Origin: an uncultured Opitutaceae bacterium
GTDB taxonomy: Bacteria; Verrucomicrobiota; Verrucomicrobiia; Opitutales; Opitutaceae
DNA: 64,000 nt
Assembly (NCBI GenBank): GCA_951813085.1
Contig: OX638348.1
Location: forward strand, 627,627 to 691,626
Reading direction: 5' to 3'
In this document: one piece after another, positions 1 to 64,000 of the stretch
Layout: each line of letters starts with the position of its first letter
Position numbering within the stretch: position 1 is the stretch's first letter
Made by a program: the position numbers and the translations under genes
Notes under the pieces: model-generated
Told to the model about the DNA's origin: nothing
Seen by the model: the letters and a program-made list of their open reading frames with translations, nothing else
Database searches by the model: none

Positions 1-2
1 AA

Positions 3-647
3 GCAGCCGATAAAATAAAGCAAGCGGGTGGAGAATGCGTTGCGAAGGGTGGAAATGCGAGCGAACCAAGTTTCGTGGCGTCCCTTGTGGAGGAGGCCGT
101 GGAGCGCTATGGCGCAATTGACATAGCCGTAGCGAATGCGGGGGTCACTGCTTATGGGGCTTTTCTCGACTATACCGAAGAGCAATTCGAGACGCTTGTG
201 TCCCTCAATTTGCGGGGTTCATTTTTCTTAGCGCAGCAGGCGGCGATCTGTATGAAAAAGCAGAATACCGGAGGACGCATCGTGTTGATGTCATCCGTAA
301 CGGGCCATCAATCCCATCCCTATTTAGTTCCTTATGGAATGACAAAAGCGGCCCTGCGCATGCTCGCGAAGGGACTTGTCGGTGAACTGGCCCCGTTTGG
401 GATAACCGTCAATGCCATATCTCCGGGCGCTGTGCTGACGGAACGAACGACGGGTGACGATCCCGAATTCGAGGAAGGATGGTCCAAGGCAACCCCCAAT
501 GGTCGAGTTGCGACCGTAGAGGATATAGCCAATGCAGCGCTTTTCCTCGTATCCGACAAAGCTCGCCACATAAATGGCCACACCTTGCTTGTCGATGGAG
601 GGTGGACCGCGACGAGCGCGGTGCCCACGCTGAATATACCAGACTAA
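3..647 (+). CDS. Short-chain dehydrogenase/reductase (SDR) family oxidoreductase, 5' end cut by window edge
   Basis: The reading frame is open from position 3 with no stop before the ORF-track M at 75. Sequence has the SDR catalytic-region pattern (…MSSVTGHQSHPYLVPYGMTKAAL…ISPGAV…) and no N-terminal Rossmann GxxxGxG, so the N-terminus lies upstream of the window. Stop is TAA. Confidence 0.8.
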   Translation, partial: AADKIKQAGGECVAKGGNASEPSFVASLVEEAVERYGAIDIAVANAGVTAYGAFLDYTEEQFETLVSLNLRGSFFLAQQAAICMKKQNTGGRIVLMSSVTGHQSHPYLVPYGMTKAALRMLAKGLVGELAPFGITVNAISPGAVLTERTTGDDPEFEEGWSKATPNGRVATVEDIANAALFLVSDKARHINGHTLLVDGGWTATSAVPTLNIPD

Positions 648-808
648 TGCACTGGCGATTCTCGTCAAGTAAGCTGAAGCGCCTAGGCGATTGCGAAGCG
701 TGAGTAAAAACACGCCTTTTGAGGCCTAGCATTTTCGATTGCTTCTAATTCGCCGAAAGAAGGAGCGATCTTCTCGCGATAAACGAATTGCGTGGAGAAT
801 CCTGAATT

Positions 809-1211
809 ATGGCAAGGGTTGGGATTTTCAGTGTATTGGCGCTCGCCTTAGCAGCGTCGCTTTATGGGCAGAGCGACGACTTTGCGGGCGATGGGGCTTT
901 GGTTGGTTACACGACAAGCAATCCGGATAGCCTGCCTGACGTTCAGAGGGTTTCTGGACGAATATACGCAGCTCGGGATCGTCGAAGACCCTTTGTTTCT
1001 GGATATTGAGATGGGTCGATCGGAATCGGGAGATGCAGGAACCATTTCGGTGTTCCAGTTGGTTGAGGGTAAAATTTATTACCTACAGCGTTCCACCAAT
1101 TTCCAGTTGTGGGAAACGGTCGAATCCTATTCGCCGTTACAGGCGATGAATCAGTACGCATTCAGCTATGCTGCCGACGATGCGTTCTATCGGGTAAGGG
1201 AATCGGATTAG
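809..1211 (+). pseudogene. Small secreted hypothetical protein, probably frameshifted
   Basis: ORF 809-1009 encodes a signal peptide (MARVGIFSVLALALAASLYGQ…). ORF 864-1211 in a different frame encodes a plausible globular C-terminus (…LGIVEDPLFLDIEMGRS…YRVRESD). The frames would join if one base were removed in the ggg/ttt run at 948-953. Confidence 0.35.
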
Positions 1212-1840
1212 CGATTTGTGTCCATCTTAAGGATACGCTGCCGCAGTCCAGATTGACAAGTGTGCAGCAGGAATCCGAGGCCTGCTCCAAAACCGATTCC
1301 ATGAAATGCGCCCCAAAGCATTTTCCCCACTCGCCCGCCATAGGAGTTGTTGAGGTCATCGCCAATGTAGTAGCCTATGGTATGAAAGGCGAAAAGACCA
1401 ACGAAGCTAGTCAGTGTTTTACCCGTAACTCCAAAGGCTTTGTTGAATAGGGCCGCGAAAGCGAGCAAGCCAACTGCGGATCCATAGAGATCGCTGTGGT
1501 ATCGTGAGGTAAGGCCGAACCAGAAAAGGCACCAAACGACGGCGTAGATGAAGAAGCCTGAGGCGAACAGCAGAAAAAATCGCGATTGAGACTTGGGGAT
1601 TATCAAAAGCCTTCCGAAAACCCATCCCGCTAGCCCCAAGTATACGAGGGCGATCGCCGTGTACATGGGGCCCTGTCCGCGTACGATACGGAACGCCCAG
1701 ATAGAATAGGCGAGAGCGCTGACGATGCCAAATCCGATACTGCCGAAAAGCATCGAGTAGAGCATGGATTTCTGAGGAGCGATATCCTTGATGTCTATGC
1801 GATCGATCGCTTGCTGCGGGGTGAGTCCAAATAGCTTCAT
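1208..1840 (-). CDS. Hypothetical polytopic membrane protein
   Basis: 210-aa ORF with several hydrophobic helices (FGSIGFGIVSALAYSIWAF…, LAGWVFGRLLII…, FFIYAVVWCLFWF…). No recognisable family. Confidence 0.55.
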   Translation of the reverse strand: MKLFGLTPQQAIDRIDIKDIAPQKSMLYSMLFGSIGFGIVSALAYSIWAFRIVRGQGPMYTAIALVYLGLAGWVFGRLLIIPKSQSRFFLLFASGFFIYAVVWCLFWFGLTSRYHSDLYGSAVGLLAFAALFNKAFGVTGKTLTSFVGLFAFHTIGYYIGDDLNNSYGGRVGKMLWGAFHGIGFGAGLGFLLHTCQSGLRQRILKMDTNR

Positions 1841-2025
1841 GGCGGGAGGGAGGGGTTGCGTATAGATGCAAGGCCAGACCTGGCCTCAGGGCAAGCTCTT
1901 CTGAGTAGGTTGGCTGCGACGAGATTTCTAGCGAATAAAGCTCGCCCTTTTAGTTTCGGTTGGTTGATTTTCCCGTGTAGCTCTAATCATCTTTTCGCTC
2001 TCTTTTCCTTATTAGAACGCATCGC

Positions 2026-3228
2026 ATGCCAGAATCGAAGTACATTGTAGTAGGAAATTCATCCGACGATCCCTTCGCGATCGATGTCGCATTCGCGATG
2101 GGACAGGGTGAGGACATCGCGGATCTCATCAGTATGAAACGGTTTGCCAATTCCGAATTCTGTCCGCGATTCATTTCCGATGAGCAGGACTTCAAGAATA
2201 TTGGAAATAAGCTGGAAGGAAAGAGCATCATTATCGTCAGTACCAGCAGCTTGGTAATGAGTCGCCAGAGCTTGGCGATGCGGAATCTAATGATCGCGCG
2301 CGCGGCCAAGGAGAATGGGGCGGCTGAGGTGATCCTTGTAGAGCCAGATCTCTATTACAGCGCCCAGGATCGCGGGCCACGCAGAGACCTTGGCGAGACG
2401 GCGATCGTTCGCGAAGAAAAGGATCTCAAGAAATTCGATGGGCAGCTTTTTACTGCAAAACTCTACGCTCAAATGCTCAAACTCGCTGGCGTGGATCGCG
2501 TGCTGACCGTGCACAATCACTCGTTCTCAGTGCAGTCGATGTTTACGGATGTATTCGAGGGCAAGTTCCATAACCTGATTCCCTACGACATATACGTCGA
2601 TTACTTGCTGAATTCCGATATTGTCGACTATGGCGAGAAAGGAGAAGGGCTCGCCTTGTGCGCACCGGATAAGGGAGCTCGCGCGTTCGTCAAGGAGATG
2701 TTCAAGCGGCTTGGCCTTGAAAAAGCGAAATTCGTGCTGCTGGACAAGGAACGGACGAGCGAACGTCAGGTGGAAATAAAGATCCACCAAAAGAGCGAAA
2801 CTTCGCTCGAGGATATTCAGGGACATGACATCGCTCTTTTCGATGACATGGTTCGCACGGGGTCCACCGTGGTGAAATCGTGCCAGCTGCTGAAGCAGGT
2901 CAATCCGGGCAAGACGGTGTTTGCGCTCACTCACTTTTACGCAAGCGAAGAAGGTCGCGTGAAGATGGCGAATACAGCAATCGATGAAATTCTTACCTTG
3001 AATACGATTCCGACGGTCTTGAATCGGGACATTCAAGGCCGATTGAGAAAGAAGATGGTCGTACTGAAAATCGAGAAGTGGATGGCTTTGAATCTGTGCC
3101 GCATTCTAGATTTAGCCCAACCCGAGATGGGAGATAGCTTGTACGCGATCGATATGTCGTCGAAAAACACTCGCTGGAAGCGCAAGATCTGGCTGAGCGA
3201 GCAGCTCAAGAAACTGAATCCTGCCTAG
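2026..3228 (+). CDS. Ribose-phosphate pyrophosphokinase (PRPP synthetase)-like protein with about 80-aa C-terminal extension
   Basis: N-terminal Prs-like layout (…KSIIIVSTSS…NLMIARAAKENGAAEVILVEPDLYYSAQDRG…) and a PRPP-binding phosphoribosyltransferase motif (ALFDDMVRTGSTV). At 400 aa it is longer than canonical Prs (about 315 aa). Confidence 0.6.
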   Translation: MPESKYIVVGNSSDDPFAIDVAFAMGQGEDIADLISMKRFANSEFCPRFISDEQDFKNIGNKLEGKSIIIVSTSSLVMSRQSLAMRNLMIARAAKENGAAEVILVEPDLYYSAQDRGPRRDLGETAIVREEKDLKKFDGQLFTAKLYAQMLKLAGVDRVLTVHNHSFSVQSMFTDVFEGKFHNLIPYDIYVDYLLNSDIVDYGEKGEGLALCAPDKGARAFVKEMFKRLGLEKAKFVLLDKERTSERQVEIKIHQKSETSLEDIQGHDIALFDDMVRTGSTVVKSCQLLKQVNPGKTVFALTHFYASEEGRVKMANTAIDEILTLNTIPTVLNRDIQGRLRKKMVVLKIEKWMALNLCRILDLAQPEMGDSLYAIDMSSKNTRWKRKIWLSEQLKKLNPA

Positions 3229-3312
3229 GCGTCTCTTATTTCGCTCATCGCCGGTTCCCTATAAGGTTCGTATGTAGGCTTGGCATCGTCCAGATTACGG
3301 TTTGTATAAGTA

Positions 3313-6045
3313 ATGTACAGTGCTGCTCTTGCGAGCGGCCTCCCCATTACCTATACGATGACACGCTGCCTCAATCAACTGCCTCTGACGCTGCTCCGTG
3401 TGGGAGGGCTTGGAGCTATCGCCCTCTCGCGTTTCGCCGCGTCTTGCCTAGGGGTTGATGACTACAGCTTGGATCCCTCGATACGCGCCTTGGCGGCGGA
3501 TCATTGCACCTCCTGCCACAATCCGGAAAAAAGAAAAGGAAAGCTCGATTTAGAGAGCATCATCGATGACCCGATCGATGAGCATCTCGAGATTTGGGAT
3601 GAAGTGGCGTGGATGCTTAAGGAGCGGGAAATGCCTCCTGAGGATGCACCCGAAGCATCGCGCCCGAGCGAAAGCGAGTACGAGGGAGCTACCGATTGGC
3701 TGGAGGCGCAGCTTACGAAGATATTCCCCGAAGGGAACAGTAGAGAAACCTTCCTTACTTCGAAGCGCGCATTGATAAACCAGTATTGCGTCAGTTGCCA
3801 CAATCCCGAGGAAATGAAGGGCGACCTTTCGCTTGAAACTGTCGCCTTCGAAGATCCGGAAGCGAATCCAGAATTCTGGGAAACGGTGATTCGCAGGCTC
3901 GATTCGCGACAGATGCCCCCTCCCGATCGAAAGCGACCAAGCGAAGCGACATACGAAGCGGTTCTCAGTTCATTGATCGATAGCCTCGATACCCACGCCG
4001 CCGCCCATCCACAGCCGGGTCGAGTCGATACGTTTCGTCGCTTGAACCGCACGGAATACCAAAACGCGATTCGCGACTTGCTTGGGGTCGAGATTGATGC
4101 CCGTAGCTTGCTGCCTAAGGATGAAGAAAGCCATGGTTTTGACAATGTGACATTGGGGACGCTCGCGCCGAGCTTGCTGGATCGCTATATCACCGCTGCC
4201 CAGAAAGTGAGTCGGCTAGCGATTGGGCGGCCGCTATCTGCGCCTAAAGGCTATACGTATCGAATTCGCCCCGACGTAACGCAAGAGAAGCATGTAGAAG
4301 GGCTTCCTCTGGGAACTCGAGGCGGTGCGATTTTCGACTACACGTTCCCGAGGGATGGCGAGTATGAGATAGAAGCGGTCTTGACGCGCGATCGCAACGA
4401 GCATGTGGAAGGCCTAAAAGAGGAGCACGAAATGGACATCTTGCTCGGTCGAAAACTCGTAGAGCGGTTTACGGTGGCTCCTCCAGAAGGGAGACGCGAT
4501 CACAGCTTAGTGGACAAGCATTTGAAAACGCGTGTGTTCGTCGAGGCGGGACCGAAAAGCGTTGGGGTGACCTTCCTGAAAAATCCGTACTCCCTCCTGG
4601 AAAACAAGCGTCAACCCTTCAAGGCCCATTACAATCATCACCGGCATCCGCGACTGTCGCCGGCCATATACCAAGTTTCCATCACAGGACCTTTCAATTC
4701 ACCTAGAGTGGGGGATACTCCCAGTAGAAAGAAGATTTTTATCGTTCGACCCGAATCTGCGAAAGAGGAGGAACCTGCCGCGAGAACGATCCTTTCAAAT
4801 TTAATGGAGCGAGCCTTCCGGCGACCTATTTCTAAATCGGATTTGGAGCGGCCTCTGAAATTCTATCGCGACGGCGCGGAGGAAGGGGGATTCGAATCAG
4901 GAATCGAAGCAGCGCTCAATTCCATCCTCGTTAGCCCAGAATTCTTATTCCGAATTGAAAAAGAACCCAGGACTATTGCGGCAGGCGACGCCTATCGCAT
5001 AAGCGACATTGAGCTAGCGAGTCGAATGTCGTTTTTTCTATGGAGCAGCTTGCCGGATGAGGAACTCCTCGATTTGGCGATCGAAGGAAGGCTGAGCGAT
5101 CCGGAAAATCTCAACGCTCAAGTGGCCCGTATGCTGCCCGATGACCGTTCTCGAAATTTAGTAGAGAATTTCGCGGGCCAGTGGCTGCACTTGAGGAATC
5201 TGGAAGCGATCGTTCCGGATTTGCGTTTGTACCCGGATTTCGATGACAATTTGAGGCAAGCTTTCTGGAAGGAAACGGAGCTATTCGTAGAAAGCGTACT
5301 GCGCGAAAACCGTAGCGTCCTGGATTTGCTGAAGTCCGACTACACCTTTCTAAATGAACGCCTGGCCCAGCATTATGAAATTCCGGGCATTTTTGGAAGC
5401 GGCTTCCGTCGCGTCCCTCTCAAGCCAGAGTACCACCGTGGCGGGCTATTGAGGCAGGGGAGCATTTTGACGGTCACTTCATATGCAACTCGGACGTCGC
5501 CCGTCATTCGAGGGAATTGGGTGTTGGAGAATATACTGGGAACTCCAGCTAAGCCTCCTCCTCCAGATGTCCCTGCGTTGGAGGACAACAAGGTGGATGC
5601 TAGCTTGCCGATGCGAGAACGACTGGCGGAGCATCGAGCAAATCCAGCGTGCGCGAGCTGCCATGATCTCATGGATCCCGTCGGTTTCGCTTTGGAAAAT
5701 TTCGATGCGGTGGGACGCTGGCGCGTCTATGAGAACGGAGCCGAGATCGACGTGAGTGGAGGGCTCCCAGATGGAAGCGTTTTCGCAGGAGTGGAGAGCC
5801 TTGAAAATGGCCTCCTAGAGCGCCCTGAACTTTTCGTTCGCGCATTGACGGAGAAACTGCTAATATTCGCGCTCGGTAGGGGAGTTGAACCCTTCGACGC
5901 CCCTGCCGTTCGAAAAATTGTAAGTGACTCAAAACAAACGGATTACCAATTTTCATCAATCATCGAAGGGATCGTAAAGAGCGTCCCTTTTCAGATGAGA
6001 ACGAAACTCCCCAGCGATCGCTACCTTTCTCAAACCTCAGAATAG
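3313..6045 (+). CDS. DUF1592/DUF1595/DUF1587-family protein (planctomycete-type PSCyt/PSD domains)
   Basis: 910 aa. Two CxxCH-like motifs near the N-terminus (CTSCHNPEK, CVSCHNPEE) followed by the long conserved region typical of this family. Immediately followed by a DUF1552 partner gene. The true start may be the internal M of MTRCLNQLPLTLL… (signal peptide). Confidence 0.7.
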   Translation: MYSAALASGLPITYTMTRCLNQLPLTLLRVGGLGAIALSRFAASCLGVDDYSLDPSIRALAADHCTSCHNPEKRKGKLDLESIIDDPIDEHLEIWDEVAWMLKEREMPPEDAPEASRPSESEYEGATDWLEAQLTKIFPEGNSRETFLTSKRALINQYCVSCHNPEEMKGDLSLETVAFEDPEANPEFWETVIRRLDSRQMPPPDRKRPSEATYEAVLSSLIDSLDTHAAAHPQPGRVDTFRRLNRTEYQNAIRDLLGVEIDARSLLPKDEESHGFDNVTLGTLAPSLLDRYITAAQKVSRLAIGRPLSAPKGYTYRIRPDVTQEKHVEGLPLGTRGGAIFDYTFPRDGEYEIEAVLTRDRNEHVEGLKEEHEMDILLGRKLVERFTVAPPEGRRDHSLVDKHLKTRVFVEAGPKSVGVTFLKNPYSLLENKRQPFKAHYNHHRHPRLSPAIYQVSITGPFNSPRVGDTPSRKKIFIVRPESAKEEEPAARTILSNLMERAFRRPISKSDLERPLKFYRDGAEEGGFESGIEAALNSILVSPEFLFRIEKEPRTIAAGDAYRISDIELASRMSFFLWSSLPDEELLDLAIEGRLSDPENLNAQVARMLPDDRSRNLVENFAGQWLHLRNLEAIVPDLRLYPDFDDNLRQAFWKETELFVESVLRENRSVLDLLKSDYTFLNERLAQHYEIPGIFGSGFRRVPLKPEYHRGGLLRQGSILTVTSYATRTSPVIRGNWVLENILGTPAKPPPPDVPALEDNKVDASLPMRERLAEHRANPACASCHDLMDPVGFALENFDAVGRWRVYENGAEIDVSGGLPDGSVFAGVESLENGLLERPELFVRALTEKLLIFALGRGVEPFDAPAVRKIVSDSKQTDYQFSSIIEGIVKSVPFQMRTKLPSDRYLSQTSE

Positions 6046-6055
6046 CCTCATAGCC

Positions 6056-7402
6056 ATGAAGTTCATTACCAAGAAATCCATACCCCGGAGAACCTTCATC
6101 AAGGGCGTGGGCGCGTCGTTCGCCCTGCCACTTCTTGATGCTATGGTTCCGGCCGCTACCGCTGCTACGAAAACGACCGCGAATTCCCTCCGCCGACTCG
6201 GCTATGTGTTCATGCCTATGGGTTGCGACCAATCGCGGTGGACACCTGGAAGCGAAGGCGCGCTGGATACCTTGTCGCCCATCTTGGACTCGCTTGCGCC
6301 GGTTAAGGACAAGCTGACCGTTTTTACGAATATGGAGCTGCGGAACGCTTATCCCGGCTCGCACGCAACCTCCAACTCCTCGTTCCTGAGCGCGGCGAAG
6401 GCGAAGGTGACTGAAAGCTCGGACTATTATTTAGGTACGACCGCCGACCAGGTCGCGGCTAAGCAAATCGGCCAACAGACTCAGCTTCCGTCTCTTGAGC
6501 TTGCGATGGATCTGATGCAAACAGTAGGTCAATGCGACAATGGCTATGCCTGCGTTTATCAAAACAATCTTTCTTGGTCTTCTCCCACCACGCCGCTTCC
6601 TGCCGAGGCGCATCCGCGAATCGTATTCGAGACCTTGTTCGGGGAAGGAGGAACTCCAGAGGAGAGACGGGCAGCGCTTCGCAGTCGGGCGAGCTTGCTC
6701 GATTCGATCGCCGATGACATGAATCGATTGAAACGCGATCTTGGAGCGAGCGATAGGGCGCGCGTTTCTGAATATCTAGACGCCATACGTGAAGTTGAGA
6801 GACGGATACAGAAGGCGGAATCCGATACGAAGGACAATCCATTGCCTGACTTGGATCGACCATTAGGAGTGCCCGCAATGTATGCGGCTCATGCTCGGCT
6901 CATGTTCGATCTGCAGCTGCTTGCGTTCCAAGGGGATATTACGCGGGTCACCACGTTTCAAATTGCCCGGGAAACGAGCAATCGATCCTATCCAGAGATC
7001 GGCGTTCCCGATCCTCATCATCCTCTTTCTCATCACGGAGACAATCCGGACAAGGTTGCCCGCATGGCGAAGATCAATGCATTCCATGTGTCCTTGTTCG
7101 CGGAATACCTGGAGAAATTAAAGAATACGCCAGAAGGAAACGGGTCGCTCCTCGATAATGTATTGTTGCTTTATGGAAGCGGTATCGGAAATCCGAATGT
7201 CCATGATCATACGAACTTGCCGATCATAGTGGCGGGTGGCGCTTCGGGCGGCATGAGGGGAAATCGCCATATACGCTATGACAAGCCAACCCCGTTAGCC
7301 AATCTGCATTTGAGCCTGCTCGACAAGGTTGGGGTTCAAATCGACTCGTTCGGCGATAGCGATGGTATGATTGACGAGCTATTCCAGCCTCTTTCCGTTT
7401 AA
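6056..7402 (+). CDS. DUF1552 domain protein (Tat-exported partner of DUF1592 proteins)
   Basis: Twin-arginine signal (SIPRRTFIKGVGASFALPLLDAMVP). 448 aa. Positioned as the canonical downstream partner of a DUF1592 gene. Confidence 0.75.
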   Translation: MKFITKKSIPRRTFIKGVGASFALPLLDAMVPAATAATKTTANSLRRLGYVFMPMGCDQSRWTPGSEGALDTLSPILDSLAPVKDKLTVFTNMELRNAYPGSHATSNSSFLSAAKAKVTESSDYYLGTTADQVAAKQIGQQTQLPSLELAMDLMQTVGQCDNGYACVYQNNLSWSSPTTPLPAEAHPRIVFETLFGEGGTPEERRAALRSRASLLDSIADDMNRLKRDLGASDRARVSEYLDAIREVERRIQKAESDTKDNPLPDLDRPLGVPAMYAAHARLMFDLQLLAFQGDITRVTTFQIARETSNRSYPEIGVPDPHHPLSHHGDNPDKVARMAKINAFHVSLFAEYLEKLKNTPEGNGSLLDNVLLLYGSGIGNPNVHDHTNLPIIVAGGASGGMRGNRHIRYDKPTPLANLHLSLLDKVGVQIDSFGDSDGMIDELFQPLSV

Positions 7403-7412
7403 CCTTCACTGA

Positions 7413-8942
7413 GTGAGCCCCATGACCGGACAACGTTGCGCATCTCTCGATCACCTTCTTGGAAGATGGCTTTGGTCCATCGCGTTTGGAATTTCGATCA
7501 TTTGCAACTCGGTGCTGCATGCCGGCGAAAGCGCGGTAGCGAATGCGATAGAACTGGGCTCCTTCGATCACGCAGCGAAGTTGATTGAAAATGGCGCAAG
7601 CGTTTCCGCATCCCAAGCGGATGGAATGACGCCGCTTCACTGGGCCGCTCGTCACGGAGATGTTGAACTATCAAAGCTCCTCCTTTCCAAGGGAGCGGAT
7701 CCCGCGGTGGAGAATCGATATGGGATCGCGCCGCTTTACCTCGCATGCGTCAATGGCAACGCGGAATTGACTGCGGCATTGTTGGCTGCAGGCGCTGATC
7801 CGGAAACGGCGATTAGAGGGGGTGAAACTGCGTTGATGACGGCGTCACGTACGGGAGATCTTGATACGGTTGTGAAATTGCTGGATGCAGGAGCTGAAGT
7901 TAACGCGAAGGAACGCAAGGGCCAGACCGCTTTGATGTGGGCGGCTGCTGAAGGGCATTTGGATGTGGTCAAGCTGCTGATAGATGCAGGAGCCGATCCA
8001 GAGATAAGATTGAAGGTTTCAGGCTACACAGCGTTTTTCTTCGCCGTACGGGAAGGGCATAGCGATATCGTGCATCACTTCTTGAGCTTGGGCGCTGACT
8101 TGAGCAAACCTATGGATGCGAGCCGTTTTAATGGGACGCTGCCGAACAGGGGAACGACGCCTTTGCTTCTGGCGGTTGAGAATGGTCATTTTGACCTTGC
8201 GATTGAGTTGCTCGATTCGGGAGCGGATCCCAATGACATGACGCCTGGCTTTTCGATATTGCATGCGTTAACCTGGATTCGAAAGCCGGACATTGGCGAA
8301 TCGGCTATGGGCGCTCCCCCTCCAAAGGGATCAGGGAAACGCAATAGCGTTCAGTTTATTCGAGATTTAGTTGCCCGGGGAGCGGATGTGAATCTTCGGC
8401 GGAAATCAGGCCAACGCGCTGGCAATGGTCGCGTGAGCTTCGTCGGCGCGACTGCCTTTTTTATGGCTGCGGATCGAGCAGATCTGCCTTATATGAAGCT
8501 ACTCGTCGAGTTAGGAGCGGATCCGCATATCCCCAATGAGGATGGATCTACATCGCTTTTGGTCGCCGCAGGAGTGGGGAGCCGCGCCCCTGAAGAAGAG
8601 GCGGGTTCCGAGGAGGAATGCCTTGCAGCAGTCCAGTACTTGGTTGGCCTAGGTTCCGATGTAAATGCAGTGGACGCGAATGGCCATTCCGCGATGCACG
8701 GAGCCGCGTTGAAGAATATTCCTTCTATGGTTCACTACTTGAATGCGCAGGGCGCCGATGTCGGTATCTGGAATCGAAAAAATAGCGATGGCTGGACACC
8801 GCTTCTAATCGCCGAAGGCTACCGTCCTGGAAATTTCAAGCCTTCGTTTGCCACCGTAGATGCGATATCGGAAGTAATGATTGCAAATGGAACGCCGATA
8901 CCAACCGATCCTAAGCCAAAGCATACCAACTACGCGAACTAG
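7413..8942 (+). CDS. Ankyrin-repeat protein, secreted
   Basis: Multiple ANK repeats (GMTPLHWAARHGDVELSKLLLSKGADP…, GQTALMWAAAEGHLDVVKLLIDAGADP…, GTTPLLLAVENGHFDLAIELLDSGADP…). Hydrophobic N-terminus. Starts 11 bp after the DUF1552 stop. Confidence 0.8.
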   Translation: MSPMTGQRCASLDHLLGRWLWSIAFGISIICNSVLHAGESAVANAIELGSFDHAAKLIENGASVSASQADGMTPLHWAARHGDVELSKLLLSKGADPAVENRYGIAPLYLACVNGNAELTAALLAAGADPETAIRGGETALMTASRTGDLDTVVKLLDAGAEVNAKERKGQTALMWAAAEGHLDVVKLLIDAGADPEIRLKVSGYTAFFFAVREGHSDIVHHFLSLGADLSKPMDASRFNGTLPNRGTTPLLLAVENGHFDLAIELLDSGADPNDMTPGFSILHALTWIRKPDIGESAMGAPPPKGSGKRNSVQFIRDLVARGADVNLRRKSGQRAGNGRVSFVGATAFFMAADRADLPYMKLLVELGADPHIPNEDGSTSLLVAAGVGSRAPEEEAGSEEECLAAVQYLVGLGSDVNAVDANGHSAMHGAALKNIPSMVHYLNAQGADVGIWNRKNSDGWTPLLIAEGYRPGNFKPSFATVDAISEVMIANGTPIPTDPKPKHTNYAN

Positions 8943-8959
8943 TTAGATTTGCCTTTCAG

Positions 8960-11900
8960 CTACGTGGAAAGAGATCTTGTATCCTCAGAAGAGGTGTCGT
9001 CTTTTCTGAATACGAATTGAATGTATCCAAAGAATCGCACGCGCAGGTCATCGAATAGGGTATAGAACAAGGGGACGACCAGAAGGGTGAGAATGGTTGC
9101 GGTGAGCATTCCTCCCATCATAGCGCGGCCGAGTGGCGAATAGGATACATCCATCATTTTCGTATCACCCATGGACATAGGGATCATTCCGAAAATGGTT
9201 GTGAGCGACGTCATCCATATCGGACGAAAGCGCCGTTTGCAGGCTTCTACGATTGCATCCATCCGCTTAAGCCCTTCCGCGCGGAGCCGCGTTATGAGGT
9301 CGATAAGGACAATCCCGTTATTCACGACGACGCCAAGCAATATGATTGTACCGATTGTCGCCATAATATTGAAGCTGGTTCTCGTTAGGTAGAGCGTCCA
9401 CACGACTCCAACGCCGGCGAGAGGCATCGTTAGGAAAATGGAGAAGGGTAAGATGAATGACTCGAACATCGCTCCCATCAAAAGAATGATGAATACGATA
9501 ATCATTATGAGTGTGAATGTGAATGTTTCGTTGGTTTCCTGCATTTGCCGATACTGGCCGCCCTTGTCCCAACGGTAGCCTCGTGGAAACTCCAAGCCCT
9601 TCATAACGGCATCCGTGCGTTGGAACAGCGCCTTTGAGTCTTTTTCCGTGGCGATTCCCTGAACTCTCATGATCGTCTTGCGATCTTGGCGACGTATGCT
9701 GCGCGATCCGGCTTCGTAGGACAGCGTTGCGAGCGATTCGAGGGGAACGAGAGTACCGTCATTCCCTTCGAACGTCAGTCGTTGCACGTGGGCGACGCTT
9801 TCTCGATCACTTTCATCGAGCCATATGCGAATCCGGCTGCGGCGACCATTGTCATCATAATAGTAGCCGACGATATTGCCTCGGATCGCATAGGATATGG
9901 CTCCCGATATCGCCTGCGTCTGTATGCCGAAGTGATTGGCCCTTTCCCTGTCTAGAATGATGTTCATTTCCTGGCGCTGCATGTCCTCATCCGTTTCCAC
10001 TGCAACGAGGCCTTCCACGGTTCGTAGACGACGCTCTACTTCCTGGCTTAGGGACTTGAGCGTTTCGGTGTCATCGCCGTATAGTGTAACGTTGAAGACT
10101 TTGGTGGGGTCCTGATCTTTGGCGTTGAAACGGAGTTGGGCTCCTGGAGGCGTTTCAATCTTTTCACGGAGATCTTCGATTATTTCTTGGCGCGTCAAAT
10201 GCGGATTGTCCCATAGTCCGATCGACCCCATTAGCGATTGATAGCCTGTTACGTACCATGGTTTCACTGCTTCGTCGAATTGGAGTTCAATGTTTCCTTC
10301 CGACGCAGTATAGAACGAGGAGTAGGTATCGAAGTTATATCTCTCCTTCTCTGAATCCAAATGCTCGTAGACGGTGTGGAAGTATCGTTCGATGGTTTCG
10401 AGCGACTGCCCCCCGGGAAACTCGTACCGCAATCTGACGTCCTGAGGGCCGCCGGCTCCGAGATCTTTGCCGATGTTTTGAAACGGAACGGCTATCGATA
10501 GCCCGATAAGAGCCATCAGTATTATTGATGCATAGCTTCTTTGCCTTAGGGTCCAGCGAAGCATTCCCAGGTAGAACTGCGCAATTCTCGAATTGGATTC
10601 GGTTCCATTTTTCGTATTTACTCTCTCGTTAAATACTTTTGTAGCCAACGGTATTAGAAGGAGGGCAATGAGTAGAGAGGCGATTAGGCTTAGCATGACC
10701 GGAACGCCAATTCGAAGGAGCCAGAATTGAAGTTCATCTCCTTCCCCCATGAGGATGAGAGGGAGAAAGACGACGATCGTAGTCAGGGTAGCCAGCGTTA
10801 TTGCCATGCCCATTTCGCTGGCTCCGAGAAGAGATGCTTTACTTGGATTCAATCCCAGTTGCCTCTTAACGTGTATGTTCTCTACAATTACAATTGAATT
10901 GTCGACGACGAGTCCAACGCTCAGCAAAAGCCCCATCATCGTCGCCATGTTAAGCGACCATCCCAGGAAATATAAGGCTATGATGGACGCTAGGATCGAA
11001 AGCGGAATCGCGAGCATGATCGTTATTGTCATCTTCGCGGAACGCAGAAACAGGAATAGGACGATAACTGAAAAAAGCCCGCCCCAAAGGCCGGCATTCT
11101 TCAGATTGTTGACCGACTCCGTTACATGTTTTCCTTGATTCCAAAACACATGGAATTTAACGGAGTCTAATTCGGGCAATGCTTCCAGCTCGTTCAATGC
11201 GGCAACGACGTCTTCACAAACCTGGACGATATTCGCTCCGGATGACCGCGTAATCTCGATACCGTAGCTTCGATCCCTTTCTAAAGCAAAGACGCGCCAG
11301 GTATCTTCCGGCTCCGGATCAATCGTTGCGATGTCGCCTAGGAAAAGCCCTATATCCGTATCTACGGGAATCGTATTGAATGTCTCGAGATCGGGAATGC
11401 GACCGACGGAACGTACGAAAAGCTCCCGATCGGATTCTTCAACCAGTCCGGCGCTCAGGTTAAAATTTTGATTGTTCAATGTGGCCGCCAAGCGCGCGAC
11501 GCTTATGTTGTGGGCTTTGACCTTGTCGTGATCGAGTTCGATGCGGATCTCGCGTCCACGAACTCCATTCATCTCAACGTTGCCCACTCCATTGATACGT
11601 TGAAGAGCAGGGAGAATGTACCGATCCGATGCGTAATCGACGTCCACCTTGCTCTCATCGATCGACATGGCCGCAAAGAGTATGGGTATGTCATTGGCGC
11701 TAAACTTGTAGACGTTGATTTGCTCTACTTCGTCAGGAAGCTCAGGCATAACGCGATCCATGCGGTCGCGAACATTCGCGTATGCTTCGCTGATATCGAT
11801 CCCTCGATGAAACGTAACAAATACTTGAGAATACGATTCTCGGGAGATGGCAGTGATGCGATCGATTCCTGGAACGGTTCCAAGCCCTTCTTCGACTTTT

Positions 11901-12115
11901 TTCGTTATCTTTTCCTCGGTATCGGTAGGATTGGTGTTTGGATAGGCAATGCCTAGGAAGAGCGCTGGACTTTCCATGTCGTCTGGAAACAAGGCGATGG
12001 GGATTCTTATATAAGCAATCGCTCCTACGACGAGTAGGGTGAGCAGGCTCATCGTCACCAAAGTGGGCCGTTTTACGGACAATGAAGGGAGTATGCTGTG
12101 GTTTCTTCCTTCCAT
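8960..12115 (-). CDS. RND efflux permease (HAE1 family; MdtC/AcrB-like), second pump of a tandem pair
   Basis: 1051 aa with a typical RND N-terminus (…VTMSLLTLLVVGAIAYIRIPIALFPD…) and 12-TM architecture. Its ATG directly abuts the TAG of the upstream RND gene. Confidence 0.85.
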   Translation of the reverse strand: MEGRNHSILPSLSVKRPTLVTMSLLTLLVVGAIAYIRIPIALFPDDMESPALFLGIAYPNTNPTDTEEKITKKVEEGLGTVPGIDRITAISRESYSQVFVTFHRGIDISEAYANVRDRMDRVMPELPDEVEQINVYKFSANDIPILFAAMSIDESKVDVDYASDRYILPALQRINGVGNVEMNGVRGREIRIELDHDKVKAHNISVARLAATLNNQNFNLSAGLVEESDRELFVRSVGRIPDLETFNTIPVDTDIGLFLGDIATIDPEPEDTWRVFALERDRSYGIEITRSSGANIVQVCEDVVAALNELEALPELDSVKFHVFWNQGKHVTESVNNLKNAGLWGGLFSVIVLFLFLRSAKMTITIMLAIPLSILASIIALYFLGWSLNMATMMGLLLSVGLVVDNSIVIVENIHVKRQLGLNPSKASLLGASEMGMAITLATLTTIVVFLPLILMGEGDELQFWLLRIGVPVMLSLIASLLIALLLIPLATKVFNERVNTKNGTESNSRIAQFYLGMLRWTLRQRSYASIILMALIGLSIAVPFQNIGKDLGAGGPQDVRLRYEFPGGQSLETIERYFHTVYEHLDSEKERYNFDTYSSFYTASEGNIELQFDEAVKPWYVTGYQSLMGSIGLWDNPHLTRQEIIEDLREKIETPPGAQLRFNAKDQDPTKVFNVTLYGDDTETLKSLSQEVERRLRTVEGLVAVETDEDMQRQEMNIILDRERANHFGIQTQAISGAISYAIRGNIVGYYYDDNGRRSRIRIWLDESDRESVAHVQRLTFEGNDGTLVPLESLATLSYEAGSRSIRRQDRKTIMRVQGIATEKDSKALFQRTDAVMKGLEFPRGYRWDKGGQYRQMQETNETFTFTLIMIIVFIILLMGAMFESFILPFSIFLTMPLAGVGVVWTLYLTRTSFNIMATIGTIILLGVVVNNGIVLIDLITRLRAEGLKRMDAIVEACKRRFRPIWMTSLTTIFGMIPMSMGDTKMMDVSYSPLGRAMMGGMLTATILTLLVVPLFYTLFDDLRVRFFGYIQFVFRKDDTSSEDTRSLST

Positions 12116-15100
12116 CTATATCGGTGCGCTAGCTCCTGCTTCCGGAAGGGAATCCTCATCTTTGATCAAATCTACGACCCGCTCTCTGTCGATAAGCGAA
12201 TAGGCGCATGGGATCACTATAAGCGTCAGGAGAGTGGATACACTGAGACCGGATATGACAGTTATCGCGAGCGGAACGCGTATTTCCGCGCCTTCTCCCA
12301 TCCCTAAAGCCATAGGCGTTATGCCGAGAACGGTTGTCATGGTCGTCATCAGAATAGGTCGAAAACGAATGAGGCAGGCCTTCTTGATCGCGTCTCCTTT
12401 TTCCATGCCATCCCGACGCCTGAGCGTGTTGATGTAGTCTACCAATACAATAGCATTGTTGACGACGATGCCGGCCAGCATAATTAGTCCGATGAATACA
12501 AGAATATTCAATGTCCAACCTCCGGTATAGAGAGTGAGCAAAACGCCGATCATCCCAAGGGGGACAGTTAATAGGATTATAAGAGGGTGCACGAGTGATT
12601 CGAACTGGCTCGCCATTACGATGTATACGAGGAAAAGCGCCAGGCCGAGAGCGAATATCATGCTTGATGTGGAACGTTCCATTTCCTCACGCTGTCCAGC
12701 GATGCTGTAGGCGAAGCCCGCAGGAAATTCGAGTTGATTGAGCGATGCTTGAATTCGGCGAGAGGCTTCCGCCAAGTCGATGGAATCCACGTTCGCATAG
12801 ATGACCGTTCCACGCTGCTGGTCGATATGTCGGACTTCATTGGCTCCCTCCTTGACGATGAAATCCGCTACAGCTGATAGCTGAATAGGGAACTCTCCAC
12901 GAGGGTTGACGATCAGTTTCTTGAGGTCTTCGAGTCCGTAGCGATCATCTTCTTCGATGCGCACGCGAATATCGATTTGGCGGTCTTTTTTTCGGAACGT
13001 CGTAGCCACACGCCCTTGAACTTTATTGCGTACGAGCTCCGCTATGGGGCGTAGCTCGAGGCCGAGTTGCACGATACGCTTTCGATCATAGATGATCTGA
13101 ACCTCCGGACTCCCAGGCTGCAAGTTCGAGCGGGCGTCCACGATTCCGGGAATGCCACTAAGCTGATCGACGACTCTAGCGCTAAGCCCTTTCATCGTAT
13201 CTAGATCGTATCCAAATAATTCCACCTCGATTGGCGCTTTTGAACTAAATAGGACAGGGTAGTCGATTTCCATGGCCAGGTCTGGAATATTGGCCGCTCG
13301 ATTCCTGAGATCAGCAATTAGACTTTGCTCCAGCGCTTCGCTCGATCCTGAATCCATTACGACGGTAATGCGTGACGTGTGTTCACCTTCATCCGCATCG
13401 CTAGTCGCTCCTTTTTCAGTTCCTACAGCGGTAGCGAACGAAGCGACTCGATCGTCGTTATCCAATAGTGATTCGATTGTTATGATAGTAGAGGCGGTCT
13501 TCACGATGGGGGTTCCAACCGGTAGTTTCGAATCTATGTAAAATTCTCCTTGCCGCGTTTCGGGTATCAATTCGTTTCCGATTAATGGATACACGTAGAT
13601 CATGCAAAGAGTAAATGATCCAAATGCGATTGCGAGAACGACGACGCGTGCATTCAATGCAGCGATTAAGAACCCTTCGTATACACGGCTTAGGGTTGTA
13701 ATGAATAGCTTCGAAAGGGCGAGGGCCGGTTTGGTCAGGGAAAGGAGAAATCCTAGGAGCTTACCAATCAAGAATACCAAAAAGATGACAACGAGATTGA
13801 TCGATTCGAACAGTTTTCCTATAATTTGGAATACGAACTCAATCAGCAATATTGCTATGTTGATCGTCTGGATGGGAATGTAGCCGCATAATTGAACAAT
13901 CTTTAGAAGCCCGCTTGCTTGCTTTAAGCTGTCGTCGTAGGCGTTCCATCGTTCCCTGAATCTTGCGAATGGTTGGATAAGAAACGAAAGATTCCAGTAG
14001 GATATACGAGTCTTAGCGCTCGAGTTCACGGAAGCGCTACGAGACGCGAGCATCGGTATGAAGAAAAGCGCTACGAGTAGAGAGGCAATGAGGGAGAAAA
14101 CGACTGTCAATGACATATCGCCAAACACTTGTCCTGCAACTCCCTCGACGAATACGATCGGAAAGAATACGGCTATGGTTGTAAGAGTTGACGCAAATAC
14201 AGCGCCGCCTACTTCGGATACGCCCCGAATCGTTGCCGCTTTTATCTCATCTCCTTCTTCTCTACAGCGTGAGATGCTCTCCAGAACCACGATTGAATTG
14301 TCTACCAGCATGCCAATGCCAAGCGCGAGTCCCCCAAGCGAAATGATATTCAGTGACACATCGCTCAAATACATGGGAGCGAAGGTTGCGATGACGGATA
14401 CGGGGATTGTAATCCCGATGATGAGGGTGGTGCCTACTTTTCGCAGGAAAAGAAATATCACGGTTACTGCGATCAATCCACCGAATACAGCATTGCCCTT
14501 TACCTCCTCGATAGACGCTTTTATAAAAATGGATTGGTCGGTGAGTACGCCGATAGAGATACCGGGAGGCATCTTGTAAGCGATAAAGTCCGTTAGCCTC
14601 AGGTGATCGCGTAAGGTAGGCTCTTTCGGCTTAGTCGGCGATTCGCTCTTGTCCGATTTTTTCGATTCAGTTGATTCGTTATCGGCATTCGATTTCTTTT
14701 CCTGCTCTTCAACGTATTCGATTTGGGCGGGGAGGCCGAAAATTCGATTTCTTACCAACCGCGCTACTTCCACGATATTGGCATTTGCTTCCTTGTATAT
14801 TTCGACTTCGATGCTTTCGACACCGTTAACGCGGGTAATGATCTCTCTTTCCTTATGCTTCGCTTCGACCCGCGCGAAATCGCGTAGTCGAATATCCACT
14901 CCATTTTTCTCCGCGATGACAATGTTCGCCATATCGCTTATCGACTGGAACTCATTCAATGTACGAATCATGTACTGAGTCTCGCCCTCATCGAGTTGTC
15001 CACCAGGGATGTTGACGTTATTTTCAGCCAGCTTGTTGTTCACCTGCTGAATATCCAACCCGAGCGATGCCAGTTTATGCTCGTCGATATTGACTTGGTA

Positions 15101-15694
15101 TTCCTCTTCCAGGCCGCCTTTGACCCGAACAGCAGCCAACCCCTCTTCGCCTTCGAGGTCACGTTGAAGAACATCCTCAACGATAACGCGAAGCTCGTCC
15201 AAAGGGATTTTATCGCTGGTAACCCCAATTCTCATTATGGGATCGAGGGTAGGGTCGTACCTTAATATTAGCGGACGGGTGGCTTCTTCAGGAAGACGGA
15301 CGCGATCCATCTTTTCCCGTATCTCCTGAGTGATCAGACCCATGTCTGTATTCCAAGAGAACTCCATCACGATATCGGACTGCTCGGCCCTAGAAATGGA
15401 GCTGTGTGACTCCAAATTTGAAACGATCGCGAGTTGTTGCTCCAGTGGCTGAGAAATCTGGGTTTCTACCTCTTGAGGGGCGGTTCCCGGATATTCGGTA
15501 CGGATCGTCAAGCTCGGATATGAAATATCTGGCATGAGCGTCAGCGGCAATTTTTTATACGATACGAATCCGAATACGGAAACGGCTATGACGATCATCA
15601 AAATCGTTACTGGTCGCCGTGTGGAGATCTCAAATACGGAGGGTTTTTTCACGCGGCCGAGTAGTGATATCTTGGACGTTCGTTTGTATTCCAA
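12116..15694 (-). CDS. RND efflux permease (HAE1 family; MdtB-like), enlarged with insertions
   Basis: 1192 aa with RND N-terminus (…ILMIVIAVSVFGFVSYKKLPLTLMPDISYP…). Contains a K/E/S-rich low-complexity insert (…EEQEKKSNADNESTESKKSDKSESPTKPKEP…) and an extra hydrophobic segment between TM6 and TM7. Confidence 0.85.
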   Translation of the reverse strand: MEYKRTSKISLLGRVKKPSVFEISTRRPVTILMIVIAVSVFGFVSYKKLPLTLMPDISYPSLTIRTEYPGTAPQEVETQISQPLEQQLAIVSNLESHSSISRAEQSDIVMEFSWNTDMGLITQEIREKMDRVRLPEEATRPLILRYDPTLDPIMRIGVTSDKIPLDELRVIVEDVLQRDLEGEEGLAAVRVKGGLEEEYQVNIDEHKLASLGLDIQQVNNKLAENNVNIPGGQLDEGETQYMIRTLNEFQSISDMANIVIAEKNGVDIRLRDFARVEAKHKEREIITRVNGVESIEVEIYKEANANIVEVARLVRNRIFGLPAQIEYVEEQEKKSNADNESTESKKSDKSESPTKPKEPTLRDHLRLTDFIAYKMPPGISIGVLTDQSIFIKASIEEVKGNAVFGGLIAVTVIFLFLRKVGTTLIIGITIPVSVIATFAPMYLSDVSLNIISLGGLALGIGMLVDNSIVVLESISRCREEGDEIKAATIRGVSEVGGAVFASTLTTIAVFFPIVFVEGVAGQVFGDMSLTVVFSLIASLLVALFFIPMLASRSASVNSSAKTRISYWNLSFLIQPFARFRERWNAYDDSLKQASGLLKIVQLCGYIPIQTINIAILLIEFVFQIIGKLFESINLVVIFLVFLIGKLLGFLLSLTKPALALSKLFITTLSRVYEGFLIAALNARVVVLAIAFGSFTLCMIYVYPLIGNELIPETRQGEFYIDSKLPVGTPIVKTASTIITIESLLDNDDRVASFATAVGTEKGATSDADEGEHTSRITVVMDSGSSEALEQSLIADLRNRAANIPDLAMEIDYPVLFSSKAPIEVELFGYDLDTMKGLSARVVDQLSGIPGIVDARSNLQPGSPEVQIIYDRKRIVQLGLELRPIAELVRNKVQGRVATTFRKKDRQIDIRVRIEEDDRYGLEDLKKLIVNPRGEFPIQLSAVADFIVKEGANEVRHIDQQRGTVIYANVDSIDLAEASRRIQASLNQLEFPAGFAYSIAGQREEMERSTSSMIFALGLALFLVYIVMASQFESLVHPLIILLTVPLGMIGVLLTLYTGGWTLNILVFIGLIMLAGIVVNNAIVLVDYINTLRRRDGMEKGDAIKKACLIRFRPILMTTMTTVLGITPMALGMGEGAEIRVPLAITVISGLSVSTLLTLIVIPCAYSLIDRERVVDLIKDEDSLPEAGASAPI

Positions 15695-15696
15695 TA

Positions 15697-16824
15697 CTAG
15701 CCTTCGCTGGGTCGCGACTGGTTGGACGTCTCCGCATTTCGAACCGATAGGCTATCGTCGACAATCTTTACCTTCGCGCCATCTTTCAGGGCATTGTGAC
15801 CGAGGATAATGATCGATTCGCCCTCATCCAGGCCATTGAGCGATTCGATGCGATCGCTATTCGCGTATCCAGGATGAAACTCTGTCTTTTCGGCGATGGC
15901 ATCTTTCACTTTGTAAATGTACATTTTCTCTCCTTCGTGAACGATTGCTGCCTTGGGTATGATCACTGCATCGGGTTTCGTATCCAACACGATCCTAACG
16001 GTCACGAACATCCCGGGATAAATAGGGGTCGCGCTGTTGTGGTCTACAGCGACCTTAACATTGAAGGTACCGCTGGCAGAGTCGATAGCTGGGCTGACAA
16101 GCTTCACTTCGGCATCATACGATACGCCCTCGATAATTTCAGAGACAATTTCCGATTTGAGACCTTTCTGGATGTGTAGCATATGCTGCCCAGGAATGTT
16201 CACCTGAGCGAAAAGCTCGTCCATATTTAGGAGCGAGAAAAGCGCATTGCTTCCTGAAACCCGTTCTCCTTCTTGAGTGAGTCGCTTTGAAATAACTCCG
16301 GAAACAGGAGCTCGGACTTTCGTGTCCTCTAAACGGATACGGGAGCGCTCGTAGTTGATCTCCGCCTGCTCTAGATCGAAAAGCTCGGTATCGTATTCTT
16401 GTTGATTGATCAGGCTTCGATCAAACAGGTCCTGAGTCCTCTGAAATTTAGATTGCAGATGCTGATAGCGCGAAAGGGACTCCTTGACGTTAACTTGCTC
16501 TTCTTCGTTTTCGAGTTGAGCGATTATTTGTCCAGCCTCGACCGCATCGCCAACCTCGGCGAGCACTTCAACGACGAGTCCAGTGGATTCTGGGAAAATC
16601 TCAACGGCGCTTTCGGTTTCAAGAATCGAGTCGAACTCAAGGAAAGAAGAAATTTCACCGCGTTCAGCGGTTGCAACCTTTACGGGAATTTCGGTGACGA
16701 CTTCCTTCTCTTCCGAATCGGCTTTCGCGTCCTTGCCGTTACCTGGCGAATCTCCTACTTTCCCGCAACTCACGAGGATGATGCAGGCCAAGGAGGCGAT
16801 AAAGATTCGATAGAGGGTTTTCAT
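15697..16824 (-). CDS. RND efflux periplasmic adaptor (membrane fusion protein, HlyD/MdtA-like), lipoprotein
   Basis: Lipoprotein signal (…LACIILVSCGK). Coiled-coil plus beta-barrel MFP layout. First gene of the MFP-RND-RND operon on the minus strand. Confidence 0.85.
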   Translation of the reverse strand: MKTLYRIFIASLACIILVSCGKVGDSPGNGKDAKADSEEKEVVTEIPVKVATAERGEISSFLEFDSILETESAVEIFPESTGLVVEVLAEVGDAVEAGQIIAQLENEEEQVNVKESLSRYQHLQSKFQRTQDLFDRSLINQQEYDTELFDLEQAEINYERSRIRLEDTKVRAPVSGVISKRLTQEGERVSGSNALFSLLNMDELFAQVNIPGQHMLHIQKGLKSEIVSEIIEGVSYDAEVKLVSPAIDSASGTFNVKVAVDHNSATPIYPGMFVTVRIVLDTKPDAVIIPKAAIVHEGEKMYIYKVKDAIAEKTEFHPGYANSDRIESLNGLDEGESIIILGHNALKDGAKVKIVDDSLSVRNAETSNQSRPSEG

Positions 16825-17010
16825 GGAAGGAAAGCTATCAATGGAGCGAGGAATAGGTTCGTTAGGTGGCGTTGCGCGAAATGAGGCGCGCCTCGGGTTG
16901 GAACGTTGATTCCTCGCTGAGCTCCCACACTTCTTCAGTCAATTGTCTTTTACACGTAAAACGCTATCAAAGTTGCGCTATTTGTAGGAAAAAGCGACAA
17001 CGTAAGTCGA

Positions 17011-17772
17011 TTATAGCGCTCCCTTGGGTTTGTCGATTAACCGCGCGTGAACCTGGGCTACCATTCCCATAGAGTTGTTCATCGAATATTCGGTGGCAGC
17101 GAGGCGAATATGCTCCGTCGCCTGCTTGGTTTGGCCATTGGCTTCGAAATATAGTCCGAGGTAGAGGTGAGCGTAGCAAAGACGCTGCCGATTGCGTTCA
17201 GGGTCGGAACCTGGAGGACTGGCCGCCTCGAGTACTTCTTTGGGTGAGCCGGAACCATGGAAAAGCGCCCAGATCTCTTTCATCGGGATTCTCGAATCGA
17301 ATTGAATCGGAATGAAGGACTGGCGAGCTGCCTCGAGGCCATCGATCCTGGCTTTGCAAATGAAGTGCCAAACTGCGTTTTCGACATCCTGGCCATTGAC
17401 GGTTTGGTGGAGCTCGAATTGGCGCGTCCCGTTTGCGTATTGGCCCGCATAGTAGTAGCAAATCCCTCTTTGCCAATGGTGGGCTTCTTGGCTCGGGGAG
17501 ATTGCGATAACCTGATCGAAATCGGCGATCGCCCGCTCCATGTCCCCCAATTCAAAATAGGCTACTCCTCGTGACTGATGGGCTCTGGCCGAGGATGGGT
17601 GTTCGCGGATGGATTGGTCGAGAAAGGCGATCGTTTCCTTTAATTCTGCGATCCTCTCTGGCGACTGAGCGGATAGCTTTGAGTCGGGGATGGCGCAAAT
17701 TAATGCGGCGGTAGCGATCGCCGGTTTCAAGCAAGAGTCCAAGTCCATTGGACTGGAAGCGTGGACCGGCAA
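17011..17772 (-). CDS. TPR-repeat protein
   Basis: Tetratricopeptide-like repeats (…AHQSRGVAYFELGDMERAIADFDQVIAISP…HHWQRGICYYYAGQY…). Confidence 0.6.
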   Translation of the reverse strand: MPVHASSPMDLDSCLKPAIATAALICAIPDSKLSAQSPERIAELKETIAFLDQSIREHPSSARAHQSRGVAYFELGDMERAIADFDQVIAISPSQEAHHWQRGICYYYAGQYANGTRQFELHQTVNGQDVENAVWHFICKARIDGLEAARQSFIPIQFDSRIPMKEIWALFHGSGSPKEVLEAASPPGSDPERNRQRLCYAHLYLGLYFEANGQTKQATEHIRLAATEYSMNNSMGMVAQVHARLIDKPKGAL

Positions 17773-17826
17773 TGCGAGTTGTTCAAGCGCTCGCTGCTTG
17801 TTTCAGGGGAAGGGGTGTCGAGAACG

Positions 17827-18207
17827 CTAGTTGCGCATGCCCGCGAGGGCCTTGTTCGCCTCAATGTAGCATTCGGGCCACTTCGGACCCTTCTTCTTGC
17901 TGAGGGCGCTATTGTAAAGCTCTTCCTGCTCCTTGATCGAGCGGTCAATCAGCTTCGCAAGCTCCGAAATCTCAGGCTGGAACTGGCGGGCGGCTTCATC
18001 GATTCGCTTTCTCAGCTTGTGCGGAGGGAGCTCTGCTTGACTTGAGCTGTAGAGATTGATCCCCGCATTTTCCCAATCTATCGTAAAACGCTTGATCGCT
18101 ACTTCATCGCCGTCTTTCTCGGCAAGCACTGCTTCAATCTTCGTTTGAAGCGCCAAGCGTTGCTTTTCCCATTTACGGAGCAAACGTCGCTTATCCTTTG
18201 GTTGCAT
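17827..18207 (-). CDS. Hypothetical protein (126 aa)
   Basis: ORF immediately upstream of and co-directional with the TPR gene. No recognisable family. Confidence 0.35.
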   Translation of the reverse strand: MQPKDKRRLLRKWEKQRLALQTKIEAVLAEKDGDEVAIKRFTIDWENAGINLYSSSQAELPPHKLRKRIDEAARQFQPEISELAKLIDRSIKEQEELYNSALSKKKGPKWPECYIEANKALAGMRN

Positions 18208-18296
18208 AGACTTAGAATCGGTCGGCCTGAGTAGTTTCTTTAGCGGTTCAAGCCGAATGTTTCGCGCGCTAGCTTAGCGAGTGAGGGTGAGCCCTT

Positions 18297-19313
18297 ATGG
18301 TAGCGGGCAGAAATGACCCATGCCCGTGGAGCGAAAGAACTGGATTGCGCTTGCCTTGGGCCTTTCTACGCGAGATTGGGTTGGGTATCGAAGAGATACC
18401 AGCAGCGCATTCGGATTTCGGGTATGGACGAGTGGGTTTCGTTTCCATTATTGGAAGACCAAACGTGGGCAAGTCCACCTTTCTCAACAAGACCCTGGGT
18501 TATCACCTAGCGGCTATCTCGAATCGACCGAATACAACTCGAAAACGATGGCTGGGCATTCTCAGCGACGCTGAGTCGCAAATTATATTCGCGGACACGC
18601 CAGGTGTCCATGCGTCTTCAAATAAGATGCAGGAGGCCATGGCAAAAACCGTGCGAGCGGAAATCGAGGGAAACGATACGATTGTCTGTCTTTGCGATGC
18701 GACACGCGCTTTTGGCGATGAAGATCGGCAGGTAGCGCCGCTCGCTCAGAATAGCTCCAAGCCAGTGACGCTCGTTGTCAACAAATTGGACATCGCGGAT
18801 GCCAGCCAGGCTGAGGAAATTCAAGATGCCTATTTGGCGCTGCTCGGAGACGTGAGTGTATTTCATGTGTCCGCTCTGACCGGATCTGGGCTTGATCCGC
18901 TTTTGGCTCATATTCGTTGCCTCTTGCCTGAGGGGCCTTTCCTCTTTCCAGAAGACCAGCTGACGGATGTAATTGAGCGGGAAATCGCGGAAGAGCTCAT
19001 AAGGGAAGCAGCTAACGAATGCCTTTGGGAAGAACTGCCGCAATCGATTATAGTGAAAATCGATACGTGGTCCGAGAATGCCAAAAAAGTAAAGATCGCG
19101 GCGACGTTGTTCGTGGAGCGCGAAAGCCAAAAATCGATCGTCATCGGAGAGAAGGGCGCCATGGCGAATCGGATCATCAAAGGAGCCCGCGAGAAGCTAA
19201 GAGAAAGCGTGGATAAGTTCGTGGATGTGAAGCTTTCCGTGAAAGTTGCGTTAGACTGGCAAAACAAGAAACGTTTCTTGGAAGACTACCGAATCGTAGA
19301 TTCGAAGCGGTAG
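18297..19313 (+). CDS. era: GTPase Era
   Basis: G1 motif GRPNVGKST, G3 DTPG, NKLD, and a C-terminal KH-domain region. The true start is probably downstream of 18297 (around 18375), because the Era core begins at …GFVSIIGRPNVGKST. Confidence 0.85.
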   Translation: MVAGRNDPCPWSERTGLRLPWAFLREIGLGIEEIPAAHSDFGYGRVGFVSIIGRPNVGKSTFLNKTLGYHLAAISNRPNTTRKRWLGILSDAESQIIFADTPGVHASSNKMQEAMAKTVRAEIEGNDTIVCLCDATRAFGDEDRQVAPLAQNSSKPVTLVVNKLDIADASQAEEIQDAYLALLGDVSVFHVSALTGSGLDPLLAHIRCLLPEGPFLFPEDQLTDVIEREIAEELIREAANECLWEELPQSIIVKIDTWSENAKKVKIAATLFVERESQKSIVIGEKGAMANRIIKGAREKLRESVDKFVDVKLSVKVALDWQNKKRFLEDYRIVDSKR

Positions 19314-19327
19314 CTGGATCGCAAACG

Positions 19328-20584
19328 TTATTTGGCTTTCAGCGCCAAGATTGAAGTATCGTCTTGGGGAAAGTTGCTTTTGCTATACGCTTCAAGGAAA
19401 TCGTGTATGTGTTCGATGATTTTGGATACATCTTTTGTCGCAACGGAGGCGAATGCCTGAATCAGGCCCTCCAGTCCAATTTCGGCGTCATCCGAAGAGC
19501 GGCATTCTATTACTCCATCGGTTACGAACAGAATGCAGTCACCTGCCTCCAAATCGAATGCTTTGCTTTGGACCTCGCCGCAAATTCCAAGTCCGATCAC
19601 GTTCTCTGAAGGAAGCGTCACGATCTCGACCTCTCCCGATTGGCTATGAAACCAAAGGGCCGATGGCTGTCCCGCATTCGCGATCGTGATTTGGCAGCCT
19701 CCAGTCTGCTTTGCCTCAAGCGTACCGACCAGAATCGCTACGAACCCCGAGGGTATGAGCCCTTTGAGATGCTCGTCTAGCGTGAGCAATGCCTCATCTA
19801 GCTTATTGAAGCTGCGAGGCATGTAGAAATCAGCCAAGTGCTTGATTAAAACGGTGAATAAACCTGCAGAAACGCCGTGACCGCTTACGTCTCCTAAAAG
19901 GAAGGACAGCTTGTCATTGGTCACGGTAGGAAATGTGATAAGGTCTCCGTTTACCTCGGTAAGGCTTATGCTCGAGGCAGCGATGTCGACGAACGGTAGA
20001 TTTGGGATCGGACCCGGAATTAACCGACGTTGAATACGTCGGGCATTGTCGAAATCCGTCTGCATGATATCGTTCTTGCGCTTCAGGAGCTCGCGGCTTT
20101 TTTCCAATTCGATCTGGGCGTTGATCTGCTCAGTGACGTCTCGGGTTATGCCCATCATTCCAACCACATTTCCGGACGCCAAATGCAATGGGATCTTCGT
20201 TGAGGTCGCCCACGTGATGCTACCATCGGGCCAGGTCTCTTTCTCAGTGATATTGACGAGCTTCTCGTCGCCCCGCATCAGCCTTTGCTCATCGTCGTAG
20301 GATTGTTGGGCATGTTCCCGAGTGAAGAAGTCAAAGTCGCTTTTTCCCTCTAGTTCTTCGGTTGAAGCCAATCCAAACTTCTTCGCAACCACATCGCTCG
20401 CCTTGACGAAGCGGCTTTTGCGATCCTTGAAATAGACCTGGTCCTGCGTTTGGCTCAACAGCGCATCGAAGAGCATCAGGTCAGATGCGTTCAGCAATTC
20501 AGAATGGTCTCCTTCGGGTGTTTGCATGGGGCCTAAGCCGGAGGGAGAATCAGTTTTCGAAGGGCTTGGGTCAATCCCAATCAC
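19328..20584 (-). CDS. PAS-domain PP2C/SpoIIE-type serine phosphatase (RsbU-like)
   Basis: N-terminal PAS-like region and C-terminal PPM phosphatase signature (…LLGDVSGHGVSAGLFTVLIKHL…FVTDGVIE…). Confidence 0.75.
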   Translation of the reverse strand: MIGIDPSPSKTDSPSGLGPMQTPEGDHSELLNASDLMLFDALLSQTQDQVYFKDRKSRFVKASDVVAKKFGLASTEELEGKSDFDFFTREHAQQSYDDEQRLMRGDEKLVNITEKETWPDGSITWATSTKIPLHLASGNVVGMMGITRDVTEQINAQIELEKSRELLKRKNDIMQTDFDNARRIQRRLIPGPIPNLPFVDIAASSISLTEVNGDLITFPTVTNDKLSFLLGDVSGHGVSAGLFTVLIKHLADFYMPRSFNKLDEALLTLDEHLKGLIPSGFVAILVGTLEAKQTGGCQITIANAGQPSALWFHSQSGEVEIVTLPSENVIGLGICGEVQSKAFDLEAGDCILFVTDGVIECRSSDDAEIGLEGLIQAFASVATKDVSKIIEHIHDFLEAYSKSNFPQDDTSILALKAK

Positions 20585-20611
20585 AATGGGAGATCGATAC
20601 GCGTTTTCCCG

Positions 20612-21913
20612 CTAATCAGTCGCTCGATAGTATCCACCCAATTCCGATGCCAGATAAGCGAATGTAACATAGGCAGCGGCGCTTTGATTGATCCGTTCAG
20701 GCTCGATTTTGTCTATCGTATCGTTGGCTGTGTGGTGGAGGTCGAAATAATCGTCCGTAAACATGTCGAGTCCAACAATGGGAACGCCAGCGTTGCTCAT
20801 GGGGACGATATCCGGTCCTCCTCGGGACTTTGCTCTTCCAGGCTGAACCCCCAGCTTGGATAGGGCTGATCGGATTGTGGACAAGGTAGGTTCGAGTGGA
20901 TTGCCCACGCCAATATCGATCGTATGAACTGGGCCTTGGCCGGCATCCGCTTCGACCGCGATGATGTGGCGAGCCAATTCGTTCCGGTTGTTTTCGACGT
21001 AGAAGTTCCCGCCATAGATTCCAATTTCCTCCGCTCCAAAAAGGACGACGCGAATTGTTCGCTTTGGACGTTCGGGCAAGTCGAGGATTAGCTTCGAGGC
21101 CGTCATAACAATGCCGACGCCCGCTCCATCATCGATCGCTCCAGTCCCCAGGTCCCAAGAGTCAATGTGGGCCCCCAGCAAGACGATTTCATCGGGGCGT
21201 TCACTGCCTGAGATTTCAGCGATAAGGTTTTGGCTAGTTACGGTTCCAAGCTGTTTTGGTGTCAGGACGATTCGAATACGTATTGAATCCGTTCGGGTAG
21301 CAAGACGATCAAGCTGTTGGGCATCCGGTACGGATAGGGCTGCGGCGGGTATGCGTGGAACGCCATCCTAGTATCGAGTTCCACCCGTGTGCGCCATTCG
21401 ATCGCCGTCAGTTCCAGCGGACCTCATCAGGAAAGCGATCACGCCACGCTTGGCGGCTTCCGATGGGCCATTTCCGCGTATCGGTCCTGAGATGCGTCCA
21501 TATTCGCCAATTCCCATTGCCTGCGCGACCACTGCGATTTTTCCGCTCAAGGATCCTTCTGGTTGATCGAGGAGCGCCTGTATTGTGGGGAATAGAGCGA
21601 TCTCCGCTTCAATTCCTTCTGGTGGAGTAGCGACGCTGCCGCCCAAGGCCGTTATGACGAGGCCTTGCGGGGAGGGTAGAGTAATCTCGGCGGTTTCCAG
21701 GCCGCGCTCCCAACCGCGGTCGACGGGGAAAGATTCGGTCCAGATTTTATCGAATCCGTATTCCTCGAATCGCTTAGCTGCCCATTCCACCGCCTGCTTC
21801 TCGCTTTCGGAACCGAAAAGGCGGGGTCCAATCTCGGTGGTGAGATCAGTTGCGATCTCCAGCGCGAGTCCCGTAGAAATGGCTTGCTCCGCGAGGCGCT
21901 CCGCGGTTTTCAA
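20612..21913 (-). pseudogene. M28-family Zn peptidase with PA domain, interrupted by an in-frame TAG
   Basis: ORFs 21368-21913 and 20612-21181 share one frame. The stop-free stretch between them encodes …DGVPRIPAAALSVP…LIAEISGSERPDEIVLLGAHIDSWDLGTGAIDDGAG…, a continuous M28 peptidase. A single TAG (plus-strand 'cta' at 21368-21370) is the only interruption. The reading frame upstream of 21913 also encodes a signal peptide (…SRLGSIAIALLSSTLSYS…) but has no canonical start codon. Confidence 0.7.
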
Positions 21914-22019
21914 TGCGGTCTCGTTGGAGTAGGAGAGAGTTGAGGAAAGCAGAGCGATTGCGATGCTTCCCAGTCGAGATTTGGAAGCATTGAACGGTAG
22001 TTGAAAGTTAGTGACGTCG

Positions 22020-22976
22020 TTACTCTTCCGAATCGGTTGCTGCGTCGCTGTCTTCTTCGACCCCCACGGTTTCGAGCGTGCCGATGTCCACGGATCCGGT
22101 TCCGAAGTGAGTATTGCTTTTTGCGTATTTCTCTAGGCTGGTTCCAAAGTAGGGCCGTGCGGCCCGGGCAAGGGCTGGATAGGCGTCCACGAAGTTCGTG
22201 CCGATCGCAGGTACGCTGAATCGCGTCGTCCAAAGGAGTTCAGTCTCCTTCGTCGCCTTTAGCTTTTGGAAATCGTATGCCATGAGAATGATAAAATAAC
22301 GCTCATCTTCGAGTTCGACTCGCAAATTGAATTCCTCATTCCGATTGATGTTCTTTCGGCTTAGGGCCCTTCCGATACCCAACTCCCTATTGTCCATTAT
22401 GGTCTTGTGCTTTGCGACATTGTTTCGGCTGACTCTTGCTAAATCCTGAAGGTCTTCAAACGATTCGCTGTAGTTTTCTGAAAACCCTGTATATTCGCTC
22501 TCCTCGGGATCCGAGTAGAGGCCATCCGCGGTATCTGCATACGGATCTGAAGAGTCGGTCGGAAAGAGGTCTTCCCAATCCTGCTCTACGCTCGTTGATC
22601 CATAGTGTACGACGATAAGCAGGTCGCCGTCGTCAGGAATCGCAGAAGGATAGTAATTTCGGTCCTTCATGTTTTCGGCGAGACTACCGATTATTTCTTC
22701 GAAACTGGGCGTCCTGAGACTTTTGTCCTTAAAGTCTCTTCCGTAAAAATTCCCCTTCATGAAGACGAAGGTTTCATACTTAGATCCTTCGTCGGTATTC
22801 TTAGACTCATCGTAGGACACGGATGCCTCTGAATCTACGAAAACGCGCGCTGTTTTTGCAGCGAATCCAGTCGCTACGAGTGAAGCTAGGGCGATCGCTA
22901 AGAGTCCGGAACGAATCCAGTGAATTCGTTCTTTAGCTAGGAGGGCAGTGCCTTCAGTTGGAGAGCATGGGTTCAT
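22020..22976 (-). CDS. Hypothetical secreted acidic protein
   Basis: 318 aa with an N-terminal signal/anchor (…GLLAIALASLVATGFAAK…) and many D/E/S/Y-rich stretches. No recognisable family. Confidence 0.5.
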   Translation of the reverse strand: MNPCSPTEGTALLAKERIHWIRSGLLAIALASLVATGFAAKTARVFVDSEASVSYDESKNTDEGSKYETFVFMKGNFYGRDFKDKSLRTPSFEEIIGSLAENMKDRNYYPSAIPDDGDLLIVVHYGSTSVEQDWEDLFPTDSSDPYADTADGLYSDPEESEYTGFSENYSESFEDLQDLARVSRNNVAKHKTIMDNRELGIGRALSRKNINRNEEFNLRVELEDERYFIILMAYDFQKLKATKETELLWTTRFSVPAIGTNFVDAYPALARAARPYFGTSLEKYAKSNTHFGTGSVDIGTLETVGVEEDSDAATDSEE

Positions 22977-23099
22977 TTCAGTGTAGATTCCGGCTATTTG
23001 CTATCAGTTGGACAGTGCTGGCTTGGTCAAAATTGATTACTCTAGATAACGGAAAGAAATCGCATCACTAAATAAGTACAACGTCAATCGGGACTAGTT

Positions 23100-23119
23100 G
23101 GTAGTGTCCTAATTTGAAT
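23100..23119 (+). repeat. Terminal inverted repeat, left copy (overlaps the transposase stop codon)
   Basis: 20/20 match to the reverse complement of 25571-25590. Confidence 0.7.
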
Positions 23120-23777
23120 CGGTCCTTTCGACAAGCTCCGCGACCGACATTTGAGAATCCATCACACCGGCCTCCATTGCAGGAGCGCAACGAATCGTTT
23201 GGTGACGTTCGCAGAGGTTGCAGTATGCGTAGTGCAATGAGATTGCCGCTTCGAAATTGCGGCGCTTCTTACTGAATGCGTTGGTCAAGCGGCTTAGACG
23301 GCGGCAATGCATGCGGGCTGTGTGATTCTGCTTCTCGATATATGAGGTCGAAACCTTCTTCATGTCTGGGTTTCCCGCTTCGACCCTTCTTTCGATATGC
23401 ATGCATTCGGGCGGCGAATAACGGCGGCTTTCCGCAAGATCGTCCATGAGTCGCATTGCGCGAGGCAAGTCGCGATCTCCCACAACGACAGAAGGCGCAA
23501 GCTTAGTGTCGGCATCGATCGCAGACCAAACCCAAACGTCACCAAATCCTGGATCAAGCTTGTTCTTGGCTACCGTCTTCTTCTTGGCGCCGATGAATCC
23601 CCGCATTTCGTCAGCTTGGATGCTGCTACATGCGAGACCACGCATCGACTCATCGAGAAGCTTGCGGCATCCCTCTCCGACCCTGACACCAAGACGCATG
23701 ATCGCGTCACGGTGAATTGAGGTCATGCGTTCAATGGAGCGGACACGATTGCCTTCGCAGAGCATTGATACCGCCAT
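23109..23777 (-). CDS. IS1-family transposase (InsAB-like; lacks N-terminal zinc finger, possibly degenerate)
   Basis: Recalled similarity to IS1 InsB: …ADEMRGFIGAKKK… matches AEMDEQWGYVGAKSR; …VVVGDRDLPRAMRLMDDL… matches HVFGERTMATLGRLMSLL; …YIEKQNHTARMHCRRLSRLTNAFSKK… matches [27 protein letters not shown]. An HTH-like InsA-type segment precedes it. The segment corresponding to the IS1 'TDGW' catalytic region is not evident. Confidence 0.7.
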   Translation of the reverse strand: MAVSMLCEGNRVRSIERMTSIHRDAIMRLGVRVGEGCRKLLDESMRGLACSSIQADEMRGFIGAKKKTVAKNKLDPGFGDVWVWSAIDADTKLAPSVVVGDRDLPRAMRLMDDLAESRRYSPPECMHIERRVEAGNPDMKKVSTSYIEKQNHTARMHCRRLSRLTNAFSKKRRNFEAAISLHYAYCNLCERHQTIRCAPAMEAGVMDSQMSVAELVERTDSN

Positions 23778-23939
23778 TGTTTTGCTTTCGATTGTTTGCC
23801 ATGTCGTTTTCTCAACTTGATTGATATTCTGCTTTAATCAGTATGCTAGCCAATTAAAAAAGTAGGAAAGGAGTCGAATCTTGGCTGCGCTAGGGAAGGG
23901 GCTGGAGGACCAAAGGGCCAGACGAAGAAAAAGGTCTCC

Positions 23940-24371
23940 GTGTCGCTGGACAAGGAGACCCTAGGGAAAGCTTTAAGGAAATGGGGCGGGGATAAGACCT
24001 CTCAGCTACTGGGCGCCCTTCTTAAGGAGCATGTAAAGAAGCAGCGCTTTATTCAATTCAAGCTTGCAGCCTGCGGGGCTCGAACCCATGCCTCCGAGCT
24101 GGGAAGAGGCGCGGTTCGCCGATTGGCCCAAGGCTGCGAATTGGTCGAGCCCTCGCGCCTCACGGGAGAATCCGCCAAGGTTCACACTCCTGCGGGGCGC
24201 CGTCGTTTTGTTCGCGCGGGTGCGGGCGGCTCGTTGTCCATCGCGGGGCCGAAGCCCTGCCTATCCTGCTATTTCACTACCACGCGCCCTGAAGCTTGCT
24301 GCAGCGCTTTGGCGAGCTGGGAAGAGGCAGCTAGCGTTGGTTACGCGCGCTGCCGGACATTTGGGGTTTAG
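23940..24371 (+). CDS. Small ribbon-helix-helix/VapB-like antitoxin-type N-terminus (first 45 aa or so); the rest of the ORF is probably non-coding GC-rich read-through
   Basis: N-terminus (V)SLDKETLGKALRKWGGDKTSQLLGALLKEHVKK has the pattern of small RHH/VapB-type antitoxins. Beyond about 24075 the ORF overlaps a tRNA-like remnant and reads like translated GC-rich non-coding DNA. Confidence 0.25.
   Translation: MSLDKETLGKALRKWGGDKTSQLLGALLKEHVKKQRFIQFKLAACGARTHASELGRGAVRRLAQGCELVEPSRLTGESAKVHTPAGRRRFVRAGAGGSLSIAGPKPCLSCYFTTTRPEACCSALASWEEAASVGYARCRTFGV
24065..24137 (-). tRNA. Degenerate tRNA-like remnant (73 nt; intact acceptor stem and T-arm, broken anticodon arm)
   Basis: On the minus strand there is a perfect 7-bp acceptor stem (GCAGCCT/AGGCTGC), discriminator A, and T-arm ATGGG-TTCGAGC-CCCGC. 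Total length is exactly 73 nt. The anticodon arm cannot form a canonical 5-bp stem with a 7-nt loop. Confidence 0.35.
24095..24110 (+). repeat. Direct repeat copy 1 (cgagctgggaagaggc) inside the tRNA-like remnant
   Basis: Identical 16-mer recurs at 24313-24328. Both copies are preceded by aagcttgc (24060-24067 and 24292-24299). The second copy looks like the first with the T-arm segment deleted. Confidence 0.5.
24313..24328 (+). repeat. Direct repeat copy 2 (partial duplicate of the tRNA-like remnant)
   Basis: See copy 1. Confidence 0.5.
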
Positions 24372-24602
24372 CGTAAATAGCGGATCCGCAAAGGTTTCAG
24401 TCTCAGCGATGAAGAAATATGGCCTTATAGAGGATGAGGGCAGCCGCGCCTCTCGCAAGATGCGGATATCTGAGCAGGGCATCGCATTATTGAAGCCATC
24501 AAATCCAGGAAGGCCCCGGCTTTTGGGGGAAGCGGCTTTGAAACCCGCAACCCATACCGAGCTATGGGAGCGGTTCGGCGGCGGGGGATCCGATGGCTAA
24601 GA

Positions 24603-25173
24603 CTACCTAGTTTTCGAACGGCGATTTACTGAAGCTGCCGCAAAGGCCCTAATCTCGCAATCTCGAGATACGATTTCATTTGCAAAGATAGGTGAAGGCG
24701 ATAGGGCCGAGGCGAATTCAGATGAAGAGAAAGAGCCGCCGCCCGTAGGTTCGCTTGCTCAATGGGCTTCTGGCGGCGTTGATCGGTTTGCAGAGCCTAA
24801 GAAAATTAAAGGCATGTCTGACGATGGCGAATGGGCCTTCGTTGATGGTAGCCCAACTGGGCTGCGTATGGCAGAAGCATCACTGGCGGAACCACCCCTT
24901 GCCAAAGGGGAGCAATCAAAGGCTCGAAGCCCGCCGCCCAATCCGTCTGCTCTCAAAAAAGAGCAAGCAAGCGGCGCGCAAGAAGCCCCTCCGGCAGAAG
25001 GCTACGCCAAGGAACGATTCACGACTGAGGAGGGTCCAGCGCTTTTGCGATGGCCCATGGAGCTTTCCGAAGATAGCGTGGAGGATATTGAATACTGGAT
25101 CGAGGGAGCGATGCGACGGGCGCGCCGAAAAGCAGGTTCGCCACCTGCAGGATCAGAATGGGCGAATGCTTAG
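24603..25173 (+). CDS. Hypothetical acidic, low-complexity protein (frame open upstream of the ORF-track M at 24814)
   Basis: Stop-free frame from about 24603 (…FERRFTEAAAKALISQSRDTISFAKIGEGDRAEANSDEEKEPPP…MELSEDSVEDIEYWIEGAMRRARRKAG…). No canonical start upstream of 24814. May be a frameshifted continuation of ORF 24064-24600. Confidence 0.3.
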
Positions 25174-25445
25174 CCAACCTCCCTGACGCCGCGACAGCAA
25201 TGCACGGCGTTCCCTGTTCGCATGTGGAGGCCGCTCGCGTCATTGAGGCGATGGACGGTAAGGAGGCTTGGAACGGCGAGGCTGGGGTGTTCGCGCTCTC
25301 AGGACACCCCCAGCCACAAATGCCTATGCGTGGGGCTACAAGGACGAGATTCAGTACATGGCTGCGCTAAATGTGCCGCCGATCCATTCAGCCCGTGAAG
25401 CCGTACAAGCAGCTATTGCCAGCGGAAATTTCTCGTGATCGACAT

Positions 25446-25529
25446 CGGGAGGGGGATTCGAACCCCCGGACGTATGGTACGTACGCCCGATTATCAATCG
25501 GATGCCTTAAGCCACTCAGCCATCCCTCC
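25446..25529 (-). tRNA. Type-II (Ser-like) tRNA pseudogene/remnant: anticodon loop reads GAU, acceptor stem 3' strand mismatched
   Basis: Minus strand reads GGAGGGA-TG-GCT-GAGTGGCTTAA-GGC-A-TCCGA-TTGATAA-TCGGG-[long variable arm CGT ACGTA CCA TACGT CC]-GGGGG-TTCGAAT-CCCCC-TCCCGAT. The D-arm and variable-arm layout matches tRNA-Ser. The anticodon is GAU rather than GCU/NGA. The last three acceptor pairs fail (3' strand …CCCGAT instead of …CCCTCC). It lies just inside the right IR. Confidence 0.45.
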
Positions 25530-25570
25530 ATAAGTTCTATCTTAGGAGAATCCGGCGTTTGGTCAATCAA

Positions 25571-25590
25571 ATTCAAATTAGGACACTACC
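25571..25590 (-). repeat. Terminal inverted repeat, right copy
   Basis: 20/20 match to the reverse complement of 23100-23119. Confidence 0.7.
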
Positions 25591-25665
25591 GAGGAAAGTC
25601 GTTGGTGTTCCTAAGAAGGACCAGAATTCGGTTTGGGACCCGATGACGGAGTTCCTAGGATTGGT

Positions 25666-26442
25666 TTATTCGAAAAAAGCTCGGTTATCGGGTTTGGCGT
25701 CCGGCGCCCATATCTTGATGTTGTCGACCCATCCGATGTCGTCGAACGAGCCGAATCCGATGAAGCCTTGGTCAAAGGGAACGTCGTCCGCGATCATGAT
25801 AGGCGTGAGCATGTCGTCGAAATAGAGGGCCACCGTGCTTTTCGCTACATCGCGCACGATGCGGATCTTTCGCCACTCGCTCACGCCCCAGTCTACGCCG
25901 ACCGTTCTGAAGTCAGTGATAGGCGTTCGGTCCGCCTCATTCACGACGAAGACATTGTGGGCGTTGTTGTCGCCGGTCTTGGCGATGTGGATATACATGT
26001 AGTGAGCGGGATCTTCGAACCCGAAGAAAAAGCAATGGTCCCGATGGGCGTAGCCGCGCCCTTGGGTCGGATCCGGGTTCTCCTCCATGAATTGAGCGAT
26101 AGGAGTGCCTTTCACGCCGCTTTGCAGAATGTCCACTTCCAAGACGAAGCTGCCGAACGTATAGCCTCTGATCAGGGCGATGTTCAACGGGGAGCGGTGG
26201 GGTGGCTCGTAGTCGCTCGCCCCTTCCAGGGCGAGGAGACGGTTTCCGTCTTCGCTTCGCAGGTTCCAGGCAGAAGCGTCCGTCATCATGAAGTCTTGTA
26301 TCGATTTCTGAGAGCTGAACGATTGCTTGTATTGAAGCTTGTATCCGTCGGGTAGGTCGTCGGGGGCGCCGATGAGGGCAGGAGAAACCAGGCTGATGAG
26401 CCAAGAAAGCGCGATGAATGGAGAGTAGCGTATAGGAAGCAT
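25666..26442 (-). CDS. DUF1080-type (3-keto-disaccharide hydrolase-like, LamG-fold) secreted protein
   Basis: ATG at 26440-26442 followed by a signal peptide (MLPIRYSPFIALSWLISLVSPALIG). The body (…FFFGFEDPAHYMYIHIAK…ALYFDDMLTPIM…FIGFGSFDD…) fits the DUF1080 jelly-roll family. The ORF-track upstream extension has no signal peptide. Confidence 0.65.
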   Translation of the reverse strand: MLPIRYSPFIALSWLISLVSPALIGAPDDLPDGYKLQYKQSFSSQKSIQDFMMTDASAWNLRSEDGNRLLALEGASDYEPPHRSPLNIALIRGYTFGSFVLEVDILQSGVKGTPIAQFMEENPDPTQGRGYAHRDHCFFFGFEDPAHYMYIHIAKTGDNNAHNVFVVNEADRTPITDFRTVGVDWGVSEWRKIRIVRDVAKSTVALYFDDMLTPIMIADDVPFDQGFIGFGSFDDIGWVDNIKIWAPDAKPDNRAFFE

Positions 26443-26584
26443 TGGGGACGGATGATAGGAAACAGAGACGTTAGGACGGCTCCCTGCGCGAATGCAAATG
26501 ATAAACCTTAAAATCACACACCTGTAGGGTTTAACAGATTAAGCTATTGTCTCACTAATTGTCATTGCCTCCGCAAGGGCCCTT

Positions 26585-27400
26585 GTGGATGGTCGCAAGA
26601 CATTCAAACCGCGTATGGATCTTAATCTGGAATATAAAGTTGTCATCGTTACGGGCGGGACAAAGGGAATTGGCGAAGGCATCTCGCGATCGTTCGCTGC
26701 AGAAGGCGCGCAGGTTGTCGTATTCGGTAGAAACCAAGACGAAGGGGACGCCTTCGTCGCTCAATTGCAGGCGTCTCAAGGGAAGGCTGCCTTTCGATTC
26801 GCGGAACTCACGGACGAAGCCCAAGTGAAAAATGCGGTTGCGGATACTTTGCAGGAGTATGGACGCATCGACGTCGTGGTGAATAATGCGGGCGTGAATG
26901 ACAGCGTAAATTTGGAGGCGGGCGTGGAAGCGTTTCGTGCCTCGCTCGAGAAGAACCTGACCCAATGCTATGCCTTGGTCCATCATTGCTTGGACGCGCT
27001 CAAGTCAAGCCGAGGCAATATTGTCAATATCGGCTCGAAGGTCGCTGAAACGGGACAGGGGGGGACGTCTGGATATGCGGCTTCGAAAGGAGGGATTAAT
27101 GGCCTGACGCGTGAATGGGCGCTGGATCTGGCGAATCACGGAATCCGCGTCAATTGCGTCATTCCCGCTGAGGTGATGACTCCCCTCTACGAGCGATGGA
27201 TCGCCCGGCAACCGGATCCGGAAGCGGACTTGAAAGCGATATGCGATTCGATTCCGCTCGAGAATCGGATGACGACTATCGAAGAGGTTGGCGATGCTGT
27301 CGTGTTCGTAGCATCCGATCGATCATCGCATACGACTGGTCAAATTTTGTACGTAGACGGCGGATACACGCATTTCGATCGCCGTTGTACGCATCTGTAG
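26585..27400 (+). CDS. SDR-family oxidoreductase
   Basis: Rossmann motif VIVTGGTKGIGEGI, NNAGV, and a catalytic Y…K region (SGYAASKGGINGLTR). The start is probably the M of MDLNLEYKVV (about 26618). Confidence 0.8.
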   Translation: MDGRKTFKPRMDLNLEYKVVIVTGGTKGIGEGISRSFAAEGAQVVVFGRNQDEGDAFVAQLQASQGKAAFRFAELTDEAQVKNAVADTLQEYGRIDVVVNNAGVNDSVNLEAGVEAFRASLEKNLTQCYALVHHCLDALKSSRGNIVNIGSKVAETGQGGTSGYAASKGGINGLTREWALDLANHGIRVNCVIPAEVMTPLYERWIARQPDPEADLKAICDSIPLENRMTTIEEVGDAVVFVASDRSSHTTGQILYVDGGYTHFDRRCTHL

Positions 27401-27596
27401 GGTGTGGTCGCTCGGAGATCGACCGCTACCAGGTATCAGCGAACAACGACAGCCGCACGGTCGTCCTGAAGGACGGTACAGGCAACTTGAGCTTGAATGG
27501 GGATTTTTCCTTGGCGAGCGTGAACGACAGGATCGTCTTGTCCTATTATGAACATAGCTCCACTTGGGTGGAGATCTCCAGAAGCTCCAACGCGTC

Positions 27597-28022
27597 TTAG
27601 CTGCCCTTCATGATTTCCTGCTCATGCCGCGTCGCGCGAGCGTGCTCTTGGACCTTCCGCAGCGCTTCGGCCTTCTCCTCGACGAACACGCGAGGCATCA
27701 AGCGCTGAATGTGCGTTTTGCGCGGGCCTTTCTCTCGCGCTGCTTCAATGGAGAGCAGCGCGCGGGCGTCGTCCTGCGAAATCGCCCTCTCCTTCAGCTT
27801 GTTGGAGAGCTGGACGTACCCGACCACGTCGCCGCTCGTCGGATTGGAGACGAGCGCCACCCGGCGCTCGGAATCGTGCAAGGACACCGGAGCCGTGAGA
27901 AGCCCCCTCCTTTGCAGGTTGGCAATGACCTTCCGCGTGATGGCGGGCTGCTCTGCGAATAGCTTCGGATATTCCTTCATTTCCTGTTGAATGGTTTTTT
28001 TCATCTTATCGTCATTTGCCAT
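27597..28022 (-). CDS. Hypothetical protein (141 aa)
   Basis: ORF with reasonable composition. No recognisable family. Confidence 0.4.
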   Translation of the reverse strand: MANDDKMKKTIQQEMKEYPKLFAEQPAITRKVIANLQRRGLLTAPVSLHDSERRVALVSNPTSGDVVGYVQLSNKLKERAISQDDARALLSIEAAREKGPRKTHIQRLMPRVFVEEKAEALRKVQEHARATRHEQEIMKGS

Positions 28023-28052
28023 AGGTTGCCGTTGAAATTCGTCGGTATGGGT

Positions 28053-28970
28053 TTAGGCGTGTTTGGCGACGGCTTTTTCGATTAGTCGCTTTGTAGCCAG
28101 GATGCCTTCGACTGGATCCATTTCGTGACCTTCGAATTCAATACCGATCGAACCTTTGTATCCAGAATCCAACACGATTTTTATCATGCGGTAGTAATCG
28201 ACATTGACCTCGTTGCCATCGCTGTCGAATTTCTTCGACTTGGCGCAAACGATTTTAGCGGTCGGCATTAGATCCTCCACACCTTGGTAGGGGTCGTAAT
28301 CCTTGAAATTTTGAAAGTCGGGGAGGGAGCCGCAATTGCGTTTTCCTACCTTGCTCAAGACATCGGCCAGCCAGGTTCCATTGCTGGAGAATCCGCCGTG
28401 GTTCTCGACGACAATATTCATGCCGAAGGGGCGCGCTACGTCGCAAAGCTGCCTGAGGCCATCGATGGCGTATTTCTTCTGTTCTTCGTAGTCGCCGCTG
28501 GAGCGGCAGTCGACTCGAATGGTGTTGCCTCCTAGAAGCCGGACGGCTTCCAGCCAAGGGATGTAGCCTTCTACTGCTTGATAGCGTGTATTGCTGTCAG
28601 GAGAATCCAGAGCGTCATCGGACCGGCAAAGCATCATCGTGCAGGTAGCGCCAACGTCATTGCACCGTTTCTTCAGTTCGCGAAAAAAGCGCGTATCGCC
28701 GGACTTGTCCATGATGTGGCCATTGAAGTATTCCAGCGCGGTGATACCGGTTCCTTCGACCACGGTCTTAGGGTAGTCGAGGATGTCCAGGGTGCCGGCA
28801 TCGAGCTGGCGATTGAACGAGTACTGCTGGACGGCCAAGGTCAGTCCATTGGATTCCAAAGTGCCTTTGGCGCGGAGCGTTTGGGGAATCGCCATGGCGA
28901 CTGCTCCAAATGCCAGTCGTTTCAGGGTATCGCGTCGGGTGAGGCGGGTAGGGTATCGATCGTTAGACAT
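28053..28970 (-). CDS. Sugar phosphate isomerase/epimerase (xylose-isomerase-like TIM barrel), Tat-exported
   Basis: Tat signal (…RRDTLKRLAFGAVAMAIPQTLRA). TIM-barrel isomerase-like body (…NIVVENHGGFSSNG…, …GSIGIEFEGH…). Confidence 0.75.
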   Translation of the reverse strand: MSNDRYPTRLTRRDTLKRLAFGAVAMAIPQTLRAKGTLESNGLTLAVQQYSFNRQLDAGTLDILDYPKTVVEGTGITALEYFNGHIMDKSGDTRFFRELKKRCNDVGATCTMMLCRSDDALDSPDSNTRYQAVEGYIPWLEAVRLLGGNTIRVDCRSSGDYEEQKKYAIDGLRQLCDVARPFGMNIVVENHGGFSSNGTWLADVLSKVGKRNCGSLPDFQNFKDYDPYQGVEDLMPTAKIVCAKSKKFDSDGNEVNVDYYRMIKIVLDSGYKGSIGIEFEGHEMDPVEGILATKRLIEKAVAKHA

Positions 28971-29077
28971 GGATGTGAAAATAGGCGGTGAACGCAGGCG
29001 GGCAATCCATAAATACTGCGGGATCCGCGCATGAGCGTTTGCAAATGCGGTTCAATCCGCTCTTCTGCTGGTACCCT

Positions 29078-29989
29078 ATGAAGCGCTTGCCTCTCAATTT
29101 CTATCTGCAGGCGCTGCTTTGTGCAGCGTTGTGGGGTAGCGCCTTCCCGGTGCTCAAGCTGAGCTATGCCCACTTGAACCTGGAAAGCTACGGCGAAAAG
29201 CTGCTGTTTGCGGGCACGCGGTTTGTCCTGGCGGGAATATTGGTGACCTTGGTTTGCCGTCGCAGCGTGTGGCAGACTGCCTTGAACGCTCCGAAAGGAC
29301 CGCTGATCGGAGTGACTCTTGGGCAGACGTTTGGGCAATACGTTTTCTTCTACTATGGAATGATTGTATCGAGTGGCGCCTTGGGCGCCCTGCTGAATGG
29401 GATTGGGAGCTTGATGTGGGTGCTGCTGGCGCTTTTGATCCTGAAGTCGGGCTTCCCTAGCGGCAAGCAGTGGATCGCGTTTGGGTTTTGCATCCTGGGC
29501 ATTTCTCTCGCGGTATACGCTCCGGGAATCGGGAGCGGGAATGTATATTTGGGAGTAGCGGCGTTCTTCGGCGTTGGCGTGTCGGGCGCGGTAGGGGCGA
29601 TCTTCATGAAGAAAATCGCCTCGGAGCATGGAAGCCGAGCAGTGACCGCGATATCGCTCTTCGTTGGGGGAGTTCTACTGGTTTGTGTCGGCATAGGCAG
29701 CTGGCGACCGTTCTTGGCGGACTACTCCTGGGCAACCTTTGGAACGACGGTCTACCTATCCTTCTTGTCGGCGACGGCGTTCACGGTCTGGAATCGATTG
29801 ATTGAGCTTTACAGTATCAACGTGCTATCCGCATTCCGTTTTCTGATTCCGCTTTGTGGCGTTGTTGAGTCCGCTCTGTTCCTGAAGAATGAGACGGTAG
29901 GAATTGGAATTGTAGTGGGAGGAGCGATACTGATAGTCTCCCTTTTCGCCATGGGTCGGCTGGAGAATAAGCAATTGGAAAAAGGTTAA
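29078..29989 (+). CDS. DMT-superfamily (EamA-like) transporter
   Basis: Start taken at the M of MKRLPLNFYLQALLCAALWGSAFPVLKL (29078). Ten predicted TM helices in duplicated EamA-like halves. Confidence 0.7.
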   Translation: MKRLPLNFYLQALLCAALWGSAFPVLKLSYAHLNLESYGEKLLFAGTRFVLAGILVTLVCRRSVWQTALNAPKGPLIGVTLGQTFGQYVFFYYGMIVSSGALGALLNGIGSLMWVLLALLILKSGFPSGKQWIAFGFCILGISLAVYAPGIGSGNVYLGVAAFFGVGVSGAVGAIFMKKIASEHGSRAVTAISLFVGGVLLVCVGIGSWRPFLADYSWATFGTTVYLSFLSATAFTVWNRLIELYSINVLSAFRFLIPLCGVVESALFLKNETVGIGIVVGGAILIVSLFAMGRLENKQLEKG

Positions 29990-30008
29990 AGAAGGCATCC
30001 GAAATTCG

Positions 30009-30392
30009 ATGAAAATACTTTACTGCTCAGAATCTTCCGCGAAGCCCGTGGAAAACCTCGGGCCCTATCAAATCGAGTCGCTGATTGAACCGAATGAAGA
30101 GGGGCAATATACCGCTTATCGAGTTCGCATCGAACCGGGACAAACGACCAGCGAGAGCTATCACAAGATTGCCGAGGAATGCTATTACGTGACTGCAGGG
30201 AAGGGGATCGCCTTGCTGAACGGGGAAGAGTATGCGTTGGCCCCGGGAGATTTTCTGCGTCTGCCCCCAGGGACGCGGCACCAATTTTCAACAGCAGAAT
30301 CTCCCTTGGAAATGCTGGATATTCATTCCCCAGGCTCGCGGCCCGATCGAGACGTATATTTCACCGGTGAAACACCGAAGGGGTTTGGCTAG
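30009..30392 (+). CDS. Cupin-domain protein
   Basis: 127 aa with a cupin-like core (…YHKIAEECYYVTAGKGIALLNGEEYALAPGDFLRLPPGTRHQF…). Confidence 0.65.
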   Translation: MKILYCSESSAKPVENLGPYQIESLIEPNEEGQYTAYRVRIEPGQTTSESYHKIAEECYYVTAGKGIALLNGEEYALAPGDFLRLPPGTRHQFSTAESPLEMLDIHSPGSRPDRDVYFTGETPKGFG

Positions 30393-30977
30393 GGCGCTCC
30401 CTCGGATACCATCGTTCGATTCAGCGAGAGCGGCTCCGTAGATGGCGGCTTGGCGTGAATCGGATGCTTCCATTTCGGACCGCTTTTTCTCGGCTAATTC
30501 AGCTCGAGCTTCGGCCTCCATCTGGCTTGCTTTGGCGGCGACTTGCAAATCCTTTGGGGAAGGGTCCGCAGGCGCGAGGGCAGCGGCACGAATGCGTTGC
30601 GCTTTCTGAATGGTTTCTTCTGGGGTTCGCCCTTTAGAGGTGTCGATCTGAACGCTTCCTCCCACTGCGTATTGGCGACCATCGGGTCCGGTCTGGTAGA
30701 CGAGGCTCATGCCTCCTCGAGCCAGGGAACCAGCAGCTGCAAGGTGCGCCATCTCGTGGGCGCGTACTTCCGCGTCGCGCTCCTTCAAGCGTTGCGCTTG
30801 ATCCTGCTCTGCCGGATCGAGACCAGATTGCTCCTCCTGCTTGATCTTTCCTTCGAGCGCGGAGATTCGCGCTTCCAGACGCGCCTTCTCCGCCTCTCTC
30901 CCAAGAGAGAGCTTAGATGGGTCGTGGTATGAGTGGGTACCCGGTAGGGAATAGGACGCCGTTGCGGTGTCGATCAT
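30288..30977 (-). CDS. HExxH-motif protein, SprA-related-like putative metalloprotease
   Basis: AHEMAHL HExxH motif in the context …VRAHEMAHLAAAGSLARGGMSLVYQTGPDGRQYAVGGSVQIDTS…, which resembles the SprA-related family from memory. Its 3' end overlaps the convergent cupin gene by 105 bp. Confidence 0.5.
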   Translation of the reverse strand: MIDTATASYSLPGTHSYHDPSKLSLGREAEKARLEARISALEGKIKQEEQSGLDPAEQDQAQRLKERDAEVRAHEMAHLAAAGSLARGGMSLVYQTGPDGRQYAVGGSVQIDTSKGRTPEETIQKAQRIRAAALAPADPSPKDLQVAAKASQMEAEARAELAEKKRSEMEASDSRQAAIYGAALAESNDGIRGSALAKPLRCFTGEIYVSIGPRAWGMNIQHFQGRFCC

Positions 30978-31268
30978 GGGTGTCGTAGGTGGTCCCTATG
31001 TTATCGACGAGAACGAGAACAAATTTACCTGGCCGACCGCTGATTTTTCGACCGAAATTTTATTAACAGGATACGGCCCGCTCAACGGGACTACATGATG
31101 GCTTCGCCAACATGATGAGTGTTCAAGGGGCTCTAACATGCAGGCCTTGCCGTCATGCAAGCGATTCCGCGAATCGTTAGAGCGCCGCAGCCTGCTATAC
31201 AATTTCTTGCTTCTACCAGGGCGCCTTGTCGATGCCGAGGAACTTCATGTCAGAAGGCGCTCGGATTT

Positions 31269-32732
31269 CTATGACGTTTTTTCCTCGGCGGGTTCCGATG
31301 GCGTATCGGAAGGTGGCTCGGGTTCGGGCTGGGCTTCTTCTACTTTTTTCTCCGCGATTTCGCCCAGATACTTCGGCAGTTCGATCCCCGCCATTCCGGC
31401 GACTTCGTGCAACGGTGGAAGGCTCTTGATCAAGCCGGAGAGAAAGTCCGCTGTATTTGTTTTTCCATTAGAGCCTTCCGCTCCGGAATCCCAGACGGTA
31501 ACCTTATCAATCTTAATATTGCGGATGGCTTCTACTTGGACGTCGACGATCTGTTCGATTTTCTCGGTCATCAGGAGGGTCGCGGCGGACTTCGCGTCGC
31601 CATTGCATCCTTCTACGAGCGCGAGGTAGCCCGCGGCCTTGCTTTGCAGGACTTGTCGAACCCCTTCCGCTTCCGCTTGATACTTTAGCAAGATAGCATC
31701 TGCCTCGCCCTTGGCCTCTCTGCGCAGTTTTTCCGCTTCGGCTTCCGCCGCAATTTCGACCTTTCGTTTGTCGACTTCCTGACGGGCGATCTCTTCTGCG
31801 TTGAGGCGTTCCGACTCGGCTTTGTATTGAGCTTTCTGGATCTCGACTTCGGCCTCTCGTTTCGCAACTTCGCCACGTTGCAGGGCGGCGGCTTCTTTTA
31901 CCGCGAGCGTTGCGTTCGCATCGGCGATGTCCGCGTCCGCGGTATTTTCCCCTTCAACCGCTTTCGCTTCTTGCCCTTGCACGTAGATACGCTGATCCGC
32001 TTCCGCTTGTTTCTTCCCTTTTTCCGCTTCCGCCACGTTTTGGGCGACCTTGATTTCCTGCTCTCGCGTTGCGTGAGATTCTCCGATCGACCCTAGCTTT
32101 TCCTGCTCAGCGACATCGATCTTCGCTTGGTTGATCGCTTCTGCCGCCGCCTTCTTCCCAATCGAATCGATATACCCCGATTCATCGGTAATGTCGGTGA
32201 TGTTTACATTGATTAAATAGAGACCGATTTTGTTTAATTCTATGGATACATTCGTCCTTATGGATTCGAGAAAGCTCTCTCGGTCCTGGTTGATTTGCTC
32301 AATCGTAAGAGACGCCACTGTGAGACGGAGTTGACCGAATAGGATCTCTTTCGCCATTTCCTCGATTTCACTTTGATTGAGGTGCAAGAGGCGTTCCGCG
32401 GCCGCGGTCATGGTGTCCGGAATGGTACTGATTCCGATTGTAAAGGTACAGGGTACATTGATACGGATGTTCTGCATCGAGAGGGCTCCTTGCAGAGGAA
32501 TACCTATCGTCATAGGAGTCAGGCTCACGTAAGCGTAGTCCTGAATCAGAGGCCAAATGACGCTGCCGCCTCCATGGATACAGCGAGCAGATTGTCCACT
32601 TCCTACTTTCCCGTAAACGACTAGTATTTTGTCCGAGGGGCACCGCTTGTAGCGTGACGCGAGGAATATGATGGTAACCACCACCAGCAAGAGGAGGGCG
32701 GCGATTGGAACGATCCAGAAATTAAATGGCAT
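31269..32732 (-). CDS. Flotillin / SPFH (band-7) family protein
   Basis: N-terminal TM helix, SPFH domain, then a long A/E/K-rich coiled-coil (…AEADQRIYVQGQEAKAVEGE…EIAAEAEAEKLRREAKGEADAILLKYQAEAEG…). Confidence 0.8.
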   Translation of the reverse strand: MPFNFWIVPIAALLLLVVVTIIFLASRYKRCPSDKILVVYGKVGSGQSARCIHGGGSVIWPLIQDYAYVSLTPMTIGIPLQGALSMQNIRINVPCTFTIGISTIPDTMTAAAERLLHLNQSEIEEMAKEILFGQLRLTVASLTIEQINQDRESFLESIRTNVSIELNKIGLYLINVNITDITDESGYIDSIGKKAAAEAINQAKIDVAEQEKLGSIGESHATREQEIKVAQNVAEAEKGKKQAEADQRIYVQGQEAKAVEGENTADADIADANATLAVKEAAALQRGEVAKREAEVEIQKAQYKAESERLNAEEIARQEVDKRKVEIAAEAEAEKLRREAKGEADAILLKYQAEAEGVRQVLQSKAAGYLALVEGCNGDAKSAATLLMTEKIEQIVDVQVEAIRNIKIDKVTVWDSGAEGSNGKTNTADFLSGLIKSLPPLHEVAGMAGIELPKYLGEIAEKKVEEAQPEPEPPSDTPSEPAEEKTS

Positions 32733-32755
32733 AGTGGAGTTGGGTTGATTGGGGG

Positions 32756-33328
32756 TTATAGGAGTTTTTCGACGATCAGCACATTTGCGTGCACCTCTAA
32801 TATCTTTACGGGAGTACCGCTTTCAAGCTCCTCGCCGTCATTGGTTCGCGCATCGCATTCCCGTGACATACTGGGTACGGAAACTCGACCTGATCCCCCT
32901 TTAGGGATCCGTTGATAGACGGTTCCGGCGCGACCGACGGCGGCGGACGTATCTTTGGTTCCGCTCGATTCCAGACCACTGGCGAGCTTGAACAGTTTTC
33001 CAATGATCCATACGGAAATCGCACCTGCCACGAGACCTCCCAATATGGAAGGAGTGAACCCCGACGCGCTTTGTCGGTAGAGAGCGAGCCCGACCAGGCC
33101 GAACATCATGAAAAAGGCACTGAGTGCATGGAGAGACAGTACTTTAAACCCGACATCGGTGTTTGTGTGGGTTGCGTCGACATCGATGTCGACATCTCCG
33201 TCAAAGGCGTCTGCTTCCCCTCCAAAAAACTGAAGTATCATTCTGAGTAGAACAAAAAAGCCTCCGACACTTGCGCAGATTGCATAGAATATTTCGACTC
33301 CGTTGAAATCGGAGAAGGCTTCGGTCAT
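32756..33328 (-). CDS. NfeD-like membrane protein (flotillin partner)
   Basis: Hydrophobic N-terminal half plus a C-terminal OB-like soluble part. Located immediately upstream of the flotillin gene, the classic yqiJ-yqiK-type pairing. Confidence 0.65.
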   Translation of the reverse strand: MTEAFSDFNGVEIFYAICASVGGFFVLLRMILQFFGGEADAFDGDVDIDVDATHTNTDVGFKVLSLHALSAFFMMFGLVGLALYRQSASGFTPSILGGLVAGAISVWIIGKLFKLASGLESSGTKDTSAAVGRAGTVYQRIPKGGSGRVSVPSMSRECDARTNDGEELESGTPVKILEVHANVLIVEKLL

Positions 33329-33406
33329 GGAAAACTATGGGTTGGAGATTAAGAGTGGGAGGTCCATTTGGGGATGCCCTTAGTTGAATTATTCAGGATC
33401 GTGAAG

Positions 33407-34060
33407 CTACCAAGGGTGTTTGTCGATACCAAGATATTTCATAATTTCTGGTGGGGGACCGTCGAAGCTGGCGAGAGCGACGTTCCCGACGTATCCGACT
33501 TCGCGCGTACCATGATCAGTCGTGTAGTAGCCGCCCAGGGTCAGATCTCGAAACTTAGCGAAGAAGCGGGCGCCTTCCTCGAATTCGGGCTTCGCATCTG
33601 GCAGATAGGCGATGTCGTCGCATATCGCCTTTTTCTGCTGCTCGCTTAGTTGGTCGAAGCTCTGGCTGAATCGCTTGTTCGACTCGCCCTCCAACCAACC
33701 CAATCCAGGTAGGATTGTATCGCGGTCTGCGAGCGAGTCGGGATAGGGCGCGCTGATCCACTCGTCGATAAAATCGGGCACTTTCAGTTCGTTGGCGCTG
33801 GGGGATTGGCCAACACGCGGCAAGATCGTGTCGCATAGAGCGGTAACGGTCTTAAGCTGCTCATCTGTGAGCATGAGGTCCCAAGGGACATCGGTCCCCA
33901 TTAGATTCGGGTCGAATCCGATGCCCCCTTCCGTAGCGGTGGCGGGACCAGATTGGCCAAGCGAGCGTGTATTCAGAAAAGGGATCGTCGCGGAAGCGGT
34001 CAGGATCCATTTGATGGCGGAACGCCGATCTAGGCGTGAAGCGGGTTTATGGTCTTCCAT
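33407..34060 (-). CDS. Gluconate 2-dehydrogenase subunit 3-family protein (small Tat-signal subunit of a GMC flavoprotein dehydrogenase)
   Basis: Tat signal (…RLDRRSAIKWILTASATIPFLNTRS). Located immediately downstream of the GMC oxidoreductase, with a 1-bp gap. Confidence 0.7.
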   Translation of the reverse strand: MEDHKPASRLDRRSAIKWILTASATIPFLNTRSLGQSGPATATEGGIGFDPNLMGTDVPWDLMLTDEQLKTVTALCDTILPRVGQSPSANELKVPDFIDEWISAPYPDSLADRDTILPGLGWLEGESNKRFSQSFDQLSEQQKKAICDDIAYLPDAKPEFEEGARFFAKFRDLTLGGYYTTDHGTREVGYVGNVALASFDGPPPEIMKYLGIDKHPW

Positions 34061-34061
34061 G

Positions 34062-35918
34062 CTAAATGTTTCCTTTCTTCATTTCATCCATCATGTACTC
34101 GGCTGATCTCCAAGCGAGCGCCATGATCGTGAGGGTGGGGTTCTTGTCGGCATTGGAGCAGAAGGGGCCGCCATCGGTGATGAAGAGATTTTTCACGTCC
34201 CATGTTTGGCTGTATCCATTCGTTACGGACGTCTTGCGGTCGTCACCCATGATCGTGCCGCCGACTTCGTGGATAATGATGCCACCTTGGGCGATTGCTT
34301 TCTTGCCGGTCGGATCCACTTCGTCCAGCACAGTGCCGCCCATCTCGGTGATGAGCTCAGCGAAGGTCTTATGCATGTGGGCGGCCTGGCGAATTTCGTA
34401 GTCGGCCCATTTCCAATGGAATTTTGCGACTGGGATGCCCCACTTGTCCTTAACGGTATCGTCGATTTCCAGATAGCAGTTGTCGTTGGGCACCATCTCG
34501 CCGCGGCCCGCGTAGTTCATGAAGCTGCCATAGTAGCGGCGGGCATCTTCCTTAAGCTGGGCTCCGTAGCTGCCGCCTGTAAATCGTTCAAGTCCATTGA
34601 ACATACTCACGCTTGGAACGCGTCGGCTGCCGCCCATCTCGATGTGGTACCCTCGAGGAAAATCAAGCTTGCCCGCAAGCTGTTCCTTGTAGAGCCACCA
34701 GGGGACGTAGGCGTGTCCGCCTCCCGCTCCATCCTCATTGTGCGGTGGCATGCTTTCCCAGGCCGGGATTTGTCCGCTGATCCCGGCGCCGACGGTATCC
34801 ATAATATACTTGCCGACTTTTCCGGATGAATTGGCGATCCCGTCGGGGAAGAGGGAGCTCTTGGAATTGAGCATGATGCGAGCGGATTCGCAGGAACTGG
34901 CAGCTAGGGCCACGATCTTCCCTTTCACCGAGTAGTCGAGCCCGGTGGTCTTGTCGATGAAGTTGACTCCAGTAGCCTTGCCGCTGGAGTCGATCTCGAC
35001 CTCGCGAGCCATGGCGTTGGTGATGATATCCAAATTGCCTGTAGCCAGCGCTGGCGGGATGTGTACGGTAGTGGACTGGTAGTTGGCCTTGATGGAGCAG
35101 CCGCGTCCGCATGGGGTTGCCCAAAAGCAAGCGAGTCGCTGGTCCATTTGCTCGGCGAGTACCTTAGCGGCTTTGGGATTGTTGGGATGGAGCCACTTGG
35201 GAATTTTCTGCGAGTTGAGGCGTTCGGTTAAGACAGCTCGGTGAATGGGTATTACCGGTATGCCGAGGCGAGCAGCATACTTCTTGGTGTACATCTCGCT
35301 TGCCCGAGCCTTGGGCGCTGGTTGTAATACGCCCGGCGGCGAATTCGGCGTGTTCTCCATGCCTTCATTGCTCCCGTAGACGCCGATCAAGGACTCGACT
35401 TTGTCGTAATACGGGGCGACATCATCGTACGAGATGGGCCAATCGATGCCTACGCCGTCTCGGCTGCGTCCCTTGAAGTCGTATTCGCCATTCCTGAGGG
35501 AAATGCGGCCCCAGTGATTGGTGCGTCCACCCAGCATACGGGCGCGCCACCACCAGAATTGCTCCTCAGACTTTTCGGAAGCATTGGTGTAGGGCTCGTC
35601 GGGCACTTTCCAGCCACCATCGACCGTTGCATCGTAGAATCCGAAAGGCTTTTCCGGCGTGCCGGCGGCGCGGAGAGGAGCCTGCTGCCGCGTGTTGAAC
35701 ATAGGGGTTTCCGTGACCGGGTCGTAGTCACGTCCTGCTTCGAGCATGAGGACCTTGGCTCCGTCCATGGCGAGCGTATAGGCGGTCTGTCCGCCTGCTG
35801 CTCCAGAACCGACGACGATCACGTCGTATTCCGGCTTGGTTTTTCCAGCGTTGATATGGGGCATAGTTGAAAGGCGCGATGTATTCGAAATCGAACGGTC
35901 TGGCGATCGATTCTGCAA
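34062..35918 (-). CDS. GMC-family FAD-dependent oxidoreductase
   Basis: FAD-binding motif DVIVVGSGAAGGQTAYTLAMDGAKVLMLEAG. 618 aa, GMC N- and C-domains. Confidence 0.85.
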   Translation of the reverse strand: MQNRSPDRSISNTSRLSTMPHINAGKTKPEYDVIVVGSGAAGGQTAYTLAMDGAKVLMLEAGRDYDPVTETPMFNTRQQAPLRAAGTPEKPFGFYDATVDGGWKVPDEPYTNASEKSEEQFWWWRARMLGGRTNHWGRISLRNGEYDFKGRSRDGVGIDWPISYDDVAPYYDKVESLIGVYGSNEGMENTPNSPPGVLQPAPKARASEMYTKKYAARLGIPVIPIHRAVLTERLNSQKIPKWLHPNNPKAAKVLAEQMDQRLACFWATPCGRGCSIKANYQSTTVHIPPALATGNLDIITNAMAREVEIDSSGKATGVNFIDKTTGLDYSVKGKIVALAASSCESARIMLNSKSSLFPDGIANSSGKVGKYIMDTVGAGISGQIPAWESMPPHNEDGAGGGHAYVPWWLYKEQLAGKLDFPRGYHIEMGGSRRVPSVSMFNGLERFTGGSYGAQLKEDARRYYGSFMNYAGRGEMVPNDNCYLEIDDTVKDKWGIPVAKFHWKWADYEIRQAAHMHKTFAELITEMGGTVLDEVDPTGKKAIAQGGIIIHEVGGTIMGDDRKTSVTNGYSQTWDVKNLFITDGGPFCSNADKNPTLTIMALAWRSAEYMMDEMKKGNI

Positions 35919-36044
35919 TAATCATTCTACTTTCATGCAATTCTGGCAAGTAGTGATTCCATGCAAAGGCGCTCATTGTTCACTCGTTTTGATCCTGAGC
36001 GCCTATTTGAAGCGCCGGCAGGCTGAGGCGATCGACTCTTTGCA

Positions 36045-37166
36045 TTGCAGCAAGCAACGAAGTACTGCCTAATCAGAATCATGATCGCTCTTTTTGGCTT
36101 TCTCGCTCTCGCCCTTGGGGTGTCCTTTCTCTGCTCGATACTGGAAGCGGCGCTATTGTCTATGCCTCCTTCGTTTGTGCGGCAAGCGGAACAAAGCGGG
36201 CGCCGATTTGGACTTCGGCTAGGACTGCTAAAGAAAAATATCGATCAGTCGCTCGCCGCCATTCTCACCTTGAATACGGTCGCTCATACTGTCGGGGCGG
36301 CCGGCGTCGGCTCGCAAGCGGTGGCGGTTTTTGGAGAGGCGTATTTCGGTGTAATTTCCGCAATTCTCACACTGCTCATCCTGATACTCTCCGAGATCAT
36401 TCCCAAGACATTGGGGGCGCAGTACTGGCGCAAGCTCGCGCCATTCACCACCTACACCTGCCATTGGATCGTCATTGGCACGTACCCATTGGTTTTCGTT
36501 TCGAAACGCATCACCGCTCTTTTCCAATCGAAAGACGATTCCGCTACGAGCGTGAGCCGGGACGAGTTCATTGCATTGGCGCACCTAGGCACGAGCGAAG
36601 GTGTGCTCGCGGAGAATGAATCTCGAATGATCCGTAACCTGATTCGATTCCGGGACCTTCGAGTGGAGAATGTCATGACTCCCCGAACGGTCTTGGGCAG
36701 CCTTCCCGAATCGCTTGCTTGCAGCGAAGCGATCGAGCGTCCGGAAGCGACTCGATTCACTCGAATTCCTTTGTATTCGAAAACCAAGGACGAAATTACG
36801 GGCTACGCTCTTAAGACCGATCTGTTGCAAATGATTGTCGATGGTCGACCTGAAGAGTCCCTCAGCGGTATTCGGCGTTCAATCCGGAATGTCCAGGAAC
36901 ACGACACCCTCTCCAAGCTATTCGACGAGCTTTTAACCCACAATGAGCATATCGCAATTGTTGTGGATGAATTTGGCGGGACAAGTGGATTGGTAACATT
37001 GGAAGATGTGATTGAAACGCTTATCGGACTGGAAATCGTCGACGAGTCCGACTCGGAAGTCGACATGCGCGAGCTCGCCCGGCAGCGCTGGGTGCAACGC
37101 GCTCGAGAAATAGGGCTGCTTTCCGAAGAAGACAACGAGACATCGCCGAAAGGCGACTCCCATTGA
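36045..37166 (+). CDS. CNNM/hemolysin-family protein (DUF21 + CBS pair + CorC_HlyC)
   Basis: N-terminal 4-TM DUF21, CBS-pair region, C-terminal transporter-associated domain (…VVDEFGGTSGLVTLEDVIETLIG…). Confidence 0.8.
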   Translation: MQQATKYCLIRIMIALFGFLALALGVSFLCSILEAALLSMPPSFVRQAEQSGRRFGLRLGLLKKNIDQSLAAILTLNTVAHTVGAAGVGSQAVAVFGEAYFGVISAILTLLILILSEIIPKTLGAQYWRKLAPFTTYTCHWIVIGTYPLVFVSKRITALFQSKDDSATSVSRDEFIALAHLGTSEGVLAENESRMIRNLIRFRDLRVENVMTPRTVLGSLPESLACSEAIERPEATRFTRIPLYSKTKDEITGYALKTDLLQMIVDGRPEESLSGIRRSIRNVQEHDTLSKLFDELLTHNEHIAIVVDEFGGTSGLVTLEDVIETLIGLEIVDESDSEVDMRELARQRWVQRAREIGLLSEEDNETSPKGDSH

Positions 37167-37321
37167 GGACACCGTAATGCTCTAATTTCGTGTTGTCCAC
37201 AGAACGCGTGAAATTTCCACCGATAACTTCCATTCTACATTTTAGTGGAGAACCTTCGAGAGACATCAGTTCCAGGATCAGTATTTCATTTGTTGATTTT
37301 TAGCGGGCTAATGATTTCCTG

Positions 37322-39321
37322 ATGGCATCCCTTGTGATTATGGAATCCATGCCATTGAAGAAACGATTGATTGGGGTTACGTGGGTGATTGGCGTTGCCG
37401 CACTGACTGCTCATCTAAAGGCCATGAATTGGCTCCCCATTTCTGATGAAGATAAAGAATCTTCGGAATGCTACTATGAAAAGGATGCGGCAATAGAGGC
37501 GTTATACCAGTTTTCGGAGGGAGATTTTGGAGACGCAGATCTTAGCTATAGGCAATACTATACGCGTTTTAATGGTATACCGAAAGGAAGGAATCGAGGC
37601 TCTACGAAACGTTAGGTTCAAGCATTTTGGATCTGCTTCGGAAATTCGAGATGCGAAAGCGAGAATACACAAAACAACGTCTGGAAGCTTTGAATTCGAA
37701 GAAGGCCAAATCGTAGGGGCGGATGATGGGGAGGGATGGGATTTGCGTTTCGCGTTAGCTCCTTTGGAGACTGGAGATATAGTTGATTTGCAATACAGAA
37801 TTAGACGCAGAAGCATATATTCGAGCGAATATACTATTCTTCAAAAAGAGTGGCCCACTCGGAGGCGTTTAATCCGAATTAGGCCCCATGCATCCAGTCG
37901 CTATGACAATTTCTATGGACCACACTTTGCTCGATGGGAAACCTTGAATGCGGATCCAATTGAGATACAGGAAAAGGCCAATGGGTTCTACGAGGTTGTA
38001 GTTGGCAACATGAATACGTTTGCGGAGGAACCTTATAGTCTCCCCAAGGAAAAACGAGCGGCAGGTTTCTATTTCTATAGATCCTCTGATGACTCTCTCC
38101 CTGGAACGTACTGGATTCGAAGAGGTAAGGAAATATATCGAGAGACAAGAGCGCAGACTAAGCCGGGAGCTAACATAAGATCCGTTCTTGAGCAGCTGAT
38201 TACTGGCGGAATGGATCAAGACGAGAAATTGAAGGTACTGTATGACTATTGCGTTTCAGAATTGATAAACACGAGGCATGGCGATTTGTCCGCTCTTACT
38301 TCAGAGCAACGAAATTGGATAGATAGCGAAGGAACTGCGGAAAAAGTCTTGGAGCAGGGCTATGGTAGCCCAACTAATATTAACACGGTTTTTTTGCGCT
38401 CTAGTTCGGGCGGCTGGATTTGAAGCACGTAGAGTATTGTTGAATACAAGAATGGGTCCTCGGTTCACGGGTACAGTTGCGAGTTCCAGTTTCATGATGC
38501 CCAATCGATGCATTTCTGTACGTCTGGGTGATGAATGGCGCTTCTTTGATCCGGCTGACAAGTACTTGCCGATTGGGCAACTTTCATGGGAAGAGCAAGG
38601 TGTCGCTGCAATGATTACGAATCGGAATGGATTTGAGAGGACTTCGGTAAAAGTATCCTCATCGGAAGCTTCTAAGACGCTCAGAAAAGGGCGATTTACA
38701 TTGTCAAATAAGGGAATTCTATCGGGATCGGTTAGTTTGGAATATACTGGTCATTTTGGAGTTGATTTGAAGTGGATTCTTGACGACGAGTCGGTGAGCG
38801 GTCAGCATCGGTACGTCGAAGAGATGATTGCCAATTTCTGGCCGAATGCGGAAATATCATCCATTGTTGTTTCCAATGTAACGCATCCTTTTATGCCCTT
38901 GAAAATCTCCTTTGTTTTGGAGTCCTTATCAATCGGTCAAGTTGTGGGAGGTGATTTGACAATTCCTGTGAACCCTTTTGAGCTGTTAGCGACTTCGGAA
39001 CTGCCAGAAACGAAGCGCCATTCGGATTTGTTCTTCAAGTTCGCCAAGACAGAAGTAGATGACATTGAGATTACCTTGCCAAAAGATTTCGAATTAGGAA
39101 AAGCGCATGCACCAAGATCTTTTGAAATGGATGGAATATTTGAATACAAACCTCGATTGGGAATCAAACGAAGATCAAGTACTCTGGTGTATTCTCGTTC
39201 GTATTCACTTAAGGTTGTCGACTTTCCTAGCCGCCATTATGAGACGATTAGACAGTTGTTCCAGAACAAGACCCTTGAAGATAGACATAAAGTGTCGCTA
39301 AAACGGAAATCTAGCGAGTGA
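37322..39321 (+). pseudogene. Transglutaminase-like large secreted protein (DUF3857/TGase-core-like), split across three frames
   Basis: ORFs 37322-37615 (signal peptide), 37527-38423 and 38362-39321 are consecutive pieces in different frames. Removing one T from the T7 run at 38389-38395 joins …EQGYGSPTNINTVF to CALVRAAGFEARRVLL…, a TGase-core-like motif. Another shift lies near 37540-37600. Confidence 0.5.
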
Positions 39322-39542
39322 ACGAACGGAGTGTGAGCTTCTGAGGACGAGTCGCAGCCATAGCAGATGGTAATGCGAGGGTTGAAGAGGCAATCTTTCA
39401 GATGGAAGGTACAGGACCTCACGTCCACCAATGGTCCATTATGCCTCCGAAAGGCGAAATAACGTCGACCTTCATAGCTGGAACGCTTCTGTCAGCTTCA
39501 TTATCAAGATCTAGATTGTCGGAAAGGGAAGGGTGAACAGTA

Positions 39543-40373
39543 ATGGATCGGGAGGAGGTGTTCGAACGTTCGAGGAATCGGAAGGCAAGAGTGTCCAATA
39601 TTGGACCCAGGATCGAAATTTTTACTGTGAAGACGGTTTCCATTATCGCCATTGTTCTCTCAAGCACTGCATTGGCAGTGACGTTGTTCAATCGAGTCAC
39701 GGCCCCCGGTTCGGTATCAACGGAATCCGTGAGCGAATCGCTTCGATTGGAAGTGGAGGAATTGCGCGAGAGATTGGCGGCGCTGGAAAACTCGAACCCA
39801 ACAGTGGCGGAGCAGATTTTAGTTTCGCCAGAAATTGAGCAGAAAGTTGAGGAGTTGGCCGATAGCCAAATGGATCTAGCTGAACTTACGTTGAGCATCG
39901 ATTCACTGGGGGTTCTGGAAACGCAAGAGCGCGAGCTGGTAGAGGCCTACCAGGCTCTTCTCGATGAATCGCGGCCCGCAGGAGAGCGCGTTAAGCGAGC
40001 GCAATTGCTAAAGCGATACGGTCAATTTGATGAGCAAGCAGTGGAGTCGATGTGGAAACTGTTTTCGGAGGCAAAGAAACCCTATGATCAAGCGGCTGCG
40101 CTAACTGCCTTGAAAGGCCATATTTCAGTAGATCGTTTAGATGATGTAGTCGCTGCGCTCAATCAAGATACAGAAAATGGATACAAGAATGGCCGCCTTC
40201 GCTATTTCGGTGTCGAAGCGCTGCAACCCTTGCTCAATGAGCCGGCTGCCAAGGAGCAGTTGACGTTCATTGCCCAGAACGATCCTGAGCCGAAGATAGC
40301 CGCAAGAGCGGCTCGACTCGTTGGATTGCTCGTTCAGAAAGTAAAACGAACAACTTCGGACCGTCGAAAGTAG
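39543..40373 (+). CDS. Hypothetical membrane-anchored coiled-coil protein
   Basis: N-terminal TM helix (VKTVSIIAIVLSSTALAVTLF), coiled-coil region, C-terminal helical-repeat-like region. Confidence 0.4.
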   Translation: MDREEVFERSRNRKARVSNIGPRIEIFTVKTVSIIAIVLSSTALAVTLFNRVTAPGSVSTESVSESLRLEVEELRERLAALENSNPTVAEQILVSPEIEQKVEELADSQMDLAELTLSIDSLGVLETQERELVEAYQALLDESRPAGERVKRAQLLKRYGQFDEQAVESMWKLFSEAKKPYDQAAALTALKGHISVDRLDDVVAALNQDTENGYKNGRLRYFGVEALQPLLNEPAAKEQLTFIAQNDPEPKIAARAARLVGLLVQKVKRTTSDRRK

Positions 40374-40454
40374 GAGTTGGCCTTTTCGAAGATGTCAGGG
40401 TGGTCGCTCTTCCCAGCTTGCCCTGGGAGCCGGCCGACGGCTTAATCAATCGGT

Positions 40455-42608
40455 ATGTACCCCAAGATTGCGATCGCGAACCTTGCAGCGCTCGGCGCTT
40501 TGTTGGTTGGCTGCGGAGAAAGCCCCAAACCAGACGCGAAGGAGTATTCTACCTGGAGCAGCTATGCGGGCAGCGCCGATGCCGCCCAGTACTCAAGTCT
40601 GGATCAGATCAATCGCTCGAATGTGGGGCAACTGGAGGTCGCATGGTCCTATTCCACGGGTGACAATAACCGGTATTCGTTTGTGCCTCTCGTAGTGGAT
40701 GACCTGGCCTTCGTTCTGGCGAAAGACAATTCCATCGTGGCGATTGACGCCACAAGCGGTGAGGAAATCTGGATTCATAGCCCAGACGGAAAGGAAAAGG
40801 CATTAACCAATCGTGGCATCAACTATTGGGAAAGCGCCGATCGCACCGACCAGAGGCTCTTCTTCGCCAGCAATCATTTTCTTCGCGCTATCGATGCCCG
40901 AACGGGAAAGCCCATCGTCGATTTTGGTGATCAAGGGAGCGTGAGCTTGAAGGAAGGGCTGGGGCGGGACCCGAGTTCGTTCTCTCTCGTGCAATCGCAT
41001 TCGCCGGGCCGTGTATTCGAAAATACGCTTATCTTGGGATCGGCTACCAACGAAGGCTATGGGTCAGCTCCGGGTGACGTACGAGCGTACGACGTTCTAA
41101 CGGGCAAGATCGTCTGGTCATTCCATACCATTCCGCATCCAGGAGAATTTGGATACGATACCTGGCCAGAGGATGCTTGGAAAACAGTGGGGGGCGCCAA
41201 TGTCTGGTCTGAATTCACCGTGGATACGGAAAGAGGCATCGTCTATCTTCCCGTAGCCAGCGCCAAATACAACTTTTACGGAGCTGATCGCCAAGGGACC
41301 AATCTCTATAGCAATTGCCTGGTGGCTCTCGATGCCCGCAATGGAAAGCGGCTTTGGCATTTCCAATTCGTCCATCACGATATTTGGGACTACGATCCGG
41401 CGACCGCTCCAAAGCTATTGACTATCGAGCGCGAGGGCAAGCCGGTCGACGTAGTGGCCCAGGCCACGAAGCAAGGATTCCTATTCGTTTTCGACCGAGA
41501 AAGCGGCGAACCGATTTGGCCGATCGAGGAACGCCCCGTTCCGCAAGGCACTGAAATGCCACGCGAAACCTTGTGGCCGACCCAGCCCTTTCCCACGGCT
41601 CCTCCTCCATTCGCTCGACAGTCCTTTACGGTGGACGACCTGAATCCCCATATGAGCGAAGCGGGCCGGAAGCGGTTTTACGACGGCGTCAAGAATGCCC
41701 GGAACGAGGGTCTATTTACACCCCCGGGCCGGACGGATACGATCCAAATGTCGGGTAACAATGGCGGATCCAATTGGGGCGGCGGCGCCGTCGATCCAAG
41801 GAAGGGCGAGCTCTTCGTCGTCTCCAAAGATCATCCCGCCATCCTAAAAGCTGGTTCCCGATCAGGAGCAATCGGCCCCGCCTCCTAGCGAACGAGAGGG
41901 GCCCGGTCGCAGTATTTGTATGACATGCACTGTCAAAGCTGCCATTCGACCGAGCAGCAGCCAAACTCGCTGGCTGTGTCCTCATTGATCGGGGTTTCCA
42001 GCAAGCTCAGCGCTGCGCAGCTTCGAAACGTCATAGTAGCCGGTCAGGGACCCATGCCTGGATTTCCTTCGCTGCCTGAAGCAGATGTGGACCTGCTAGT
42101 AGATTTTCTAGCATCCCCTGTCCGTATCTAGAGTACGATGACTGATAGCAGTAGTTCGAGTGGCCTAGCCACGCGTTTCACGAGCGGCTTCGGACTAGTC
42201 CGCGCTAGCAATGGCCTTTCTCCGATCAAGCCTCCCTGGTCGACCCTCACCGCCTACGACTTGAATCGAGGAACTATCAAGTGGCAGATCCCTCTCGGAG
42301 ATGTTCCCCACTTGGCAGCTCAGGGAATAAAAGGAACCGGATCGTCCATGCCTAAGGTGGGGCCGGTCGCAACTGCGGGCGGCTTGATCTTCGCCGGGAC
42401 CCGAGACAAGAAAGTCCGGGCTTTCGATGTCGATAGTGGAGAGATTTTATGGGAAAGCGAAGTCTCGGCTGCTTTGGAAGGGATCCCCGCGGTCTACGAA
42501 GTGGACGGACGCCAGTATATCCTCTTCTGCGCCTCCGCTCAGGCAGGACTCACGAACGACACCGCCGAAACGATCAAGGGTCAATACGTCGCATTCGCGC
42601 TGCCTTAG
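40455..42608 (+). pseudogene. PQQ-dependent dehydrogenase (beta-propeller) with an internal cytochrome c domain; two in-frame TAG codons
   Basis: ORFs 40455-41888, 41916-42131 and 42138-42608 are all in one frame, separated only by TAG at 41886-41888 and 42129-42131. The lipoprotein signal (LVGCGE) and PQQ propeller blades sit in parts 1 and 3. The CxxCH haem motif (MHCQSCHS) is in part 2. Parts 2 and 3 alone lack signal peptides. Confidence 0.7.
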
Positions 42609-42654
42609 ATTCTCGATATCGAAATCGTGTTGCTACTGCGTAGTACTGCAAAGA

Positions 42655-43626
42655 CTACGGTTCCAACACGATGGCGCCGCACCGGCGTTCGGACTCTACT
42701 AACGCATGAGCGGTAGCAGCGTGTTCGAAGGGCAGCGTCTGGTCGACGATTGGTTTGATCTGGCCTTCTTCGATCAAGGAGCGCAGCTCATCTAAGTCTT
42801 GCATCGTTTCGCCTGCAAAGGTGGAAAGAGCTATCTTGTTGTCAGGCATTCGAAGCAATCGCGTCCTTAGCAGATCTGAAAATCGAGGGTTTCCCACAAG
42901 ATACCGTCCGCCATTATCCAGATTATTCATACACGTTTCGAACGATGCACCAGGAACCATATTGAAGATAAGGTCGTAGCGGTTCCCTTCATCTCCAAAC
43001 GCAATTTTCTCATAGTCGATAAAGTGGTCGGCCCCTGCGTGGCGTATTACGTCCTCCTTCTCTGACTTGTCGACGGCGGTGATTTCCGCCCCGCGGGCCT
43101 TGGCGATCTGGATCGCGAACAAGCCAATGCTTCCCCCTCCGCCATTAATCAAGACGCGATCTCCGTTGGAAACCTGACCCAGATTCAAGAAGTGCAGCGC
43201 GTTCAGCCCGCCTAGAAGCGCTGAAGCCGCTTCTGAATAATCAGAGCCTTCAGGCATTTTGCCTATCGTGAATGATTCGGGATAGGTAGCGTATTCTGCA
43301 TAGGCTCTCATCCGGAGCTGGCCGCAGCCAAATACTCTGTCGCCTATCGAAAATCGAGTGACATTCTTCCCGATCGCTACAATCTCTCCCGCAAAGTAGC
43401 TACCCAAAACTCGATTTCTAGGCTTTCTAATTCCCAGATATAAACGCAACGGCAGGGCGAACCATTTCACTGGAAATCGAAAGCTCCGCATTTCGCAATC
43501 CGCCTTCGTCGCTTCGACCGCGCGTATTCGAATGAGCGCTTCATTGCCTCTGGGACGCGGGGCCTCCAGTTCCTCGACCTTCAGGACTTCAGGGCCGCCG
43601 TAGTTGTCGTAGACGATTGATTTCAT
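42655..43626 (-). CDS. Zinc-type/MDR-family NAD(P)-dependent alcohol dehydrogenase or quinone oxidoreductase
   Basis: MDR fold with nucleotide-binding GGGGSIGLFAIQIAKARGA. 323 aa. Confidence 0.8.
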   Translation of the reverse strand: MKSIVYDNYGGPEVLKVEELEAPRPRGNEALIRIRAVEATKADCEMRSFRFPVKWFALPLRLYLGIRKPRNRVLGSYFAGEIVAIGKNVTRFSIGDRVFGCGQLRMRAYAEYATYPESFTIGKMPEGSDYSEAASALLGGLNALHFLNLGQVSNGDRVLINGGGGSIGLFAIQIAKARGAEITAVDKSEKEDVIRHAGADHFIDYEKIAFGDEGNRYDLIFNMVPGASFETCMNNLDNGGRYLVGNPRFSDLLRTRLLRMPDNKIALSTFAGETMQDLDELRSLIEEGQIKPIVDQTLPFEHAATAHALVESERRCGAIVLEP

Positions 43627-43637
43627 ATTTCTAGTCG

Positions 43638-43697
43638 ATTGCGCAGTACTACACCGTTCAGTTTACTTTACAATAATAAAATTGCACTACTCGGTGT
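43638..43697. promoter_or_regulatory. Candidate operator/divergent promoter region for the tetR–MDR dehydrogenase pair
   Basis: Inverted repeat actacaccg (43651-43659) and cggtgtagt (43689-43697) flank an AT-rich spacer. The 10-mer gcagtactac (43638-43647) is the reverse complement of gtagtactgc at 42632-42641, on the far side of the dehydrogenase gene. Confidence 0.3.
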
Positions 43698-43700
43698 AGT

Positions 43701-44339
43701 GTGCATGTTAAGGCGCCTATGAGTGAGGCGACCCATCAGACCGCCAAGGCAGCCAAGCGATCGGCGAAACGCGATTCCATTGTAGAGGGAGCCGTCAAGG
43801 CATTCGAGCTAGGGGGGTACGAAGGGGCCTCTATGGATCGCGTCGCAGAGCTTGCTGGGGCCTCGAAGCGTACGGTCTATAATTATTTCCCGAGCAAGGA
43901 AGCGCTTTTGATCGCGGTGATATCGGATTTGGTCGAAGGCCAGGCTGCTCTTAAGAGAATAAAATTCGATCCTCAAAAAAGCGTTTCGCAGCAGCTTTCA
44001 AAATTTATTGAAGCAGAGTTCTATGTCATGAATGACCCGACTCGCCTTTCCTTGGCCCGCGTGCTTACGTCTATTTTCGCCCGCAATCCGGAGCTGGCTG
44101 CAAAGGCCTGTCAAGGCATGGATCCGCCTCATGGACCCTTTATCGAGTGGTTGAATGCGGCCAATGAAGAAGGTGTTCTGAACGTTCCCGACGTCGCTTT
44201 GGCGGCAAAAGTATTTTATGGAATGATCGAGGGGCTTTTCAATTATCCCGCGCTGTTTCAAGCGACTCCTACCAAGAAGGAAATGGCGTCATTGAAGAAT
44301 GAGGTCATAGCGTTCATTCTTAGCCGCTATCAGGGGTAG
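43701..44339 (+). CDS. TetR/AcrR-family transcriptional regulator
   Basis: N-terminal TetR HTH (…GYEGASMDRVAELAGASKRTVYNYFPSKEALL…). Divergent from the MDR dehydrogenase gene. The start is probably the ATG of MSEATHQ (about 43728). Confidence 0.8.
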   Translation: MHVKAPMSEATHQTAKAAKRSAKRDSIVEGAVKAFELGGYEGASMDRVAELAGASKRTVYNYFPSKEALLIAVISDLVEGQAALKRIKFDPQKSVSQQLSKFIEAEFYVMNDPTRLSLARVLTSIFARNPELAAKACQGMDPPHGPFIEWLNAANEEGVLNVPDVALAAKVFYGMIEGLFNYPALFQATPTKKEMASLKNEVIAFILSRYQG

Positions 44340-44459
44340 GTGGAAATCGACCGGAACAATGAATAGGAACGTCGTTTGGCGCGTCTTGTCTACAGACGCA
44401 TTCTAGGCATCTAGCCTCCATTTCTGAGAGGTCAGATGTAAATTGGGAAAGGAAACGCT

Positions 44460-44918
44460 ATGAAAATTGTGACACGAATGAATTCTAGTCATCGCTCGAT
44501 CGCGGTGATTTCGCTTCTTGGATTGAGCCTGCTATTCGCTGGGTGCAACTCCACGGGGCACCACGAACGCAAGGGCGCGGTCGCAGGAGCGGCTACGGGA
44601 GCGGTGCTCGGAGCGATTATCGGCAAGCAGTCCAACGAAGAGGGCGAAGGCGCCGCTGTCGGCGCGGTTGCAGGAGCGCTCATCGGGCGCGAGATGGGCA
44701 GAGCCAAAGACCGGGCTGACTACGATGTCGGTCGGGCCCGCAATGCCGAGGTCTACGATGCGACTCGAGTCGACTACGGTGCGATGATGACGGAAGCCGA
44801 AAAGGACAGCGTCCGAGCCCGAGCCGGAAAAGAGCGAATCGACGATTGGGGATACTACCTGACGTCGGACGAAAAGCGCCGTCTAATAGACCGCGCCGAG
44901 CAAGGCGTCGGACTTTGA
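44460..44918 (+). CDS. Glycine-zipper (YMGG-like) lipoprotein
   Basis: Lipoprotein signal (…LLFAGCNS) followed by a GAxxGAxxGAxxG glycine-zipper stretch (GAVAGAATGAVLGAIIGK…AAVGAVAGALIGR). Confidence 0.5.
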   Translation: MKIVTRMNSSHRSIAVISLLGLSLLFAGCNSTGHHERKGAVAGAATGAVLGAIIGKQSNEEGEGAAVGAVAGALIGREMGRAKDRADYDVGRARNAEVYDATRVDYGAMMTEAEKDSVRARAGKERIDDWGYYLTSDEKRRLIDRAEQGVGL

Positions 44919-45080
44919 GGAGCGATCCAGCTTCTCGGTGATACCCTTTGACAAGAAAGTGAAGAGTAGCGGTTGAACGGTTGGAGCGTCGAGTTCTGTA
45001 GTTGAACCTTCGGCAACCGCGATTTTGCTGTCGCGGATCCGATGTATTGACGATTTGCAGAATCTGTAGAAGAGTGCGGC

Positions 45081-46202
45081 GTGAAATTTCGCAGCCTCTC
45101 AAATCGACTGACGATACTCTATCTTGGGATGCTGGTTAGCCTCTCTTGCTTTGGCGACGATGACCGCCCCGTGGCTAGGATCGAGAACGATCGGGTGGAA
45201 GTGGTCGTAGATCTAGGTGGGGGTTCCCTAACCGCTTATCGCTTGAAGCCCGACGGCCTGAATCCCTTGCAATGGGACTCCTGGTCCTTCAATGCGAAGG
45301 CGGATGAGACGCCTCCGATGACGCCCCGCTCGATGGGTCATTTTCTTTGCCTGGATCGTTGGGGACCTCCTTCGGACGCGGAAAGGGCTCGCGGACTGAA
45401 GAACCATGGCGAAGCGACTAAAGTATGGTGGGAGGAGGCGCCGGATTCGAAGGGCGCCCAGGGAGTTCTCAATCTCAGGGCAACGCTGCCCCTAGCCGAT
45501 TTAAGCGTAGAGCGCGTGGTTAGAATGGAGCCTGGGTCCACCTTGGTGCAGGTGGAGGAACGGGTTACGAATGTGAATCCGATTGGGCGAATCTACAATC
45601 TGGTGCAGCATCCAACGATTGGACCACCGTTTCTCGATAGGGAGACGATCGTCGACTCGAACGGAACGCGCGGTTTCATGCAAGAGAGGCCAATGCCCAA
45701 TCCCGAGTCGCCTGAGGTACGCTGGCCCAATAGCTTAACGCTAGATGGGACTGAGTCTGATTTACGCTACTTTACGTACGATCAAAAACCTGCAGTGGTC
45801 TCGTTCATCATCGAAGAAGAATACGGCTGGGTCACAGCGGCGAGCCCAAGCAGCGGACTCTTGCTCGGCTACCTTTGGAAGAGCGCCGACCATCCCTGGT
45901 TGAATATTTGGAGGCATTTGAAGGATGGGGAGCCATTCGCCCGCGGTCTCGAGTTTGGAACGACGGGATTGCATCGGCCCGGGCATGACTTGGTGGCGAA
46001 AGGTCGAATCTTTGATCGCTCTCTCTATCGGTATATCGATCCCGACGAGACACAGACGTTTCGCTTCGCCATGTTTCTTGTGGAAATCCCCGACGACTTT
46101 GCGGGTGTAAGTTCGTTGGAATATGCGGATGAGTCGATCCGGATACTGGAACGAGGCCCACGAGCGAGACCGATTGAAGTCGAGGCCTATTCCCTTTTTT
46201 AA
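45081..46202 (+). CDS. Hypothetical secreted protein (373 aa)
   Basis: Signal peptide (…LYLGMLVSLSCFG). No family recognised with confidence. Confidence 0.45.
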   Translation: MKFRSLSNRLTILYLGMLVSLSCFGDDDRPVARIENDRVEVVVDLGGGSLTAYRLKPDGLNPLQWDSWSFNAKADETPPMTPRSMGHFLCLDRWGPPSDAERARGLKNHGEATKVWWEEAPDSKGAQGVLNLRATLPLADLSVERVVRMEPGSTLVQVEERVTNVNPIGRIYNLVQHPTIGPPFLDRETIVDSNGTRGFMQERPMPNPESPEVRWPNSLTLDGTESDLRYFTYDQKPAVVSFIIEEEYGWVTAASPSSGLLLGYLWKSADHPWLNIWRHLKDGEPFARGLEFGTTGLHRPGHDLVAKGRIFDRSLYRYIDPDETQTFRFAMFLVEIPDDFAGVSSLEYADESIRILERGPRARPIEVEAYSLF

Positions 46203-46311
46203 GCAAAATGGGATTGGGGCGCTCGCCATCGCGCGGAAAATAATTGATGTGCCCAATGCTCACGCTGGCGCCATAATCGTCCTGAAATTAATTTAAATCT
46301 AGTATCCCTCG

Positions 46312-47418
46312 ATGAACCACACCTTGACGATCCCTCCCTCAATGGCAAAAGTCGGCCGTAGAACTTTTCTGGCCGCTGCTGCGACCACCGCCGTATCCAT
46401 AGCGCTGGGACGCGACTATGGAGAAAATGCGGCTCCGGTCCGCTATCCGGAACCGGACGTGCGAGCTCTCGACTCGCGATTCAACAAGTACAAGCTGGGC
46501 AATTCACCCATTCGCCGTCTCTATCACAGCAAGGATATGCTATGGGCTGAAGGTCCGGCCTGGAATGGGGTCGGGCGCTATCTTCTATGGAGCGATATTC
46601 CCAATGATGTACAGCTTCGCTGGCTGGACGAGGATGGCCATGTGAGCGTATTTCGAAGCCCTGCAGGCAATAGCAATGGAAACACTTTCGATTATCAAGG
46701 AAGGCAGATCTCCTGCCAGCATGGCCCCCGCAATGTGGTCCGCTACGAGTACGACGGTACGGTGACTGTATTGGCTGATGGATACAACGGAAAGTCCTTC
46801 AATGCGCCTAACGATGCCGTCGTACATCCCAATGGCGATATCTGGTTCACGGATCCTGGTTATGGCGGCTTGATGAACTACGAAGGCAGCCGCGCGGAAA
46901 ATGGTTCGACGCAGCCTTACCAGAAGGAAGCGGTATACCGGATCGACTCCAAGACGGGATCGCTACACCAGGTCACCGATGAAATCTTCAAGCCCAACGG
47001 GCTCTGCTTTTCTCCGGACTATAAGACCTTATATGTCGCGGATACGGGAGCCTCCCATTACGCAGACGCATCCAAGAGCATTTATGCTTGGAATGTCGTG
47101 GACGAGAGCCGATTGAGCGGTCGGCGGGCCTTCGCATCCATGGAAATGGAGGTCGGTGGCAAAACGGTCGCTGGGTTAGCGGATGGCATTCGAGCCGACG
47201 AGGACGGGAATATCTGGTCCAGCGCCGGCTGGGTTGGCGCTGGGTATGATGGAGTCCACATCTTCTCCCTTGAAGGAGAGAGAATCGGCCAAATTGTGTT
47301 GCCCGAGATTTGCAGCAATGTTTGCTTTGGCGGTCCCAAGCGAAACCGTCTTTTCATGACGGGAAGCCAGTCCTTATATGCGGTTTACGTAGAAACCAGA
47401 GGGGCTCATATTTGTTAG
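46312..47418 (+). CDS. SMP-30/gluconolactonase/LRE-family protein, Tat-exported
   Basis: Tat signal (…GRRTFLAAAATTAVSIALG). Beta-propeller lactonase pattern (…NAPNDAVVHPNGDIWFTDPGYG…LYVADTG…). Confidence 0.8.
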   Translation: MNHTLTIPPSMAKVGRRTFLAAAATTAVSIALGRDYGENAAPVRYPEPDVRALDSRFNKYKLGNSPIRRLYHSKDMLWAEGPAWNGVGRYLLWSDIPNDVQLRWLDEDGHVSVFRSPAGNSNGNTFDYQGRQISCQHGPRNVVRYEYDGTVTVLADGYNGKSFNAPNDAVVHPNGDIWFTDPGYGGLMNYEGSRAENGSTQPYQKEAVYRIDSKTGSLHQVTDEIFKPNGLCFSPDYKTLYVADTGASHYADASKSIYAWNVVDESRLSGRRAFASMEMEVGGKTVAGLADGIRADEDGNIWSSAGWVGAGYDGVHIFSLEGERIGQIVLPEICSNVCFGGPKRNRLFMTGSQSLYAVYVETRGAHIC

Positions 47419-47429
47419 AGCACTCGTGA

Positions 47430-48677
47430 TCAACCGCTAACGCGCTCCGTTCCTTTTAGAACTTCCTTCGTATCCACGATTCCAACACCTGGGCCTTTGG
47501 GAATGGTAAGGGACCCGTCTTCTATACGGAGGGGCGGATCGAACCAGTCGCTGTAGTTTTCAATGTTTCGCTTGTACTCTTGCCAGCCTCCTATGTCCGG
47601 CGTACGAGATGCGAAATGTAGCATGTAGATGAATCCGAATCCGCCGGATATGTGCACGGTCGTGGGGATGTTGAGCAGCTCGGCCATGCGGGATACGCGA
47701 ATCGAGCGGATTAGCCCTCCGTAGTAGTGAAGGTCAGGCTGGACGATGTCGACGGCCCGATTTTCGATGGCCCATTTGAAGCGCCATTGGCTGTATTCCT
47801 GTTCGCCGCCTGCGACCGGAATCTCTAAGGTATCCGTAACCTGGCGGGTATCCTCCAAGCGGTCAAGGGGGCAAGGCTCTTCGAAATAGACGGCGCCGAT
47901 GTCTTCCAGCATTCGCCCTACATCGATCGCTTGGAGGGGATCGTAGGAACTGTTCGAATCGGCGTGGATCGCCATGTCGTCGCCCAGCTCCTGGCGCGAC
48001 AACTTTATTAATTTGGGTGTACGTCCAAGGGAAGCGTCTTCGTTTCGACTCATGCGCCCACCGACTCGATATTTGATGGCTTTGGCCCCCGTCTCGTCGA
48101 TCAGGCCGCGAAGATAGTCGATCTCTTCCTCGGGAGTGGAGTCCCGCCGTCCGCTCGCGACGTAGAAAGGGATCTTCTTGCGGATGACGCCGCCCAGCAA
48201 ATCGCCGATAGACCTTCCGGCAACCCGCCCGAGCAGATCCAGGATCGCGAATTCGATCCAGGCGACGGGGCTCCAAAATGCGAGTCCTTGCAGCTTGTAG
48301 TTGCTCCCCCACCGGTACAGGCCCCAAAGATGGTCTTCGAGCTGTCGGGCATCCTTCCCGATAAAGTAAGGAGCCACGCGTTGCAGGAAGATCGGAGCCA
48401 GGTACTTGGCTCGGTTGTTGTCGAGCGATATACCCTCAGCGCCGTCTTTCGAGCGTACGCGAACGTAGTGCTGGTTTCCCTTTCGCAATAGATCGACCGA
48501 CTCGATGATAACCGGATCTTTCAAGCTTCCCAGTTCGAGGACCGGCTGAGCCGCTGCCTTGTCCAAGTGATAGCTTACGTCGCGACGCTCCTGGCCAATG
48601 AGCGATGCAGCGCTAGCGGCGGCAAGCGCTCCGAGACCGGCGGTCTTGCCCAGGAAATCACGTCGAGTAAGCGCCAT
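47430..48677 (-). CDS. Enolase-superfamily (mandelate racemase/muconate-lactonizing) sugar-acid dehydratase-like enzyme, Tat-exported
   Basis: Tat signal (MALTRRDFLGKTAGLGALAAASAAS) and an MR/MLE-type barrel region (…IHADSNSSYD…VYFEEP…VAGGEQEY…). Confidence 0.8.
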   Translation of the reverse strand: MALTRRDFLGKTAGLGALAAASAASLIGQERRDVSYHLDKAAAQPVLELGSLKDPVIIESVDLLRKGNQHYVRVRSKDGAEGISLDNNRAKYLAPIFLQRVAPYFIGKDARQLEDHLWGLYRWGSNYKLQGLAFWSPVAWIEFAILDLLGRVAGRSIGDLLGGVIRKKIPFYVASGRRDSTPEEEIDYLRGLIDETGAKAIKYRVGGRMSRNEDASLGRTPKLIKLSRQELGDDMAIHADSNSSYDPLQAIDVGRMLEDIGAVYFEEPCPLDRLEDTRQVTDTLEIPVAGGEQEYSQWRFKWAIENRAVDIVQPDLHYYGGLIRSIRVSRMAELLNIPTTVHISGGFGFIYMLHFASRTPDIGGWQEYKRNIENYSDWFDPPLRIEDGSLTIPKGPGVGIVDTKEVLKGTERVSG

Positions 48678-48710
48678 TGCGTCAATCTATGCAAAATAAG
48701 TAGATAGGCA

Positions 48711-48760
48711 AGGGTGAAGGGGAGGGTTGAAGAGTGAGGAGTGAGTGGTGAAGAGTGAAA
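48711..48760. repeat. Tandem heptamer repeat (RGTGARG)x6-7, 35-85 nt upstream of the enolase-superfamily gene start
   Basis: gggtgaag gggaggg ttgaag agtgagg agtgagt ggtgaag agtgaaa. On the coding (minus) strand it reads as TTCACTC/CTCACTC repeats. Confidence 0.5.
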
Positions 48761-48987
48761 CTTGAACCTGTATTCGATTTCATGTAACAAATTCTGTAGC
48801 ATTGATCGTGAGATCAGCGATCCGTCATCTAGCGCTGCTATAAAGGTTGTTCAGGATCGGAATTTAGTTTTGTTACTGGTGAAGGAAGCGTACGACGAAC
48901 GAGACGCGCATCCGTCTTATCGGTCGAATTGCGTCGAGGGCTCATCTGAGGCTTGCGATTCTCTCGAGGGCTCGTAGAAAGTTTCAT

Positions 48988-50409
48988 ATGACAAACCACC
49001 CCAAGTCTCAAAGCCGTAGGCAATTTTTGAAGCGTTCGACGCTTTTCGCGTCTTTTTCGGTACTGCCAAGCTCATTCGTGCTGGGTCAGCAATCGAGTGG
49101 AGGGCAGCTCCCGCCTAGCGGAAAGGTCAATCTCGCAGCGGTCGGGATCGGCAACCAGGGAAGAGGGGACTTGGAGAACTTGTTCAAGTCAGGCCATTGC
49201 AACGTGGTGGCGCTGTGCGATGTCGACCTTTTTGGCAAGCATACCCAATCCTCGCAACAGGCGCATTCCAATGCGCGTCGATTTACTGATTTCCGAGTGA
49301 TGTTTGATGAAATGGCTGACGAGATAGACGCCGTGCTCATCGCGATTCCGGACCACGCCCATTTTTGCGTTGCCATGCTGGCTATGTCTTTGGGCAAGCA
49401 CGTCTTCGTGGAAAAGCCGTTGGCTCATACCTTTGGGCAGTGCGAGCGCCTGATCGACTTGGCGGACCGCAGTGGAGTGGTCACCCAAATGGGCAACCAA
49501 GGCCATTCGGGCGCCAACTACTTTCAATTCAAGGCCTGGAAAGAGGCAGGGGTCATCAAGGATGTCGAACGAATCAGCGCGTTCATGAACAAGGATCGCC
49601 GCTGGCATGGCTGGGGCGCGTCGGTGACCGAGTATCCAAGCCAACCGCTTCCCGATGGAATGGACTGGGACACTTGGTACTGCACCGGTCCGGAGCACCC
49701 GTTTAGCGATCGGCTTCATCCGCAAGAATGGCGGAGCTGGTATGACTATGGAAGCGGCGCTTTTGGCGATTGGGGTCCGCATATTTTGGATACGGCGCAC
49801 CGATTTCTTGAACTAGGCCTTCCTGCCAAGATAACAGCCGTAAAACGCGACCAGCCGAACGATTTTGTGTTCCCTCAAGCCTCTACCATCGAGTTCCAAT
49901 TCGCTGAGCGAAAGACAATGCCAGCGTGTACCGTAACTTGGTACGATGGGGTTGAGAATCTTCCTGAGGTCGAGGAGGAGTTGGGCGAACCTGTGAAGAA
50001 TCCCGACACAGGAAAAACCGAGATCAAGCCACTGAACATCGGCAAGCCTGGAAAGATCATTTATGGCAAGGATCTCACCTTCGCGGGTGGTAGCCATTCC
50101 GATGCGCTCCGCGTTGTACCCAGAAAGAAATTTATGGACGTGAGAGAGATGCTGCCGCGGATCAGTGGCAAGAATTCGAATCACTACGCTAATTTTCTTC
50201 TCGCTTGCAAAGGGGAGGAAGAGTCGCGTTCGCCTTTCCGCGTAAGCGGGGAATTGACGCAAGTATTCAATTTGGGAGTAATCGCCCAGCGTCTCGGAGG
50301 CAGTCTGAGCTTCAATCCTAAGACTCGGAAGATAGTTGGCAACCGAACTGCCAACGCCCTCCTGGAACCCGCGCCGCGCAAAGGGTGGGAAGAATATTAC
50401 TCCATGTAG
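48988..50409 (+). CDS. Gfo/Idh/MocA-family oxidoreductase, Tat-exported
   Basis: Tat signal (…SRRQFLKRSTLFASFSVLPSS) and an N-terminal Rossmann fold of the Gfo/Idh/MocA type (…VNLAAVGIGNQGRG…). Confidence 0.8.
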   Translation: MTNHPKSQSRRQFLKRSTLFASFSVLPSSFVLGQQSSGGQLPPSGKVNLAAVGIGNQGRGDLENLFKSGHCNVVALCDVDLFGKHTQSSQQAHSNARRFTDFRVMFDEMADEIDAVLIAIPDHAHFCVAMLAMSLGKHVFVEKPLAHTFGQCERLIDLADRSGVVTQMGNQGHSGANYFQFKAWKEAGVIKDVERISAFMNKDRRWHGWGASVTEYPSQPLPDGMDWDTWYCTGPEHPFSDRLHPQEWRSWYDYGSGAFGDWGPHILDTAHRFLELGLPAKITAVKRDQPNDFVFPQASTIEFQFAERKTMPACTVTWYDGVENLPEVEEELGEPVKNPDTGKTEIKPLNIGKPGKIIYGKDLTFAGGSHSDALRVVPRKKFMDVREMLPRISGKNSNHYANFLLACKGEEESRSPFRVSGELTQVFNLGVIAQRLGGSLSFNPKTRKIVGNRTANALLEPAPRKGWEEYYSM

Positions 50410-50510
50410 ATCGCCTCAATGCGCAGCGCGATCGTGAGATTGGCGATATTGGAGAAATAGGTTTGGCTGCTGCCCATGCGTTAGTCAGGAGAGCTCCTCC
50501 TGTTAACTAA

Positions 50511-51849
50511 CTACCCATTTCCATAGTGCCAGCCCCAGCCCTTGGGGACTTGGCCTCCGCCTTTGTAGTCGGTGCTGGGCTTGAGAGGTGGCAGCGTCGC
50601 GACGAAGGCGTCGTAGCGCTGCCGTAGTTGATTCACCACTTCAGGATGCTGTTGCGCGCGATCTTTTGATTCCTTGGGATCCTTCTTGAGATCGAAAAGT
50701 TTCCAGCCGTCTGGATATTTTATCAGGCGCCAGTCTTTCCATCGAACTGCGTATAGGTTTCGCCGTGGCGCGTCGGTGGGATCGGCATTGTGCCAAAAGA
50801 TGTATTCGTGAGCATCGCCATTCTTATCGCCCTAAAGAAAGGGCAATAGGTTTACGCTGTCGCAGCGAGGGGGGCAAGGGCTTGCCAATGGCGGCTGCCA
50901 TAGTGGCGTAGAAATCGATGGTAGCGGTTTTGCCTTCATAGGTGATGCCGGCGGGAATGGCTTTGGGCCAGGTGATGATGGTAGGCGTATGCACCCAGTC
51001 CTCCTGCTGCGTGTCTTTCCCTTTTCCTCCGCGATAGGGTTCGGAGCTACCGCCGTGAGCCCGATTCGCCCCGTTGTCGCCCGTTAAGAAGATAAGCGTG
51101 TCGTTCTCAAGCTCGTGCGTCTCTAACGACTTGAGCAATTTGCCCACAGCGTCGTCGACCGCTACGACAGCGCCCTCGTAGGCAGTGCCATCGCCTCCGG
51201 GAATTCGGTCTCGATAGTGTTGGGGAGTATTCTTGACGTTTGAGTGAACGGCGAACGGCGAGAAATATAGAAAGAAGGGCTTCTCTGCGTTACGCTCGAC
51301 GAATTCGGCCATGTAGTCGCCATCGAGGTCCGTAAGGTAAACATAGCTGCCATCTTCCCGCTCGCGGTCATACTGTTGTCCAAGGGCGTTTTTGGCCACT
51401 TCCATGAAGCCGCGTTCATGGGGGCCTTGTCCCACTGCCCCTATATCCCACTTGCCAATTTGTCCGGTGGTGTAGCCTGCATCCCGCATGAATTCACCCA
51501 TAGTGGGGTGGTCTTCCGGGATGGGCAGGCCGCGGGCCATGCCAGACTTTCCGTACCGTTGCGCGTACATTCCGGTCATGAGACTGCAACGGCTGGGAGA
51601 GCAGGGCGGATTGGTGATGTAGGACATCGTGCACTTAGCTCCTCGTGCCGCGAGCGAATCGATGTGTGGCGTGGGAATGCGCAGATGACCAAAGCATCCA
51701 AGGTCGCCGACACCAAGATCATCGATAAAGAGAATGACCATGTTGGGTCGCTTGCGACCGCTTTCCTGAGCGAAATTGAATTCAGGAACGAGGCTCGTAG
51801 CGATAGCTCCGGCCGTAGCGGTCTTGATAAAGTGGCGTCTGTGGTTCAT
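50511..51849 (-). pseudogene. Sulfatase (arylsulfatase-like) with a frameshift in a G6/C6 run plus an in-frame TAG
   Basis: Main ORF 50824-51849 carries the sulfatase N-terminal signature (…CSPSRCSLMTGMY…). The conserved C-terminus (…GDKNGDAHEYIFWHNADP…KDWRLIKYPDGWKLFDLKKDP…) continues in the +1 frame down to a TAG at 50511-50513. The shift coincides with gggggg at 50869-50874. The continuation contains a TAG (plus 'cta' 50832-50834) within …DSVNLLPFL*GDKNGD…. Confidence 0.7.
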
Positions 51850-51999
51850 GGATACAGTTATTTGGAATAAGGTTTGATATTGAGCAGGACGTACCTGTGC
51901 CTCGGAAGTTTAATGCTATTCTTGTCTTATTTCATCAAGTTGGCGAAGCCATCAAGCGAGCGAGATACGAGCGCATCCTGTTAGATATATTAAGTTTCG

Positions 52000-54555
52000 C
52001 TATCTGGGCAGGGGCGTATTGGGTGGCACTGCGTTGTTTGGGCGCGGGTTGCGATTTCCGAAGACGAGCATCTGCTCGCGGGATTCTATCGTTACGAACG
52101 ATTCGTCGATCTCGCCGTTCGCATCTCGCATAGGACTGAAGTCGAGTTTCAGGTGCTTCTCTAGAAAAGGGTAGGCGGCCATTCGTTTCGATACTCCATA
52201 GTCATGACCTTCATCGGCGAAGTGCGCATTCGCTACCTTGTCCGCTTCGCCGTACAGATTGTACACGTGCTTGATATACGGATACTCGGTTTGAGGAACT
52301 TTTTTGGTCCAGTCTTCCCCATTGGAAATGACGAGCTGCGGTCGAGGCGCAGCGAGGGCCGCGATTTCGGCGTTGTTGGTCTTGTGGGTCAGGCTGTGAT
52401 GGATGGGCATGCCGCTCTCGCAGACGCAGCCCCCGAAGAAATGAGCGGACACCTGACATACCGGAACGCTCACCGCGACGCGATCATCGACGGCGGCAAG
52501 GATGAAAGACTGGGTTCCTCCTCCAGAGCAACCCGTAATCGCGAGCCGTTGCGAGTCTACGTGCGGCAAGGTCTCCAGGAAGTCGAGCGCCCGCATGCTG
52601 TTCCAAGTCTGCAAGCGCAGGACCTCAGGCGTTTGCTTGTGCTCCCAGCCGGCCTCTTCCCAATCACCATAGCCGACCATATCGTACTGGAAGACGGCGG
52701 CGCCCGCTCGAGCCAGTACGGCGCACCGCATTTGGCGACGGTCGATGAAGCGTCCTCCGTGACCATGCGGGCACAGGATCCCGGCCAATTCGCCATCGTA
52801 GTCAATGGGAAGATACAGGGAACCTGTCACATGAAAGCCGGGAGCGCTTTCGAACGAGACGCTTTCTACGGAATAGCCATCGTAGATTCGCTTGTCGGTA
52901 AACTTTGCATTGAGCGGCGTTCGCTTGGGTAGTGTAGATAGACCTGCTCCCTGCAGTATTCCATCGCGGATGGCTTGCTTACGTTTTTCCCAACCTGCGA
53001 CATCGGAATAGCTTTCCTTGAATTCCTCAAGCTCGTCCTTGGCTTCATCGGGAGTCATACTATGTCCAATACGAAGAATATCACCACGTTCTTTCGCTTG
53101 GACCACATCTCTATTGTTGACAGTTCCGTCGACGCCATGGTGGGTCAAAACTGCTTGAACCTGATCCTCCTCCCGCTCAATAGCGACGGACAGAAATCCG
53201 CCGATCACGTCGAGGTACTGGTGATACTCATTGCGGTATTCGTTACGATAGCCTCCTGCGTGCGCATCAGAGGCGGGTCCAGAGGAATACTCTCGCATGC
53301 CGGTTTGGGGATCCACCGATACGTATTGCCAATGCCGATCTCCGCAGATGACCAGCATGTTGTTTTGGCTTGAGATAAACTTCCTTAGCCTATCCCCCTC
53401 GGTTTGAAAGGTTTTGTTGGAGTGATTATCCTTCTTGCTTTCTCTGTCTGGACCGAGAATGGGTGTAGGAGAAATAAGGATACGGAATGTAGCATCGGAA
53501 GCCTGGGCTGATTCGATGAACCACTTTTCTTGCTTACGTCCCCAAATCGTTTTCGAGCTTCCATCCGGAATATCGTTGGGAGAGCGAAAGTCGCGCCCTT
53601 CGACCATCCAAATCTGCAGGTCCTTGCCCCAGCGTATTGTACGATAGGTGCGGTCGCCCATCGGTACCTGCTCTCTAAATACCTCTAGGCCTTGCTCGAA
53701 GGTGAACGCACCCATATACTTGGTTTCTTGACCGGGCCAGCAATCGTTCATCCAGGTATCGTGGTCATCCTTGATGAAGTAAGAAGAAACGTTCCGGTGG
53801 AAATCGACCAAGGTTTGAAGGCTGTACATGCGTTGCCAGTGCCAGTGAGCCAGGGGCAAGGTCTTGGCCATGCGATCGTAGTAGAGAATATCGCCTGCAT
53901 TAACGTAGAAGTTCGGATTGAGCGCCTGCATAGACGGGTAGATTTCGAAGCCGTCGGATCGATCGATGTCGTGGTAGGCTTGGCAAGTCGATACGGTGAA
54001 TAGGACGCGATCTATCTGCTTGGCAGTGGGAGCAGTGCGAAATCCGCCCTCTATGGAATTGCCCGACTCCGATTCGACGCGGACCTGGTAGGCCGTATTC
54101 GCTCGCAATCCTTCAATCGTCGCTTGTCGGGTATAGTCGCGAGTCGATTCGACTTCGAGCCAATCCGTTTTTCGCCATTGCGAATCGCTCGCCCCACGGT
54201 ACCATACACGGGCCTTGCCCGGGGCTCCCGGCACGGCTCCTTCGAGCTCGCTCGCTGTCTTGCCGTCAGGAAAGAGTACCATTGGCGCGGCGTTCGGGCG
54301 GCCTTTGGCGGGCCCATAGTCGCCCGTTTCCTCATCCAGGTAGACGACGTCCGGCATACCGCCTTCGGCTCCGACACGTTCTTCGTCCTCGCTCAGGCGA
54401 AACCAGACGATTGCGCTATCGGAATCGACCTCGCCGATTTTGATGCCCGTTGCGAAATAGGGACCTGCGCCTTTCGTGGGTTCCGGTAGGAGCAAGGATG
54501 TAAGCAGAACGAGCGAAACTGTAGACGAACGAAAATTCATTCTTTTTGGGTACAA
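52000..54555 (-). CDS. PhoD-like phosphatase (calcineurin-like) fused to a C-terminal alpha/beta-hydrolase (esterase/dienelactone-hydrolase-like) domain
   Basis: 851 aa. Signal peptide, PhoD-like metallophosphatase region (…[11 protein letters not shown]…[11 protein letters not shown]…) and a C-terminal serine-hydrolase region with GxSxG (ITGCSGGG). Confidence 0.7.
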
Positions 54556-54591
54556 GTTATCGAGGTAGCGAGCGGTGGATCGGTGCGAGCG

Positions 54592-57129
54592 CTAGCGCGC
54601 TCGTTGCTTTTGGAGCTTTTTAAGTTCCTTGTTTTCTAGATCTCGAATGAGAGTGGTGTAGGTTACGTCCGTGTCGAAAACCTTAAGGGTAACGGAGCTT
54701 CCTTCAGATACGGGCAGCGTGTATTCAATTTCTTTTGTCGATTCGTTGACGAGCTGAACATTGGTGGCTCCGCGAGGTATCTCGATCTTGGGTAGATGAC
54801 CTGCCGCTTCGCGTCCATATTGCGCTTCCAACGGGATGGTATGGGGCCAGCCGAGATACTGTCCGCGATTTTTCCTGGGGGTCCAATTGGTGTCGGGTCC
54901 CCAGTTCTCGACGGTTGATTCGAATGTCTTTGTATTGAATCGAACGATACCGTAGCCGCTACCGCTGCCCTGCAATCGTACGAACATTGAACTGTCCGTA
55001 GGCTCGAAATTGGGATTGATCGTGTCGGGGCGGTTGTTGACGGCCCATACATTCACCTTGTTCTTGAAGCCGTCGAGAAACTCACCGGTGTACTCGGGGG
55101 CGCCAGGTTGGCGATTCTTCCCGGGTTCGAGCGGGTCCCAGAGCCGCTTGTAGCCGTTGGCGATGCCTGGAGGGGCGAAGGACCAGCCAGAGTCATTCCA
55201 GTCATCCACTCCCTGGTGGGTCAAGGTGCCGACGTGCTGATCGCCATGAACCATGATGGCGTGGGCGCGGCGAATGGACTTCAAAGCGCGGTTCCGACCG
55301 CTCTGTGGCCACCCGTTCGAGTCGAGGTCGGCTGCCAGTCGCCCGTTGTAGGATCCATGCGTGGTGGCGACGGAACCGAAAGGCGTTTGCGAAAGGACGG
55401 CTTTCATCTTGTCGCCTTTCCAATTAGTGGTCCAGTGATCGAGGAATGTGAGCTGGCGATCGCCGAGAAGCTTGAGTCCGGGCTTGTCGACCAGACGCGT
55501 ATCGAATTCTGGATCGGTCACATGATCGATGCGCCCTTGTCCGCCCACGGGTTCATCAAGCGCATCGCCAGGAGCGGACTTGAACTTGCGGTCCTCCAGA
55601 ATGGCGAAGCTGACGCCCCCCACCGTGAGTTCTGTGTAGTAGACGGTGATCCCCTGTCTCACAGGCGTGGGGTTGAAGGGGTCGGGAAGGTGGGAGACCT
55701 GGGTGCGCTGAACCATGTTGACCCACTTTGGGTGCATATTGTATCCGCCAAAGCTGCTGGTGGTTTTGGCCACCTTTGGCATAGCGGCGCCGCCTTGCCC
55801 CCAGATATTGCCGTGATAGACGTCATGATCGTCGGGGATAATGACGGAGGGGCGATCCTTGAGCACTTCGCGAAAGCTCCAGCCGAAGAGCCAGTACTTT
55901 TGCAGATAATTTAGGGCGGCCCTAGGGATGTCCGCTTCGGAATGCGTGCGCACAACGCCGTAGCCCGCGACGCTTTCGTAAATCTGGTCGCCGGCGAAGA
56001 ATACCAGGTCCGGATTTTGGGCGTGTACGCTTTCGGCGATGTATTGATTGGGGAATGCGTAGTCGTGCATGCAGGACATGGCAGCGAGCGTGATCTCTTC
56101 CTGATCCATTGGGTCCCGACGTATGCGTCCGTCCCAATGATCGGTGACATCGCCAGAGCCGATGGCGTAGTCGAAGCTGAGGCGGTATTCGGTGTCGCGT
56201 TCGCTATTCCATTCTTCAATGCGAAAATGTGCGGTACGGGAAAGGGGGTCTATGGCTCCGCGCGCTGCAGGCTTCCAGGTGTCGCCATCCTTCAATGACA
56301 GTATAACAACCTTGTTTTCTCCAGAACCCACAGGGGCGACATGTGCGGTCATTTTCATGATGTCATCATGTAGCGTGTACTGCGACCAGAGAATGGGGCC
56401 GAAGCGTTGATCGTCCTTGGAGGCGATCTTTCTACCGGACACCTTCCAGTCGCTGAACCAGAAGCGAAAGTCGCCATTGGACCCGGTGCGTCGGGAGGCA
56501 TTCGATTGACCGCTATTGTCGATTGGCCCCGCGAATAGGCCGATATTGCCGATGAGCGGGTCGCTTTTTACCGTGGCGGAGAATTCAGCCAATACATCTC
56601 TGGATCCTGAGCCACGCCGCGCTTCAATCGTCACATTGGCGTTGGTTCCGCGACATTGGATCTCGACGTCCAGCTGTACGTTTTCGAGGAGAGAGGGATC
56701 GAGAGCGGCTTGGGAAAAGTGGCTACCGATAAAGAGCTTACCTTCTGTGGTGATGCCCGCGTTGACTCCCGAGCTACTGAATAAATTGGATCGATATTCC
56801 TCGGGCATCGCTCCGGTTACGGCAAAGCGAAAACCGACGGCGCCCATCCCGTTCTCATCGGAATGATCGCAGAGGGCTCCCGCCCGAACGCTCATCGTGA
56901 AGGAGCCGTTGCCGGGCTTCATCTGGTGCGTGAGCAGCTGGATGTCGTGCCCGCGCCCGCCTTGCACGATTTCGATGCGTCCATTGGAAACTTGCCAATC
57001 CATCATGGGTGTGGACCAGATTTCGGGGGCGATCCAAGGTCGGGTTACGGAATCGGGCAAATCCAATGAGTAGTCGTCCGCGAAAGCGAGCGATGGGAGG
57101 GCTAGGAGAAGAAGCGATAGTTTGCGCAT
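54592..57129 (-). CDS. PhoD-like alkaline phosphatase family protein, secreted
   Basis: Start set at the ATG of MRKLSLLLLALPSLAFA (57127-57129). The ORF-track N-terminal extension is Arg-rich junk. Calcineurin-like motifs are present (…DDHDVYHGNIWGQGG…). Confidence 0.75.
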   Translation of the reverse strand: MRKLSLLLLALPSLAFADDYSLDLPDSVTRPWIAPEIWSTPMMDWQVSNGRIEIVQGGRGHDIQLLTHQMKPGNGSFTMSVRAGALCDHSDENGMGAVGFRFAVTGAMPEEYRSNLFSSSGVNAGITTEGKLFIGSHFSQAALDPSLLENVQLDVEIQCRGTNANVTIEARRGSGSRDVLAEFSATVKSDPLIGNIGLFAGPIDNSGQSNASRRTGSNGDFRFWFSDWKVSGRKIASKDDQRFGPILWSQYTLHDDIMKMTAHVAPVGSGENKVVILSLKDGDTWKPAARGAIDPLSRTAHFRIEEWNSERDTEYRLSFDYAIGSGDVTDHWDGRIRRDPMDQEEITLAAMSCMHDYAFPNQYIAESVHAQNPDLVFFAGDQIYESVAGYGVVRTHSEADIPRAALNYLQKYWLFGWSFREVLKDRPSVIIPDDHDVYHGNIWGQGGAAMPKVAKTTSSFGGYNMHPKWVNMVQRTQVSHLPDPFNPTPVRQGITVYYTELTVGGVSFAILEDRKFKSAPGDALDEPVGGQGRIDHVTDPEFDTRLVDKPGLKLLGDRQLTFLDHWTTNWKGDKMKAVLSQTPFGSVATTHGSYNGRLAADLDSNGWPQSGRNRALKSIRRAHAIMVHGDQHVGTLTHQGVDDWNDSGWSFAPPGIANGYKRLWDPLEPGKNRQPGAPEYTGEFLDGFKNKVNVWAVNNRPDTINPNFEPTDSSMFVRLQGSGSGYGIVRFNTKTFESTVENWGPDTNWTPRKNRGQYLGWPHTIPLEAQYGREAAGHLPKIEIPRGATNVQLVNESTKEIEYTLPVSEGSSVTLKVFDTDVTYTTLIRDLENKELKKLQKQRAR

Positions 57130-57130
57130 T

Positions 57131-57158
57131 TGAATGGTGAAGAGTGAACGGTGAAATA
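57131..57158. repeat. Tandem heptamer repeat (TGAANRG)x4 immediately 5' of the PhoD-like gene start
   Basis: tgaatgg tgaagag tgaacgg tgaaata. The core ggtgaagagtgaa is shared with the repeat block at 48711-48760. Confidence 0.45.
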
Positions 57159-57236
57159 AGGCGGGCGCGGAACGCGCTTGGCTAGGGGATTCGGGGGTCG
57201 GTGATGGAATTGGACAATCTAGGATTTGCGCTCCGA

Positions 57237-58614
57237 CTATTCTTTCAGGTTTCTGGAGCTGCGGAGATCGGACTCCATTTCGGATTGCTGACCCTTGTCG
57301 CCTGTTCGTTCCATCCACGCCAGAAGGGCGGCCCGGAGCTGAGCCTTGATATCGGCGAATTCTGGATTGTCGGCGAGGTTGTTCCATTCGTGGTAGTCCT
57401 CGTTGATCGCGTAGAGCTCTTCGCCCGCTCGAAAGTGGTAGCGTCGCACTTTCTCGGCTGCGTCGGGATCGTGCTGGGCCTTTCGTTTCCAAGAATTGAA
57501 TACCTGCGCCTCGCCCCATCGCGTGTCTTCGGGAATGGTAACCACGTTTTCGAATTTCACCTCTGGCGTGAAGTTCCAGATGTATTTGAATCTCAAGGAT
57601 CTGGCGGACCGGATTCCAAAATGGTCGGGCGCGTTTATGATCCCTCGGGTCGTCATCTGCGAGAAGACGTATTCCTTATGGTTATCGGCTTTACCGGTCA
57701 GCAAAGGATAAGCTTTGCCCGTCTAGATTGGGCGCAGGCTTGCCCCCGGCGGCCTCTACGAAAGTGGGGACAACGTCCGAGTATTCGATCAGGGCGTCGC
57801 AAACGGATCCGGGTTCGATCTTTCCAGGCCATCGGACGATGAAGCCTGTGTGGAGGCCTGCGTCGTACAGCGTCCACTTGGCGAAAGGAAGGCTTGAGCC
57901 TTGCTCGGTTGTCGCGATGAAGAGCGTATTGTCCGCGTATCCATATTTTGATATGAGATCGAGCGTTTGCCCTACCTGGCCATCGAAATAGGTGGTTTCG
58001 GCGAGGTAGCGGACCATGGCGTCTCGGGTCTCAGGCGTGTCGACGAATGTGTAAGGGAGCTGAACTTCGTCCACGTCGTATTGGCTGGGATCGCCTTTGT
58101 CCCAAGGAGCATGCGGCTCGTTCGAAGTCACGAAGAGGCAGAAGGGAGCGTCCTCTTGCTGGCAGGACTGGATAAAGGATTCGATGGCCTTGAAATCGGG
58201 ACTGTTGCCCTTGTTCAGGTATTCGAAGGGAAAGACGGATTGAGGCTTGATGTGGGTCTTTCCGCTGAGGGCGATCCGATATCCCAATGGCTTCAAGTAA
58301 TGGACGATCGATTGCGTGCCTGGCTCGGCGAAGGTGTGGTTAGGATAGGCGCCGGATTTGAAGGGTGACAGGCCCGTGTAAATATTGTGGCGAGTGGGGG
58401 AGCAGGTGGGAGATGACTGGAAGCAATTGGTAAAGCGCATGCCTTCCTCGGCGAGCGCGTCCATGTGAGGGGTGATCGCTTGGCCGCCGTAGCAGCCGAC
58501 GTCGAAGTAGCTTAGATCGTCCGCGAGGACGAAAACGAAATTGGGCTTATCGCTTGCGCTCGCCCAGATAGAAAGCGCGCCGAAGAGTAGGGGGATAAGA
58601 AGGAAATGTCTCAT
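57237..58614 (-). pseudogene. Sulfatase split by a frameshift
   Basis: ORF 57691-58614 has the sulfatase N-terminus with signal peptide (…CSPTRHNIYTGL…). ORF 57237-57704 in another frame has the conserved C-terminus (…YPLLTGKADNHKEYVFSQ…). The junction is at about 57708-57722 (…DGQSLS | YPLLTGK…). Confidence 0.7.
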
Positions 58615-58741
58615 GTTGGGATGATAGGGACTCTTTACTGGACGAAATCGGAATTAATGTCAGGTCTAATGTCGCGAACGTGCCCCTAGGTCGTAATGCT
58701 TTGTAGCGCTGGGTCGAAGTCAGCGTGTAGAAAACCGTGAT

Positions 58742-60169
58742 ATGAAAACTCGCTTGCTACCCTTTTTGGCGTTGATCGCCGCCTCATTCACTGCCGCCGC
58801 TGAGCGCCTCAATATCGTGCTCATACTTACCGATGACCAAGGGTACGCGGATATCAGCTTCAACCCCGAGCATCCCAAGGAAGTGAACACGCCGCACATG
58901 GATGCATTGGCCCAGGAGGGCATATTCTTTACGCAGGCTTATACCAGTGGCCCGGTTTGCTCACCGACGCGGGCGGGTTTGATGCTCGGGCGCTACCAGC
59001 AGCGCGTAGGCGTTTACACAGCGGGCGACGGAGGGTCTGGCTTCGATCCTGAATTGCCGATTTTTCCCGGGTTTCTCCCAGAGGAGTACACCTCGACGGC
59101 GATTGGGAAATGGCACTTGGGGCTCGACAATGACTACCCCGAATTGAAATGGCACGCCGTGAGCCGGGGATTCGACGAAAGCTACAAGTTCATGGGCCGA
59201 GGCGGGCACGACTATTTTGAGCTGAAAGGAGTCAATAGCGACGACTACGCTCCCATTTACCGCAACAAGGACCGCGTTGCCCCGGAGGATTATGAAGGGT
59301 ATTTGACGACACGTCTTACCGAGGAAGCGGTGGATTTCATTGGCCGCGAGAGGGACAACCCCTTCTTTCTCTATCTTGCCTACAATGCTGTCCATGCGCC
59401 TGCTCAAGCGCCACGCGAAGATATTGACCACTACAAGAATAAGTATCCAGGCATTAGTGACAAGCGAGCGATCTTGATGGCGATGCTCTATCATCTAGAC
59501 GAGGGTGTAGGAGCTGTAGTAGGAAAACTGAAGGAAGAAAAGGTGTGGGGCAATACGCTCCTGTTCTTTCTGACGGACAATGGCGGCTCGAAAGCGATGG
59601 AAGCGAATAACGGATCTCTGCGTGGGTTTAAGCAAAACCTATATGAAGGAGGCATTCGCACTCCATGGATCGTTACTTGGCCGGAGAAATTCAGCGGCGG
59701 ACGAAAAATTGATACGCCAATTATATCCATCGATATCCTCCCTACGGTACTTGATGCTCTCGGAATCGATGGTCCAAAGGAAACACCCTTTGACGGAAAA
59801 AGCATACTGCCGATCATTAGTGGAAAATCGGATACGCATCATGCGGAAATGTACTGGAATAGCGGAGGGTCTAAGGGAGAGTGGGCGGTAAGGCAAGGCG
59901 ACTGGAAAGCGCATGGGTTCAAGGAAAAGTTTACGCTCTTCAATCTCAAGGACGATCCCTCCGAGACTAGGGATGTATCGATAGACAACTCAAGGAAAGC
60001 GAATGAGCTCTTCGCTCTTCACGCGAATTGGCTCGAGGAAATGAAGCGTTCGGAGAATGGTGGAAAGCTTCCGGTCGAAGCAGGAACGCAGCTATCGAAG
60101 GCGGAACGAAGGGCGCAGAATAGGGCTGAAAATGAAAAACGGCGTGCGGAACGAAGGGCCCAACAATAG
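58742..60169 (+). CDS. Sulfatase (arylsulfatase-family), secreted
   Basis: Signal peptide, C-x-P-x-R sulfatase signature (CSPTRAGLMLGRY), 475 aa, intact. Confidence 0.85.
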   Translation: MKTRLLPFLALIAASFTAAAERLNIVLILTDDQGYADISFNPEHPKEVNTPHMDALAQEGIFFTQAYTSGPVCSPTRAGLMLGRYQQRVGVYTAGDGGSGFDPELPIFPGFLPEEYTSTAIGKWHLGLDNDYPELKWHAVSRGFDESYKFMGRGGHDYFELKGVNSDDYAPIYRNKDRVAPEDYEGYLTTRLTEEAVDFIGRERDNPFFLYLAYNAVHAPAQAPREDIDHYKNKYPGISDKRAILMAMLYHLDEGVGAVVGKLKEEKVWGNTLLFFLTDNGGSKAMEANNGSLRGFKQNLYEGGIRTPWIVTWPEKFSGGRKIDTPIISIDILPTVLDALGIDGPKETPFDGKSILPIISGKSDTHHAEMYWNSGGSKGEWAVRQGDWKAHGFKEKFTLFNLKDDPSETRDVSIDNSRKANELFALHANWLEEMKRSENGGKLPVEAGTQLSKAERRAQNRAENEKRRAERRAQQ

Positions 60170-60275
60170 AACATCGAATTCGATTCATTTAAGCGGATGT
60201 ATACAATAACGCAATACGTTTGGTAATAATCCCAAGGGTTGACCTGTTTGCGTTTCTAGGATTTGGTACCCCTCT

Positions 60276-61874
60276 ATGAAACTACCCCTATCTTTGCTCG
60301 CTCTGTTTTTGGTCGGTTCCCTATTCGGCCAGAATGAACGTCCTGTCCCTCCGACTCCAACCCATGCGGATGTGGCCTATGGAGACCATTCGCAGCAGGT
60401 AATCGACTTTTGGAGGGCGGATGTAGGCGGACGAGGCCCGCTTGCGATCTATATCCATGGTGGTGGATTCACGGGTGGTAGCAAGCGCAGCATCAATGCG
60501 CGAGCGGTGAATCAGTTGCTGGAGGCAGGAATACATGTCGCGTCTGCGGAGTACCGTCTGCTTAAGCACGCTCGACTTCCCGCGGCCCACGAGGACGTTG
60601 CTCGGGCATTGCAATTCATCCGTTCCCAGGCACGGGAGTGGGGCGTAGATACCCAGCGAATTGGAGGGTTTGGAGGATCCGCTGGAGCTCAACTAGTAGC
60701 CTATTTAGCGTTCCACGATGATATGGCGGATCCAGATAGCGATGACCCGATCGCCCGCCAGTCGACGCGATTGACCTGCGTGGCGCCGAACGGGATTCAA
60801 TCCACCATGGACCTGAACTGGTGGGTTGAAAACATTCCTGGCTACAATGAAGTGCATACAAACCCCACGGGCTACTTCAACGCCGAGGGAGATGCCTTAG
60901 TCAAGGCCGCTCAAGAGGTTTCGGTGATCAACCATATTACTCCAGACGATCCCCCCGTTTTCCTCAGCTTCAACATGGCGCCCGATTCGCCGATTCCGTC
61001 CGATCCGAAGCGGAAGCGGGCCTGGATGATCCATCATGTCAATTTCGGGATCGCCTTGAAGGAAACCCTCGATGCTGCAGGTGTGGAGGTGGATCTGAAA
61101 TACCCAGGCGCGAGCACGCGCTACCCATCCAATGTGGAATTTCTAATCGATAAGCTAGCCTGGAAGGGCGAGCGAACCCTTTACGAGGATTATGAGCCCC
61201 ATGTTTTCAGGAATGGTGACGATGAGATCGCCTACCAGCTATTGAAACCGCGCGATTTCGATCCGCAGAAGACCTACCCATTGGTGCTATTCCTTCATGG
61301 AAGCGGTGGGCGCGGTCCGGGCAATATTCGCAATCTAACGGACGCGGACGTGCCGGCGAAGTTGGCGACTGATTCGATTAGCGGAACGCATAATGCCTTT
61401 TATCTCGTTCCGCAGTGCCCCGCTCCCAACACCTGGGCGGATGCCCCATGGATGAAGCGATCTTCCAGTCCGCGCCCCAGCAAGCAGTCCGCGCTCTATG
61501 CGCTCGTGGACAGCATCGTGGCATCCAATGCCATCGACACGAGCCGACTCTATGTCACGGGTTTGTCGATGGGGGGATTCGGCTCCTTTAGCGCGGTAGC
61601 GACGCGGCCCGATTTCTGGGCGGCAGCGGCCCCGGTTTGCGGGGGTTGGCGACCGGAGGACGCGTCGTTGTTTACGAGCACTCCTATGTGGCTTTTTCAC
61701 GGAGATGCCGACAAGGCGGTGGATGTCCAATACTCGCGCGATATGAACGAGGCGATCCGCAAGAAAGGTGGAAATATTCAATATACGGAGTATGCCGGAG
61801 TCGGCCACAATTCCTGGCTCAACGCCTATTGGGAACCGGAGCTCTGGAACTGGATGTTCGCTCAGAAGCGCTAG
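60276..61874 (+). CDS. Secreted tandem alpha/beta-hydrolase (two esterase/carboxylesterase-like domains)
   Basis: Signal peptide. First domain has HGGGF and GxSxG (GGFGGSAG). Second domain has GLSMGG and the C-terminal H of a phospholipase/carboxylesterase-like fold. Confidence 0.75.
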   Translation: MKLPLSLLALFLVGSLFGQNERPVPPTPTHADVAYGDHSQQVIDFWRADVGGRGPLAIYIHGGGFTGGSKRSINARAVNQLLEAGIHVASAEYRLLKHARLPAAHEDVARALQFIRSQAREWGVDTQRIGGFGGSAGAQLVAYLAFHDDMADPDSDDPIARQSTRLTCVAPNGIQSTMDLNWWVENIPGYNEVHTNPTGYFNAEGDALVKAAQEVSVINHITPDDPPVFLSFNMAPDSPIPSDPKRKRAWMIHHVNFGIALKETLDAAGVEVDLKYPGASTRYPSNVEFLIDKLAWKGERTLYEDYEPHVFRNGDDEIAYQLLKPRDFDPQKTYPLVLFLHGSGGRGPGNIRNLTDADVPAKLATDSISGTHNAFYLVPQCPAPNTWADAPWMKRSSSPRPSKQSALYALVDSIVASNAIDTSRLYVTGLSMGGFGSFSAVATRPDFWAAAAPVCGGWRPEDASLFTSTPMWLFHGDADKAVDVQYSRDMNEAIRKKGGNIQYTEYAGVGHNSWLNAYWEPELWNWMFAQKR

Positions 61875-61990
61875 AGCCGACGCCCAGGAGCGCGGCCCGG
61901 TCTTGCGAAAGGGCGGAAACTTCCCTTAGCTGCTGTCCATTCGCCATTTTCCCAAGGGAAATAGGGTGACCTCTCGTTGAGGAAAGTAAT

Positions 61991-64000
61991 ATGCCCACCC
62001 ACCAGCATCGCCCCTTTGCTTCGATAGCTCCGAAGAGCGCTCTCTTCGGCACGGCGATTTTTTGGGTGGCGGCAGCCTCTTTCGGGGAGGAACCGCTCGA
62101 TTTCAATCGCGACATCCGACCCCTCCTTTCGGATAACTGCTTCAAGTGTCATGGTCCGGATGAGGAATATCGCGAGGCGGGCCTTCGTCTGGACACGGAG
62201 CAGGGCTCCTTTGCAGACCTAGGGGAAGGGTATTTCGCAATTGTTCGCGGCGATCCAGACCGCAGCGAGCTGGTCTGGCGAATTACTGCGGATGACTCGG
62301 AAGATATCATGCCGCCCGAGGATTCCGGACTTTCGCTGTCAGGAGAGGAAAAAGAGCGCTTGCAGCGATGGATCGCCGAGGGTGCCTCATGGAGCCAGCA
62401 TTGGTCTTTCGAGCCGGTGACGCGGCCGGACTTGCCTGAGACGAGCGATCCCGACTGGGGTCGTAACGAGATCGATGCCTTTACCCTGGCGCGGATGGAT
62501 GCGGAGGGGCTGGCTCCGTCACCCGAGGCGGACCAGACGACCTTGATCCGTCGCGTGACGCTTGATTTGACGGGGCTTCCGCCCACGCCAGAAGAAGTGG
62601 ACGCGTTCTTGGCGGATGAGGCGGACGACGCCTACGAGCGGCTCGTAGATCGATTGCTGGAGTCGCCGCGGTATGGAGAAACGATGGCCCTTCCTTGGCT
62701 CGAGGCGGCCCGCTATGCGGATACGGATGGCTACCAGAACGATGGCCCGCGGGACATGTGGCGCTGGAGGGATTGGGTAATCGAAGCTTACAATCGGAAT
62801 TTGCCATTCGATGCCTTTACCATTGAGCAGCTAGCGGGTGACTTGCTGGAGAATCCGACTCTCGAACAGGTTATCGCCACCGGCTTCAATCGCAATCACC
62901 GCTACAATTCCGAGTCCGGCTTAGTGCCGGAGGAATTCCTGCTTGAGAATGCGGTAGATCGCGTGGACACCACGTCGACCATTTGGATGGGGATGACCAT
63001 GGGCTGCGCCCGTTGCCACGATCACAAGTACGATCCGATATCGACGAAAGAGTACTATCAGCTGATATCCTTTTTTGACAATGTAACTGAGACCGGGCGG
63101 GCGATCAAATTTGGCAATTCGGAGCCTTGGATTAGGGCTCCGACGAGAGAACAGGAGAAGCGTCTCTCTCAGTTGGACGAAAAAGTAGCCGATACCAAAG
63201 CGCGTCGAGATAAGGCCCGCTCGCAAATACAGGAGTGGATCGTGTCCGGCAGTATGGGGGATGCTCTCGTAGACGAAGCTCGATTTCTTTCTCGCGGATT
63301 GATGGAGCGTTATTCCTTCGATGAAGGAGAGGATCTTGAACTTGAAGACGATGCGGAACCGACTTATAGCGATGGCGTTTTCGGGCGGGGAGCGCGGTTT
63401 ACAGGAGACAACTTCCTAGTGATCGAAAGCGACTTTGGCTATCTATGTCATGAACGATTTAGTCTTTCGTTTTGGTTGAATCCAGATGATGTATCCAGCG
63501 GAACGATACTTTCCAAACAAAAAACGAATTCAACCCGGCCAGGCATGGCGATCGAGCTCGTAGACGGAAAGCTGCAATTCGATATCATGACACGTTGGAT
63601 CGCGGGAGTGGGACGCGTACGATCCCTGGCCGATATACCGACGAATGCCTGGACGCATGTGACATTGACAAACGACGGGACACAGCGAGCTGGTGGAATG
63701 AGTATCTACTTAAATGGCCGCCTTGCTGAATCCGAAATTTTGTTCAACACGAACAGCAATGTCGTTAAGACTCCCACAACTGCTAAGCTTCGCATTGGCA
63801 AGGGAGTCGTGGGAGATCCTTTCAAGGGAGCGATCGATGAGCTGCGCGTGTACGATCGGACTCTGTTTCACGATGAGGTGGCAGTATTGGCGACCCCCGA
63901 GCCCATTCGTGGCATCGTGTACAAGCGGACTGTGGATCTTAGCCCACAATCGATCGCTAAGCGAAATGCCTACCTCTTGGAAAACCTGGCGCCTGAACCC
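61991..64000 (+). CDS. DUF1549/DUF1553-family protein (planctomycete PSCyt/PSD domains) with a LamG-like region; 3' end beyond window
   Basis: Translated by hand: ATG at 61991, no stop through 64000 (about 670 codons). Absent from the ORF track because it runs off the window. N-terminal CxxCH-like DNCFKCHG, then the conserved DUF1549 block (…WSFEPVTRPDLPE…DAFTLARM…) and DUF1553-like block (…MGCARCHDHKYDPIS…). Confidence 0.8.
   Translation, partial: MPTHQHRPFASIAPKSALFGTAIFWVAAASFGEEPLDFNRDIRPLLSDNCFKCHGPDEEYREAGLRLDTEQGSFADLGEGYFAIVRGDPDRSELVWRITADDSEDIMPPEDSGLSLSGEEKERLQRWIAEGASWSQHWSFEPVTRPDLPETSDPDWGRNEIDAFTLARMDAEGLAPSPEADQTTLIRRVTLDLTGLPPTPEEVDAFLADEADDAYERLVDRLLESPRYGETMALPWLEAARYADTDGYQNDGPRDMWRWRDWVIEAYNRNLPFDAFTIEQLAGDLLENPTLEQVIATGFNRNHRYNSESGLVPEEFLLENAVDRVDTTSTIWMGMTMGCARCHDHKYDPISTKEYYQLISFFDNVTETGRAIKFGNSEPWIRAPTREQEKRLSQLDEKVADTKARRDKARSQIQEWIVSGSMGDALVDEARFLSRGLMERYSFDEGEDLELEDDAEPTYSDGVFGRGARFTGDNFLVIESDFGYLCHERFSLSFWLNPDDVSSGTILSKQKTNSTRPGMAIELVDGKLQFDIMTRWIAGVGRVRSLADIPTNAWTHVTLTNDGTQRAGGMSIYLNGRLAESEILFNTNSNVVKTPTTAKLRIGKGVVGDPFKGAIDELRVYDRTLFHDEVAVLATPEPIRGIVYKRTVDLSPQSIAKRNAYLLENLAPEP

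Follow-up and report, generated by a model that had tools for sequence, protein, structure and literature searches.

Three consecutive, same-frame open reading frames (ORFs) that resemble parts of a PQQ dehydrogenase, separated by two TAG codons at the edges of a cytochrome c module, raise the question of whether such stops belong to the way the enzyme is made or are damage to its gene. The original prediction for the 64,000-nucleotide stretch of DNA analyzed here (the window) favored conditional read-through or an inserted element whose junctions carry TAG. Comparison with intact relatives indicates instead that the three ORFs are, very probably, one ordinary PQQ/haem-c dehydrogenase gene broken by three small lesions, with the TAG codons as damage.

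Architecture of the dehydrogenase and its relatives

The three ORFs span positions 40455-41888 (477 aa), 41916-42131 (71 aa) and 42138-42608 (156 aa) in one shared frame and are separated by TAG at 41886-41888 and 42129-42131. In Pfam searches, profile positions 1-447 of PF01011 fall on the first piece (503 bits, E = 1.6e-150) and positions 480-595 on the third (97 bits, E = 1.7e-27), the two together covering the whole propeller profile above the cut-off of 26.7 bits, and the second piece is a Cytochrome_CBB3/Cytochrom_C match (PF13442, E = 5e-11; PF00034, E = 1e-5). The orthologue on L088, a syntenic metagenome contig (about 96.7% nucleotide identity) that matches window positions 39987-61865 at 95.7-96.8%, is one intact 716-aa ORF. 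The Pfam split and this intact frame bear out the proposal that the three ORFs are fragments of a single PQQ beta-propeller dehydrogenase, which is laid out as follows:

40455..42608, + strand: whole disrupted gene for a lipoprotein-type PQQ 8-bladed propeller dehydrogenase with an internal mono-haem cytochrome c, delimited by the 716-aa L088 orthologue
40455..40514, + strand: signal peptide with a lipobox-like LLVGC whose Cys is codon 20, from the translation (LLGGC in L088)
40554..41849, + strand: first part of the propeller, roughly the first six blades, with the invariant HHDIWDYD (PF01011 positions 1-447)
41907..42116, + strand: cytochrome c module (PF13442 and PF00034; helical in the model of the relative P0001)
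42132..42605, + strand: second part of the propeller, roughly the last two blades (PF01011 positions 480-595)
42606..42608, + strand: true terminator, TAG (homologues stop at the same ...FALP position)

The c-type haem module, with CxxCH at 41931-41945 and a probable axial Met, within GPMPGF, at 42054-42056, is inserted between PF01011 positions ~447 and ~480, and its two Cys, His and Met are invariant across the alignments. HHDIWDYD is likewise invariant in the homologue alignments, and a two-Asp lanthanide motif mentioned in a preprint (bioRxiv 10.64898/2026.07.10.737718) may map onto the dehydrogenase. An AlphaFold model of P0001 (mean pLDDT 80) has propeller strands that end at residue 529, cytochrome c helices at 541-613 and strands that resume at 635; by strand count in this model, about six of the eight blades would precede the insert. 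Alignment of sequences with and without the insert reveals that linker, cytochrome c and linker (~95 aa) fill one loop (...HPAILKLVPD[insert]RFTSGFG...), and both the alignment with insert-less paralogues and the P0001 model place the two TAG codons within two ~20-aa linkers that flank the haem module. The original claims that the cytochrome c lies inside the propeller, in a loop rather than at the C-terminus, and that a TAG stands at each boundary of the module therefore hold.

A protein search with the read-through protein scored at least 8000 candidates, every one at E <= 0.001, and the 120 matches listed are nearly all single proteins of 690-780 aa with PF01011 and PF13442, the closest among them (P0001-P0004) sharing 77-82% identity with the query. 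The L088 orthologue (96.6% identity) was reached via a search with a sulfatase from the window and is not among the protein-search matches listed, the best of which stands at 82%. A genome scan found relatives at no fewer than 598 loci in Acidobacteriota, Bacteroidota, Verrucomicrobiota and other phyla; among the best 80 of these at least 598 loci, an internal CxxCH is present in 66 and the module-less sister form in 14, and the frame is open and uninterrupted in 63 of the 66 haem-bearing loci, all from other genomes. The internal position of the module, which had been considered unusual, is thus the standard layout of a very large family, with thousands of single proteins of 700-750 aa that share it. 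Homologues with the cytochrome c as a separate downstream gene, named at the outset as the observation that would count against a single gene, were not found, cytochrome c and propeller being in one protein in nearly all of the listed relatives, and comparison of the junction codons in homologues with the internal cytochrome c shows sense codons there and none of the TAGs.

The clade to which these proteins belong (P0001, P0011, P0060 and the L088 orthologue, for example) shares with the window gene the order PF01011, PF13442, PF01011, as well as the insertion site, CxxCH, Met and HHDIWDYD; the window gene is 62-82% identical to the listed clade proteins and 96.6% identical to the L088 orthologue. 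The window copy is broken by two insertions and one nonsense codon, whereas its close clade relatives are all single ORFs, and the L088 orthologue, unlike the window copy, is one unbroken ORF that begins with an export signal. As written, the window gene is a disrupted member of the internal-cytochrome-c quinohaemoprotein clade. Clade members are labeled in the sources as 'quinoprotein glucose dehydrogenase' or 'pyrroloquinoline quinone-dependent dehydrogenase'.

The best PDB sequence and fold matches are the type II quinohaemoprotein alcohol dehydrogenases (ADH IIB/IIG; 1KB0, 1KV9, 1YIQ) and AdhA of membrane-bound ADH (8GY2), which, like the clade, carry both a PQQ 8-bladed propeller and a c-type haem domain on a single periplasmic chain. 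Their haem domain is C-terminal, however, whereas that of the window gene lies within a propeller loop and no cytochrome c follows its complete propeller; identity is ~20%, TM ~0.55-0.64, and the sequence matches are limited to the propeller. Closer in sequence are the insert-less sister paralogues (P0096, P0120; L036, L040, L043, L048), with propeller identity of up to ~70% and the same loop (...HPAILKLVPD...RYTSGFG) without the ~95-aa linker-cytochrome c-linker. No solved structure with the internal cytochrome c arrangement emerged from the PDB sequence and fold comparison, and no description of this architecture was found in the literature searched. The clade is very widespread and apparently has no solved structure or characterized member within the literature and databases searched, which makes it a modest research opportunity independent of the window.

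Three lesions in the two linkers

Over the dehydrogenase gene the window and L088 are 95.9% identical at the nucleotide level, and the only differences that bear on the frame are an additional A at 41846, an additional GG at 41898-41899 and a C-to-T substitution at 42129. Their consequences are the following:

41846, + strand: first lesion, an extra A (A3 to A4 run) and with it a +1 shift of frame; gap in L001, L005, L006, L007 and L088
41847..41899, + strand: out-of-frame stretch (52 nt) in the N-side linker; frame 0 reads AGSRSGAIGPAS, stop, RTRG, and the ancestral reading is LVPDQEQSAPPPSERE
41886..41888, + strand: first TAG, in the shifted frame only; ancestral CCT CCT AGC GAA (Pro-Pro-Ser-Glu), CCT CCT AAC GAA in L088
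41898..41899, + strand: second lesion, two extra G (GAGGCC to GAGGGGCC) that restore frame 0, their placement within the G run being arbitrary
42129..42131, + strand: third lesion and second TAG, where a Gln codon (CAG, as in L088) of the variable linker on the C side has become a stop

Deletion of 41846 and 41898-41899 in silico yields a 716-codon frame, 692/716 identical to L088, whose sole internal stop is codon 558. When four homologues are aligned with the window as DNA, every one of them shows gaps of 1 nt at 41846 and of 2 nt near 41903, and at the protein level the frame-0 peptide between ILK and QYLYD (AGSRSGAIGPAS, stop, RTRG) fits no homologue whereas that of the +1 frame (LVPDQEQSAPPPSERE) does. 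Pieces 1 and 2 appear to share a frame because the +1 and +2 insertions cancel; as the indels shift the window's frame at the first site, the first TAG is not an ancestral in-frame codon. The shifted stretch with the L088 base at 41888 would read TAA, a stop either way, so that the protein would not be restored even though the indels cancel. The original view of both TAGs as in-frame codons consequently fails for the first, which arises in the 41847-41899 out-of-frame stretch. At the second, more distant homologues have Ser or Pro. On the aligned sequences, the second TAG is a plain amber mutation and the first a by-product of the frameshift. More generally, same-frame ORFs separated by stops can mask a compensated indel pair, and the inter-domain peptide deserves to be checked against homologues.

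All three lesions lie in linkers and within 285 nt of each other, an arrangement with a probability of roughly 1e-3 to 1e-4 under uniform placement, although the cluster was chosen for its pattern and the genome carries many lesions. That the lesions all fall in the two least-constrained linkers and that the indels cancel speaks against damage, and is what would be expected if a full-length product were selected. We also considered a hidden frameshift at the second TAG, where the -1 frame reads SVSR like P0001; L088 uses the same frame as the window there (STMTDSSSSSGLA) and has CAG, and the idea was dropped.

In intact relatives, to judge from the family, the polypeptide would be exported to the periplasm and probably anchored by lipid (the window dehydrogenase is itself a putative lipoprotein by its sequence), and its 8-bladed propeller would bind PQQ and a metal and oxidize a sugar- or alcohol-type substrate. 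Electrons would then pass to the c-type haem of the ~75-aa cytochrome c module and onward to the respiratory chain; the module presumably sits, on two flexible linkers, in a loop that interrupts the propeller after some three-quarters of its length. The export signal is present in piece 1 only and pieces 2 and 3 lack a signal peptide, so that the sequence as written would yield only a truncated 477-aa exported fragment; the fragments are probably non-functional.

Other broken genes in the window

The pattern is not special to the PQQ gene. At least four other window genes are broken by frameshifts or TAGs, and with the PQQ gene included the 64 kb carry no fewer than 8 lesions, spread over 5 or more of ~47 genes. 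The others are:

21368..21370, - strand: in-frame TAG in an M28/carboxypeptidase-Q-like gene (21913..20612), whose homologues are single proteins of ~460 aa
38389..38395, + strand: frameshift in a T7 run of a transglutaminase-like gene (37527..39321); with one T removed, NTVFCALVRAAGFEAR
50832..50874, - strand: +1 insertion in a C run and in-frame TAG (50834..50832) in a sulfatase gene (51849..50511); the TAG is AAG (Lys) in L088
57700..57720, - strand: 2-nt deletion at 57708 relative to L088 and resulting frameshift in a second sulfatase gene (58614..57237); L088 has an intact 459-aa ORF

The column of the M28 TAG holds Gln, Thr, Ala, Glu or Arg in homologues, with Gln in the four closest, and a Transglut_core match is obtained for the transglutaminase-like sequence in its repaired form only. 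The insertion in the 51849..50511 sulfatase corresponds to G5 to G6 at 50869 on the + strand, and a search with the repaired sulfatase retrieved an intact 445-aa orthologue at 97% identity (P0241), whose metagenome contigs are syntenic with the window. Across the ~20 kb shared with L088 there are seven indels, three intergenic and four coding; each of the four coding indels disrupts a gene in the window, and the L088 genes are all intact.

Despite these lesions, the PQQ gene looks normally constrained: of the 204 columns with at least 97% conservation across 118 homologues it retains 203, the sole change being P433S, and intact homologues differ at 0-4 of these near-invariant columns. Relative to L088, dN/dS is 0.12 for the PQQ gene and 0.16 and 0.12 for the two sulfatases, against 0.07-0.17 for intact neighbors. 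Since dN/dS is not raised and constraint is normal, the lesions are either very young or not real. Ordinary bacterial gene disruption, with the CAG-to-TAG amber changes and small insertions in short mononucleotide runs known from pseudogenes or from residual consensus errors, matches the window in its lesion types, in that several genes of the region are affected and in that a close lineage is intact; the window gene departs from the ordinary picture in its unraised dN/dS and its retained conserved residues, and if the lesions are real the inactivation would be very young.

Whether real mutations inactivated the gene very recently or the consensus of the assembly contains errors that were left uncorrected is, in our estimate, close to an even bet. 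Of the five coding indels, four add bases to mononucleotide runs, the lesions are bunched within 40-285 nt, a gene load of ~10% would be extreme given the normal dN/dS, and the assembly is a closed single contig of 4,852,771 bp that we take to be long-read, all of which points to errors. Nonsense substitutions nevertheless make up three of the eight lesions, one lesion is a 2-nt deletion outside any repeat, and the same dispensable secreted catabolic genes are hit repeatedly while the largest genes are intact, as genuine mutation would have it. With lesions in about one in ten window genes, either the consensus is error-prone or the lineage is in very early gene decay, and the annotation of the 4.85-Mb genome should be used with care.

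Alternative readings of the stops

Full-length enzyme could also be made from the sequence as written if an amber suppressor tRNA, such as tRNA-Gln(CUA), or context-dependent read-through acted on the stops. Four TAGs lie in frame inside window genes, with no confirmed TAA or TGA; the PQQ TAG at 42129 stands for CAG (Gln) and the four homologues closest to the M28 gene have Gln where it has TAG; the TAGs are all at variable positions, and the remainder of each TAG-bearing protein is normally constrained. We consider this reading very unlikely all the same. TAG ends 25 of the 45 long window ORFs (23 of 43 once the two disputed stops are subtracted), TAG is also the genuine stop of the PQQ and M28 genes, at the positions where their homologues end, and an efficient suppressor would be very costly where TAG is the commonest true terminator. 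Furthermore, the first PQQ TAG depends on a frameshift and the sulfatase TAG stands for Lys, the same genes and their neighbors bear uncompensated frameshifts that read-through would not repair, the stops are missing from the 96%-identical L088 and from 63 of the 66 other haem-bearing loci, the +4 bases are inconsistent (C, A, G, G), and the sole tRNA-like gene in the window (25441-25530) has the anticodon GAU, leaving the window without a suppressor tRNA. RNA folds predicted 3' of each of the four in-frame TAGs and over the frameshift showed nothing notable (z of -1.3 to +1.2), Rfam returned no match over 39500-43700, and a search for a conserved slippery site or frame change, as in programmed frameshifting, found none, homologues and L088 reading straight through. 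Known UAG recoding systems (pyrrolysine, amber suppressors, phage codes with TAG as Gln) share with the window the presence of in-frame TAGs in several genes, two of them at Gln, but in the window TAG is the main terminator, the stops are not conserved, frameshifts are present, a suppressor tRNA is lacking and the DNA is a bacterial chromosome rather than phage. A combined scenario, in which the lesions are real and the lineage tolerates in-frame UAG by way of an amber suppressor such as tRNA-Gln(CUA), is similarly doubtful in the extreme; it would mean that some full-length product is still made from the TAG-bearing PQQ dehydrogenase, M28 peptidase and sulfatase genes, while TAG also serves as the genome's main terminator.

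More improbable still is that the cytochrome c module is a recently inserted mobile domain cassette with TAG at its junctions. A sister clade of close paralogues (P0096, P0120, L036 and others) indeed lacks the ~95-aa module at exactly this loop, and the module must therefore have been gained or lost at some point in the family's history; thousands of homologues from several phyla, however, have it in frame at this very site, and L088 has it, TAG-free, at 96% identity. The gene's divergence from L088 (95.9% identity) resembles that of the syntenic region (95.7-96.8%), no direct or inverted repeats were found at the module junctions, and three small lesions account for the TAGs base by base. 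With L088 intact, no repeats, no RNA structure and TAG as the commonest terminator, the stops at the module boundaries imply neither read-through nor an inserted element. The idea of three separate functional genes, a split enzyme whose pieces assemble after translation, has no better prospects than the cassette: each piece does have a possible start (ATG 40455, TTG 41916, ATG 42138), but pieces 2 and 3 carry no signal peptide, so that haem attachment and periplasmic assembly would probably fail, the TTG at 41916 lies within the module's first helix, piece 1 includes seventeen codons of out-of-frame junk, and none of the homologues, among the 120 listed proteins and the best 80 loci, is divided in this manner. 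The preferred reading, a single gene damaged at three points, takes one candidate for recoding or insertion off the list and carries little biological weight.

Of the window's three nonsense TAGs, two stand in place of a Gln codon or align with one, which fits a Gln amber suppressor and equally fits the commonest mutational route to TAG. A shared origin of the TAGs in a Dcm-type methylation motif (CCWGG to CTAGG) was considered and set aside: of the three sites only that of the M28 gene fits (CCAGG), neither the PQQ site (TCCAGAG) nor the AAG-to-TAG transversion in the sulfatase does, and CCWGG is not depleted. A cluster of CTAG at 42096-42205, examined as a possible signal, consists of Leu CTA followed by codons that start with G and is largely common to L088, and was therefore discounted. 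Finally, the adjacent AcrB and PhoD ORF pairs, which have a single TAG between their members and were considered as further read-through candidates, are separate complete genes.

Evolution of the cytochrome c module and the WDYD motif

Among homologues of the disrupted PQQ propeller dehydrogenase, a sister clade that shares up to ~70% propeller identity with it (proteins P0096 and P0120; genomic loci L032, L036, L040, L043 and L048, and others) is without the cytochrome c module at precisely the loop where the window protein carries it, so that the module has been cleanly gained or lost in the evolution of the family. The propeller carries the motif HHDIWDYD (window 41370-41395), of which the WDYD portion is invariant and present in all homologues. 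Two aspartates placed in this way have been described as the signature by which 8-bladed PQQ enzymes bind lanthanides (bioRxiv 10.64898/2026.07.10.737718). By this signature, which we map onto the window protein by inference, the internal-cytochrome-c PQQ clade may be lanthanide-dependent. In a Terriglobia MAG (MFD05513.bin.2.87; locus L038), the homologous PQQ/cytochrome c gene is likewise in fragments, with the longest open frame covering 46% of the match.

Additional gene lesions and differences from a close relative

Besides the PQQ gene, four more genes are broken within the same 64 kb:

21368-21370, minus strand: TAG in an M28 peptidase gene
38389-38395, plus strand: T7 frameshift in a transglutaminase-like gene
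50832-50874, minus strand: frameshift and TAG in a sulfatase gene
57700-57720, minus strand: frameshift in a second sulfatase gene

Both sulfatases are uninterrupted in L088, a syntenic metagenome contig 96.7% identical to the window. A further gene with an in-frame stop, a TAA in that case, may be represented by the following region, where the stretch downstream of the stop lacks an early start codon and neither part has a Pfam match:

24064-25173, plus strand: 178-aa ORF and same-frame open stretch of 190 codons, separated by TAA (24598-24600)

Gene content differs between the two relatives at window 42676-44339 and L088 14383-15541, with the window carrying as extras, directly after the PQQ gene, a 212-aa ORF and the following gene:

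42655-43626, minus strand: zinc-type alcohol dehydrogenase

Conversely, a metallo-beta-lactamase-fold gene of L088 is absent from the window at 47419-47453. A 13-nt indel also separates the two sequences within window 48715-48977, where a 69-aa ORF called in L088 is probably not a real gene, given its dN/dS of ~1 against the window.

Stop codon usage and an odd tRNA-like gene

Across the whole window, 45 long ORFs terminate in TAG (25), TAA (14) or TGA (6); TAG is thus the leading terminator and TGA is scarce, a pattern unusual for a bacterium of 53% G+C. Leu CTA codons are common in these ORFs and, because of their frequency, antisense TAGs are numerous. CTAG tetranucleotides cluster at 42096-42205 (6 in 110 nt, versus 1.6 per kb on average across the window), mostly where a Leu CTA precedes a codon beginning with G, and are largely common to L088.

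The window holds a single tRNA-like gene:

25441-25530, minus strand: tRNA-like gene, anticodon GAU (Ile)

With a length of ~87-90 nt, a long variable arm, two mismatched acceptor-stem pairs and an Rfam tRNA score of only 38.8 bits, the gene possibly encodes a degenerate tRNA or an unusual one.
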